This document shows, piece after piece, positions 1-53,397 of a DNA stretch of 53,397 bases; within the stretch, counting starts at the first letter, position 1; each line of letters starts with the position of its first letter. Made by a program: the position numbers and the translations under genes. This stretch comes from Acidimicrobiia bacterium (GTDB lineage Bacteria > Actinomycetota > Acidimicrobiia > Acidimicrobiales > JANYDT01): NCBI GenBank assembly GCA_043718695.1, contig JAYSVF010000100.1, positions 1 through 53,397 on the forward strand. Reading direction: 5' to 3'. A model generated the notes under the pieces. The model had not been told where the DNA came from. It saw nothing but the letters and a program-made list of their open reading frames with translations, and did no database searches.

Positions 1-1
1 C

Positions 2-373
2 ATGGAAATCCGCACGCAACTACCATTCAAGCGCATGGTAGGTGCGGCACGTCGGGCCACCGTCGACGCGCTTGGCGACGAATTCGCTGTCGCCTTTGCT
101 GGCGGCGCAAACCTCGATATGGCTTCTACGCTTGCCTACATCGAACGGACCCGAGGCCAACGCGGCCGTCCGTCAATCGGGTGGGACAGCCTCTCGCCGA
201 CGGAACGACAAGTCGCTGACCTTGTTCACGATGGTCTCTCGAACCGAGAAGTCGCGGCTCGTCTCCTCATGTCGCCCGACACGGTGAAGTCGCATCTTTC
301 GCACATCTTCACCAAACTCGGCATCAACAAACGCGCACAACTCGCCGTGCAGGTAGCGAGCCGCAAGCAGTAG
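2..373 (+). CDS. LuxR-family transcriptional regulator, C-terminal HTH part (probably 5'-truncated by the window edge)
   Basis: The tail SPTERQVADLVHDGLSNREVAARLLMSPDTVKSHLSHIFTKLGINKRAQL is a canonical LuxR/GerE HTH. The frame is open to position 2. Upstream residues resemble the end of a large LAL/MalT-type regulator. Confidence 0.8.
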   Translation: MEIRTQLPFKRMVGAARRATVDALGDEFAVAFAGGANLDMASTLAYIERTRGQRGRPSIGWDSLSPTERQVADLVHDGLSNREVAARLLMSPDTVKSHLSHIFTKLGINKRAQLAVQVASRKQ

Positions 374-489
374 CTCGTACGCATAGGAATACGAGAACGA
401 TCACCCGAATGGGTGATGTTCACCGTCCACGAAAGTCAGACACTGGTTTCCGACGCTATTGCCGCGTTCACCAAACGGAGGAAACCACA

Positions 490-747
490 ATGCAAGTCAT
501 CGCTATCCACGACGTTAACGACGTCAATCATTGGTTTAACTCGCCAGCTCGCTCGGAGTTCTTCGAGGCCCGGGGTATGAAGGCCACCGCCTTTCGCGAC
601 CCGGCTGGCAGCAACACCGTAACCGTACTGATTGAAACGCCCGATCTGGAATCGCTCCAGGCTGCACTCGCCACTCCCGAGGCGAAGGTTGCGGAGGAGC
701 GCGATGGCGTCCAAGTTGACACCCTCAAGATCTTCCTCAACGCCTAG
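490..747 (+). CDS. hypothetical small protein (85 aa)
   Basis: ATG at 490 follows GGAGGA (about 477-482). Codon usage looks coding (MQVIAIHDVNDVNHWF...DTLKIFLNA). No family recognised. The track ORF start at 409 lacks an RBS. Confidence 0.55.
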   Translation: MQVIAIHDVNDVNHWFNSPARSEFFEARGMKATAFRDPAGSNTVTVLIETPDLESLQAALATPEAKVAEERDGVQVDTLKIFLNA

Positions 748-1044
748 GAGGCCACCACGTCCATCAACGACGAGCGGGTCTTTGCGACGACGGACCGCAA
801 GGACCTGATCGTTTGGACCCTTGCGCTGCCACACGAACTCATCGTTGGAGTGCAATTTCCCCGACGAGTTATCTCTGCCAGGCACGAAGGTAGAAGTCTG
901 GTCGAAAGCGATCTGGTCAATCGTTCGGGTCGGACATCCCGGATGGAGTGCCCACTCGCCGATGCGGTGCTTGCCAAGGCGAAGTAAGCCCGCTTTTCGG
1001 ATTCCACTTTTCCTATTCACTCCCTTCTCTGAGGACCTTTCAAA

Positions 1045-2511
1045 ATGAATGTATCTACGCATATGAACAACAATGACACTTTGGTAGCTGACTACCTGGT
1101 CATCGGCGCAGGTGCTGCAGCGATGGCTTTTGTCGACACGCTGCTGAGCGAAAGTGCAGACGCCACCGTGCTGATGGTGGACCGCCAGCACCGCCCTGGC
1201 GGGCACTGGAACGCGGCCTATCCGTTCGTGCGGCTACATCAGCCCTCGGCTTACTACGGCGTGGCATCACGAGAACTTTCCAGTGGTGGAGTGGACGCTG
1301 TTGGCATCAATGCTGGCATGGACAGCCTGGCCACGGGGGCACAGGTGCTGGCGCACTTCGAGCATGTGATGCAGCAACGCTTTTTGCCAACGGGGCGCGT
1401 TCAGTGGTTACCGATGAGCGACGTACTGCGTGATGGCTCACAGCTCAGTGACTCACAGTCCGATGGCGTGCATTCTGTACGCTCACTGACTAATGGCCAG
1501 GTGCAAACTGTCCGGGCCCGCAAGGTGGTTGATGCCACCCATGCGCAGACCGCCGTGCCGTCTACCCACCCGCCGCGCTACGACTTCTCGCCTGCCGTGA
1601 AGTGCATACCGCTCAACGATTTGCCAAAGATCAAACGCCCGTACGTCAACTATACCGTGGTTGGCTCTGGCAAGACCGGCATGGACGCAGTGTTGTGGTT
1701 GCTGGAAAACGGCGTGCCGCCGCAGCGCCTCCGCTGGGTGATGCCGCGTGATGCGTGGTTCTTAAACCGCGCCAACTTTCAGACGGGGCTGAGCAATTTT
1801 GAGCGCAGTATCGGCGCAAACATTGCCCAGTTTGATGCCATCATCGAAGCGTCGTCGGTGGCCGATGTATTCACGCGGCTAGAAGCTCATGAACAACTGT
1901 TGCGCATCGACCCTGCCGTGCAGCCCACCACTTACCACTGCGCCGTGGTCTCGCCACCCGAACTAGAGCAGCTGCGACGGGTCAGCGACATCGTGCGCCT
2001 AGGGCGTCTGAAGGCAATTGAGCCCACGCACCTGGTGCTGGACCAGGGCACGTTGGCGGCAGACCCCGACACGTTGTACATCGACTGCAGCGCCAGTGCC
2101 ATCGTCGTGCCGCCCGTACTGCCGGTGTTCGACGGCGACCGCATCAACCTGTTCTTCCTGCGCACCTGCCAGCCTTTGTTTAGCGCCGCGGTCATCGCGT
2201 ATGTCGAAAGCCATGTCAGCGATGTTGCTGAAAAGAATGCGCTTTGCCAACCCGTGCCCGTCCCCCAAGTTCCCATCGACTGGCTGCGCATGTGGCTGGC
2301 TTCACTGGCTAACGGCGCGGCTTGGCGTCAACATGCCGGACTGAGTACGTGGCTTGCCACCTGCCGACTAAACGGCCTGGCGATCATGAGCCAGGGCGTG
2401 ACGCCCGACGACGCGCCCCGCATGACGTTATTGCAGCAATTAGGAGCCAAAGGCGGCCCCGCTGCGGCCAAATTACAGACACTGTTGGCTGCGGTTTCGG
2501 GGCGGGGCTGA
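1045..2511 (+). CDS. FAD/NAD(P)-binding oxidoreductase (flavoprotein, function unknown)
   Basis: N-terminal dinucleotide-binding motif DYLVIGAGAAAMAF...MVDRQHRPGGHWN and a second GSGKTGMD Rossmann motif. The ORF is 488 aa and uninterrupted. Confidence 0.8.
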   Translation: MNVSTHMNNNDTLVADYLVIGAGAAAMAFVDTLLSESADATVLMVDRQHRPGGHWNAAYPFVRLHQPSAYYGVASRELSSGGVDAVGINAGMDSLATGAQVLAHFEHVMQQRFLPTGRVQWLPMSDVLRDGSQLSDSQSDGVHSVRSLTNGQVQTVRARKVVDATHAQTAVPSTHPPRYDFSPAVKCIPLNDLPKIKRPYVNYTVVGSGKTGMDAVLWLLENGVPPQRLRWVMPRDAWFLNRANFQTGLSNFERSIGANIAQFDAIIEASSVADVFTRLEAHEQLLRIDPAVQPTTYHCAVVSPPELEQLRRVSDIVRLGRLKAIEPTHLVLDQGTLAADPDTLYIDCSASAIVVPPVLPVFDGDRINLFFLRTCQPLFSAAVIAYVESHVSDVAEKNALCQPVPVPQVPIDWLRMWLASLANGAAWRQHAGLSTWLATCRLNGLAIMSQGVTPDDAPRMTLLQQLGAKGGPAAAKLQTLLAAVSGRG

Positions 2512-2833
2512 GAGCTTGGTGGTTGGGTTTGGTGGTTGGGTTTAGTGGCTGCTCGGTTTTGCTTGCGTAAACATCGCTTGACGCAAGGTTGCAGGTTTGC
2601 AATGGGGATGGTGCGGGGACGCGTCAACGGATGTTGTCGCCGCATTTTTTGAGTGGGTGGTTTGGGGCCGGGCTGAGAGCTGCAACTCGTGGCAGTTATG
2701 CTGGCTGTTTCGTGAGGTCTAGTGCACTAGTGCGTGTGCGCGTAAATCGTTACGTAATGATTTCGGTGTGAATTCCGCAGTGGTGCTGGGAAGCGGGAGG
2801 AAAACACTACGCAAGGATTTACGCTTCCCTGCA

Positions 2834-3661
2834 CTAGGCCTTGGTGAGGGAACCGTCTTCGATGAGAGCATCGAGTTGGCGGGTAAGGACCTTGGAGAAT
2901 GATGGGTGGGTGAGTAGCCAGAACGTGTCCCGCTGAATTCCATCAAGAACTAGGCGGCCGACCTCGTCGGGGTCCATTCCTTTGTCAAGAAGGGCTTGAA
3001 CGGTTGCCCCGGCTTTGCCCTCTGCGGCGCTGTTTGTCTTCGGTTTTGCTTTGCTCGGACGATAACCAACCGAGTGGCGGCTGATATCGGTGTTGATTGG
3101 CCCAGGGCAAAGGACTGATGCACGCACCGGGCTCTTCCGGCCTCGCAGATCGCGCTCCAACGTGGTCATCAAGGCAACGGCGCCGTGTTTCGCGACATTG
3201 TAAGCACCCATAAAACCTCCGCCAATAAGTCCGGCCAGCGATGCCGTGGTGTTGATATGGCCAATGCCTTGTTCTTCCATGATGGGCAAGAAGGTTTTAA
3301 CGCCATAGATCGGACCCCATAGATCGACGTCGATCATCCAACGCCAATCTTCGAGCCGGATGTTATTCGTCGGCGTGGGTATGCCCACCCCAGCGTTGTT
3401 GCAAAGCACGTGAACCGCACCGAATCGATCAAGCGTGGCCGCAGCCAAGGCTTCGACCTGTTCAAGTTTGGAAACGTCGCATGACTGACTTGCCGCTTCG
3501 ATGCCACGTGCTGACAGCTCGGCTACAACGGCCGCCATCATCTCTTCATCGAGATCGGCGATCATGATTTTCATTCCGGCGTCGGCAAAGGCCCGTGCCA
3601 TGCCTCGACCGATACCGCTTGCGCCGCCCGTGATAACTGCTACTTGTCCGTGGAGTTCCAT
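2834..3661 (-). CDS. SDR-family oxidoreductase
   Basis: VAVITGGASGIGRGMA (TGxxxGxG), NNAG and a YxxxK-type segment (YNVAKHG). Confidence 0.9.
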   Translation of the reverse strand: MELHGQVAVITGGASGIGRGMARAFADAGMKIMIADLDEEMMAAVVAELSARGIEAASQSCDVSKLEQVEALAAATLDRFGAVHVLCNNAGVGIPTPTNNIRLEDWRWMIDVDLWGPIYGVKTFLPIMEEQGIGHINTTASLAGLIGGGFMGAYNVAKHGAVALMTTLERDLRGRKSPVRASVLCPGPINTDISRHSVGYRPSKAKPKTNSAAEGKAGATVQALLDKGMDPDEVGRLVLDGIQRDTFWLLTHPSFSKVLTRQLDALIEDGSLTKA

Positions 3662-3875
3662 GGGCGAAAATTACTTGAAGTTGACGAAAGATGCACGTGC
3701 AACGCAACGATTTCTACCGCCTCGCCAACTTACCTGGCTGTGGATGTGGCTGTAGCGGTAGGGGACAGTTTGTGGCTGTAATGCGTCACTGGAGACACAA
3801 CTTGTCCACCCAGGGCCGTCGTGCCAGAACTCCTCGCTAGTCAAGGCCGAGGCTCGATGCGCCAGCCGTTGGATC

Positions 3876-5708
3876 TCAGCGCAGTTCTGTCCCTTCAAGA
3901 TCAGCAGCGGTACGCCAGTCTTCGAGGATTTGGAAGAACTTGGTGGTGCCGCCGCCGTACGAGGAGGTGAAAAAGCCGAGTGGGTTGTTGAGCTTGCCCT
4001 CGTCGTTGTAATAGCCGGGGGTGCAGGCGGCGAAGAATCGTCGACCGATGCGGCCTTTGGACTGCATCTCCGTAACCCAGCCATCTTCACCCTCAAGGGT
4101 CGCTTCGACGGAGGACAGACCGTTGTTGCGAACGTGATCGATCATGTAGGCAAGATGGTTCGCTTGCTCATTCAGCGTATGAGGAACGCTGGTCGTCAAC
4201 GCGGTTTGGGTAAAGCCCAGGAAGAAGCAATTCGGAAATCCGTTGCTCTGCAGGCCATGGAGCGTTCGTAAACCATCTGCCCACTTGTCGGAAAGGGTGA
4301 TGCCGTTGCGGCCGATGATGTCGTAGCCGGAACGTCGGGTGTAGTTGGTGCCGATTTCAAAACCGGTGGCAAAGATGAGACAGTCCACCTCGTACTCTTT
4401 TCCGTCGACCACTACACCGTGTTCTGTGAGCTGTTCGACGCCAAGGCCGTCGGTATCTACCAACGTGACATTTGGGCGGTTGTACGTGTCGAGATATTCG
4501 TCGTGAAAGCATGGGCGCTTACAAAACTGTCTAAACCACGGCTTGAGTTTTTCGGCGGTCGCCGGATCGTTCACGATGGATTCAGCCCGAGCACGCACCT
4601 GTTCCATCTTGCGCATATCGGCAAGTTCCATAAGCTCAGCCCGTTCTTCAGGCGTGAGCCTGCGCCCCAATTCTTTGCTCGCGGTCTTCGCAGCGGTTCG
4701 GGTGAGGTTGCGGAAGATGTCGGTCCAGCCGTCGGCTACTAAGTCTTCCTCTTGGTCACCTCCACTCACCAGAACGTTGAAGTTCTCCATCCTGCGCTTT
4801 TGCCAACCTGGCTCCAAGGATGCGGCCCACTCGGGATCGGTCTCGCGGTTATTTCGTACGTCCACTGATGATGGAGTCCGCTGAAACACATACAGCTGTT
4901 CGGCACTGGCGCCGAGGTGAGGGATGCACTGGATAGCCGTTGCGCCGGTCCCGATAATGCCGACGCGCTTACCTTCAAGCCCGGTCAAACCACCGGAAGA
5001 ATCGCCACCGGTGTAGTTGTAATCCCAACGGCTGGTGTGAAACGTGTAGCCCTTGAACTCGTTGATACCCGGAATGCCTGGCAGTTTCGGACGATTCAAA
5101 GTGCCATTGGCCATGGCTACAAATTTTGCCGTGAAGCGATCGTTTCGATCCGTGGTGATGATCCAGTGCGACTGTGCTTCATCCCAGCGCATCTCCGTCA
5201 CCCCAGTTTGGAACAGCGCGTTCTCATACAGGTTGAATTTGGCCGCAATGGACTTGGAGTACTCAAATATTTCCGGCGCAAAGGAGTACTTGTGTTTTGG
5301 GATGTACTCCATCTCTTCAAGCAATGGAAGGTACACATAGGATTCAACATCGCACATGGCGCCCGGGTAGCGATTCCAATACCAGGTACCACCCACGTCG
5401 CCAGCCCGCTCAACCATGCGAATGCTTTCGACCCCGGCCATTCGTAAACGAGCGCCGGTGAGTAGCCCGCCAAAACCTCCGCCGATGATGGCCACTTCGA
5501 CGTGATCAAACAGTGGATCTCGGGTGAAACCGGGCTCCACGTAGGGATCATCGACGTACTGAGAAAACTCGGCCGTCACTTCGACGTATTGGTCATTCCC
5601 GTCGTCACGAACTCGCTTATCTCGTTCGTATCGGTACTTCTCTCTGAGCACATCGGGATCAAAGTCAAGATCACCGAGCAGCTGAGCAATTTGCGAAGTG
5701 GGCTTCAT
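3876..5708 (-). CDS. Baeyer-Villiger (type I flavin) monooxygenase
   Basis: GGGFGGL...GDVGGTWYWNRYPG FAD motif, BVMO fingerprint FKGYTFHTSRWD and a second GTGATA Rossmann motif. Confidence 0.9.
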   Translation of the reverse strand: MKPTSQIAQLLGDLDFDPDVLREKYRYERDKRVRDDGNDQYVEVTAEFSQYVDDPYVEPGFTRDPLFDHVEVAIIGGGFGGLLTGARLRMAGVESIRMVERAGDVGGTWYWNRYPGAMCDVESYVYLPLLEEMEYIPKHKYSFAPEIFEYSKSIAAKFNLYENALFQTGVTEMRWDEAQSHWIITTDRNDRFTAKFVAMANGTLNRPKLPGIPGINEFKGYTFHTSRWDYNYTGGDSSGGLTGLEGKRVGIIGTGATAIQCIPHLGASAEQLYVFQRTPSSVDVRNNRETDPEWAASLEPGWQKRRMENFNVLVSGGDQEEDLVADGWTDIFRNLTRTAAKTASKELGRRLTPEERAELMELADMRKMEQVRARAESIVNDPATAEKLKPWFRQFCKRPCFHDEYLDTYNRPNVTLVDTDGLGVEQLTEHGVVVDGKEYEVDCLIFATGFEIGTNYTRRSGYDIIGRNGITLSDKWADGLRTLHGLQSNGFPNCFFLGFTQTALTTSVPHTLNEQANHLAYMIDHVRNNGLSSVEATLEGEDGWVTEMQSKGRIGRRFFAACTPGYYNDEGKLNNPLGFFTSSYGGGTTKFFQILEDWRTAADLEGTELR

Positions 5709-6027
5709 CGGTGTCTCCAGGGGCGGAACAATGGTGGATTGTTACCTCTGGTCTACCCCCGACCGAACGATCCGGTCAACTACTGACCTCGGAATGCGTT
5801 GTTGTTCTTCTGCTTGCAGGCCGAGTACGGTCACGAAACCCGTTCCCAACAGGTCTAGTGACCGGACTCGCTTCCCCTTCCGGCTGCGGCGAGTGGCTCC
5901 GCTTCGATAACGGCGGGTTTACTCGGGCTCCCGTTTCGGTTTTACCGGGACTCGCATGGGATACTGACCTCGGTCGCTGTGCGAATGCTGGCGGCACCGG
6001 GTGAAGTTCTCGTTGGAGGATACGCAG

Positions 6028-7794
6028 ATGTCTGAGTCGACCACACACGCTTCGAAAGAAAACGCGACGAAACGCCCGGAACGCGTGGTCCATCCACCCG
6101 AGTATTACGAGCAGATCAAGCAGCGCTTTGCTGAGGCCCGCGATCTGCGTTTGTCGTACCGTCCGGAAGGCCGAAACCAATTCGTGACTGAGTTGGAAGG
6201 GGAGCTTGCCCGCTACGAAACCGATCCCTACGCCGAGGAAAGGATTGAGCGAGCACCAATCAACGACACGGTTGAAGTGCTGTTTATCGGTGGGGGTTTC
6301 TCGGCCCTCTTGACGTCGGCTCGGTTGCGTGAAGTTGGGGTCGAATCGATTCGCATCGTGGAGCGTGGCGCCGATGTGGGGGGCACCTGGTACTGGAATC
6401 GCTATCCCGGTGTGGCGTGCGATGTGGTGGCCTATGACTACCTACCGTTGCTTGATGAACTGCAGTATGTCCCCACTCGCCACTATGCCCGCGGTGATGA
6501 GATCTTCGGTCACTGCAGAGCTATCGCGAACAAGTACAACCTCTACGAACTCGCCGTGTTCCAAACCACCGTCACCTCGACCACGTGGGTAGAGGACGAG
6601 CAGATGTGGCACGTCGGTACCGATCGGGGCGACGTGATGCGGGCGAAGTTCGTGATCTGCGCGAATGGCACCTTGACCAAACCGAAGCTCGCGCGCATCA
6701 AAGGTATGGAGTCATTCGCTGGCCATTCGTTCCATACGTCGAGGTGGGATTACGAGTACACCGGGCTCGACCTCACCAACCTGGCCGACAAGGTCGTAGG
6801 AATTATCGGGACGGGGGCCACCGCGGTGCAGGCCATTTCGCATCTCGGTGCCAACGCAAAAGAACTCTTTGTGTTCCAACGAACCCCTTCCTCGATCGAC
6901 GTCCGCGAAGACTGGGAAACCGATCAGAAGTGGGCCGCTACCTTGGAGCCCGGTTGGCAAGCAAAACGTAGGTTGAAGGCGTTGACGGCTCCTCCGTTGT
7001 CGGCCATGCAAATTGAGAAGCGCGCGGATATGTCGGTCGAAGAGAAGGTGGCAAAGCAGGAAGCCGCCAATATCGATTACATGATGCGGATTCATAAGCG
7101 TATAGAGGACATTGTGGAGGACCCGGCTACGGCTGAGGCCCTCAAGCCTTGGTACATGTTCATGTGCAAACGGCCGTGTTTTCACAACGAATACCTACCG
7201 ACGTTCAATCGGCCCAACGTGCACCTCATCGACACCGCGGGTAAAGGCATCACCGAAATTGGGCCTTCTGGGCCAATCTTTGAAGGTGAAGAATTCAAAC
7301 TTGACCTGCTCATTTACGCCACGGGTTTTGAAGTCCAAAAGACCGGAACCTACAACGCCATCACCGGGCAAGGTGGGTTAGACCTCCAAGACAAATACGA
7401 GGAGGGAATCCGAACGGTTCTCGGCATTCACACCCACGGCTACCCCAACATGTTCATCATGGGCGGCTACCAGGCCTCGTTTAACTTCAACCTCACCGAC
7501 GTGCTCCAAGCCCAAGGCGATCACATAGCGGCCTGCATCGACCACGTCCGCAAAAACGGTTACGACACCATGGATTGCACCGCCGAAGCGGAAGAGTGGT
7601 GGGTAGAAGAAGTCATCGCCCATCGCGGCAAGACCTCACGCAATGCCGAATGCACCCCGGGCTATTACAACTTCGAAGGCGAATTCAACCGACGGCAAGA
7701 CGGCAACTACAACGGCGGCTTCCCAAAATACGGTGCTCACATGGCCGATGTACGTGCACGTATGAATGAACGCTTCACCTTCACAAAGGCCTGA
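6028..7794 (+). CDS. Baeyer-Villiger (type I flavin) monooxygenase, paralogue of 3876..5708
   Basis: GGGFSAL...ADVGGTWYWNRYPG, FAGHSFHTSRWD and GTGATA. ATG at 6028 sits 7 nt after GGAGGA. The track start at 6001 is a GTG without an RBS. Confidence 0.9.
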   Translation: MSESTTHASKENATKRPERVVHPPEYYEQIKQRFAEARDLRLSYRPEGRNQFVTELEGELARYETDPYAEERIERAPINDTVEVLFIGGGFSALLTSARLREVGVESIRIVERGADVGGTWYWNRYPGVACDVVAYDYLPLLDELQYVPTRHYARGDEIFGHCRAIANKYNLYELAVFQTTVTSTTWVEDEQMWHVGTDRGDVMRAKFVICANGTLTKPKLARIKGMESFAGHSFHTSRWDYEYTGLDLTNLADKVVGIIGTGATAVQAISHLGANAKELFVFQRTPSSIDVREDWETDQKWAATLEPGWQAKRRLKALTAPPLSAMQIEKRADMSVEEKVAKQEAANIDYMMRIHKRIEDIVEDPATAEALKPWYMFMCKRPCFHNEYLPTFNRPNVHLIDTAGKGITEIGPSGPIFEGEEFKLDLLIYATGFEVQKTGTYNAITGQGGLDLQDKYEEGIRTVLGIHTHGYPNMFIMGGYQASFNFNLTDVLQAQGDHIAACIDHVRKNGYDTMDCTAEAEEWWVEEVIAHRGKTSRNAECTPGYYNFEGEFNRRQDGNYNGGFPKYGAHMADVRARMNERFTFTKA

Positions 7795-8020
7795 GACCCC
7801 ACCGTCGGCGTTGGCCCAATTCTGGTGCCATTGCATCTCGACCGCTGTTTGTAAATCACTCGCTTCGTCACATTGACGGCATCCCGCGATGCGGTCTGGT
7901 CTCATGTTTGGTCGCGTGGTTGTGGGGTGAGTGCTTATTGGGCGTCACTGTGTAGGCATTGCGACACGCCATATCTGCACGGTGACGCTTCATTTGCACT
8001 GCTGAGATTGTCTAATCAGT

Positions 8021-8767
8021 TCAGTGGTGGATGCCGCCGTCGACTACGAATTCTTGGCCGGTGCAGTAGCTCGATTCGTCGCTGGCTAGGAACAGGACCA
8101 TGTTGGCAATATCGCGTGAGGTGCCCATTCGGCCTAACGAAAGTCCGCGTTCGAATCGGGTGCGGACTTCGGGGTTGTGGATCGCCGGGTTGTCTGCCGT
8201 CATGGGTGTGTCGATGAGGCCGGGATGAACGGAGTTGACTCGTATGCCGTTGCGGCCCCATTCCTGTGCGGCGACCTTGGTAAGTCCACGTATGGCCCAT
8301 TTCGTTCCCGCGTAAGCACCGTGGTTTTTGACGCCCTCAAGGCCGGCGACAGAGCTTATATTGACAATCGAACCCGGCGTTCCCGTAGCTATCATTGCCG
8401 CCGCAGCGGTGCGCATTCCCAGGAACGTGCCGGTTTGGTTGATGGCAATGATGTTGTTCCACTCGTCGAGCGTTGTCGCATCCATGCGCTTGGTCATGTC
8501 GATTCCAGCGTTGTTGACCAATACGTCAAGGCGACCATGACGTTGAACAATCCCGTCGACGACCTGTTGCCATTCCGTTTCTGAACGCACGTCAAGATGG
8601 ACGTATTCGGCGTTGGGAATTCCTGCGGCAGTTTCGGTACCAACTTCATCGAGAACGTCGGCGAGTACAACGATGGCTCCCTGCTCGGAAAACAGCTGGC
8701 CCTCGTCGGCTCCCTGTCCGCGCGCGCCACCGGTAATTAGGACAACTTTTCCTGCGAGTCGGTTCAT
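8021..8767 (-). CDS. SDR-family oxidoreductase (hydroxysteroid dehydrogenase-like)
   Basis: KVVLITGGARGQG, NNAGI and YAGTKWAIRG (YxxxK). It abuts the stop of the upstream CoA-transferase gene. Confidence 0.9.
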   Translation of the reverse strand: MNRLAGKVVLITGGARGQGADEGQLFSEQGAIVVLADVLDEVGTETAAGIPNAEYVHLDVRSETEWQQVVDGIVQRHGRLDVLVNNAGIDMTKRMDATTLDEWNNIIAINQTGTFLGMRTAAAAMIATGTPGSIVNISSVAGLEGVKNHGAYAGTKWAIRGLTKVAAQEWGRNGIRVNSVHPGLIDTPMTADNPAIHNPEVRTRFERGLSLGRMGTSRDIANMVLFLASDESSYCTGQEFVVDGGIHH

Positions 8768-9964
8768 CTATTGCTCTTTCGTTAGGTCACGGTCGGTCAG
8801 CATGGCTGCAGAGTTCGCTCGATCTTCGGCATCACTTGGTGAAGACCCAAGCCAATCGACAAGCACACCTGCGTTGTCTTCCCCTCGATGACGGGGTGAT
8901 CCGTGGACCCCACTGCTTAGGGTTGAGAACCGGTAGGGCGACTGAAAGATTGGTCGGGTGCCACCTTCCCGGTTGTCAACTTCGACGACGGAGTTTCGTA
9001 GCTTGATGGTGGGGGAGTCGAAAATCTCGGCCCGGCTTTTCACTACGCCCCACGCGAGGTTGGCACGATCAAGCGCAGCACACAGAGCACCACGATCGGG
9101 GAAGCTGCAGAAGTAGTTGGTGGTTGCTTGATGTCGCAATTGGATCTTCGTTTCCAAGTCGCAATCGGGTGGGGCTGGGTCAACTACACCAAGAACGCTG
9201 TTGACCCGAGACCACACCCAACGAAACCCGCCGGCCAAGACAATCGGTCCGTCGACGGCATCCCAAACTTCGCCATTGGTAGCCACGGCCTTGCGATCGT
9301 CGAGATTGAAGATGATGGCGTCGTCGGAAAATCCAATCGCATCGACCATGGCAATATCGAGGTGCTGTCCCTGGCCAGTTGCGTCGCGAGAGCGCAGGGC
9401 GGCGAGGATGCCAATTACGCCATGAAGTCCTGAGGTGACATCGGCGGCAGAGAACGTGACGTCGTGCAGGCCCGCTCCATCTAACTCAGGACCGCGGGCG
9501 ATCAATCCCATTTCGGCGTGAGCGATGCTGGCATAGGCGGCCCGGCGCGATTCGGGACCCTCCTGCCCAAACCCTGAGATCGAAAGCATCAACAGGCGAG
9601 GATTGATAGCCGAGAGCCCGGCCCAATCAAGCCCAAACGAAGCCAACACGCCCGGCCGAAAGTTCTCAATCACAATGTCTGCAATCGCTGCCAGTTCTTG
9701 AACGATTGCGATCCCGTCGGGATGGTTGAGGTCAACGGAGATGTTGCGCTTCCCCACGTTTTGCTGCACGAAATAGGTGCTCAATCCAGCGATCTTTCGT
9801 CCCCAGTTTCGGCTGACGTCACCATCGGGCGGCTCGACCTTCACCACATCGGCCCCAAGATCAGACAGGATGCGCCCGGCCACTGGCCCTGCGAACACAC
9901 GGGACAAATCAAGTACTCGAAGCCCAGCAAGTGGACCGGCAGCGCGTGCATCAACTGAGCTCAT
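8768..9964 (-). CDS. family III CoA-transferase (CaiB/BaiF type)
   Basis: LAGLRVLDLSRVFAGPVAGRILSDLGADVVKVEPP is the typical family III N-terminus. ATG at 9964 sits 8 nt after AAGGA; the track start at 10012 is less likely. Confidence 0.85.
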   Translation of the reverse strand: MSSVDARAAGPLAGLRVLDLSRVFAGPVAGRILSDLGADVVKVEPPDGDVSRNWGRKIAGLSTYFVQQNVGKRNISVDLNHPDGIAIVQELAAIADIVIENFRPGVLASFGLDWAGLSAINPRLLMLSISGFGQEGPESRRAAYASIAHAEMGLIARGPELDGAGLHDVTFSAADVTSGLHGVIGILAALRSRDATGQGQHLDIAMVDAIGFSDDAIIFNLDDRKAVATNGEVWDAVDGPIVLAGGFRWVWSRVNSVLGVVDPAPPDCDLETKIQLRHQATTNYFCSFPDRGALCAALDRANLAWGVVKSRAEIFDSPTIKLRNSVVEVDNREGGTRPIFQSPYRFSTLSSGVHGSPRHRGEDNAGVLVDWLGSSPSDAEDRANSAAMLTDRDLTKEQ

Positions 9965-10225
9965 TGAGTCGTCCTTTTCGGTTGAGTCTTGACACTGGAG
10001 GATTCGGGGCAAGCCCTGAACCCGAGTCTCCGCAGCGTAGGGGAAACTTCAACGCCGCGCACGATCGGGGCCGTGTCGGAGCCCCGCAGGAGTTTCGGGC
10101 TGGCTATCCGCGTGGGGTTTTGAGGTCCCGATTACGATTGAAATGTTGGTGACTCTCCGGAACTCCGAAGAAGGCGTAACAGCTCCAAGTGCACGGAGCG
10201 AATTTGGTCGTTAGAGTCAGGTTCT

Positions 10226-10684
10226 ATGACCGATCATCAAGCTGTGTGCGAAACCGTCTATCGCTATGCCTATGCGCTCGACAACCGCGACTGGGTGCTC
10301 TACCGCTCGATCTTTGCCGACGAAGTGGATTTTGATTTCTCCACCTACCACGGTAGACCGGGAGTTCGTATGCGCGCAGATGACTTGGTTGCCTCAGCTG
10401 CGAAACTGTTCGCAGGTTTCCACGCAACGCAACACACCATGAGTAATCCAATCGTGGAAATTGATGGCGGCTCGGCTCGTTGCAGTATGTACATCCAAGC
10501 CGCTCACTCGGTGGATCCCGATCCGGAAGCACCGTGGTTCATCATGGGCGGACACTACGAGGATCATCTCATTCGGCACAACGGCGGTTGGCTGCTCGAC
10601 GGAGTCTGTATGAAACTTCGCTGGACCCGCGGCGACAAAAACATCATGCGCGCTGCTGTGGCTCATTCGCGTAAAGCGAGTTGA
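10226..10684 (+). CDS. SnoaL-like / NTF2-fold protein
   Basis: VYRYAYALDNRDWVLYRSIFADEVDFDFS is the typical SnoaL_4-type opening; size is 152 aa. Confidence 0.75.
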   Translation: MTDHQAVCETVYRYAYALDNRDWVLYRSIFADEVDFDFSTYHGRPGVRMRADDLVASAAKLFAGFHATQHTMSNPIVEIDGGSARCSMYIQAAHSVDPDPEAPWFIMGGHYEDHLIRHNGGWLLDGVCMKLRWTRGDKNIMRAAVAHSRKAS

Positions 10685-10776
10685 CTCGACCCAACCGCAT
10701 GAAGTGACCTCACCGTGTCGAACCGGCGTGAGCCAAGACCAAAGGTGAGCCAGACAGGCATGAGCTAGACCGAAAT

Positions 10777-10806
10777 GAACCGAACCGCAACGAACCGAAC
10801 CGCAAC
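10777..10806. repeat. perfect 15-nt tandem duplication GAACCGAACCGCAAC x2, at the end of a degenerate repeat tract starting about 10728
   Basis: Read directly from the sequence. It is immediately followed by the RBS GAAGGAG (10807-10813) and the ATG at 10815. Confidence 0.9.
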
Positions 10807-10814
10807 GAAGGAGT

Positions 10815-11216
10815 ATGAAAATGATTGAGCTTGCTGACCGAATCGAATTGCATGAACTTCCGGGCCGCTACGGCGATGCCATTGACGACCGGAACTGGGA
10901 CGGCCTCGACGCAATCTTCACTCCCGACGCAACCTTTGACCTCACCGATCTTGGCTCGAAGCTGCTCGTCGGTCTCCCTGAAATCAAACAGTTCATGGAC
11001 GTTGAAGCGCAGCACCCGCGTACGCACATGATGACCAATATCTACGTCGACGACACCCCTGAAGGCGTGAAGCTCTGCTTCCGAATCGTCGCCCTGCGCG
11101 GTGGTGGACTGGTAGGAACGGCCTCCTACTACGACGACGTCGTCAAAACCCCACACGGCTGGCGAGTGAAAGACCGCGTCGTAACCCTCCGTCGCCGCAA
11201 TCCGGTAGGCAACTAG
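10815..11216 (+). CDS. SnoaL-like / NTF2-fold protein
   Basis: IELHELPGRYGDAIDDRNWDGLDAIFTPDATFDL; 133 aa; strong RBS. Confidence 0.75.
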   Translation: MKMIELADRIELHELPGRYGDAIDDRNWDGLDAIFTPDATFDLTDLGSKLLVGLPEIKQFMDVEAQHPRTHMMTNIYVDDTPEGVKLCFRIVALRGGGLVGTASYYDDVVKTPHGWRVKDRVVTLRRRNPVGN

Positions 11217-11302
11217 ACCGTTTGACTAATTGAGGGAGGACATTCAAGCAAAGAGTAATTCGCGCGGTGGTTGCGGTTTTAGAATTTTGACACAGTGGTC
11301 AA

Positions 11303-11830
11303 GTGCCGCCGAGACGACAAGGGGCATTGAAGAAAAGACTCATCGTGATTGAACTGCCTGGAACACCAGACATGAACTCCCGGATTGCTCCGCCCGAAGC
11401 TTGTGTGCTGAACCAAGAGGACCGGTGCCCACTAGTTGAGATCAGAACTGCTCCTCATCCCGACGGCCGCGAAACACCTCCCCGCACCAATGACCGCGTG
11501 TGGGCGAAGGTTCGTGTGCCAGTACCCGCAGATCCAATGTTGCACGCCTGTCTCCTGGCCTTTGTCGCCGATATTGGTGCAGGATTTGGTGATGTTGCCG
11601 GGCCGGGAGTTCCCCTATTCGGTCCAAGTATTGCCTTCTCCCTTTGGTTTCACGGCACAGCGAACATGAACAACTGGGTATTGTTTGAATCGTCGGCTCT
11701 CAAGGTTGGCGGGCATCGTGGCTTGTATCGCAGCTCGGCGCATTCTGCTGATGGTCAACTCATCGCGATGGTCAACCAAGAAATACTGAACCTTCGATCG
11801 GGGCAGTCGAGCAAAGAATCGAGGGGATGA
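11303..11830 (+). pseudogene. acyl-CoA thioesterase II (TesB-like), C-terminal hotdog domain only
   Basis: RVWAKVRVPVPADPMLHACLLAFVADIG...SLWFHGTANMNNWVLFES...GRGLYRS...GQLIAMVNQE matches the second hotdog half of TesB. Only about 220 bp lie upstream, so there is no room for the first half. Confidence 0.55.
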
Positions 11831-11990
11831 AAACGACTCAGGAGGAGTCATTTAGCTCCCATCGATTCGAACGACGGTATTGCTACCGTTTTGCGATTGC
11901 AAAATCGTTGGGCAATACTCGGCCATTCGCTCCTGGGTTTGTTTTGTCGCGCAGAACCTGAGCGAACGTATTTTGTATTCGCGCTTATGA

Positions 11991-13757
11991 ATGGCCGGAG
12001 GGCCGATGACCAACGTTCGATGGATCGAAGACACCCCGTATGGATCGAAGACTCCGTTTTGGACGCGGGCCAATGCGGGCGAAGTGCTTCCGGCCCCGCC
12101 GAGTCCTTCGGCTTGGGACTTGGTATTCGACAACGGTGGCTCGGTCGCTGGGTGGCGTGACTGCGCCGTCAATCGGTTAGGTGTCGATAACAGCGAGTTG
12201 AGCGCGAATGAGAACCAGTGCGAATTCATCGGTCTCATCGGTGGGTATGCCTACCTTGGTGCTACGTGGATTCGTGTGTGGGCCGAGCGCACTCCTGGCA
12301 TGTCGGCCGCAGCTATCGATCAGGCGTATTTCGGTGACCATCCCGATGTCCCGGTTTATGTGGCTGAGCCGTGGCATGAGAATCCGCGTACGAGCGAAGT
12401 GATGACCGGGTGGTTGGGTTGGGTGATGGGGTCCATGGAGCAAAACGAGTTGGAAGCAGATCGGCTTGCGGCAATCGCTATTCGCAAGCAACGCCCCGAT
12501 CTTTCCAAACTGAGCGACGACGAATTGCTTGATCATTGTGTGGCTTTGCGTCCGGTGTGTCGACGGATGTTTGATCAGCACATCAACCAAAGCGGTGCCG
12601 CCTCAATCGGGCCCGGTGCGTTGGGTGCCATTTGCGCTGCCGTTGGACGTCCGGGTGACGTGTTGAGCTTGATCGCTGGGCAAGGCGGCGTTGACTCCGC
12701 AGCACCTTCTTATGCCATGTGGGAGCTCGGTCGCGCCGCCGCTGCATCACCGGCAGTGGCAGCACTTTTTGATGCGGGTCCTCATGGCTTGAACATGGTC
12801 TTGCGAGCTTCGCAGAGCCTCGCCGTTGTGAGTTACGTTGCCGCGCTTGATGAGTTTCTCAAGGAGTTCGGCTCACGTGGTCCCAACGAATGGGACGTCC
12901 ACGCCGAAACCTGGGAAACCGAGCCCGATCTGGCTCTCGGTCTCATCGACCACATGCGCCAAATGTCTGCAGCGCAAGACCCGTCGCTACGACACGACGA
13001 ACGAGAAGTTGAACGCAACCGTTTAACGGCAGAGATTCGCGCAATGCTGGTTGGCAACGACGAAGCGCTTGGAACATTCGATGCAGCCGTGAAGAGTGCA
13101 TCAACGTTTGTGCCCGGTCGTGAGCGTTCAAAGACCAATATCATTCGCGTCATTGAAGAAGTGCGCGTGGCTGTGCGCGAGCTCGGACGCAGGGCGGTTG
13201 AACGTGGACATATCGATCACCCCGTTGACCTCTGCATGTTGTTTGAAGACGAACTTCGCGCCTACGCCGCGGGGCAGCTGACCGATATTCGGGCCACCGT
13301 TGCTGCACGGTCGGCCCACTACGAATGGCTGCTCTCGTTGGAACCGCCATTCATTGTCAATGGTGTGGCCCCGAGCAACACAACATGGCCACGCAAATCG
13401 GATCATCAGTCTACGATGCTGAAGGTTGGCGAGAGTATTCAGGGGATGCCTGGTTGTCCGGGAATAGTACGTGGACGTGCTTGTGTGATTCTCGATCCTT
13501 CGGATTCAACCGAACTCGAATCCGACGACATTCTCGTCGCCCCCATGACCGATCCCGCATGGACTCCACTGTTCGTTCCAGCGTCAGCCGTAGTGGTCAA
13601 CGTTGGTGCGGCGCTAAGCCATGCCATCATCGTGAGCCGCGAGCTCGGGATTCCCTGTGCAGTTTCGGTGACCGATGCCACCCATCGCATCCCCCATGGC
13701 GCAACCATCGAAGTCGATGGAACCACCGGCACCGTCACCCTGATCGCCCTTCCCTAA
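11991..13757 (+). CDS. PEP-utilising-enzyme family protein (swivel phosphohistidine domain) lacking an ATP-grasp domain
   Basis: C-terminus GCPGIVRGRACVI...ILVAPMTDPAWTPLF...VVVNVGAALSHAIIVSRELGIPCAV is the PEP-utilising mobile domain. The N-terminus FWTRANAGEVLPAPPSP resembles the region after the ATP-grasp in PEP synthase/rifampicin-phosphotransferase-like proteins. An alternative start is at 12006. Confidence 0.8.
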   Translation: MAGGPMTNVRWIEDTPYGSKTPFWTRANAGEVLPAPPSPSAWDLVFDNGGSVAGWRDCAVNRLGVDNSELSANENQCEFIGLIGGYAYLGATWIRVWAERTPGMSAAAIDQAYFGDHPDVPVYVAEPWHENPRTSEVMTGWLGWVMGSMEQNELEADRLAAIAIRKQRPDLSKLSDDELLDHCVALRPVCRRMFDQHINQSGAASIGPGALGAICAAVGRPGDVLSLIAGQGGVDSAAPSYAMWELGRAAAASPAVAALFDAGPHGLNMVLRASQSLAVVSYVAALDEFLKEFGSRGPNEWDVHAETWETEPDLALGLIDHMRQMSAAQDPSLRHDEREVERNRLTAEIRAMLVGNDEALGTFDAAVKSASTFVPGRERSKTNIIRVIEEVRVAVRELGRRAVERGHIDHPVDLCMLFEDELRAYAAGQLTDIRATVAARSAHYEWLLSLEPPFIVNGVAPSNTTWPRKSDHQSTMLKVGESIQGMPGCPGIVRGRACVILDPSDSTELESDDILVAPMTDPAWTPLFVPASAVVVNVGAALSHAIIVSRELGIPCAVSVTDATHRIPHGATIEVDGTTGTVTLIALP

Positions 13758-13790
13758 AGCAGGAAAGCGCGCACATCCCCTAGGTTTGGC

Positions 13791-15659
13791 CTAGCCCACT
13801 TCAGCTGCGGCGGCAGCGAACTGGGAGTTATAGAGGGTGAAGTATGGGCCGGCGTTTCTGATGAGTTCGTCGTGGGTTCCCTGTTCGACGATACGTCCGG
13901 CGTCCATCATCAAGATCGTGTCGGCATCTCGAATAGTCGAAAGCCGATGCGCAATCACAAAACTGGTTCTCTGTGACCGGAGCGCTGCCATGGCGTGTTG
14001 AATCAGAACCTCTGTACGCGTATCAACGGAGCTTGTGGCTTCGTCGAGAATGAGGATCGCCGGATCAGCCAGGAATGCGCGAGCGATGGTGATGAGCTGT
14101 CGTTGACCGGAACTCACGTTGGATCCGGAATCGTCAAGAACCGTGTCATAGCCAAGTGGGAGCGAATGCACAAAGCGATCTACATACGTCGCACGAGCTG
14201 CCGCCATCAAATCGGCTTCGCTAGCCTTGAGGTTGCCATAGGCGATGTTGTCGCGAATCGTGCCTTCAAACAGCCACGCGTCTTGGAGAACCATACCCAT
14301 TTGGGAACGCAACTCGCGCCGGGGCATCGAAGCGATATCGCGTCCGTCGACACGAATCTGTCCCCCGTTGAGTTCATAGAACCGCATCAGCAAGTTCACC
14401 AATGTGGTTTTGCCGGCACCGGTTGGCCCCACGATGGCGACGGTTCGACCTCGTTCGGCAACCAACGACAATCCTTCGATCAGCGGTTTCTCGGGAAGGT
14501 ATGCGAACGAAACATTGTCAAACTCAACGAGCCCGCGTACCTCGCCAACTATTGGCCCGCCTACCTCGGCAACTTCTTCAGGGGCATCGAGAAACTCAAA
14601 AACCCGTTCGGCTGAGGCGACGCCGGATTGCAAAATATTGGCCATCGACGACAGCTGCATGAGGGGCATGCTGAGCTGACGGGAGTACTGGAAGAACGCT
14701 TGAAGATCGCCGAGTGTCATCGAACCCGAGGAAACCCGCACACCGCCGATCACGGCAATCGCCACAAAGTTCAGGTTGTTGAGAAAGTTGCTCCCAGACT
14801 GAATCGACAGCGAAATGGCCTGGGCCGAAAAGCTTGCCTGGTACAGCTTCTCGTTCTCCACGTCGAAAGTTCGTTCAACATCTTCTTGTCGTCCGAATGC
14901 TTTCACCAGTGCGTGGCCGGTGAACACTTCCTCGATGTGGGCGTTGAGTGTGCCGGTATGTTTCCACTGTGCCATGAAGCGTTTGCGTGATCGCTTGGCA
15001 ATGAACTTCACCATCACCAGCGTTGCCGGGATCAACAACACCGAAACGATGGCGAGAATCCACGAGATCGTAAACATCATGATCAACACACCAAACAATG
15101 TCAACGTAGAGGTGAGGATCATCGACAAGCTCTGTTGCACACTTTGCGCCACGTTGTCGATGTCATTGGTGACACGGCTCAGTAGATCACCGCGTGGTTG
15201 TGAGTCCACATACTTCAGCGGCAGCGCATTGAGTTTGTCTTCCACCTCGGCACGCAAGGTACGCATGGTTCGTTGCACCACGCCCGCGAGGATTCGGCCT
15301 TGAATCCAGTTTAGAAGGGAAGAAGCAAAGGAAAGGACGACGGCAAAGATCAGTATTCCTCGAAGCCCCGAAAAATCCACACCCGATGGAGAACGAAGTC
15401 CGCTGAACACGAGATTCGTGCCTCGCCCAAGGACCTTGGGGGTGGCGACCGAAAGCCCCATCGCGACGACGGCCATGGTGATCACCACGATCACCTTGAA
15501 ACGCTCTGGGCCTAACCGGCTGGCCAGTCGTTTTGCCGAAGCCTTAAAGTTTTCCGACTTCTCCACAGGCATTCCCGCGCTGGCCATCCGCCCGACAGGA
15601 CCCGGAGATGAGACGGCACGAGCCGCTGCTGCTTGCGATGCTGAAGGCTTGTCGCTCAT
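13791..15659 (-). CDS. ABC exporter, fused permease-ATPase subunit (MsbA/MdlB type)
   Basis: Six-TM-like N-terminus, Walker A GPTGAGKTT, signature SSGQRQ and Walker B ILILDEATS. Confidence 0.9.
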   Translation of the reverse strand: MSDKPSASQAAAARAVSSPGPVGRMASAGMPVEKSENFKASAKRLASRLGPERFKVIVVITMAVVAMGLSVATPKVLGRGTNLVFSGLRSPSGVDFSGLRGILIFAVVLSFASSLLNWIQGRILAGVVQRTMRTLRAEVEDKLNALPLKYVDSQPRGDLLSRVTNDIDNVAQSVQQSLSMILTSTLTLFGVLIMMFTISWILAIVSVLLIPATLVMVKFIAKRSRKRFMAQWKHTGTLNAHIEEVFTGHALVKAFGRQEDVERTFDVENEKLYQASFSAQAISLSIQSGSNFLNNLNFVAIAVIGGVRVSSGSMTLGDLQAFFQYSRQLSMPLMQLSSMANILQSGVASAERVFEFLDAPEEVAEVGGPIVGEVRGLVEFDNVSFAYLPEKPLIEGLSLVAERGRTVAIVGPTGAGKTTLVNLLMRFYELNGGQIRVDGRDIASMPRRELRSQMGMVLQDAWLFEGTIRDNIAYGNLKASEADLMAAARATYVDRFVHSLPLGYDTVLDDSGSNVSSGQRQLITIARAFLADPAILILDEATSSVDTRTEVLIQHAMAALRSQRTSFVIAHRLSTIRDADTILMMDAGRIVEQGTHDELIRNAGPYFTLYNSQFAAAAAEVG

Positions 15660-17392
15660 GCTGCTACCTCCTGCTCGGCGCGTTGCGATGAAACAATCTC
15701 GGCATAGGTTTCACAGGAATGAAGAAGCTCTGTGTGCGTACCAATCCCAACCGCTTCACCATCTTCGAGCACCAGAATCTGATCGGCTCCGGCAATGGTG
15801 GAGACACGCTGCGCGACCACCAACACAATGGCGTTGGTGGTGTGCGGTTTGAGCGCAGCGCGCAGTCGAGCATCGGTGGCGAGATCGAGGGCCGAGAAGG
15901 AATCATCGAACAGGTAAATCTCTGGCTTGTGTACTAAAGCCCGAGCGATAGCTAAGCGTTGACGTTGTCCGCCTGAAACGTTGCTCCCGCCCTGGCTGAT
16001 CGCGGATTCCAAGCCGTTGGGCATGGCTCGCACGAAATCGGCGGCTTGCGCAATCTCCAGTGCCTCCCAAAGCTCCGCTTCAGTAGCATCGGGTTTTCCG
16101 AAACGCAGGTTGGTAGCCACCGTCCCCGAGAAGAGGAACGGACGTTGCGGGACCAAACCAAGACGAGACCACAAGACCTCAGGTGCGAGCTCGCGGAGAT
16201 CAACTCCACCCAGTTGCACCGAACCCGATGTTGCGTCAAAGAGTCGAGGTATGAGGTGAAGGAGCGTGGTTTTTCCTGAGCCGGTGCTGCCGATGATTGC
16301 CAGTGTTTGCCCAGCTTTGACGGTGAAGGAGATGTTGTTCACCACAGGTGACTCTGCGCCGGGATAGTGGAAGCTCACATTCTGCACAGCCAACGTTCCG
16401 GGTGTCTTCAAGTCCGCGACCGGGCTGGTGGGAATGACCACGGAACTATCGGTAGTGAGAACTTCCATGATGCGATCGGCGCAGACCGCGGCGCGAGGAA
16501 CCATAATCACCACAAACGTCGCCATCATGACCGAACCAAGCACCTGGCCCAGATAGGAAAGAAATGCCACCAGCGACCCGATCTTCATGGCACCCGAGCT
16601 GATCCGATTCGCCCCGATCCATACGGCCGCTGCCATCGACACGTTCATCACCAACATGACGGAGGGAAACATGCGGGCCATCAGGCGTCCAGCTCGCTCC
16701 GATGTGTCTGTGAGGCCGTCATTGGCGCTAGCGAATCGCTTGACTTCATCAGGTTCACGCACGAATGCCCGCACGACGCGAATGCCAATAATCTGTTCAC
16801 GAAGTATTCGGTTTACATTATCTATGCGTACTTGCATTTCGCGAAACTGGGGGACCATCAACGCAACGGTCGATCCGGCCAACAGCACGAGAACGGGAAT
16901 GCTGGCGAGCATCAACGTCGACAGGCCTAGGTCTTCACGAAGAGCCATGATCACGCCACCGACCATGGTGAGGGGAGCAGCGACCAACATCGTGCAACCC
17001 ATAACCACGAGCATCTGGACCTGCTGCACATCGTTGGTGATTCGGGTGATGAGCGAGGAGGCACCGAACTTGTTGACCTCACGAGCTGAGTAGCCGGTAA
17101 CGGTATGGAACAGGCCGCTACGAACATCCTTGCCAAATCCCATGGCGATCTTGGCGCCGAAATACACCGCACCGATGGAGAATGCCACCTGAACCAGTGT
17201 CACCCCGAGCATGATCAGCCCAGTTCTCCAAATGTATCCAGAATCGTTTTTGGCAATACCCTTATCGATTATGTCAGCCGACAAATCGGGAAGATACAGC
17301 ACGGCGATGGTCTGGATGAGCTGCAGGACCGAAACGACGATGAGCGGCCATCGGTATTTGGCAAGGTGCATTCGGAGCAAGCGGATAAGCAT
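15656..17392 (-). CDS. ABC exporter, fused permease-ATPase subunit (heterodimer partner)
   Basis: Walker A GSTGSGKTT, signature VSGGQRQR and Walker B IYLFDDSFS. It overlaps the downstream partner gene by 4 nt. Confidence 0.9.
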   Translation of the reverse strand: MLIRLLRMHLAKYRWPLIVVSVLQLIQTIAVLYLPDLSADIIDKGIAKNDSGYIWRTGLIMLGVTLVQVAFSIGAVYFGAKIAMGFGKDVRSGLFHTVTGYSAREVNKFGASSLITRITNDVQQVQMLVVMGCTMLVAAPLTMVGGVIMALREDLGLSTLMLASIPVLVLLAGSTVALMVPQFREMQVRIDNVNRILREQIIGIRVVRAFVREPDEVKRFASANDGLTDTSERAGRLMARMFPSVMLVMNVSMAAAVWIGANRISSGAMKIGSLVAFLSYLGQVLGSVMMATFVVIMVPRAAVCADRIMEVLTTDSSVVIPTSPVADLKTPGTLAVQNVSFHYPGAESPVVNNISFTVKAGQTLAIIGSTGSGKTTLLHLIPRLFDATSGSVQLGGVDLRELAPEVLWSRLGLVPQRPFLFSGTVATNLRFGKPDATEAELWEALEIAQAADFVRAMPNGLESAISQGGSNVSGGQRQRLAIARALVHKPEIYLFDDSFSALDLATDARLRAALKPHTTNAIVLVVAQRVSTIAGADQILVLEDGEAVGIGTHTELLHSCETYAEIVSSQRAEQEVAA

Positions 17393-17516
17393 GAGGCCTT
17401 AGAACTTAGGTCGTGTTGCTGATTGTGCCCAACCCATTGCGGTGACTTTGGGCCTGACCCCAAGCGGTCTGGTGGGCGACTGGCGACGCGGAGGCGAACG
17501 GTGCCAGAGTTGGCGA

Positions 17517-18551
17517 ATGAGCGCAGCGAAGGATCATCGACCCGAAACGTGGCTTCCCCTCACGCAGGAAGAGGTGATTGAGCCGGAACTTGGGATCGTT
17601 GATCCGCACCATCACCTTTGGGACTACAGCGGTAAACCGGGATACCAGCCGAAGTACCTTCTCGATGACCTGCACGCCGACACCGGGAGTGGCCACCGAA
17701 TCGATGCCACGGTGTTCGTCGAGTGCAGCTGGGCCTACCGAACCGATGGTCCCGTTGAACTGCGTGAAGTGGGCGAAACCGAGTTTGTAGCCGCGCAGGC
17801 TGCGCTGTCACTAGAGCGGATCGGCCAGGCGCCGATTGGGGCCATCGTCGGAGCATGCGATCTCCGGCTCGGTTCGAAACTCAACGGGGTTCTCGACGCC
17901 CACGAAAAGGCTGCCGCTGGCCTGTTCCGTGGAATTCGGCACCGCTTAGCCCATGACCCGACCGGCTCTGCGCGCACCAGCGCCCCCAACGAGAACATCG
18001 AAGGTCTTATGGGCACTGATGAGTTTCGCGCCGGTGTCGCTCTGCTCGGAACCCGTGGTCTCACCTTCGACGCTTGGATCTACCACGTTCAAATGCGGGA
18101 ACTCATTGCGCTGGCCAAAGCTGTTCCGGGAACGACGATCATTCTCGACCACATCGGCGGACCCTTGGCCGTTGGTGCCTATGAGGGTCGTTGGGAGGAA
18201 ATCCATTCGACCTGGCGTGGCGAACTTCAAGAACTTTCGAACTGTCCCAATGTCGTCGTCAAGGTTGGAGGAATTGGTATGCCTACGTACGGTAGCGGGT
18301 ACGAGGTTCGTGACCTTCCGCCAACGTCGGATCAAATCGTGACTCATTGGGGTGCGGACATGCGCTTCATCATTGACACCTTTGGTGCGGATCGGTGCAT
18401 GTTTGAATCGAACTTCCCGGTCGACAAAGTGTCGTTCTCGTATCGCATCATGTGGAACGCCTACAAGAAACTTTCAGCTCATTACTCCTCAACCGATCGA
18501 GAGCAACTGTTCTCTGGCACGGCCCGCCGCATCTACCGAGTGACGGCGTAA
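17517..18551 (+). CDS. amidohydrolase-2 family (metal-dependent hydrolase/decarboxylase)
   Basis: IVDPHHHLWD metal motif, TIILDHIGGP and CMFESNFPVD. The start is uncertain (ATG 17517 versus the upstream track start 17442). Confidence 0.8.
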   Translation: MSAAKDHRPETWLPLTQEEVIEPELGIVDPHHHLWDYSGKPGYQPKYLLDDLHADTGSGHRIDATVFVECSWAYRTDGPVELREVGETEFVAAQAALSLERIGQAPIGAIVGACDLRLGSKLNGVLDAHEKAAAGLFRGIRHRLAHDPTGSARTSAPNENIEGLMGTDEFRAGVALLGTRGLTFDAWIYHVQMRELIALAKAVPGTTIILDHIGGPLAVGAYEGRWEEIHSTWRGELQELSNCPNVVVKVGGIGMPTYGSGYEVRDLPPTSDQIVTHWGADMRFIIDTFGADRCMFESNFPVDKVSFSYRIMWNAYKKLSAHYSSTDREQLFSGTARRIYRVTA

Positions 18552-18564
18552 GGTGTGGCGAGTT

Positions 18565-18592
18565 TCCCGAGTTAGAGGCTCCTAACTCGGGA
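18565..18592. terminator. 11-bp perfect hairpin between convergent genes (candidate bidirectional terminator)
   Basis: TCCCGAGTTAG-aggctc-CTAACTCGGGA, read directly. It lies between the stop at 18551 (+) and the stop at 18612 (-). There is no strong U-tract. Confidence 0.45.
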
Positions 18593-18611
18593 CCCGTCGA
18601 CGGAGAACCGG

Positions 18612-19730
18612 CTACATCGTGTTGGGGTAGTACTCGCCTGACGGAACGTTGGAAACGTCGGACCAAAAGTCGGAGTCGAATGGCCAGGAATCTTCTTCGC
18701 CTACCAGGGGGCCCTGCACAAACTTGCCGTAGTCGCCACCAGCTCGCTCGCTGCCAACCAGGGACCAAGCTTGGCGTTTGTAGGTCCAGTTATCGGGTTG
18801 CAAACGGTTGGCTTCGTTGAAATGTGCGAGAGCCAAATCACGTTGGCCGTTGCGCCAAAGATGGTTCGCCAACTCAAAATGCGCGGCACCTTCAGACTTG
18901 GAAATCGGACGGGGTTGTGACCGAGCAATGACCTCATCGGGGCTCAACACATACGCGCTTGCGGCACCGTTGGCCACCCAGTCACGAATTGCTTCATGGT
19001 AGGTCAAACGGTCTTGACCGGTTCCAATCGCATTGCGAGGATCGGCGCCTTCTGGGGCCTGCGGCGCGTTTGGGGCCTTGCCCATTTTCGGTAGCGAACC
19101 CAAAATTCCCTTAGGCATTTCTTGGCGAGCACCGGGCCAGCCTGGTTCCGCGGGGCGCACAATCATTCCCTGCTCGTCAATCCAAACAACGTTCGGAATA
19201 TTCACGACGCCAAACAATGCGTCCATCTGGTGGGTGGGATCAAGCAGCGACGGATGCTCGGGATTGGCGGCTTCGATGAAGGCTCTCGAACCTTCGGCGC
19301 CGGTGATGTCGAGGGAAACGGTAACCACTTCAAGGCCTTTGCCGTGAAGCTCATTGCGCAAGGTCTGCCACCCGGGCAGATCAAAGGCACAGCCTCAATA
19401 CGGGGCCCACGAAACGATCACGACCTTTTTGCCTCGTAACGACGAAAGCCGAAATTCCTTGCCATTCAGATCGTTGAGGACTAGCTCCGGTGCGATGGCA
19501 CTTACCAATGCCCGATCGCCAAGGGATTCCGGCCCCAGTGCCCACAGGCCGACTTTCTCGTCATGCACGGTCGCCATGCGTAGTCGCTCAGCGGTGCTGC
19601 TCAGATTGAACCCGTTTGACTGATCAAGCGGCACGCATACATCACCCTTACAGGCACCCTCGGGCTTTATGGCCCAACCGGTCGCGGCACCAAACTGTTC
19701 TGCATCGATATCCAACGATTCAAGAATCAT
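18612..19730 (-). CDS. ResA/TlpA-like thioredoxin-fold protein with in-frame TGA at the active site (candidate selenoprotein, WAPY-U-GC), plus a C-terminal TPR-like tail
   Basis: Track ORFs 19395..19730 and 18612..19361 are in one frame, separated by TGA (19395-19397) and 11 sense codons. Read-through gives ...RGKKVVIVSWAPY[TGA]GCAFDLPGWQTLRNELHGKGLEVVTVSLD...NIPNVVWIDEQG. The downstream piece has only a TTG start and no RBS. Confidence 0.65.
19364..19380 (-). promoter_or_regulatory. candidate bacterial SECIS hairpin
   Basis: On the mRNA, UCUGCC-CGGGU-GGCAGA forms a 6-bp perfect stem with a G-rich 5-nt loop. The stem begins 14 nt after the UGA and the loop about 20 nt after it. Confidence 0.4.
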
Positions 19731-19841
19731 TGAATGAACCTAGCAATCAGCGCGCGCAATTGCGACTCGTTCCTGTAGGTGGGTTGCGGTCTTGATTTGG
19801 GCCCTGGGAGTCGGTGAATCGTGCAAATATGAGCGACAGCT

Positions 19842-20391
19842 ATGAACAACGTGGACATCGACGTGACCGCAAAGTGCTCGGGTAGGCAACAACCCAAAAC
19901 CTTGGCTGAGGAACGCGCCATTGTGAAAGCCGCCACCGGGTTCTCGGCGGATCGTCGGAAGGCTCAACCTCGGTGCAGGACATTCTCGATGAAGCCGGCC
20001 TATCGACGCGAGCGTTCTATCGGCACTTCCGCTCGAAAGACGGGCTGATCGCCTCGATGTATCGAACGGCCAGTCAACGTGTGGCCGAAGAGTTGGCGGT
20101 TGCTGCTGCGTCGGCGCGGGGCCAATCGAGGCCTTTAGCGCGTGGGTTGACGGGCTGTTGGCGGTCGCGTACAACTCAAGGCGGGCGGCTCAGGCCAAGG
20201 TGTTGTCGTCGAGCGAAGCGTTAACTTCCAAAGGTGTCGCGCCAGCACGAATCGAGGGTGAGAACGCCAATATGGCGTTGCTGATCGGGATTTTGGAACA
20301 CGGCAAGCGTTCTGGCGTGTTCCCCCATGTGGAACCGATTGATGATCGGGTTGGAACAACGTGGTGTGGGGCAGCGACGCTTGCGTGCTGA
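19842..20391 (+). pseudogene. TetR-family regulator, frameshifted at least twice and probably 3'-truncated
   Basis: The HTH STSVQDILDEAGLSTRAFYRHFRSKDGLI and the flanking parts lie in three different frames (track ORFs 19842, 19973, 20158). The frame changes fall near 19953 and in the GGGG run at 20118-20121. Confidence 0.65.
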
Positions 20392-20559
20392 TTCTTGAGA
20401 TCGTCGACCTTCTCGGACAATCACGCGTTCCCACTCGTCAAACAGTTCTTCGGACCAAACAAACTCGAACAGTTGATCTTCGGCCAACGTCAAGATCAAA
20501 TCCATCACCGAGAATGGGAAGAGCTCGTTCGAATCAACAAACACCCGGATGAGTGCCAC
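20221..20559 (-). pseudogene. PIN-domain toxin (PIN_3/VapC-like), with only about the first 55 codons recognisable
   Basis: RVFVDSNELFPFSVMDLILTLAEDQLFEFVWSEELFDEWERVIV is a typical PIN N-terminus. Beyond about 20395 the frame runs antisense through the TetR remnant and has no PIN C-terminal acidic motifs. Confidence 0.55.
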
Positions 20560-20567
20560 CGGGCTTC

Positions 20568-20942
20568 TCAGTCTTCGCCAAGAAGCTCCGCAATCTTTTC
20601 ACGCCCGGAACGCATTCGCTCTTGCTTGCGCTTCAGAGTAACTACATCTGCGACGAGGATTCGTCGATGGCTACTCGAGGGAAGCCTTCGACAGGCGAGC
20701 ACGCCATCCTCCAACAATCGATCTACGAATTGGCGAGTTACTCCGAGCATTGCTGCTGCTTCCGCTGGGGTGACCTCGCCCTCATCCTTAAGAACGAAAA
20801 AGGACCCGCCGTCAGCAAGATCGTTGAGTAATGCTACGAGCTGTCCCTCAAGCTCCGAAGCGGGTGTGATCGTTGCGGCAAGGTTTCGAGCGGCCTTGCG
20901 GCTTGCTGCCGAGTCGGGGCGAAGCAGCTGAAGAGTTTTCAC
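20568..20942 (-). CDS. helix-turn-helix (excisionase/MerR-like) antitoxin-type protein
   Basis: VTPAEAAAMLGVTRQFVDRLLEDGVLACRRLPSSSHRRI is an HTH_17-like motif. Its stop lies 8 nt upstream of the PIN start, the classic toxin-antitoxin arrangement. The start is a GTG. Confidence 0.6.
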   Translation of the reverse strand: MKTLQLLRPDSAASRKAARNLAATITPASELEGQLVALLNDLADGGSFFVLKDEGEVTPAEAAAMLGVTRQFVDRLLEDGVLACRRLPSSSHRRILVADVVTLKRKQERMRSGREKIAELLGED

Positions 20943-21031
20943 GAAGACAGGTTACCGCAGACTGCAATAAGTGCAACAACAATATCGGAACCGTCTCGGT
21001 TGAACCCTGAGCAAGTAATCAGTGGGAACAG

Positions 21032-22666
21032 TCAGTTGTCGTCGCGTGCCGATTTCCCGTTGAGAAATGCTAGAGATCGGGCGACTGTTGCGGCGACGAA
21101 CCTTTCCTGCTTGGGTCCTTCGATAAACCTTTGGGCAGCCAGCAGCGGCAAGGGTGAATTCATGCGAAGAGATTCCACGGAAGCCGCCCGGCAGGTTTTG
21201 ATCGCGTGTACCTGAACGATAAGAGCTGCTGCGGGGTCTCGGAGCGAGGACTGCTGTAGCAACTCACTGTAGGTTCGCAGATCGCTCGCCATGGGTTCGA
21301 CGCGTACACGCTGGCCGACTGTGGAGTGCCATTCATGACGGCCGGTCCAAAACGCCAGGAACGTAGCGAACAACGCGAGGCGAACCGTGTCGGGGCCTGG
21401 ATTCGCCTCGTTGTGCCAGCGGGCGGCGTGGGCGTAGGTTACCCCGTGGGTGATGTCGAGCCAATTGAAATCGTCGAGAAAATCCCGTTCGCCGCTTGTG
21501 TCATAACGCAACAGTCTCTCGCTGGTCGCAAGTACGGCCGCATCCAAAATTCCGTGCACCCCTGAGCCCTGACGCAAAGCGTTTATGGAGGCCTCAAACG
21601 CACGTGTACGGTCTCGGCCAAGCAGCTCATCCACGAGTCCGTCGCGGCCGTCCCATGACGACGAGGTAGGGATCGCGGCAAGCTCGTAGAGGTCGAGGCT
21701 GGCGAGGTTTTTCATGAACGGCTTCATATACGGAAGCTTGTCCTCACGGGTTCCAAACACAATCGTTGGGACCAGATAGGGAAGGACCGTATCGGCGCGC
21801 TCCCAGCCAATCATTGCAAGAAGTTCGAATGCCTTCTGAACGTAAATTGCTCCGTGTCCATAGGAAAGGTGATGGTCGCTCACAACGTTGGTAAACCACC
21901 GCTGCAATTCCTTGGCGGAAAGGCCATCGTGAATCCCACCCCTGAGGAGCGATTGTGCCTTGTCCAGTTGCTCTGTTTCGACAAAGGAACGAAACAGTTC
22001 TTCGGCTCCAGATGCTGGCGGGTTTATCGGATCCGGCAAGTGCTCGACCGGGCGACTGCGCTCGCTTTCGCAGATGCCCGCAATGGCCTGCACGATTGGG
22101 AGCGCCTTTTGGTCGCCTTCGTAGAGCTCGGCCATGGCTAGCGCGTCTGTGGCTGAGGCAATTGAGTGGCCCCATCCGAATTCTGCGCGAGGTGCACCAA
22201 AAGCAACGGCTTCCCAGACCAGTTCGCCAGGATTGGCACTCGCGTTCAGCAAACGAATTACATCCCGCGAAATTTGGCCGACATAGTTGTGTTCAATTCC
22301 GCTTCGTAAACTGGCGAAGAGTTTGGGTCGTAGGTCGTTGCCTACAGGTTGATGCAACGCCACACAGATTGTGCCGTCGGCATCGATGCGCACGTGGTGT
22401 GACGTCACGTTCTCTTCGCCCTGTGTGCAGTGTCCATCGGTTACTCGAAACTTCCAGTTGTGCCACACGCAGGTCAGCTGATCGCCAACGAGATCCCCCT
22501 GGGTCAACCCATATCCTTCATGCGGACACGCGTTGTCCAGTGCGTGCACGCCCGTACTAAGCCGCACCAAACAGATTCGACGGTTTCCAACTCGCACCAT
22601 CTTGAGTTCACCTTCGGCAATGTCGGACAGGTTCCCAACGGCTAGATAGGTAGGTTCTGATCTCAT
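21032..22666 (-). CDS. Rieske [2Fe-2S] domain protein fused to a roughly 430-aa domain of unknown function
   Basis: CPHEGYGL...(17 residues)...CVWHNWKF is the Rieske CxH...CxxH motif within the first 100 aa. I did not recognise the remaining residues. The ORF is 544 aa and uninterrupted. Confidence 0.85.
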   Translation of the reverse strand: MRSEPTYLAVGNLSDIAEGELKMVRVGNRRICLVRLSTGVHALDNACPHEGYGLTQGDLVGDQLTCVWHNWKFRVTDGHCTQGEENVTSHHVRIDADGTICVALHQPVGNDLRPKLFASLRSGIEHNYVGQISRDVIRLLNASANPGELVWEAVAFGAPRAEFGWGHSIASATDALAMAELYEGDQKALPIVQAIAGICESERSRPVEHLPDPINPPASGAEELFRSFVETEQLDKAQSLLRGGIHDGLSAKELQRWFTNVVSDHHLSYGHGAIYVQKAFELLAMIGWERADTVLPYLVPTIVFGTREDKLPYMKPFMKNLASLDLYELAAIPTSSSWDGRDGLVDELLGRDRTRAFEASINALRQGSGVHGILDAAVLATSERLLRYDTSGERDFLDDFNWLDITHGVTYAHAARWHNEANPGPDTVRLALFATFLAFWTGRHEWHSTVGQRVRVEPMASDLRTYSELLQQSSLRDPAAALIVQVHAIKTCRAASVESLRMNSPLPLLAAQRFIEGPKQERFVAATVARSLAFLNGKSARDDN

Positions 22667-22672
22667 GGTGGC

Positions 22673-22703
22673 ACTTTAAGACTTCAAGTTAACTTGAAGT
22701 CAA
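22673..22703 (-). promoter_or_regulatory. SoxR-type promoter with a 19-bp spacer driving the Rieske gene (leaderless)
   Basis: The minus strand reads TTGACT-(19 nt containing the palindrome)-TAAAGT-GCCACC-ATG. The -10 ends 6 nt before the start codon at 22666. Confidence 0.6.
22680..22701. promoter_or_regulatory. SoxR box (22-bp perfect palindrome)
   Basis: GACTTCAAGTTAACTTGAAGTC, read directly. It nearly matches the E. coli soxS operator core CCTCAAGTTAACTTGAGG and lies between the Rieske gene and soxR. Confidence 0.8.
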
Positions 22704-22721
22704 GTGATCTATAGTTATTTC

Positions 22722-23213
22722 ATGACGCAACGATTGGGAGCACGTGAACTCACCGTTGGCGAACTGGCGAGCCGAGCCGGAGTTGCAACGTCGACATTGC
22801 GATTCTACGAAGAACACGGCCTAATAGCGAGCGAGCGGACGGCCGCTGGTCATCGTCGATATCCGGCAGAAGTGTTGCGCCGTGTGTCGTTCATTAAAGT
22901 TGCTCAACGAGTTGGACTTAGCCTCGCCGATATCACCGAAGCATTGGCTTCCCTCCCAGACCGACGGACACCTACCCGGGCCGACTGGGCTCGCCTGGCC
23001 ACACGTTGGCAACCGGTTCTAGACGAGCGAATTGCTTTGCTGGCAAGGCTTCGTGACCAACTCGATTCGTGCATTGGGTGCGGTTGCCTTTCGCTAACGA
23101 GTTGCAAGCTTTACAATCGCGACGATATTGCTTCGATGCTTGGAGAAGGTCCACGATACTTGCTGGGCAACACATCAAGCGATGTCGTAATGCAGAGTCA
23201 ACTCATTCAATGA
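22722..23213 (+). CDS. soxR: redox-sensitive transcriptional activator SoxR (MerR family)
   Basis: MerR HTH LTVGELASRAGVATSTLRFYEEHGLI plus the diagnostic [2Fe-2S] motif CIGCGCLSLTSCKLYN. ATG at 22722 is preferred to the track start at 22704. Confidence 0.9.
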   Translation: MTQRLGARELTVGELASRAGVATSTLRFYEEHGLIASERTAAGHRRYPAEVLRRVSFIKVAQRVGLSLADITEALASLPDRRTPTRADWARLATRWQPVLDERIALLARLRDQLDSCIGCGCLSLTSCKLYNRDDIASMLGEGPRYLLGNTSSDVVMQSQLIQ

Positions 23214-23563
23214 GCGCTCGCCCGACTATTGACGACGTACGGGCGATTGCGAAGGATTTGCCGCGATCCTATGAAGCGCTGGTTCGTGATCGAGTGAAGT
23301 TCCGGGTCGGACGGATTGTTTGGATTGCCTTTTCTCGGGACGAAACCATGATGGGATTCGCGTTTCCAAAGGAAGAACGCGAGGCCATGATCGAAAGTGA
23401 ACCTACGAAGTTTGTCTTGCCAAAGCCATCGGACCTTCGCTACAACTGGCTCGTTGTTCGTTTGACTGAAATCGACCATGGCGAGCTTCTTGAGATCGTG
23501 CACGATGCTTGGCGGATGGTTGTCCCGAAGAATGTGGCAGCGGAGTATTTCAGTACCGATTGA
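23210..23563 (+). CDS. MmcQ/YjbR-family protein
   Basis: IDDVRAIAKDLPRSYEALV...KFRVGRIVWIAF...NWLVVRL...ELLEIVHDAWRMVVPK fits the YjbR pattern. Its ATG overlaps the soxR TGA (ATGA at 23210-23213). Confidence 0.7.
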   Translation: MSARPTIDDVRAIAKDLPRSYEALVRDRVKFRVGRIVWIAFSRDETMMGFAFPKEEREAMIESEPTKFVLPKPSDLRYNWLVVRLTEIDHGELLEIVHDAWRMVVPKNVAAEYFSTD

Positions 23564-23607
23564 ATCGTTCTTCGGCGAACTGAATGACCCTTCAGTAGAG
23601 TGTCGGT

Positions 23608-24372
23608 ATGGACTCTTCAAGACCTGTCCCAGGCCCGGGCGCTAGCACGCCGTGGATTGATCTCAACGCCGACTTGGGCGAGTCCTATGGCAACTGGCGG
23701 ATGGGTGATGATGCGGCCATGTTGAGCGTGGTTACTAGCGCCAATATCGCTTGTGGATTCCACGCCGGTGATCCACTGACGATTCGTCGAACTGTGCGCC
23801 AAGCCATCGAACGCAACGTAGTTATAGGTGCACATATTGCCTATCACGACCTTGTTGGGTTTGGTCGTCGCACTATTGATATCGAACCCGAGGCGTTGGA
23901 GGCTGACGTGCTCTATCAACTCGCGGCCCTCGACGGAGTTTGTCGAAGTGAGGGTTCGAAGGTTCGTTACGTAAAGGCCCATGGTGCCCTGTATCACCGT
24001 ATGAATTCTGATCCTGTTCAAGCCGCCGCAGTTGTTGCAGCCGTTCGAGCCTTCGATCCGTCGCTCACATTGCTGGGCGCTCCGGTTGGCCAAACGGCAA
24101 GCGCAGCTTCCGAGGTGGGGGCAATGGTTCACGGCGAGTGTTTCGCAGACCGGGTCTATAACGCCGACGGGGTAACGCTCGTTTCCCGCACTCTCCCCGG
24201 TTCTGTGTTGCATGATTCCGATGCCGTCGCGGACCAAGCATTGTCTCTCGCTCGTACCGGGCGGTTTCAGTCGATCTGTTTGCATGGGGATACTCCAGGC
24301 GCGGTGTCACACGCGAAGGCCGTCCGGGAAACGTTGGAGCGTTCGGGTTTCGTTGTCCGCTCGTTCCTCTGA
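23608..24372 (+). CDS. pxpA: 5-oxoprolinase subunit A (LamB/YcsF family)
   Basis: IDLNADLGESYG...NIACGFHAGDP...AHGALY motifs. Confidence 0.85.
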   Translation: MDSSRPVPGPGASTPWIDLNADLGESYGNWRMGDDAAMLSVVTSANIACGFHAGDPLTIRRTVRQAIERNVVIGAHIAYHDLVGFGRRTIDIEPEALEADVLYQLAALDGVCRSEGSKVRYVKAHGALYHRMNSDPVQAAAVVAAVRAFDPSLTLLGAPVGQTASAASEVGAMVHGECFADRVYNADGVTLVSRTLPGSVLHDSDAVADQALSLARTGRFQSICLHGDTPGAVSHAKAVRETLERSGFVVRSFL

Positions 24373-24579
24373 TGGTGCCTTGATGGAGCCCGTGGTTTCA
24401 AACGCGAAGGCCGACGACTGCGGCCAAATTTGTTTCGCCAGACGCCACCCCGCGAGCGGGGACCCCGACGGCTGCACGCTTCACAAATTTGCCTCCGTCC
24501 CCAACCTTCGCTTCGATCCGATGTTCCATTTTCGATTTGCCGGTTTTTGGTTGGACCCACAAGAAGAGAAGGCTTGCGT

Positions 24580-25209
24580 GTGAGCACTGCGTTGGCGCCT
24601 CGGGTTGCGGTTTGGCGGACCTATGGACCGAACGGTGTACTTGCGGAGTTTGGGTCGAGTGAGGAGACACTTGAGGCGTACCGCCGTTGTGTCGGTGGGC
24701 CTTTTGAGGAGTGTGTTCCAGGTGCAGAGACGATCTACTTCGAGTCCTCCAAGCTTGCACAGTCTGAGTTGGCTGCGTCGGTTCAGACTCTTCTTGATCA
24801 ACAACACGTCGAAGTCGTCGGTCGAATAGTCCGTGAACATATCTTTGAAGTTGTTTATGACGGTGCGGATCTTGAGAATGTCGCTTCCCTCACCGGCTTT
24901 AGCGTGGAGGAGGTTGTTCATCGTCATAGCAGTGCGGTGTACACGGTTGCGTTCTTAGGTTTTTCGCGAAGCTTCCCGTACCTTGCGGGGCTGGATCCGG
25001 CGATCATTGTGCCGCGACTGGCTACTCCACGCACGTCGGTTCCTGCGGGGTCGGTTGGTATGGGTGCTGGGTATACCGGCATCTATCCAATGTCTTCACC
25101 CGGTGGATGGCAGTTGCTTGGGCATACAGACGCGGTGCTATTCAACGCCGCGAACGACCCACCGAGCGTGTTAGCAACCGGCGACCTCGTGCGATTTGTG
25201 CGGGTGTAG
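24580..25209 (+). CDS. pxpB: 5-oxoprolinase subunit B (KipI / allophanate hydrolase subunit 1 family)
   Basis: YTVAFLGFSRSFPYLAGLDP...PRLATPRTSVPAGSVGMGAGYTGIYPMSSPGGWQLLG. A GTG start at 24580 after AGAAGG is assumed; upstream residues in the track ORF are Arg/Pro-rich and not protein-like. Confidence 0.8.
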   Translation: MSTALAPRVAVWRTYGPNGVLAEFGSSEETLEAYRRCVGGPFEECVPGAETIYFESSKLAQSELAASVQTLLDQQHVEVVGRIVREHIFEVVYDGADLENVASLTGFSVEEVVHRHSSAVYTVAFLGFSRSFPYLAGLDPAIIVPRLATPRTSVPAGSVGMGAGYTGIYPMSSPGGWQLLGHTDAVLFNAANDPPSVLATGDLVRFVRV

Positions 25210-25213
25210 GCCA

Positions 25214-26128
25214 ATGGAATCGAGCACGACCGTGTTGAAAGTTGTGAAGCCTGGGCCATTCAGCACCTTCCAAGATCTCGGACGCAGAGGGCGCGGAAAT
25301 CAAGGCGTTGCTCGATCGGGTGCTTTTGACCAGCAATCACATCGGTTGGCGAATCGACTGGTTGGCAATGATCTCGAAGCGGCGACTATCGAGATTTTGC
25401 TCGGACCATGCGAGTTCGAGTCGATCAGCGATGTGATTGTCTCGATCACGGGTACGGAAGTTTCAGCAGTAGTTGGCCGCTATGACTCCACGGTGGACGA
25501 GGGAAGTCGTGGTCGTTGGATGCACGCTCGTGAGGTTTCCTGCAACGTGGCCATTGGCATGCACGCTGGTGAGTATCTGAGAATCGGCACTCCTTCAAAT
25601 GGTCTGCGTACGTATCTTTCGACCCGCGGAGGATTTAGCACCTCGCCAGTTCTTGGCAGTCGGTCCTATGACTCGCTCGGTCAAATCGGACCACTTCCTC
25701 TACAAGCCAATGATTTGCTTTTGATCGGTGCGTCTCCAACCGCAGATGCCTGGTTCGAAGTCGTTCCGCTACGTTTTCCCGTCGATCCGATCGGCATACC
25801 GCTACTCCTTGGCCCGCGTCACGATTGGCTGTCTGAGAATGCTCTTGCCGAACTTGAATCGCTGACCTGGACCATCGATCCCGCGAGCAACCGAACCGGA
25901 ATTCGCTTCGCCGGTCCGCCACTCGAGCGACGCCAAGGTGAGCTGCCCAGTGAAGCCATGATTCCTGGTGCAGTCCAACTTCCACCAAGTGGTCTCCCAA
26001 TCGTTCTCGGCCCCGACGGAGGAACCACCGGCGGCTACCCCGTAATCGGCGTAATCCCACAATCAGGCCTCGACTCCCTGGCACAACGACGCCCTGGCCA
26101 GGAAGTTCGATTCCATCGAGTTCGTTGA
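25214..26128 (+). CDS. pxpC: 5-oxoprolinase subunit C (KipA / allophanate hydrolase subunit 2 family)
   Basis: VVKPGPFSTFQDLGRRG..GVARSGAFD...ANRLVGN and GGYPVIGVI motifs. Confidence 0.8.
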   Translation: MESSTTVLKVVKPGPFSTFQDLGRRGRGNQGVARSGAFDQQSHRLANRLVGNDLEAATIEILLGPCEFESISDVIVSITGTEVSAVVGRYDSTVDEGSRGRWMHAREVSCNVAIGMHAGEYLRIGTPSNGLRTYLSTRGGFSTSPVLGSRSYDSLGQIGPLPLQANDLLLIGASPTADAWFEVVPLRFPVDPIGIPLLLGPRHDWLSENALAELESLTWTIDPASNRTGIRFAGPPLERRQGELPSEAMIPGAVQLPPSGLPIVLGPDGGTTGGYPVIGVIPQSGLDSLAQRRPGQEVRFHRVR

Positions 26129-26166
26129 GACCGTTTCTTTGAACCTGTCAACGGAATTGCTTGCAA

Positions 26167-28422
26167 TCAGACGACGGACTTTGTGACGGATACAGGGATT
26201 CCGTTGAGGACGGCGTTGTTGGAGATTTCGTCGAGCAGATCGCCGGGGGAGAGGATGTTGGTGTTGATGCCGGGATAACGGGCGCCCACGGTGAGCTGCA
26301 TTCCGTCGCCGTCGTTACCCCAGCCGTGCGGAAGACTCACGACGCCCGGTGCGATATCGGTCGAAACGTCAACGGCGATCGTGACCGAACCCGACATGCT
26401 GGAAACAACGGCCAGATCGCCGTCGAGCAGGTTTCGCAACGCCGCGTCGGATGGGTGGATCTGCAAACACGAACGATCCTTACCCTTGAGCAGCACTTCC
26501 ACGTTGTGCATCCAAGAGTTCAGTGAACGTACATTTCGTCGGCTCACCAGAACAAGGTCTGGGCGAACTCGCTTTTCGAACTCTTCAAAACGGGGGAGAT
26601 CCGAGATGATGTATTCGGGTGCCAGCTCGATACGACCGGAATCGGTCGTAAGTACACCGGGTAAACGAGGGACTGCTGCGCCGCGATCGATGCCGTTGGG
26701 TTCGGCTTTCACGTCGGCCAGGGTGAGCCCGCCGGGATTGGCACCGTAACGATCACCCCATGGGCCCATACGGACCGCCAAATCACACAAGCGCTCAGGC
26801 CCGGGCTCTGGAGCGATTTCCATGATGGCCGCTGGGTCAAGACCTTGGCTGGCGCAGAAGAACGAGAAGTACGCCTCGTCGAGTGCGCGAACATCAATGT
26901 CGGCATTCTTCTGACCGTTACAGAACGCACCCAATCGGTGCATCAACTCCCATTCCTGCACCCAGCCATCCGGTAGAGGGAACAGCGGGTCGGCCCATTT
27001 TGATCCGCTGCGCAACGCGAACGCCCATGACCAAATGTCGAAGTTCGGATGTTCTAATGGCGAGCCACCTGGCAGAATGACCTGCGCGTGGCGCGTGGTG
27101 TGGTTGATGTAATTGTCAACGCTAATCATGCACTCAAGATCAGCCATTGCAGCATCGAGCCGGTTGGAATCTGGTGCGCTGGAAACGGGGTTGCAACCAA
27201 TGGTGATCACACCACGAATCTGTCCCTCGCCAGGCGTATCCATTTCCTCCGCAAAGCATGATGCGGGAACTTCGCCGAGCACTTCAGGAGTGCCACGCAC
27301 ACGAGTCTTCCATGTCCCGATAGTTGGCTTCCGGGCGGGCATCAACGACATGAATGGGGCAAGAAGTGTGGGGAACATCAATGTGCCCGGGCGGTCAAAG
27401 TTGCCGGTGAGGATAGCCACGACATCGGTAAGCCAGGAGGCCAGGGTGCCAAATTCCTGGGTGCACAAACCAATTCGCCCATAGATCGCCGCTGATTCTG
27501 CTGCGGAAATTTCGTGGGCAATCCGTCGAATGGTCTCGGGGCTGATTCCACAAAGCGCACTCGTCCGTTCCGGTGACCATTCGTTGGTAAGGGCACGAAC
27601 CTCATCGAGCCCATTAACAATTCCTTCAAGGGCGCCAAGTTTGACAAGCCCGTCGGCAAAAAGAGTGTGAACGAGGGCAAGGAGAAATGCTGCGTCGCTT
27701 CGCGGGACGATGGGAATCCATTCGTCTGCGCGCTGAGCAGTTCCCGTGTTAACCGGATCGATCACCACGGTCTTGCCCCCGCGCTCACGAATACGTTCGA
27801 TCTCGCCCATCACATCGGGGAAGGCCAGGATGCTGCCTTGTGAAGCGTGCGGGTTGGCGCCCATCACGAGGAAGTACTGCGTGCGGGCAATATCGGGGAC
27901 GGGGATCATCCACGGATCGCCATACATAAGCGCGCATGCCAGATTCTTCGGCTGTTGATCAACGACCGATGATCCGTAACGGGTGATCCGTGCACTCATC
28001 GAGAAAGCGCCCACATATCGAGCGAGTTGATAGCTACGCCCGACCATGTTGCCAGTGCGTACGGCCAACGCTCCCTTGCCATGGCGCTCCAACACGCCAT
28101 GAATCAGTTCCTCGCAACGGATCAGCGCTTCATCCCAACTGACGGCCCGCCACTCGGTTCCTTCGCGCACCATGGGGGAACGCAATCGATCGGGGTCATC
28201 GTGCAGTTTGCCGAGCACCGTGCCCTTGGGGCAAATATGACCCTTACTCCAAACGTCATTGGGGTTCGGACGGATACGGGTGACTCGCTCGTTCTTTACC
28301 TGAATCTCAATCCCGCACATAGCCTCACAAAGCGGACAGGTGCGAAGGTGCAAACTTTTGTCCGCACGTAACTTGGGCTCAGGAGCGAATTCTGCTTCGG
28401 CAAGGGTGAGATCGGCGTTCAT
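26167..28422 (-). CDS. molybdopterin-dependent oxidoreductase (formate dehydrogenase/BisC-like superfamily, substrate unknown)
   Basis: N-terminal CPLCEAMCG...ICPKG Fe-S motif, the expected molybdopterin-domain length and a C-terminal molybdopterin dinucleotide-binding domain (SGSVTIAVDVS...VVSLPHGWG). The ORF is an intact 751 aa. Confidence 0.85.
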   Translation of the reverse strand: MNADLTLAEAEFAPEPKLRADKSLHLRTCPLCEAMCGIEIQVKNERVTRIRPNPNDVWSKGHICPKGTVLGKLHDDPDRLRSPMVREGTEWRAVSWDEALIRCEELIHGVLERHGKGALAVRTGNMVGRSYQLARYVGAFSMSARITRYGSSVVDQQPKNLACALMYGDPWMIPVPDIARTQYFLVMGANPHASQGSILAFPDVMGEIERIRERGGKTVVIDPVNTGTAQRADEWIPIVPRSDAAFLLALVHTLFADGLVKLGALEGIVNGLDEVRALTNEWSPERTSALCGISPETIRRIAHEISAAESAAIYGRIGLCTQEFGTLASWLTDVVAILTGNFDRPGTLMFPTLLAPFMSLMPARKPTIGTWKTRVRGTPEVLGEVPASCFAEEMDTPGEGQIRGVITIGCNPVSSAPDSNRLDAAMADLECMISVDNYINHTTRHAQVILPGGSPLEHPNFDIWSWAFALRSGSKWADPLFPLPDGWVQEWELMHRLGAFCNGQKNADIDVRALDEAYFSFFCASQGLDPAAIMEIAPEPGPERLCDLAVRMGPWGDRYGANPGGLTLADVKAEPNGIDRGAAVPRLPGVLTTDSGRIELAPEYIISDLPRFEEFEKRVRPDLVLVSRRNVRSLNSWMHNVEVLLKGKDRSCLQIHPSDAALRNLLDGDLAVVSSMSGSVTIAVDVSTDIAPGVVSLPHGWGNDGDGMQLTVGARYPGINTNILSPGDLLDEISNNAVLNGIPVSVTKSVV

Positions 28423-28428
28423 GGCTGG

Positions 28429-28799
28429 TTATGCGATCGCTGCGTTAAACCAACGGATATGCAACGTGCCATCGGCATTGAAGCGATACAGCTCGATACT
28501 CATGTTGACCGATTCAACGTTGCCTGCAGCATCGAAGCGCTGATTGGCCACGCAGAGCGCACCTTCGCCGACGTTCACAATGCAGGTTTCAATACGAAGC
28601 TTCACGTGCCCCGCGTGGGCCTGCCAGATCCCCTCCATCATCGGGAACCCATCGACAATTGGCGAGCCGATCGGAAACTCCAACGTCATGCCAGCGGGCC
28701 CTCCCTCGCGATATCCAGCCATCAGAGCATCATGATCACCGGCGTTCCATCGTTCAACTGTGTGTGCAAAAACGTTGCGATTTCCGGGTTCGTCATCAT
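28429..28799 (-). pseudogene. SnoaL-like/NTF2-fold protein with one frameshift near its 5' end (or a sequencing error)
   Basis: MMTNPEIATFLHT (frame of track ORF 28722..28910) continues as VERWNAGDHDALMAGYREGG... in the frame of ORF 28429..28722. The switch falls at CACACACAG, about 28756-28764. The gene sits 6 nt upstream of the Mo-oxidoreductase start. Confidence 0.5.
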
Positions 28800-28965
28800 G
28801 ATGTATTTCCTGGCTTCTGTGTTCGTGCTGCGTATTTGACGTTTGTACGAATTACTCGGACATGATTTTGCAGCGTATTCCGCCGAATTCCTAATGGTAA
28901 TCATGGCCAACCATTAGCGGGGCGTCAGTCTGCAGGGGTCCTGAGCAACCAGTAGCGTCGCAGAC

Positions 28966-30663
28966 ATGGTGTCTCAACCGTCCCCGCTGCCTTCGACCCC
29001 CGGTCAGCCTGCTCCAACGATGAGTGGTGGCGAAGCGATCATCCGTTCCGTGCAGGCCAATGGGATCGACACGGTGTTTGGAATTCCTGGTGCCCAGATT
29101 TACCCACTCTTCGACGCGTTGCAACGACTTGGCATGCGCACAGTGTTTCCCCGTCATGAGCAATCCGCCGCCTACATGGCCATGGGTGCCGCGAACTCCA
29201 CCGGCCGTCCCTCGTGTTTTGCGGTCGTGCCGGGGCCCGGAATTCTCAATACCACGGCGGCTCTTTGTACCGCTATGGGGACCTGTTCGCCCGTGCTTGG
29301 ACTGACTGGTCAGGTTCCGAGCGGGTTCTTGGGGAAAGGTCGCGGCCATCTGCACGAGTTACGGGATCAGCCCGGCATTTTGCGGTCACTGGTAAAAGAG
29401 GCGATGTTCATTGAGGATCCGCTGCAAACCTCCACGGTGATCAACGAGGCGTTCACCACGATGCAATCAGGTCGACCAGGTCCGGTGACGGTCGAGATGT
29501 GTTGGGACACCATGGCAGCCCCAACCCCAGGAATCACGATCCAGAGGGGAATCAGCCACGAGTTGATAGTACGTCCACCTATCAATACCGATGTGGTGGC
29601 GCGAGTAGTTGACCAACTGCTCGCAGCGAAGCGGCCGATGATCATGTGTGGCAAGGGCGCGCAGCACGCGTCGATCGAAGTAACCCGACTGGCGGAACTT
29701 CTCGGTGCTCCAGTTACGGCATTTCGAAGCGGACGTGGTGTGGTTGCTGAAGATCATCCCCTTGGTGTCAGTTCGTTGGCAGCCCGCTTGTTGTTCGAGA
29801 CAACGAATCTCGTGCTCGGTCTTGGCTCGCGCTTGGAAATGATGTCGATGCGTTGGGCCACGCCAGGCCGTAATGAACCGCGATCGCCAGACGGCCCGGT
29901 GTTGATTCGCGTGGATATCGAAGCAGATGAACTCGACCGCTACGCTCCCGATTTGGGAGTGGTTGGCGATGTCGGTGACTTCTGCCGGGCGGCCATCGCG
30001 TTGCTGGAAACCCGTGCGAACCCAGATCTTCTGCGCGCTGAGGAAATTGCCACGGCGAAGGCAACGGCGGATCGAATGGCTGGGAAGATCCAACCGCAAG
30101 CGGACTACCTGCGGGTGATTCGCGATGTTCTTCCCCGTGATGGGTTTCTGGTGCCCGAACTCTCGCAGATGGGATTCACCTCGTACTTTGCCTTTCCCGT
30201 TTTGGCTCCCCGAACCTATGTGACCGAAGGGTTTCAGGGCACGCTGGGATACGGGTTCCCAACCGCGCTTGGGGTGAAGGTAGCCAATCCCGATCGAGCC
30301 GTTGTTTCGATCACCGGTGATGGTGGATTCCTGTTCGGGATTCAAGAACTAGCCACCGCGGCCGCACACGACATCGCCGCAGTTACCTTGGTGTTCAACA
30401 ACCAAGCCTATGGCAATGTGCGTCGAGACCAAATGAACATGTTCGAAGGGCGCCTCGCAGGAGCAGATCTCCTCAATCCTGATTTCGTAAAGCTCGCCGA
30501 CAGTTTCGGGGTTCGGTCATTTCGCGTGGAGACACCTGATCAACTTCGCCCGGTGCTCGGTGCAGCGCTCGATGCGGATCGACCGATCGTGATCGAGGTC
30601 ATGACCCCAACGGGATCAGAAACGAACCCCTGGGAGTTCATCCACATGAAGCAGACCCCGTGA
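28966..30663 (+). CDS. thiamine-diphosphate-dependent enzyme (acetolactate synthase large-subunit-like)
   Basis: GGEAIIRSVQANGIDTVFGIPGAQIYPLFDAL N-terminus and the ThDP motif ITGDGGFLF...N. An alternative start is at 29020. Confidence 0.85.
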   Translation: MVSQPSPLPSTPGQPAPTMSGGEAIIRSVQANGIDTVFGIPGAQIYPLFDALQRLGMRTVFPRHEQSAAYMAMGAANSTGRPSCFAVVPGPGILNTTAALCTAMGTCSPVLGLTGQVPSGFLGKGRGHLHELRDQPGILRSLVKEAMFIEDPLQTSTVINEAFTTMQSGRPGPVTVEMCWDTMAAPTPGITIQRGISHELIVRPPINTDVVARVVDQLLAAKRPMIMCGKGAQHASIEVTRLAELLGAPVTAFRSGRGVVAEDHPLGVSSLAARLLFETTNLVLGLGSRLEMMSMRWATPGRNEPRSPDGPVLIRVDIEADELDRYAPDLGVVGDVGDFCRAAIALLETRANPDLLRAEEIATAKATADRMAGKIQPQADYLRVIRDVLPRDGFLVPELSQMGFTSYFAFPVLAPRTYVTEGFQGTLGYGFPTALGVKVANPDRAVVSITGDGGFLFGIQELATAAAHDIAAVTLVFNNQAYGNVRRDQMNMFEGRLAGADLLNPDFVKLADSFGVRSFRVETPDQLRPVLGAALDADRPIVIEVMTPTGSETNPWEFIHMKQTP

Positions 30664-30689
30664 ACGAAGTAACCCGGGCGCTCCTTTGC

Positions 30690-30978
30690 GGGGAGGCCAA
30701 CACTGCGGGATTGCGGTACCGTGTTGGCGGTGACGAGCGCGCTCAGCTTTACCGTCGAGGTCTCACGGGCCAAGGCGCTCAACAGGGCGTAGCACTCCAA
30801 CCATGAATTGTTCCGGTGCTCCAAGCATCGGCAACTGGTAGAAATGATCCATCACCAGCAGGGTGTCAAACCCAGATGTGTCGGCTTCGCGACCTTGACC
30901 GGCAATTACCTCAAAGAGTTCCGCAGGTCCAACGCCCGGATAGGTGAAGTTCGGAATCTGGTATTCAAGTCGAGTCAT
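30690..30978 (-). pseudogene. LLM-class (F420-dependent luciferase-like) oxidoreductase, a 5' fragment with frameshifts
   Basis: QIPNFTYPGVGPAELFEVIAGQGREADTSGFDTLLVMDHFYQLPMLG, then MLECYALLSALARETSTVKLSALVTANT and RYRNPAVLA, lie in two further frames. Homology ends before the convergent ThDP gene stop, leaving roughly 95 of about 330 codons. Confidence 0.6.
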
Positions 30979-31289
30979 GTCTCTATTTGAGCATGTCCTG
31001 ATCGTCGTCGGACGCAGGTCAGATTAGTCAAGCGGATCGTCGACCTGGGCATATTCGCTTCGACGCAACACCGCACCGCCGGAGTTCCGCATGGAAAAGT
31101 TCCCGTTTAGCTTGAGGTGGGTCATGCCGATGTTCGATGCGTGTCCACCGCCACGACGTATCTGAATACCTCGCGCTCAAGCCTCCCCGTGAACTCGACC
31201 CAGGCGACCTTTGCATTTCTCCTGATGGAATCTGGTTGGACCAGCTCCGCATTGTCGAAAGATAGTTTCCAAACGAGTGGACTCCGATC

Positions 31290-32899
31290 GTGACCAGCCT
31301 GCACAGCGAGCTCAGCGATAGAACCTTCGCTACGTTGTTGGATGCGGTTCCTCACGTTGTTGTGGTGAACGGAGCGATCGATTTCGTGTCAGGCGAAGTA
31401 GTCAACGAACTCGGCTGCCGTGGCGAACTGCTGCGAGGACCGCTTGAGGCCCTCGGCGTGCGCCTCGATGACATCACCTTCGAACAACTCCTGAACGGTG
31501 AAGCCCCGTTGCGTGTGCGCCTCGGATCGCAGCTGTTGGATCGCCCGGTTCGGTTGCGCCGCATTGGCTCCATCGATGATCGCACCTGGATTGAGGTTCG
31601 ATCACTCGCCAACGAATTTCGAGCCGAGCCGCTGTTGCGGCGTAGCGGGGTTGGTCACATGCTGATTAGCCCTGACATCGAACTGGAGTGGTCCCTGTCG
31701 GCTGCTGGACTGTTGCCCGGGGACAACCCAATCAACTGGATCGAGCTGATGGATCCCGATGACATGCAGGCGCTTGGCAAGGCCATTTACAAGGTTGGTC
31801 GCGATCCGAACCTGCAACGGGTTTTGCCGCACCGTCTTCAGGCCGACGGCGCCTACACCATGATCGACACGGTCGAGTCGGCGATGCATGACCCCGACCT
31901 TCGGGCGGTACTCGTTCGCACTCGGCTACAGGACACCAGCAACGGCGAGTTGAAAGGGACCGCGCCCTACGCCGGGATTACGGTTTCGGACCACATGCCT
32001 ATAGGGGTTGTCGTTGCGAGCGCGACGGGAAAGGTCCTCCATCGCAACGCGGCAGCGGCCGTTTTGGTCGGTGCGCATTCGGGACTATCGGTCATTCCAT
32101 TGGATGCCGCGCAAGACCGCGCGTGGATGTTCGCGGGGCTTGGTAAGGAAGATGCACAACAATTCCTTCTCGTTTTCAACGCTGCGGCAGTCTCGGTGGG
32201 GCGAACCGGTCATTGCACGATTCCGTCACCGCTCGACGCTTCGCGTTGGCTTCGCGTTTCAGTATCCCCGGCAGCCGCCTCGACGGTTGTGTTAACGATT
32301 GAAGACTCGACCGAGTTGGTTCTCGCTGAACGCGAATTGCATTACCTTGCGACGCATGATGCCTTGACGAATCTTCCCGACAGGGGCGGCTTACGGGCAC
32401 GTCTCGAAGCATTATTGGTCGAAGCAACACGCGTTGGTCATCGCACCGCGCTGATATTTTGCGATCTTGACAATTTCAAACAAATCAACCATGGATCAGG
32501 CCATCATGTGGCGATCTCGTGCTCACCGAGGTTGCGGCTCGGCTTCGAAGCGCCTTGCGACCGGGTGACTTTGTCGGACGTTTTGGTGGCGACGAGTTTG
32601 TCATCGTTGTGCCGAACGTCGACGATGCAATCCACGCGTTGAATCTCGCGGATCGATTGTTTGCCAACGTCGTTGGCCCGGCATATTTGGGTGGAAGCTC
32701 GGTCACGATCAGCCTCAGCATGGGTGTTTCGTTGAGTGATGGGACCCTAGGGGCAGATGAGCTTCTCCAGCGCGCCGATCAAGCCATGTATCAATCAAAG
32801 CGTGATGGACGCGGGCGACTCACCCTGTATTCGGAAACCAACGCCGACTTAATTTCACGTGATCGAGACGACGAATCGCACAGCATCATGATTTCGTGA
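31290..32899 (+). pseudogene. PAS-like sensor / GGDEF diguanylate cyclase, with one frameshift inside the GGDEF domain (or a sequencing error)
   Basis: HDALTNLPDR...ALIFCDLDNFKQINHGSGHHV runs in one frame and [G]DLVLTEVAARL...GRFGGDEFVIV...QADQAMYQSKRDGRG in the next. Restoring one G at the GG at 32510-32511 joins them. Confidence 0.7.
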
Positions 32900-32927
32900 G
32901 TGCATCGGTATCGCGCAAACTCGGCAT

Positions 32928-35062
32928 CTAGACCCGTTCGATGGTGACGGGGACGCCGGTCATTTGAGGCATCGCGCTGATGGATTGAAGATCGGTATGC
33001 ATGCTGAGTAGTTGGTTTACGTTTGTGCCGAAGAGTCCAACGGGTGAATCGCTTGAACCGTCGGCCGATGTTGAGGCCGGAAGGGTGCCGAATCCGTGGG
33101 TGATCGAGACCACCCCTTGTTTCATTGAGGCGTCAACTGAGATGGTGGTGGAGATTGTTCCGTGGTCTGATGTGACGGTAACCAGTGCGCCACCCTCAAG
33201 CGCGAGCTGGGCAACATCGGTGGGGTGCATGTGGCAGGGGTTCTGCGTAACAGGAGCCAGACCGGGCAGTTGTTTGCCGAAGGTGTTCATAGTCTCCTTC
33301 GCTCGCCGCACTGCCAAGTGGAATGGTCGAGGGTTCTCGGCAACGGCAACAACAGATTGATAAGCGCGCTGGAGTTCGTCGGCGACGTCGGCCGGCATAA
33401 GCGCGAACCGGCCGGTCGCGGTCTCACTTGGAGGCGCGGCAAAAACCGGAGGAACCGAGTCGAAAAGCAAGCCGTGTGGATGCTGCTTGACCTCATCTAA
33501 GGAAATGCGCGCTCGGGCTGAAAACGAGGCCAGAACTTCGTCGGTCGTCGGCATGGGATCGCCTGGTGCGTATTCTCGGCCAGCGATGGTGAGGGACTAG
33601 TCTGCGGCCCAGGCCAAGCGCAAGAAGAACTCCCAATCATCAATGAGCCCGCCGGGAGCTGGCAAGAGTGCTGGCGTGTACTGCGCGAACGATGTGTCGA
33701 ACAGGCCTTCATAAGCACGCGTGGTATCTGGCCGTTCAAGATGCATGACTGGGGCAATCACATAGTGTGCCAACTGCGCGGTTTCTGAAGGGAACGGGTC
33801 AACGGTGACCAGCAGATCCAACGCCGACAACGCCTCAAACAGCGCGTTCTGCCCAGGAATAGCCGCTGCGGGATTCCCTCCAGAAACGATAAGTGCACGT
33901 AGTCGATCGGGGCGAGGCTTCATGATCTCATCAACCAGTGATACGGCGGGTAGTTGGCCCTGGAGCAATCCCCATCCGGAATCGCTTCGGTATCCCGTCT
34001 CCCACGTTCGATTCGGGGCAACAACTTCGGCACGCAGTGACTTTCCTGAGCCAAGCACAGCAGCGCCAAGGATTGCCTCACCATCTTTGGGGAATCGCCC
34101 GCACACCACATTCATGCTTTGGATCAGATGCTCGGCAACATTGGCCCACGCCGCCATATCGGGACCGGTTCCGCTGGTGGCCATACCTTGCTTTGCGGTG
34201 CCAAACATTTTCGCCGCGGCAATCAACTCATGGGCATCGACGTCACAAATTGTGGCGACCACGCTTGGAGTAAACGTCGATACAGCGGCTCGTAACTCGC
34301 GGAGGCCCTCGGACCACCGGGCAGTGAACGCAATATTTTCGAGATCAAGATCCAGAATCACGTGCAACAGGCCAGCGAACAACGCTACATCGGTTCCGGG
34401 TTTCAGCTGAAGATGAATGTCAGCGCGCGTGGCAACTTCGGTGACTCTGGGGTCGACGACGATTAACTGCAGCCCCCGTTGCTTTTCCTGCTGGAGCCTG
34501 CGAAATCCGTCGTGAATCGGGAATCCTGTGAAGATTCCGCCCTGCATAGAAACGAGGGGGTTCGTGCCGGCGAGCAGCCAAACATCAGCGTCGGCGAAGC
34601 GTTGCATTCCCGCAGCCCATTTACCGAGGCGGCCCTCTGCGACCCACTTGGCGGATTGATCAACCGTCATGGAGGAAAACGTCTTTTTGGAACCCATGGT
34701 TCGCCACCACGCCGAAGCGAATGGATTTGTTAATGATGCATACGATGCTTGTGTGCCGGAATAGAAGCCGATGGCATCGGGACCATACATGTTGGCAATA
34801 TCGCGGAGTGGGCGCTGATCTCTTCGATCGCACTCGATGCGGAGATATCGGTGAATGTTCCATCGGCTACTCGTTTTCGAGAACTGAGGAACCGTTGCGG
34901 ATCAGTATGAAAGTCAACAATTCTCCGACCCTTCGCACACGTAAATCCGTGGGTCAGCCCGTGATCGGGATCTCCCGAAACACGCGCCGGCTTGCCATCT
35001 TCGAAATCGATAAGCAACCCACACGTTGCTGGACAAATTCGACAGTACGTGGTGTGCCTCAT
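32928..35062 (-). pseudogene. molybdopterin-dependent oxidoreductase, a paralogue of 26167..28422, with one frameshift and one in-frame TAG
   Basis: There are three pieces. The N-terminal piece CRICPATCGL...TCAKG is 34730..35062, the middle piece is 33597..34790, and the C-terminal piece HMHPTDVAQLALEGGALVTVTSDHG...ITHGFG is 32928..33554. The frameshift is near 34815. The TAG at 33597-33599 is followed by 14 in-frame sense codons. Confidence 0.8.
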
Positions 35063-35243
35063 GGCCTCACTCTCTCACGCGATGCTCTCTGGAGAAAAAC
35101 TTCCCGTCTTCCCTGGAGCCGATTGGGTGACACGCGAGCGTGCACAACTACACGCGAGCTGCCGGCATTGGGTTCGTGTGATTCCGAGCGGTAGGTTCGT
35201 CTACTCAAAGTACAAACCGAACTTTCTCAACCGGTTTCATGAG

Positions 35244-35315
35244 CAAAACAACGACCAAAACAACGACCAAAACAACAACCAAAACAACAACCAAAACAAC
35301 GACCAAAACAACAAC
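35244..35315. repeat. 12-nt tandem repeat CAAAACAAC(G/A)AC x6
   Basis: Counted directly: units at 35244, 35256, 35268, 35280, 35292 and 35304. The tract ends 17 nt before the ATG at 35333, just upstream of the GAAGGG RBS. Confidence 0.95.
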
Positions 35316-35332
35316 AGCGAAGGGCGTAAACG

Positions 35333-36252
35333 ATGGGCAGGCTTGATGGACGTGTAGCAATTGTCACCGGGGCGAGCCGTGGGTTGGGTCGCGCCATCGC
35401 GTTGGCTTTTGCCGCTGAAGGTGCCGCTGTCGCCGTGGTTGCGCGCACCGAGCAGGTTTGGGACGAAAGACTTCCCGGCACCATTGGCGAAACTGTGGCG
35501 GAGATCGAATCCGCCGGTGGTCGGGCCGTAGCAATTCGCGCTGATCTGCTGGCCGACGGGGATCCGGCGCGATTGGTGGCCGAGGCCCGATCGCTGCTTG
35601 GTCCAATCACGATTCTGGTGAACAACGCCGCATTCACTGCCCCAGGTCGTCCGCCAAAGCCCGGCACAACGGCAACCGCAAAACCAGTGACCCCTGTGGA
35701 GTCACCGTCGGCCTCGAGTGAATCGGCGGAATCAACATCCTCGACACCGGCTAGTGCAAAGGCTGCCTGGCCGACCTTTGTGGTACACCGTTGAGTGCAT
35801 TTCGGCGGCACTTTGAAATGAACGTGTTCGCCACCTCCGAACTGATGCAACTCGTTTCTCCCGACATGAGCGCGGCGGGTTTCGGATCGATCATCAACAT
35901 CACCTCGGGCGCGTCACGCATGCCGGGTAATGGGCCGTACCCGGATCGCAGCGGCGGCATGCTTCCCGGATATGGAGGATCCAAGGCTGCAATGGAACAT
36001 CTCACGCAGTGTGCTGCATATGACCTAGCCGAGCGCAATATTGCCGTGAATGCACTGTCTCCATCGAAGGCCATCCTCACGCCTGGAGTCGCCTACTACG
36101 CCCGTGAATTCACCGACCTTGCCACCGCAGAAGACTTCGCCGAGGCCGCCGTCCGCTTAGCCCTGGTTGATCCCAATGTTGTCACCGGGCGGACAATTGG
36201 CCACCAAGACGTACTTGACGGCAACTTTCAACCCTATGAATGGCACGGGTAG
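35333..36252 (+). pseudogene. SDR-family oxidoreductase with a low-complexity insert and one frameshift (or a sequencing error)
   Basis: VAIVTGASRGLGRAIA...LVNNAA lies in ORF 35333..35794, and FRRHFEMNVFA...INITSGAS...YGGSKAAMEH in ORF 35791..36252. Adding one G at the GG at 35782-35783 gives ...WPTFVGTPLSAFRRHF. Confidence 0.7.
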
Positions 36253-36518
36253 GCCGGCCCCACGAGCCGTTGAATGAGATTGGTATTCCAACCGGTTAGT
36301 AGCTCCGTTGAGATACCAATCTTGCACCGATTCTCGCCCGACCCCAAGCCGCATGCCCAACCAGGTCTCAACGAGATTCCCGCATCGGACTAGGAAGTTC
36401 GATGGACGTTCTGGTTGAATTAGGTGAAACATTTACCGGTTTCCCCGCCTGACCTTCAAACGACGATTCACGAACGATCCACGACCGATCAAGGAGTAGT
36501 GCCATAAAGCTCGAAGAC

Positions 36519-37763
36519 ATGATTTTGGTGAGCATCGATGACCACATCATTGAACCGCCCGATGTGTTCAAGAACCACATGCCGGAGAAGTTTCGCGATG
36601 TGGGACCGCAATTCACCCGTCTTGACAATGGTGTCGATCATTGGGTTTTCCAGGGCGAAATTATGGGCACCGTCGGGTTGGGTGCGGTTGCTTCGTGGCC
36701 GAAACATGAGTGGGGTTTCGAACCGGTAGGCCACGCCGAAATGCGGCCTGGTTGCTACGACATGCACCAACGGGTGCGTGACATGAATGCCAACGGTGTG
36801 CTCGCCGCCATCAACTTCCCAACCGCCGCGGGATTTGCTGGCGCATGGTTGGCGAGCAAGCCTGATCGCGCACTCTCGGCCATGGCAATTTCGGCCTACA
36901 ACGACTGGCAAATCGATGAACTGGGTGCTTCCTATCCCGGTCGCTTCATTCCCATGGGAGTGTTGCCGCTTTGGGTTACTGATGCGTGTGTCTTGGAACT
37001 TGAGCGGATCGCCGCCAAGGGTTGCACCACGGTGAGTTTTCCAGAAACTCCGTACGCAAACGATTTGCCCGGCTTCTACGGCGACCATTGGGACGGGGTT
37101 TTTGAGGCCGCGGAACGCTTGCAAATTGTGCTGTCGATGCATATCGGTGGGGCGTTCAATCTGCTGAAGCGACCAGAAGGCGCGCATATGGATCAGCTCA
37201 TTGTGCTGTCGGCGCAACTCTCGGGGGTGGCTTGCACGGATTTGATTACCTCGGGGACGTTTAAAAAGTTTCCGAACTTGAAGGTTGCTCTCTCCGAAGG
37301 TGGCATCGGCTGGGTGCCGTTCCTGCTCGATCGCATGGACAAGCACATGTGGAATCACTCATGGACGAACCTTGATATCGGTGCCGAATCAGCGACGGAA
37401 ATTTGGAAGCGGAACTTCCTCGGTTGCTTTGTCACTGAGCCAACCGGGCTTCGGGTCATCGACCGTATGGGTGAAGAAACCGTTGCTTGGGAATGCGACT
37501 TTCCGCACTCCGATTCCACCTGGCCAACTTCACCTGAGTATCTCTACGCGGAGATCGAAGCAATGGGCGGCATGAGCGACGCAACCATCAACAAAATCAC
37601 ATGGGAAAACGCCTGCCGTTTCTACCGTTGGGATCCCTTCAAGCACACCCCACGCGACCGGGCCACCGTCGGTGCGCTTCGAGCTCTTGCGGGCGACGTT
37701 GACGTCTCGACAACTACGAAGGCGCAATATCGCGAACGGTACGTTGGAGCTCTCGGAAACTAA
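36519..37763 (+). CDS. amidohydrolase-2 family protein
   Basis: LVSIDDHIIEPPDVF, SFPE and CDFPHSDSTWP motifs are typical of ACMSD-like amidohydrolases. Confidence 0.85.
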   Translation: MILVSIDDHIIEPPDVFKNHMPEKFRDVGPQFTRLDNGVDHWVFQGEIMGTVGLGAVASWPKHEWGFEPVGHAEMRPGCYDMHQRVRDMNANGVLAAINFPTAAGFAGAWLASKPDRALSAMAISAYNDWQIDELGASYPGRFIPMGVLPLWVTDACVLELERIAAKGCTTVSFPETPYANDLPGFYGDHWDGVFEAAERLQIVLSMHIGGAFNLLKRPEGAHMDQLIVLSAQLSGVACTDLITSGTFKKFPNLKVALSEGGIGWVPFLLDRMDKHMWNHSWTNLDIGAESATEIWKRNFLGCFVTEPTGLRVIDRMGEETVAWECDFPHSDSTWPTSPEYLYAEIEAMGGMSDATINKITWENACRFYRWDPFKHTPRDRATVGALRALAGDVDVSTTTKAQYRERYVGALGN

Positions 37764-37799
37764 GCAATCGGGAACTGAGTATTCGGAACTGGTGAATTG

Positions 37800-38585
37800 A
37801 TGACTTCAGAAATCGACAACGCAACAACCATCGTGTTCGTGCATGGTGGTCAACATACCGGTGCCTGTTGGCAGCCAACGGTCGATGCGATCAAAGCCGC
37901 CAACCCAGCAGTTCATACGGTATCGGTTGATCTGCCGGGGCGACGGAACGAACCGGGTGATCTCGCCACACTCACGATTGATCAATGCGCTCGTAGTGTC
38001 GTGCGCCAAATCGATGCTGCTGGTGCTGGAAAGATCATGTTGGTTGGTCACTCGATGGCAGGGTTAACGTTGCCCGCAGCGGCCACATTGCTTGGTGCTG
38101 ATCGCGTGAGCCACATGGTGTACCTCGCCTGTTGCGTTCCGCCGCAGGGTAAAACTGTGATGTCCACACTCAAGCCACCGGTTAGTTGGTTCGCAGAAAT
38201 TCTTGGCCGATTTCAAAAAGTCAGCAAGCCCATGCCTGGCCCAATCGCCAAGTGGATGTTCGCCAACGGGATGACCGATGCACAAAAGGCGCAAGTAGTA
38301 GCGGGCCTCGTTTCCGAGAGCTCCGCCGTTACCCGCGAACCCGTCGATCGATCCAAAATGCCCGACATCGACACAACGTGGATCATCACCAAGCAAGACA
38401 ATTCGCTCGAGCCAGCGTTACAACGAGAGTTCATCGCCAACGGCGACTTCGGCGAAGCGTTTGGCGGCTACTTGGCGGGGGGCTCCGTAACCTCGGGCCA
38501 TGTTCTCATCGCGCCAGGCGGCCACGTCGCCAGCTTTGCCTACAAGTTCCATCATGGTGAGCGACATCTGCCAATGGCTACGTAG
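37800..38585 (+). CDS. alpha/beta-fold hydrolase
   Basis: IVFVHGGQHTGACW and the nucleophile elbow LVGHSMAG. ATG at 37800 follows the TTG at 37797. Confidence 0.8.
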   Translation: MTSEIDNATTIVFVHGGQHTGACWQPTVDAIKAANPAVHTVSVDLPGRRNEPGDLATLTIDQCARSVVRQIDAAGAGKIMLVGHSMAGLTLPAAATLLGADRVSHMVYLACCVPPQGKTVMSTLKPPVSWFAEILGRFQKVSKPMPGPIAKWMFANGMTDAQKAQVVAGLVSESSAVTREPVDRSKMPDIDTTWIITKQDNSLEPALQREFIANGDFGEAFGGYLAGGSVTSGHVLIAPGGHVASFAYKFHHGERHLPMAT

Positions 38586-39291
38586 GCCCATGAGCTCCCA
38601 CGATTGCTTGACCAAGGCCCTTGGTGCCCATCAACGTCGACAGGGGAGCCTGAGCGATTTGGCGGGCCAACAGTTCGACGGTGTCTTCGAGCTCGGCACG
38701 TGGCACCACTCGGTTAACCATACCCATACGCAACGCTTCCTCCGCATTCACGGTTTGGGCGAGATATAAGTACTCATAGGTTCGGTGGTAGTTCATGAAC
38801 AGCCATGGTTCCATCATGGTTTCGCCACCGGGAAAGCCCAATCCCTGGACCAGAGGCATTTGGAAGTACGCGTCGTCGGCAGCAATCACGATGTCGGGGA
38901 GGAGCGCGAAATAGGTTCCACCACCGATGGCATAGCCGTGCACGGCACTAGTCGTTGGCTTCGTGAATTCCCAGAGGTGCAGCACGGGCCAGAGGAACAG
39001 ATCGGCCTGGCCTTTCCAAGGGTGTCCGGCAACGGCTGCTTCGGCGAATTCGGGAAAGGCCATGGGTCCATCGGCAACCGCGTGCCCGGAGGAGAATCCC
39101 TTACCGTTGGCCTTGAGGATCACGACCTTGATGGCGTAATCCTTCTCGGCATCCTTCAGACAAAACTCGACCTCATTGGCCATAGGTGAATCCTGCGAAT
39201 TGGCGCGCTCCGGGCGATTCAGAATGATCCGAGCAATCGGACCTTCTTTTTCGTAGATGACGGCCTGCAGCGAGTTGAGATCCATTGACAT
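38578..39291 (-). CDS. enoyl-CoA hydratase/isomerase (crotonase) family
   Basis: ARIILNRPERANS...VVILKANGKGFSSG...AVHGYAIGGG. ATG at 39291 (MSMDLNS) is preferred to the track start at 39468. Confidence 0.85.
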   Translation of the reverse strand: MSMDLNSLQAVIYEKEGPIARIILNRPERANSQDSPMANEVEFCLKDAEKDYAIKVVILKANGKGFSSGHAVADGPMAFPEFAEAAVAGHPWKGQADLFLWPVLHLWEFTKPTTSAVHGYAIGGGTYFALLPDIVIAADDAYFQMPLVQGLGFPGGETMMEPWLFMNYHRTYEYLYLAQTVNAEEALRMGMVNRVVPRAELEDTVELLARQIAQAPLSTLMGTKGLGQAIVGAHGPT

Positions 39292-39352
39292 CTTTCGAGC
39301 GTTTGCGGGTGGGAGGCAGGTTTTGTTGGGTGGCCTGCGAACAGGTAGGCCG

Positions 39353-40426
39353 CTACAGCGAGTCGGCGAAGCTCTTGATCGAGTGAATCGTTGAAAGGTA
39401 GACCTCGGGCATGGCATCGCGGAAAATGCAATCGCCGGCATGACAGGTGCCCTGCACGGTGCGACCAACTGCAGGAACCCCTGCCGCTAAGAGCTTTCGG
39501 TAGAACGCCAAGCCTTCGTCGCGCAACGGGTCGAGCTCGTTCACGGAGATGACGTGCGGTGGTAGTCCGCGAAGGTCGTCGACGCTTGCGTAGTACGGCC
39601 AAGCCAGGGGATTGGTGGTGTGCGCGTCGATCGGGTCATAGACCTTGGCCATAATCGCCATCGCATCGGCACCGAGGAAGTACCCATCATTTTCAGCCAA
39701 CGATTGCAACTCGGGCGCCTTTGGATCATAAGCACCGGAAATGTATGGGCACTGGGCATAGACGCCGTCGATCTGGCTGATTCGGCCGTCTTTGCTGGCC
39801 TTCAGTGTCGTGGCAATCGTGAGGTTGCCGCCACCGGATTCACCGGAAACGATTACCTTTGAAATACCTAAGCGCGCTTTGTTATCGGCAACCCACTGCA
39901 ATGCCGAGGAACAATCGTTGAGCCCTGCGGGGAAGGGATGGGGGCCAAGTTTGCCTCCGCTGTTACGAAACTCCACGCCGACCACAATCATGCCGGTAGC
40001 AGCGAGCTCATTTCTCCACCGAACGTAACCGGCCCCCGCTGCTTCAAGAATGGCCATTCCGCCACCGTGAATGTGGAGGACGCAGGGCAAGTTTCCTGTT
40101 GCCGCAGCGGGGCGATGGATGTACAGATTGATGTTGTTCCCATCGACGCCTTGAATGACTTCAGTGCTCGCCGTGACACCTTGGATTGCTGGGGCATTGG
40201 CACTCAGAACTGCACCCAATTCACCAAACCCCGCTTCAGAAAGTTCGCAGTATTGCAGCAGCTGATCAAGTGGCGCACTCGCTTTGAACGGTGCTTCCGG
40301 CGGCGTGCCGTCCATGCCCAACGCCGACATGACGGCAATCATTCGGGGATCGGCACGAGGGTCATCACGTATGACCATCCCCGGGGTTCCGATTTGACCG
40401 GCGAGCGTGAAGGGGGCACTGGGCAT
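39353..40426 (-). CDS. alpha/beta hydrolase, HSL-type esterase/lipase
   Basis: HGGG oxyanion motif (LHIHGGGM) and GESGGG nucleophile elbow. ATG at 40426 sits 7 nt after AAGGA. Confidence 0.85.
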   Translation of the reverse strand: MPSAPFTLAGQIGTPGMVIRDDPRADPRMIAVMSALGMDGTPPEAPFKASAPLDQLLQYCELSEAGFGELGAVLSANAPAIQGVTASTEVIQGVDGNNINLYIHRPAAATGNLPCVLHIHGGGMAILEAAGAGYVRWRNELAATGMIVVGVEFRNSGGKLGPHPFPAGLNDCSSALQWVADNKARLGISKVIVSGESGGGNLTIATTLKASKDGRISQIDGVYAQCPYISGAYDPKAPELQSLAENDGYFLGADAMAIMAKVYDPIDAHTTNPLAWPYYASVDDLRGLPPHVISVNELDPLRDEGLAFYRKLLAAGVPAVGRTVQGTCHAGDCIFRDAMPEVYLSTIHSIKSFADSL

Positions 40427-40648
40427 GGCAATCCTTTGATCGAAGTCGACAGATCTGCACCCTAAATGGTGAGCGGATGCAAACGCAAAGCCTGCGGTTC
40501 CCAGTCGGGCGCTCAACGTGTGTTGAGTAAGGTGCGAGACGCTTGCCGCTGCGATGTTGGCCCCCACTCGCATCCACACGGCCTTCCACTCGCATCCATA
40601 TGGCACTCCACTTGGGAATTCGTTCTGACATCGATACTGTGAGGCTCT

Positions 40649-41926
40649 ATGGATCTCACCGAATCAGCGAGCCGCGAGCAGACCACCGATCAAGCAGCTC
40701 CGGCTCAGGGTGCCGCACCCCTCGCTGGGCTACGGGTTGTGGAGATCACCAGCATTTATTCTGGGCCCCTTGCCGGGGTATTACTCGCCGAGCTAGGTGC
40801 CGAAGTGATCAAGGTTGAGAGCCATGACCGGCCCGATCTCATTCGCAACTCAACCCAAGGACCACACGGGCTGAGTACGGTTTTCTATGCGTTGAATCGT
40901 GGCAAACGATTTGTGTCGATCGATGGAAGCACGGTTGAGGGTCGAGCCCTACTTATCGACTTGGTGTGTGGTGCCGACATTTTTCTGCACAACATGCGAC
41001 CGGGAAAACCCGAAGGAATTGGCCTCGATTACGAAGAGTTGGCCAAGCGGAATCCGCGACTGATTTTTGCGGCGATCTCTGGCCTCGGCACTGAAGGACC
41101 GGATGCGCATCAGCCGGTCTATGACTATGTGATTCAGGCCCGCATTGGCATGGTGGATTATCAGCGAAACATCACCACAGGACGGTCCTCGCTGATCAGC
41201 CAGGTGCTGGTTGACAAGACCACCGCGCAGGCCACGGTGCAAGGCATCCTTGCCGCATTGTATGTGCGCGAACGAACTGGTTTGGGTCAGCGAGTTGATG
41301 TGCCAATGTTGGGGGCCGGTCTGCACTTCCAATGGTCTGATGCGATGGGGCCGCGCTTTACTGAAGTCAACCCAGTAATTGACCCCAAGAACATTCCAGC
41401 GCACTTTATTCAGCTCCCCTCCGCTGCGTTGTTGGTGATCCAAGGAAGTGACGGGGGCGAGATTGCCTGCAGCCCTGCGCTTCCGCCTTGGGACGGGTTT
41501 GCCATTGCCCTCGATCGACCAGAGTGGATCGTGGATGAGCGCTTCATTGATGCTGCAAAACGTGCGGTCTTCTTGCCGGATTTGCTTGGCGAAATCAATG
41601 AAGCGGCGGCGATGTTCACTGCCGACGAGCTGCTGGAGCGATTCCAGGAAAACGGGGTGGCTTCAGGTCCGGTCCAGCGACGGTGGGATGTCCACAATGA
41701 TCGTCAGGTTAAAGCACTTGATCTCATTGTTGAGCGAGAGGTTGAGGGTCTTGGCATGTTGCGTCAACCTCGCCCGATGTGGCACTTTGGCGAATCGAAA
41801 GCTCTCGTCACCTCATCGATGGGACGTACCGGTGAGCACACATTCGAAGTTCTCCGCGAAGCTGGCCTAACCGAAGAAACGATCGCTCGTCTCTTGGCGT
41901 CTGGGGCCATTGCCGTTCCGGTCTAG
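40649..41926 (+). CDS. family III CoA-transferase (CaiB/BaiF type)
   Basis: LAGLRVVEITSIYSGPLAGVLLAELGAEVIKVES. Confidence 0.85.
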   Translation: MDLTESASREQTTDQAAPAQGAAPLAGLRVVEITSIYSGPLAGVLLAELGAEVIKVESHDRPDLIRNSTQGPHGLSTVFYALNRGKRFVSIDGSTVEGRALLIDLVCGADIFLHNMRPGKPEGIGLDYEELAKRNPRLIFAAISGLGTEGPDAHQPVYDYVIQARIGMVDYQRNITTGRSSLISQVLVDKTTAQATVQGILAALYVRERTGLGQRVDVPMLGAGLHFQWSDAMGPRFTEVNPVIDPKNIPAHFIQLPSAALLVIQGSDGGEIACSPALPPWDGFAIALDRPEWIVDERFIDAAKRAVFLPDLLGEINEAAAMFTADELLERFQENGVASGPVQRRWDVHNDRQVKALDLIVEREVEGLGMLRQPRPMWHFGESKALVTSSMGRTGEHTFEVLREAGLTEETIARLLASGAIAVPV

Positions 41927-41978
41927 CTACGAGGCACTAATGAGGTTTGGGTAGCCTTCGTCGTGGCAGGCTGAAGGA

Positions 41979-42944
41979 ATGCGATTTGTGATTCTTGGTG
42001 CAGGTGGAATTGGCGGAGTGATAGGTGGCCGCTTGTTTCAAAACGGCTTCGATGTGGTGCTCATTGCGCGAGGCGCTCACGGGGCGGCTATTCAATCTTC
42101 CGGACTACGAATTGAAGATCCTGATGCCACGGCAACTCTTTTCATCCCGACCGCAATAACACCGGCTGAGGTGAACTGGAACCCAGATGATGTGGTCTTC
42201 GTCGCCACGAAGAGCCAAGACGCCGAAGCGGCACTTGAAGCCCTGCAGTTTGTGGCACCGCCGACTACCGCTGTGGTCTGCGCGACGAACGGTGTGGAGG
42301 TCGAGCGAATGGCCTTGCGTCGGTTCCGGAATGTGTATGGACTGAATGTGATGATGCCAACGGCCTATCTTGAACCTGGCGTCGTGCAGATCATATGTGC
42401 ACCTATTTCAGGTGGGCTGGATGTTGGTCGATATCCAGAGGGGATCGATCAAACTGCGCTGGACATCGCAGCGGCCCTTTCTGCTTCAACCTTTGTGTCT
42501 GATCCCTGCGAGAAGATCATGCGATTCAAATACCGCAAACTGGTGCTCAATATGGCCAATGCCGTAGAGGCCTCGTGCGGCTTTGGATCGGATGCGGCGA
42601 AGACACTTATCGCCAGAGCTACCGAAGAAGCCGAAGCCGTCTATGTCGCTGCGGGAATCGATGTTGCTGCACCGGAGGAGGACGAAGCAAAACGTGCACT
42701 GATGCGTTACCGTCCCATCAACGGACAACGCCGCGGCGGTGGATCAACGTGGCAGTCAGTGGTGCGAGGAGGGTCGGTGGAGACGGGATACCTCAATGGC
42801 GAAATCGTTCTTCTCGGCCGTCTCCACAACGTGCCAACACCCGTTAACGAGCTTCTTCAAACCGTGATGCTCGAAATGCAACGCAGCGGCGCCGCACCAA
42901 TGTCGTTCGATGCCGAAGCGGTGTTGGCTCGGGTTTCTGCCTAA
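41979..42944 (+). CDS. ketopantoate reductase (PanE/ApbA) family oxidoreductase
   Basis: MRFVILGAGGIGGVIGGRL Rossmann motif and the C-terminal STWQSVVRG...E...NGEIV pattern. Confidence 0.8.
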   Translation: MRFVILGAGGIGGVIGGRLFQNGFDVVLIARGAHGAAIQSSGLRIEDPDATATLFIPTAITPAEVNWNPDDVVFVATKSQDAEAALEALQFVAPPTTAVVCATNGVEVERMALRRFRNVYGLNVMMPTAYLEPGVVQIICAPISGGLDVGRYPEGIDQTALDIAAALSASTFVSDPCEKIMRFKYRKLVLNMANAVEASCGFGSDAAKTLIARATEEAEAVYVAAGIDVAAPEEDEAKRALMRYRPINGQRRGGGSTWQSVVRGGSVETGYLNGEIVLLGRLHNVPTPVNELLQTVMLEMQRSGAAPMSFDAEAVLARVSA

Positions 42945-43070
42945 CACCAATCGAAGCCCTTTCTGGTGCAAACCGGACATACTGGTGCCAAAAAGGACAC
43001 ACCGAGCGCTACCGCCAAGGAATAGTTGATTGGTCTCCGCTAGTGGAACCCTTGCCCATCCGCTCGCGCG

Positions 43071-45824
43071 CTAAGCCAGCCAGCCTCTACGAACAAGCTC
43101 AATTCGCAACTCGTTCATAGCCATGGTTGCCCCAAGGACTCCCTCGGGATCCCCTTTGCCAAAACTGTGCGCCGCCAACTGTGCGGCTGCATGCTCTTCG
43201 ACAATTCCCAGGCGATCTGCTAAGTGACGGGCGAGGAGCGTCATGGCAATGTGACGACAAAAGCCTGTTCGTAGCACCAGGTAACGAGCCAGATCATGGT
43301 CATCTTCGGCCATGGCAAGCGCGCTTAGTAGTAGCAGGCTGTCATTGGCCTCTCGGCTGATTCTTCCTTCAAGTCCTCGTTTTGTGTGGCGCCGAGTGAG
43401 CTCACGGGCCGGGTCCAGTTGACCTTGGGCAAGGTGCGCGAACACTCGGATATCATCACCAAAGGTCTCGTTCGCTGCCAACGTGGCGAATCTATCTACA
43501 GTGATGGTTGCTTCGTGGGGCTCCCCAAATATCACCGAGCAAGCCGCAGCCATAGCGCTCAAACGCATCGACAGAAAAGAGACGTAGTGATTCTTCTCCT
43601 CAAACGATTTGAGCTCGTTGGCATAAGACCTGACCTGTGGGAGATCGTGTGCGTACCCGGCAAGGTTCGATTTCACGAGAGCGAGCCAAAGACGTGCCAA
43701 CTCCGAATTCAAATCGTGTGCATCGGACCCGATTTCGAGCAACGCGTTTTCGGCAGATTCCATATGACTGTTTGAAATACCTCGGTCTACCGGGAACATG
43801 GCAAGGCTGAGTAGGCCAAAGCCGGCGACCCGGCAATTTGGATTGTTGGAACCAAGAATTTCCCCGGCAACGTCTCTCGCTTGAGCCCACGAGTCCAACA
43901 ACGCCAAGCTGAGGAGCACCGCAACGGTCAGATAGTCGGCCAGTTCTGCGTCGAGCAAACGAATGGGGCCTACACATCGGTCGAACAAGTACTTGGCTTC
44001 GCGTGCGGCTCCGTGCAATTCATAAGCAGACAGAGCACCTAGCAGTAGTTCACCGGCGAGAAGCCATTGTTGTTGCTCAACCGCCCAATTGAACGCGGCA
44101 GTAAGATTGCCTCGATCGTTTTTTAGTCTGGCGCCGAGGCGAACCTCGGGAACCATGATTCGGCCTTGCGCACTAACCAGTTGGTGATAGTGGACGAGAT
44201 GGGAGTTACGCAGTTGTTCGTAGGTTCCCTCCAATCGAAGGCATCTCTCGGCATAAGCCTTCACCGTTTCGAGCAGAACAAACCGAGCGGCTCCAACGGT
44301 TTGTGCCTCAGAACGAAGTTCGTGGGATTCTGCTCGTACAACCAGCGACTTGGCTACTAGAGCCTCAAGAAGCCGTCGAACGTTCTGTGGTTTGTCTGGT
44401 TTGTCTGGCCTGTCTGGTTTCTCTGTAGCTCCAGAGATTGCCATAACTGCTTCGAGGTCAAATCCGCCGACGAAGACTCCCAGCGAACGAAAAAGCAGCT
44501 GTTGTTGGGCGTCGAGCAGATCGTAACTCCAAGCCAGAGTCGCATCAAGGGTGCGTTGTCGCTGACGTCGTCGACCGCCGTCGAGCAGGCGAAAGCGGTC
44601 ATCGAGTCCGGCGAGTAGCTCCTGGGGCGTCATTACCGATATGCGAGCGGCAGCCAGTTCGATGGCGAGTGGCAGGCCATCGAGTCTGCTGCACAACGTC
44701 ACAACCACATCGGTATTTGCTTCGTTAAGTGTGAAGTAAGGATCGGTGGCCGATGCACGGTCAAAGAAAAGCTGAACCGCGGGCGATGCAGCAGAGTCTG
44801 CGGCAAGTGTCCCCAACGTCAAGGTTCGTTCGCCGTCAATGTCGAGTGTTTCTCGACTTGTGGCGAGCAAGACCGATTCGCTGCGTGTACGTAAGAATCG
44901 CTCGGCGAACTCGGCGCAGGCATCAATGAGGTGCTCGCAGTTGTCAATGATTATGAGTAGTTTCTTGTCCTGCAGGTACGTAAACAGCGCATCCGCAACG
45001 TTGCGCCCAGCGAGGCGCAACCCCATTGCCGCGCTCACGGCACCCGATATTCCCTCGCCGTTGGTGATGCTCGTGAGGTCAACAAACCAAACTCCCCCAG
45101 GCCGGTGCGCGAGTTCTTCTTCCCCGATGGCAATGGCGAGACGAGTCTTTCCCGAGCCGCCAACCCCAGCGATGGTTACCAACCGACTTGCCCGAAGCGA
45201 TTGACGAGCCATGGCAATATCGTGCTCACGTCCGAGAAGTCTTGTAGGGCGCGCCGGAAGGTTGGTGGCCAACACATCGGTAACACGAAGCGGCGGAAAT
45301 GGTGTGTCACCAATTTGAAACAACCGCAGTGGTTCTGGCACTCCTCGGAGATGGTGCAACCCAAGGTCAATAACTTCGACCCCAACGGCTGCTCTTACGA
45401 GTTCACTGAGGATTATCTGCCCGCCGTGGCCAGCAGCTTCCACTCGGGACGCGGTGTTGACGGGGGACCCAAAATAGTCACCATCTCGCTCTTCCGCTTC
45501 GCCGATATGCAAACCAATACGTACGCGTAGTTGTGGTCCTGGCCAGACGGTATCGCTAAGTCGGGCTTGAATATCGATGGCTGCAGCCACACCCGATGAG
45601 GCCCTTGAGAAAGCGGCAGCAAAGGAGTCTCCTGCGGTGGAAAACGTATAGCCATCATGTTGGGCAATGACTTCGCGCATGATCGAGTCATGGACGCGTA
45701 GCGATCTTGACATGGCATCAGGATCAGCAGCCCACCAATTGGTTGAGGATTCCACGTCGGTGAACAGAAACGTGACAGTTCCGGTTGGTTGGCTAACGTT
45801 AAGAAGGGCATCTGAATGAATCAT
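43071..45824 (-). CDS. class III adenylate/guanylate cyclase domain fused to a STAND-type P-loop ATPase and helical repeats
   Basis: The cyclase residues are TFLFTDVESST, GDSFAAAF and GSPVNTASRVE. The P-loop is IAGVGGSGKTRLA. A long alpha-helical C-terminus follows, with no LuxR HTH seen at the end. Confidence 0.85.
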   Translation of the reverse strand: MIHSDALLNVSQPTGTVTFLFTDVESSTNWWAADPDAMSRSLRVHDSIMREVIAQHDGYTFSTAGDSFAAAFSRASSGVAAAIDIQARLSDTVWPGPQLRVRIGLHIGEAEERDGDYFGSPVNTASRVEAAGHGGQIILSELVRAAVGVEVIDLGLHHLRGVPEPLRLFQIGDTPFPPLRVTDVLATNLPARPTRLLGREHDIAMARQSLRASRLVTIAGVGGSGKTRLAIAIGEEELAHRPGGVWFVDLTSITNGEGISGAVSAAMGLRLAGRNVADALFTYLQDKKLLIIIDNCEHLIDACAEFAERFLRTRSESVLLATSRETLDIDGERTLTLGTLAADSAASPAVQLFFDRASATDPYFTLNEANTDVVVTLCSRLDGLPLAIELAAARISVMTPQELLAGLDDRFRLLDGGRRRQRQRTLDATLAWSYDLLDAQQQLLFRSLGVFVGGFDLEAVMAISGATEKPDRPDKPDKPQNVRRLLEALVAKSLVVRAESHELRSEAQTVGAARFVLLETVKAYAERCLRLEGTYEQLRNSHLVHYHQLVSAQGRIMVPEVRLGARLKNDRGNLTAAFNWAVEQQQWLLAGELLLGALSAYELHGAAREAKYLFDRCVGPIRLLDAELADYLTVAVLLSLALLDSWAQARDVAGEILGSNNPNCRVAGFGLLSLAMFPVDRGISNSHMESAENALLEIGSDAHDLNSELARLWLALVKSNLAGYAHDLPQVRSYANELKSFEEKNHYVSFLSMRLSAMAAACSVIFGEPHEATITVDRFATLAANETFGDDIRVFAHLAQGQLDPARELTRRHTKRGLEGRISREANDSLLLLSALAMAEDDHDLARYLVLRTGFCRHIAMTLLARHLADRLGIVEEHAAAQLAAHSFGKGDPEGVLGATMAMNELRIELVRRGWLA
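44389..44424. repeat. in-frame 9-nt repeat GGTTTGTCT x4 (imperfect) inside the cyclase-ATPase gene
   Basis: Read directly. It encodes EKPDRPDKPDKPQ on the minus strand. Confidence 0.8.
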
Positions 45825-45830
45825 GCGCGC

Positions 45831-47876
45831 TTATAAACCCCCAATCCATCGCAGGGCCGAAAGGCTGGGAAGGAACCCGTAAATCCCGGCGCGAGTGGTG
45901 ATGAATGGCCCGAACCCGCTGACCGTTGTCGTCGAACCGTCGGCGCAAGGTATGTCGAGCCGGGCGTGCGAAGGATCGGGGCCGAGCAACACGTCGTTGG
46001 TGCCCGAGATCGCTGGTTCCGTGAGCCCCGTGTTGATCCATTCATCCATGATGGTTTCGAACTGCAAGAGCAAGCTGGCGCCAATGAAATGGCCAACAAG
46101 CCCGCGTGGAACATGGTCGATAGGGTCGCCAGCTTTCCACTGCGGTCCATAGGGAATGGCCCGGCGCATGATCCGCCGAGCCAAGCTGTCGCCTACAGGT
46201 TTCATGGGCTGGTCACGCGGATTCGCTCGTCGCATGTGCGCCCCAATTGGGCAACGAAGACCGGTTGCGTCCTCGAGATAGCCGTAGTTGTTGAGCTGGT
46301 CGTAGGTGAGCGCTGGTGTTGGGGAATCGGTGTCGGGTGACAACGCCAGCGGCACACCGTTGCGCCACCGTCCAAGGGCCTTGGCGGCCAGCAACTCTTT
46401 TCCTAAGCCCGATTCAGAACCCTTGGTTTCAAGAAATGTTTCGAACCCAACAACGTCTTGCTCAAGAATCCGAAACGACGAAAAACTTCCGTTCTTTCCA
46501 AGTACATCGGGTTGGGGAATGTCGAGTTCGGTTTGGTAGAGCCGCTTGTACCCGAGGACGAAATCGCCAGCGGCTGCTCGGGGCTGATGGTCGGGCACAA
46601 ACGGGACGGGATCTCCAGCGATAAACGGTTGGGAGATGTTGTCGAGGTAGCCAAAATGCACCACTTGTGAATCGTTGTCGAAGAGCTGCGCATCAAAGGT
46701 TTTCTCGACGCTGAAGGCACCCTCGATGCCAGCCTCAAGCGCGGCAAATGCCACGTCTCGAATTTGGGTGTCGGCTGCGTAGAGCGAGAGCACCACATGA
46801 ATTTTGGTTGGATCGTTGAAGCCCTCGGCCCAGGTATTTGGCGAGTTCGGGCCAATGTCGCCAACATGGGCGCCCCTCGAAGTTGCCCCGGCTAAGAACT
46901 CGACCGGAAACGAGCGCACCGATTCTTTGGGTACACCGAGCGCGGTCAATCCAGTAGCGGTGAGAGCGATGGCCCAACAAGTCGACGGTTGACGATCGCC
47001 CCAATCTGCCGACGACGTGATGGTTGGCAGGGGAGAATTCATTGCCGTTCCTGCCGCTGCTGCCGTTGTTGTTGCTGTTGTTGCTGTTGCTGTTGTTGCT
47101 GTTGTTGCCGTTGCTGCCGTTGTTGTTGGAGTCGCCGGGCTTTGGGGCCGAGAAGAATCGTTGGTCGAGAGAATCGGTTCTGGTGCCGGTCCGGCCATGG
47201 CGAGGATCACCCGGCGGGCCTGCAGCGGATCGACAACACGAAGAACGATATGACGCACAACAGGATGACCAAATCCGCGCAGGATCAATCCCTGAACATC
47301 GCACAGTGCGTTTGCGGGAAGAGCGGGAATCTCAGGCGTCGGCCCCGGAGGATCCTTTGGAACCTGGGGTTTGTCGGGGATAGCCAGCGAAGCCCGAATT
47401 TGCTGGGTCGTGTAATTGGGGTACCCCGAATAGAACCCAATGGGAAGTTGATCGTGGGCGTGAACCCAGCTCACAAAGGCGTCGGGATGGTGCTGAACTG
47501 GCGTGGGCGCTGGATTGACCACAAAGCCCATGATGTTGTCGAAAATGTCGCCGATGCGATCGATGAACATCTGGATGTAATCGCTGAATTCACCGTCATA
47601 GGAGGAAGCCATGACCAGGTTCTCGCCAATGATGACGAAGCGGGCGAAGTGAATGGTGCCCCCACTATCAAGGGCAACGGTCAGGCGCTCGGGTTGATTG
47701 AACACCTTGTTGGCTAAGAGTTGCACGCCAGCCTGGCTGGGGTCAGCGAGGGGCATGACCAGGTTCATGGCCCGCTGGATTCCGGCGACAGGGTAGTTGA
47801 CGGTCATGAGGGATGCTCCCACTGCTATTGAGTCACTTACCCAGGACTGTAGACCTTGAGCGGGCATCTTGCACAT
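45831..47876 (-). CDS. Dyp-type haem peroxidase with a roughly 200-aa N-terminal extension and a Thr/Ala-rich loop
   Basis: HFGYLDNISQP (Dyp GxxDG-like region) and the proximal-His region CPIGAHMRRANPRD. Its stop lies 6 nt before the cyclase-ATPase start. Confidence 0.8.
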   Translation of the reverse strand: MCKMPAQGLQSWVSDSIAVGASLMTVNYPVAGIQRAMNLVMPLADPSQAGVQLLANKVFNQPERLTVALDSGGTIHFARFVIIGENLVMASSYDGEFSDYIQMFIDRIGDIFDNIMGFVVNPAPTPVQHHPDAFVSWVHAHDQLPIGFYSGYPNYTTQQIRASLAIPDKPQVPKDPPGPTPEIPALPANALCDVQGLILRGFGHPVVRHIVLRVVDPLQARRVILAMAGPAPEPILSTNDSSRPQSPATPTTTAATATTATTATATTATTTAAAAGTAMNSPLPTITSSADWGDRQPSTCWAIALTATGLTALGVPKESVRSFPVEFLAGATSRGAHVGDIGPNSPNTWAEGFNDPTKIHVVLSLYAADTQIRDVAFAALEAGIEGAFSVEKTFDAQLFDNDSQVVHFGYLDNISQPFIAGDPVPFVPDHQPRAAAGDFVLGYKRLYQTELDIPQPDVLGKNGSFSSFRILEQDVVGFETFLETKGSESGLGKELLAAKALGRWRNGVPLALSPDTDSPTPALTYDQLNNYGYLEDATGLRCPIGAHMRRANPRDQPMKPVGDSLARRIMRRAIPYGPQWKAGDPIDHVPRGLVGHFIGASLLLQFETIMDEWINTGLTEPAISGTNDVLLGPDPSHARLDIPCADGSTTTVSGFGPFITTRAGIYGFLPSLSALRWIGGL
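47043..47129. repeat. imperfect trinucleotide (GYT)n tract
   Basis: gccgttcctgccgctgctgccgttgttgttgctgttgttgctgttgctgttgttgct..., read directly. It encodes PTTTAATATTATTATATTATTTAAAAGTA in the Dyp frame. Confidence 0.8.
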
Positions 47877-47934
47877 TGATTTCTCTTTTTATCCCCGCTC
47901 GATTTCTTGACCCAACGCTGTTACCGTCCCCTGT

Positions 47935-48990
47935 ATGAGTACATTGTCAAATCCCAATGATGGTGGTATTTCCTCAAATCAACCAATGGCCGCCTCACCG
48001 CCCGGCGGGATGCCAGTTGCGGGCGTCAATGAGATTTCTCCAGCAACGGCTGGATTGCTGGTGGACACCCTGAATGCTTCGTTTGGCGGGGCGCATCGAA
48101 CGGCGCATGCCGTTGGAATCGGGCTTCGAGGCACGTTCATCCCCACTCAGGATGCGCCCGCATTCTGCAAAGCCACCGTGTTTGCCAGTGGAGCGACCAG
48201 GGTAACGGCGCGGTTTTCCAATGGTTCGGGCGGGCGCAACGTGGACGATCGTGATCCTGATGTGCGTGGACTGTCGGTCAAGTTTCACCTGGGTGACGAT
48301 TACAACACCACCGGGGAAGGAGGCGATCTCGACATGATTGGCGTGTCCATGAGCTCGTTCTTTGTCAAGACGCCAGAAGAGTTTCTTGAGTTCCTTCGCC
48401 TCACCGTTCCGCACCCCGATACTGGTCGGCCCGATCCGCTTGCCTTTAAGGAATGGTTTGCTACGCATCCAAATGCCTGGGCGACTTACGACACGGTCCA
48501 CAAACTTGGTCCCGACCTCTCATTTGCTGCCCTGCAATACAACAGCCTGCACGCGTTCCGCTACACCAACGCTGAAGGAACGATGTCAGTTGCCCGCTTT
48601 GGTTGGGTTCCTGAACAACCTGGCGATCGATTCCCCCTTGGAACCGATACGACCAGTTGGCCAACCGATTACCTCCGACGGGAAATTGTCGCCCGAGTTC
48701 GGGATGGAAATGGTCCCTGTTTCACCCTCGTCGCGCAGCTTCAGGGCCTGACCGATCCCGACGATGACTCCAGCGTTGTGTGGACCTCTACGGAGTTCCG
48801 AACACTTGGTCGATTGAGCTTGGGTGCTTTAGTGGCCGATCAGTACTGGGATTGCGAAGCTTTGCGGTTCAACCCCGGCCGACTGATTGACGGCATCGAC
48901 ATGTCCCCTGATCCCGTTCTCCATGCCCGTCACAACACCTACGACACATCAGCCACCCGCCGAACCGCCGCCTACCCGCCGCCTGTTTAG
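47935..48990 (+). CDS. catalase-related small haem peroxidase (mini-catalase family)
   Basis: RTAHAVGIGLRGTF (distal His), VTARFSNGSG...DVRGLSVKF, and the proximal Tyr region HARHNTYDTSATRR. At 351 aa it is far shorter than a monofunctional catalase. Confidence 0.8.
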   Translation: MSTLSNPNDGGISSNQPMAASPPGGMPVAGVNEISPATAGLLVDTLNASFGGAHRTAHAVGIGLRGTFIPTQDAPAFCKATVFASGATRVTARFSNGSGGRNVDDRDPDVRGLSVKFHLGDDYNTTGEGGDLDMIGVSMSSFFVKTPEEFLEFLRLTVPHPDTGRPDPLAFKEWFATHPNAWATYDTVHKLGPDLSFAALQYNSLHAFRYTNAEGTMSVARFGWVPEQPGDRFPLGTDTTSWPTDYLRREIVARVRDGNGPCFTLVAQLQGLTDPDDDSSVVWTSTEFRTLGRLSLGALVADQYWDCEALRFNPGRLIDGIDMSPDPVLHARHNTYDTSATRRTAAYPPPV

Positions 48991-49096
48991 CCCGCCAAAC
49001 CTTCGCGTTGTATTTCTTGTGGTCGCCGGTTCTCGTCAACTCTGAACTGCGTGCCGACGAACACTCCACGGTGAATCTTTTGTTTTGACGCGTGCT

Positions 49097-49507
49097 CTAT
49101 GCGGGGCGAAAGACGGGGATGGATTCACTTTCCCGTGGACGTTCGAAGGCGACGACAACTGGTAGCGAGCCGGTGATTGTGGCTGGATCAATATCGATAA
49201 GTACGCCTATCATCCAAGGACCTTCGGTGAGTTCAACCGTGGCGATGATGCGCGGGGTTGGAACGACACCGTCGGCGCCAGCTCGGGAGTGCACGACCAC
49301 CCAAGATTCGAGGTGACCGGTTCCGGCCGCATCGATCCATTCGAAGTTCTCCGAAAGACACTCTGTGCACATAGGAACTTCTGGGCCACGGATATGTTGA
49401 CAATCCGTGCAGGCGCGGAGGAGTAACCGACCTTCTGCGGTGGCGTCGAAGAAGTGTGCTGATGCCTCATCGCGGGTGACGGGTGGGAGGGTGCTGTGGT
49501 TCATCAT
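49097..49507 (-). CDS. Zn-ribbon/OB-fold protein (DUF35 family)
   Basis: FFDATAEGRLLLRACTDCQHIRGPEVPMCTECLS has two CxxC pairs. It lies downstream of a thiolase-like gene, the usual pairing. Confidence 0.8.
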   Translation of the reverse strand: MMNHSTLPPVTRDEASAHFFDATAEGRLLLRACTDCQHIRGPEVPMCTECLSENFEWIDAAGTGHLESWVVVHSRAGADGVVPTPRIIATVELTEGPWMIGVLIDIDPATITGSLPVVVAFERPRESESIPVFRPA

Positions 49508-49528
49508 GGGGTTCTCGGTTTCGCTGGC

Positions 49529-50692
49529 TTAGGCCGCGTGGGGGCTGAGAATCAGCGTGGAGTGGTAATCGAGGATGCCGCCGTTGCCACTAGCCAACAC
49601 CACATCGTGTTTCGCGACCTGTCGCTCGCCTGCTGTACCGCGCGCCTGGATGATGGCTTCGGAGATTGGCGTCATGCCCCACATGTAATACGCAGAGAGT
49701 TCACCGCCTCCGGTGTTCGTTGGCAATGATCCGCCGGGACCGAGTGCGCCTGATTCCGCAAAGGCACCACCTTCACCTTTGGCGCAGAACCCGTAATCCT
49801 CCAATGACACGATGACGGTGTAGGTGTAGCAATCATAGATTTGGCAGACATCAACATCCGATGGTGCGAGACCCGCCATGGCAAAGGCCCGTGCACCCGA
49901 TTCAATAGCACCGGAAATCTCACCGAATCGGCAGCCGCGTTGTTGCACCAACCCGGGATGCGCCTGTCCCCAGCCCAGTGCGTACACCGGTGGCTGTCGA
50001 AGCGAACGAGCCCGATCTGCCGACGTGACGATCACGGCTATTCCGCCATTCGAAACCAAGCAGCAATCAAGTAGGCGTAGAGGATCGGCGATATAGCGGG
50101 AGTTCTGATGATCCTCAAGAGTGATGGGATCACGGAACTGAGCCATGGGGTTCATCGTCGCCCACTGCCGTTGCTGTACCGCCACGGCGCCAAACTGCTC
50201 GGATGTGGTTCCGTAGGTGAGCATATGACGTCTCGCGGCCATGGCATAGCGAGGATTCGCGCCACCATACCCAGCCGACATTTGCATGGCGGCAAACCCT
50301 TTGTAGTTTGGCCGACGTGCGCCATACGCAGCACCCGCGCCTATGCCTTCCTTGAGCGGTGCATCAGCGAACACGCACACAACCGTTTCGGCCATACCTG
50401 CGTCGATGGCCATGCCCGCATACTGAATCATCGCGCCAGCCGACGAGCCGAATGATTGGTACTCGGCGAGGAGTTTGGTATTGCGAAGTCCAAGGCGCTT
50501 CTGCAGCTGTACATTGAGATCGCCCGGCGAGTTGATCAACAGCCCGTCAATGTCAGCAACGTTTATTCCAGCATCCGCCGCGGCTAACTGCACGGCTTCT
50601 TGGGCAAACCCCGCTGCGGTCTTCCCGTAAATCCTGCCCATTGGCGTAATGCCCAATCCGGCGATGGCAAAGTTGTTCGTTCGTTTCGGCAT
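49529..50692 (-). CDS. thiolase-like (SCP-x / lipid-transfer type) protein
   Basis: FAIAGLGITPMGRIYG..., IYDCYTYTV and NTGGGELS motifs; 387 aa. Confidence 0.85.
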   Translation of the reverse strand: MPKRTNNFAIAGLGITPMGRIYGKTAAGFAQEAVQLAAADAGINVADIDGLLINSPGDLNVQLQKRLGLRNTKLLAEYQSFGSSAGAMIQYAGMAIDAGMAETVVCVFADAPLKEGIGAGAAYGARRPNYKGFAAMQMSAGYGGANPRYAMAARRHMLTYGTTSEQFGAVAVQQRQWATMNPMAQFRDPITLEDHQNSRYIADPLRLLDCCLVSNGGIAVIVTSADRARSLRQPPVYALGWGQAHPGLVQQRGCRFGEISGAIESGARAFAMAGLAPSDVDVCQIYDCYTYTVIVSLEDYGFCAKGEGGAFAESGALGPGGSLPTNTGGGELSAYYMWGMTPISEAIIQARGTAGERQVAKHDVVLASGNGGILDYHSTLILSPHAA

Positions 50693-50775
50693 GAGGTTCT
50701 GTGGATCTCGAATTCTTCGATTGTTGTGCGGTGCGTTGTGTAGTGGGTGCGAAAGTAGGTGTCTCGTAGGTGGGC

Positions 50776-52020
50776 TTAACGACGATCCGCGACGACAGCT
50801 TTGCGGACTTCGCTGAACGGGAGATCGCGATCCAATTCAGGTTCTTTGGGAAGCCCAAGTACTCGCTCACCGATGATGTTGCGTTGAATCTGATCCGTGC
50901 CTCCGCCGATTGAGGTGAAGTACGCATTCAGGGCCAGGAAGTTGGCATCGGAGGCGTCGGGGAACAGGTCGCCTACCAACATTGCCTGCGCGCCTACGAT
51001 CTGCGTTTGTACTTTGGCGCCTTCATGAAGGATCTGGCTCATGGCGAGTTTGCCAAGCGAGAGAATCGGCGACGAAGTACCCTGCTGCAATTGCGCCTTA
51101 GCTCGTTGACCATTCCACTTGTTCACCATCCGTAGTGAGTGCACCTTGGCGATAGCTTGGCGGATCGTGTGATCTTGCCCCACGCCGTGCGCCTTGGCCA
51201 TGGCCCAAAGGTCAACATCCGTCGCACCTTTTGCCACGGCGGCCTCGCCTGCTTCCGTCGACTTATCCTTTTCACCGACTCCTGGTTGGCTCGGCCCGCG
51301 AGCATTGTCACCCATTAGCGAACGCTCGTAGGCCAACGCGGTTTGCATCACTCGCCATCCATCACCAGGCCCCGCCAACAAGTTGGCATTCGGCACTCGA
51401 GCTTCGGTGATGAACACCTCGTTGAAATGTGCCTCGCCAGTGATCTGCTTAATGGGCCGCACCTCAACTCCGGCTTGGCGCATCGGGAACCAAAAGAACG
51501 ACAGCCCTTTGTGCTTGCTCGCCTCCCAATTCGTGCGGGCAATCAACATGCCGTATTCGGCGGTCTTTCCACCCGACGTCCACACCTTTTGGCCGTTAAT
51601 AATCCAATCGTCACCATCACGGTCGGCTCGGGTCTGCACGCCGGCGAGGTCTGATCCGGCGCCGGGCTCGGAGTACAGCAGACACATGTTCAGATCACCC
51701 ATCAACAACGGACGCAGCATCTTTGCCTGCAACTCCGCCGAACCGTAAGCAAGCATAGTATTTGCCCAGAGGTTGTGACGATCATGCCCGGTTCCTGGTG
51801 CCCCCCGTTTCGCGAACTCAGCATGGATGACCTTGGCCTGGTCTGAAGTAGCGCTGCGTCCATACGTTGGTTCGGTCCACGTCGGCGCGGCCCAACCGGC
51901 ATCGATAACCAAGCTCTGCCATTGGGCTTTCGGGAGGCTGGGATTCCAATTCGCATCGAGCCAAGCCCCAACCTCACGGCCCAAATCGTCGAGCGAAACG
52001 TCAGTAAGTGGAGCAGCCAT
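50776..52020 (-). CDS. acyl-CoA dehydrogenase family protein
   Basis: CLLYSEPGAGSDLAG, INGQKVWTSGG and a C-terminal GGGTDQIQRNIIGERVLGLP. ATG at 52020 sits 8 nt after GGGAGGA. Confidence 0.85.
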   Translation of the reverse strand: MAAPLTDVSLDDLGREVGAWLDANWNPSLPKAQWQSLVIDAGWAAPTWTEPTYGRSATSDQAKVIHAEFAKRGAPGTGHDRHNLWANTMLAYGSAELQAKMLRPLLMGDLNMCLLYSEPGAGSDLAGVQTRADRDGDDWIINGQKVWTSGGKTAEYGMLIARTNWEASKHKGLSFFWFPMRQAGVEVRPIKQITGEAHFNEVFITEARVPNANLLAGPGDGWRVMQTALAYERSLMGDNARGPSQPGVGEKDKSTEAGEAAVAKGATDVDLWAMAKAHGVGQDHTIRQAIAKVHSLRMVNKWNGQRAKAQLQQGTSSPILSLGKLAMSQILHEGAKVQTQIVGAQAMLVGDLFPDASDANFLALNAYFTSIGGGTDQIQRNIIGERVLGLPKEPELDRDLPFSEVRKAVVADRR

Positions 52021-52112
52021 ACCTACGATCCTCCCAAGCCAGCCCGCTCTAGTGCAAACCCGCACCGAGCACGCACAATCGGTGCCCTTGTGCGCAGTGG
52101 AGGGTTTAAGCC

Positions 52113-53165
52113 TTACCTCGGCCCCGACCAGTCAACACGTTGCGACGGTTTGTAACGCCCACGAGCACAAACCGTCACAACGCTGGTGCGCTCAGGGAGC
52201 CACGCAGGCCCTGGTTCGAGCAAATCCCCAACCCAATTGCGGCTGGGGGCGATGATGTCCCGGGCAAACCACTGAACCGTTTCGACCGCTGCGCCAGTGT
52301 CGTCACCACAGGAAAGACTGATGGTCCAATCGACGCCCAGTGCTTCAAGTGCCGCGATTTCCTCCAGGTACTGATCAGCAGGCCTTCCTTTGCGGACGTC
52401 GATCATCGGCCACAAGCCCATCACCACGATTTCTACACCGCTGGCTTTCCGGCCGGCAGATTCGGCGGCCATTCGCACCTCATCGATGCCTCGGGCCAGC
52501 ACGTCGAGATCCTCAATCGGTTTCGTACGAATGGTTTTCGTGATCTGTTCGCGCTCACCCGTAATCATGCCCAGCCAACCATCTCCGTAAGCGCCGGCCC
52601 GAGCGGTCCCGAACGGCGCATTGCCATGAATCCACAACGGTGGGTGCGGACGTTGCACTACCGGTGGCAGCATCCGAGTCGGCTTGGCGATTACACCGTT
52701 GGTTTCGATGCTCACTTCACCATTGGTCCACGCTTCGCGCATGATGCCCACATTGCGATCAAACAACTCGCGACGTTTCGTGGGATCAACATCAAGGGCT
52801 TTGAATTCGCCGAACATATAGCCCGTGCCCATAGCAACCGTAACGCGACCGCCACTCAGTTGATCCAACGTCGACACCTGCTGCGCCGCCATGATCGGAT
52901 TGCGATACGAGGGCACCAACACAAACGTCATCAACCGCACGCGTTCCGTCACTGCCGCCACAAAACCAAGCGACGTGAACGGATCAGCAACCCCTTCACC
53001 GTCGCGCTCTACCCACAACGCGGAGGGAGCTGGATGATCAGTAAAGGCAATCGCATCAAAGCCCCCGTCCTCAGCAGATTTCGCAAACGACTTGACCACG
53101 CTGGGCGCAAGAATCCCCGGCGTCCATTTCGGATCGCCCAGGGCGTATTGGATACCGAACTTCAT
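52113..53165 (-). CDS. LLM-class (luciferase-like, probably F420-dependent) oxidoreductase
   Basis: MKFGIQY...GFDAIAFTDHP...LDQLSGGRVTVAMGTGY. Confidence 0.85.
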   Translation of the reverse strand: MKFGIQYALGDPKWTPGILAPSVVKSFAKSAEDGGFDAIAFTDHPAPSALWVERDGEGVADPFTSLGFVAAVTERVRLMTFVLVPSYRNPIMAAQQVSTLDQLSGGRVTVAMGTGYMFGEFKALDVDPTKRRELFDRNVGIMREAWTNGEVSIETNGVIAKPTRMLPPVVQRPHPPLWIHGNAPFGTARAGAYGDGWLGMITGEREQITKTIRTKPIEDLDVLARGIDEVRMAAESAGRKASGVEIVVMGLWPMIDVRKGRPADQYLEEIAALEALGVDWTISLSCGDDTGAAVETVQWFARDIIAPSRNWVGDLLEPGPAWLPERTSVVTVCARGRYKPSQRVDWSGPR

Positions 53166-53397
53166 CGGAGTGGCTCGGTGGGGTTCACGGGGTGTCCCTG
53201 TGGGAGTAAGTCCAACAATTTCCCGTTCCAGTAATCGCGGTTCACCGCCATCTTGCCGTCACGACGTTTGCCTACCGACACGCCCCGAATTCCATGGGGC
53301 TGCATGACCCATTCGAAGTGATAGTCGTCGCCAAATTCTGCGCCACCGATGAATTCAAACGTGGCCCCAGGCACGAGCTGAAATGATTTGTTGACGA
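53162..53397 (-). CDS. NTF2/SnoaL-like protein, 3' part (5' end outside the window)
   Basis: The frame is open to the window edge. It ends ...MAVNRDYWNGKLLDLL, a typical NTF2-like C-terminus. Its TGA overlaps the LLM ATG (ATGA). Confidence 0.5.
   Translation of the reverse strand, partial: VNKSFQLVPGATFEFIGGAEFGDDYHFEWVMQPHGIRGVSVGKRRDGKMAVNRDYWNGKLLDLLPQGHPVNPTEPLR

Follow-up and report, generated by a model that had tools for sequence, protein, structure and literature searches.

An intact gene of the WAxxUGC family with an in-frame UGA codon, very probably encoding a selenoprotein, on an Acidimicrobiia contig

The window analyzed here, a 53,397-nucleotide stretch of DNA from an Acidimicrobiia bacterium (contig JAYSVF010000100.1), carries on its minus strand a single frame of 373 codons whose sole internal stop is a TGA (Table 1). 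The initial annotation had described two minus-strand ORFs that share one frame and are split only by this codon, and our translation reproduced both this layout and the sequence quoted with it: read through the stop, the frame continues as ...SWAPY*GCAFDLPGWQTLRNELHGKGLEVV... and comprises 372 residues followed by a TAG. Apart from the TGA, neither a stop nor a frameshift occurs across the 372 codons. The site itself, TGG GCC CCG TAT TGA GGC TGT, reads W-A-P-Y-U-G-C with selenocysteine (Sec, U) at the TGA, i.e. a WAxxUGC motif. An identical run of 3,076 bases including the TGA was found with 0 mismatches in two assemblies originating from different SRA runs, and the TGA is thus not an assembly error; SRR22198337 and SRR23617203 contain the same strain. 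TGA also serves as an ordinary terminator in the window, where 11 out of 32 long ORFs end with it, so a genome-wide reassignment of UGA cannot explain the read-through; no further TGA-split ORF pair in the window resembled a recoded gene. Scanning for promoters and terminators returned nothing relevant to this gene. Its neighbors are a TetR gene broken across frames and a degenerate PIN gene.

Table 1. Positions of the gene, its two ORFs and its sequence features in the window
Feature	Position	Strand	Description and basis
Complete gene, very probably of a selenoprotein	18612..19730	-	ATG at 19730, Sec codon 19395-19397, TAG 18612-18614, 372 aa; sequence, ORFs, translation, NF041054 match, purifying selection
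Upstream ORF	19395..19730	-	ATG start, 111 aa, ends ...VVIVSWAPY
Downstream ORF	18612..19361	-	TTG start, 249 aa
UGA codon, predicted Sec-112 of W-A-P-Y-U-G-C	19395..19397	-	80 TGA and 3 TAG among 83 genes; Cys (TGC) in full-length homologues; first Cys of CxxC in ResA/TlpA structures
SECIS-like hairpin	19364..19380	-	14 nt after the UGA; 6-bp stem UCUGCC/GGCAGA; loop CGGGU at 19370-19374; RNAalifold, pairing, codon entropy
N-terminal beta-rich domain, ~70 residues	19521..19730	-	C27 and C32 (EGACKGDVC); no Pfam match; P0006 model
Thioredoxin-fold (ResA/TlpA-like) domain, residues ~76-195	19146..19505	-	Pfam, PDB alignments, P0006 model
C-terminal helical TPR-like domain, residues ~235-372	18615..19028	-	weak TPR_2 match, P0006 helices, invariant columns

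In a profile search of the read-through protein, with U entered as C, NCBIfam model NF041054.1 matched with 457.2 bits (cutoff 300, E = 4e-137), residues 1-370 aligning with profile positions 1-351 of 354. This equivalog, named ‘WAxxUGC_long’ and described as ‘ResA-like WAxxUGC motif-containing protein’, is the RefSeq family, with a name built on the WAxxUGC motif, to which the initial annotation had pointed. NCBI curation already covers this selenoprotein family together with its motif and Sec codon, and the gene thus opens no new question. The motif name was found in no paper of the searched literature, and NF041054 appears to be known from curation only.

The domain architecture was derived from Pfam, from alignments to solved structures and from the AlphaFold model of a Cys-containing homologue, P0006, which is 61% identical (mean pLDDT 84.7). 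Before residue 78, Pfam gives no match; the N-terminal beta-rich domain spans residues 1-68 of the model, of which residues 7-68 form strands and helices with a pLDDT of 82-95, and the columns of C27 and C32 are conserved in at least 90% of the 83 family genes described below. Over residues 78-191, Pfam reports AhpC-TSA (50 bits) and Redoxin (40 bits), and sequence comparison with solved structures places it nearest to 3kcm (a Geobacter thioredoxin-family protein), 1jfu (TlpA), and 4nmu and 1st9 (ResA). In the HMMER alignments to these structures, the first Cys of C-x-x-C lines up with U-112 and the second, with a one-residue gap, with Cys-114, as expected from the earlier proposal that the TGA takes the place of the first redox Cys of TlpA/ResA-type proteins with a Cys two residues on. 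The U-G-C turn lies at the N-terminus of helix alpha-1 of the thioredoxin fold in the P0006 model, so that the stop splits one fold, as had also been noted, and does so within its active-site turn. The C-terminal domain contains helices at 235-328 in the model, many invariant alignment columns, and a TPR_2 match at residues 282-314 that remains below the cutoff (22 bits). Neither a signal peptide nor a hydrophobic anchor is evident in the N-terminus MILESLDIDAEQFG, and the protein is therefore probably cytoplasmic.

We then consider the codon column among homologues. A search of a protein database returned more than 3,000 matches, and all but five of the best 120 are C-terminal fragments of ~230-258 aa, covering ~60-69% of the query, that gene callers have truncated at the same point, more than 100 of them being labeled ‘hypothetical’ or ‘thioredoxin family protein’; here is another selenoprotein gene cut in two by standard gene callers. 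The five full-length homologues among these best 120 (P0006, P0007, P0036, P0096 and P0097) all read WAPY-C-GC, Cys homologues being single polypeptides of 358-367 aa, and the Cys codon is TGC in the four Cys-form loci read as DNA (L083-L085 and L091). Scanning one genome per species gave 80 loci, which together with two tandem paralogues and the gene of the window make 83 genes. These loci come mainly from Acidimicrobiia and Ilumatobacter, with others from Pseudonocardia, Geodermatophilus and Blastococcus, from Dehalococcoidia and Tepidiformaceae of the Chloroflexota, and from Myxococcota. With the flanking protein sequence conserved, the aligned Sec column holds TGA in 80 of the 83 genes and TAG in the other three. 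TAG coincides exactly with the entries of Geodermatophilus and Blastococcus. With reference to Mukai et al (2016), Santesmasses et al (2017; PMC5330540) describe for Geodermatophilaceae a tRNA-Sec with anticodon CUA and UAG at the Sec site of selenoprotein genes (see also PMC10778597). The identity of the stop hence switches together with that of the Sec tRNA, which argues that the position is Sec and would otherwise be hard to explain. The comparison of this column across homologues, which had been suggested as a check, comes out in favor of a selenoprotein.

Downstream of the stop, the initial annotation had reported a stable hairpin. We folded the alignment of 83 distinct sequences with RNAalifold, numbering from the U of the UGA as position 1, and obtained a single consensus helix in which positions 18-23 pair with 29-34 around a 5-nt loop (24-28); in the window gene it lies within the codons Asp-Leu-Pro-Gly-Trp-Gln-Thr. 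Standard pairs occupy 99.8% of the 486 alignment cells of the stem, and 21-77% of cells pair in the control in which the 3′ partners are slid by one to three columns. The closing pair is C-G (70), U-G (7) or U-A (3), the last being that of the window gene. The hairpin thus exists and its RNA is conserved; its stability is ordinary for its composition (z = -0.73, with 44 of 200 shuffles folding as well), so that its significance comes from conservation and not from folding energy. An Rfam scan of the window gave 0 matches, which is uninformative since bacterial SECIS elements are poorly covered there.

As the stem codons encode conserved residues, covariation is sparse, amounting to one compensatory pair in three sequences, and the argument for a selected RNA rests mainly on synonymous sites. 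The codon of Leu-118 is CTG in 82 genes and TTG, which still pairs, in one of 83, with an entropy of 0.09 bit, whereas the 14 further Leu columns that are conserved in these genes range from 1.59 to 1.91. Likewise, Gln-122 is encoded by CAG in 83 of 83 genes (entropy 0, versus 0.58-0.85 for four other Gln columns), and among 15 Pro columns, codon choice varies least at Pro-119. The first loop nucleotide is reached 20 nt past the UGA, and the loop contains an invariant G25 and U28; a G that is conserved within the apical loop is a criterion for bacterial SECIS elements (PMC1794560). Its three variants, CGGGU, AGGUU and CGUGU, all contain a GU dinucleotide, and positions 24 and 27 covary almost perfectly, as C..G or A..U. 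For the spacing between UGA and hairpin, the distance ranges of bSECISearch served as the yardstick. Two extensions of the helix were considered and discarded: an outer helix, corresponding to a lower SECIS stem, is present in the minimum free energy structure of the window but lacks conservation across the aligned family, and just 20 out of 81 sequences can form a seventh base pair closing a triloop within columns 24-28.

The four Cys forms provide a further view of the hairpin. In one of them it is lost (CTT; predicted folding energy 0), two others combine a CCG codon never seen in Sec forms with a mismatched closing pair, and the fourth (L083) keeps it. With n = 4, loss or alteration in three is suggestive of a relaxation of the RNA once Sec is gone, and its retention in L083 fits the SECIS relics that persist in Cys forms of recent descent from Sec forms (PMC1794560). 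A search of a metagenome collection with the Cys-form DNA pattern TGG GCN CCN TAY TGY GGN TGY ... TGG CAR gave 0 matches; the L083 contig, which fits the pattern, is absent from that collection.

We searched the window for the Sec machinery. As the initial annotation had stated, it carries no selA, selB, selD or tRNA-Sec: tblastn with actinobacterial SelA, SelB and SelD queries gave no match, and no tRNA gene at all was found in the 53 kb. Four relatives (L020, L031, L035 and L043) carry the three sel genes immediately next to the family gene, and a tRNA-Sec(UCA) gene is present in L031, L035 and L043, the three of these that the tRNA scan covered, these being the sole tRNA genes among the 55 loci scanned. 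L035 has selA (388 bits), selB (294 bits), selD (317 bits) and selC, in this order, right after the family gene; in L031, selC-selB-selD-selA is divergently adjacent to it. The SECIS core of the family genes in these sel-linked relatives is identical to that of the window. For the source genome, the presence of the machinery, which would lie outside the window, is an inference. The gene suggests that its Acidimicrobiia-like source organism decodes Sec.

Selection was estimated separately on each side of the conserved UGA against two close relatives that keep the TGA. The dN/dS ratio is 0.020 for the N-terminal half and 0.034 for the C-terminal half with L086, and 0.050 and 0.057, respectively, with L087. 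Note that dS amounts to 0.97-2.4 in these comparisons, i.e. synonymous sites are near saturation, at ~88-95% amino acid identity. Coding sequence is hence conserved on both sides of the stop. Together with the family match, the codon column and the conserved hairpin, this purifying selection bears out the proposal of a candidate selenoprotein with an in-frame TGA: we hold with high confidence that the frame is one intact gene and a genuine selenoprotein of NF041054. What doubt is left about this call is mostly that the strain may have lost its Sec machinery.

In that event, the gene would be a relic in a lineage that recently lost the machinery, with the UGA now causing termination or being decoded inefficiently as Trp or Cys by a near-cognate tRNA. 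Among bacteria, the Sec trait has a patchy distribution and has often been lost (PMC1794560), and whatever machinery the source genome has is located outside the 53 kb; on the other hand, the C-terminal two-thirds of the protein are under purifying selection as strong as that of the N-terminal third relative to the nearest relatives, the SECIS core is the very one found next to sel genes, and two separate samples yielded the identical sequence, so we consider a relic improbable. The caveat raised earlier is a plain TGY-to-TGA nonsense mutation that would have killed a Cys-containing ResA-like gene, in keeping with the decay of the adjacent TetR and PIN genes and with a window devoid of Sec machinery. 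It is refuted as an explanation for the family: a stop occupies the same column in 83 of the 83 closest family genes, spread over several phyla, no second lesion has accumulated in the 372 codons, and the conservation of the TGA over a long divergence, with dN/dS of 0.02-0.06 on both sides, excludes a pseudogene by nonsense mutation. It could survive in the form of a very recent loss in this strain, and we give such a pseudogene very little credence. Finally, gene callers almost everywhere annotate two distinct genes, one for a protein of 111 aa and one for a protein of 249 aa with its own start at TTG 19361, but the split point lies within the active-site turn of one thioredoxin fold, Cys homologues are undivided, and the TTG noted earlier is incidental and lacks conservation (67 of the 83 genes have a C at the first position of the codon), which excludes independent initiation of the C-terminal piece and leaves this reading a negligible chance.

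For the selenoprotein reading, decoding of the gene may be pictured as follows. A ribosome reaching UGA-112 would meet the hairpin 14 nt downstream, with its conserved loop G and U, acting as a bacterial SECIS; this element would recruit SelB-GTP with Sec-tRNA(Sec), and selenocysteine would be inserted instead of termination. Such SelB-dependent insertion at codon 112 is predicted for the source organism. In the mature protein, Sec-112 would be the attacking nucleophile and Cys-114 would resolve the intermediate via a selenenylsulfide. The predicted activity is that of a thiol-disulfide oxidoreductase or of a thiol peroxidase, the latter option staying alive owing to the weak similarity to glutathione peroxidases and the U-G dipeptide.

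Comparison with ResA, TlpA and related proteins places the protein near these families but not within them. The thioredoxin fold is shared (rmsd of the P0006 model to B. subtilis ResA ~1.6 A over ~115 residues, target TM 0.78), as is the Trp, common to ResA and TlpA, that precedes the first redox residue by four positions. However, the scores against the ResA, TlpA and DsbE models are far under their cutoffs (55 vs 170, 40 vs 230 and 20 vs 123 bits, respectively), and whereas ResA, TlpA, CcmG (DsbE) and StoA use C-x-x-C, the motif here is U-G-C, one residue shorter and with Sec first. In addition, ResA and TlpA are anchored or exported, in contrast to a protein with no signal peptide or membrane anchor, and the ResA family does not have the extra N-terminal domain with its two Cys nor the TPR-like C-terminal one. 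An assignment to ResA/TlpA/DsbE proper was consequently rejected on score, motif spacing and anchor despite the common fold. The anatomy is not that of ResA: the protein appears to be cytoplasmic and to consist of three domains, with a contracted U-G-C, a conserved N-terminal Cys pair and a TPR-like tail. Taken jointly, these traits could serve a redox reaction not yet described, e.g. a selenenylsulfide relay to a TPR-bound partner protein; separately, the covariation of loop positions 24 and 27 might point to a SECIS apex with just two nucleotides exposed, which SelB would then recognize in a different way in Actinomycetota. We deem these proposals rather unlikely.

The gene would work in the same way as other bacterial thioredoxin-fold selenoproteins. 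Among the bacterial selenoprotein families reported by Zhang, Romero and Gladyshev (2006; PMC1794560), the ‘Prx-like thiol:disulfide oxidoreductase’ and the ‘thiol:disulfide interchange protein’ are likewise homologues of thioredoxin-fold thiol oxidoreductases in which Sec replaces a redox Cys, with motifs UxxC, CxxU and TxxU, whereas the motif here is UxC. In glutathione peroxidases (Pfam GSHPx), too, a Sec-Gly dipeptide occupies the active-site turn, within a fold that is thioredoxin-like; the match to residues 84-137 reaches 23.7 bits, below the 27-bit cutoff, and ResA and TlpA are closer both by sequence and by fold. As for the RNA, the SECIS of the E. coli fdhF type, which is recognized by SelB, is a hairpin that lies within coding sequence a short way downstream of the UGA and has a G and a U in its apical loop. 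The putative SECIS described here differs from it in a stem of only 6 conserved bp, with neither a conserved lower stem nor a bulged U; it shares the position embedded in coding sequence and the loop G and U, and adds comparative detail on short SECIS elements of this kind.

The selA, selB and selD genes directly adjoin the NF041054 family gene in four loci from other genomes (L035, L031, L043 and L020; see the table below), and tRNA-Sec(UCA) is present in the three of these loci scanned for tRNAs (L031, L035 and L043). For the Acidimicrobiia of these loci, the NF041054 gene may count among the core clients of the Sec trait. In two further genomes of Ilumatobacteraceae/Acidimicrobiales (L072 and L079), we observed two tandem family genes each, ~1.08 kb apart; the upstream copy carries the motif WASY-U-GC, and the TGA is followed by the same hairpin in both copies.

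At the Sec column, three family genes, from Geodermatophilus sp. CPCC 205761 and two Blastococcus genomes, display TAG and not TGA, with the hairpin core downstream unaltered. This fits the recoding of UAG as Sec reported in Geodermatophilaceae (PMC5330540). Such UAG-encoded members seem to be left unannotated, since the homologue P0114 from a Geodermatophilus genome is a truncated 236-aa piece named "thioredoxin family protein" in RefSeq. More generally, gene calls for the family are systematically wrong in public metagenome annotations; among the best 120 database homologues, more than 100 are C-terminal fragments of ~230-258 aa, and the labels found on fragments are "hypothetical protein", "TPR repeat protein" and "thioredoxin family protein".

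Around the Sec codon, two sequence biases were observed. At the Tyr-111 codon, 71 of 82 genes use TAT, while TAC predominates (78-79 of 81-83) in three of the four other Tyr columns conserved in these genes, which suggests that a U directly 5' of the Sec codon is preferred; in the three TAG genes, the Tyr codon before Sec is TAC. Within the hairpin loop, positions 24 and 27 (counted from the U of UGA as 1) covary near-perfectly over the 83 aligned genes (C..G in 62, A..U in 20 and A..G in one), and are encoded as Pro CCC/CCA together with Gly/Val GGG/GTG/GGT. A Watson-Crick pair at these positions would shrink the loop to 2 nt. The covariation could reflect the loop conformation bound by SelB, or simply a codon choice tied to lineage.

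Features of the NF041054 family gene and of its surroundings (window coordinates unless a locus is given)
Feature	Position	Details
Covarying apical-loop positions	19371 and 19374	alignment A3 columns 27 and 24
Tyr-111 codon	19398-19400	immediately 5' of UGA
Conserved C-x-x-x-x-C pair	19635-19652	residues C27-C32, EGACKGDVC
TetR/PIN region, apparently decayed	19842-20559	upstream of the selenoprotein gene
Inverted repeat	18565-18592	perfect 11-bp, TCCCGAGTTAG / CTAACTCGGGA, 6-nt loop
Amidohydro_2 gene	17442-18551; L086:4845-5879; L087:6061-7095; L088:3914-4948	
Tandem NF041054 genes	L072:6827 and 7917; L079:9259 and 10334	
NF041054 gene with sel genes	L035:11280-15706; L031:5473-9896; L043:11208-15571; L020:848-5096	
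TAG at the Sec column	L006:10334-10336; L016:10334-10336; L017:10259-10261	

The N-terminal domain bearing the conserved C27/C32 pair has no Pfam match, and the pair may form a second redox or metal site in the selenoprotein.

Downstream, the selenoprotein gene converges with an Amidohydro_2 gene that is kept in the closest relatives (L086, L087 and L088), unlike the upstream neighbours, which differ; an Amidohydro_2 gene also lies near the Cys form of L084. The 60-nt spacer on which the two genes converge contains the inverted repeat, which lacks a U tract and is a candidate bidirectional terminator hairpin. Upstream, the TetR-family gene is broken over two or more frames; in ORF 19973-20224, its helix-turn-helix (TetR_N) is matched only from profile position 19 onwards. 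The PIN-domain ORF (20221-20559), a weak match, overlaps the TetR ORF on the strand opposite to this remnant, and is followed by an intact HTH_17 antitoxin-like ORF (20568-20942). The region looks like genuine local gene decay, and is identical in two independent assemblies over their reach (to window position 20360).
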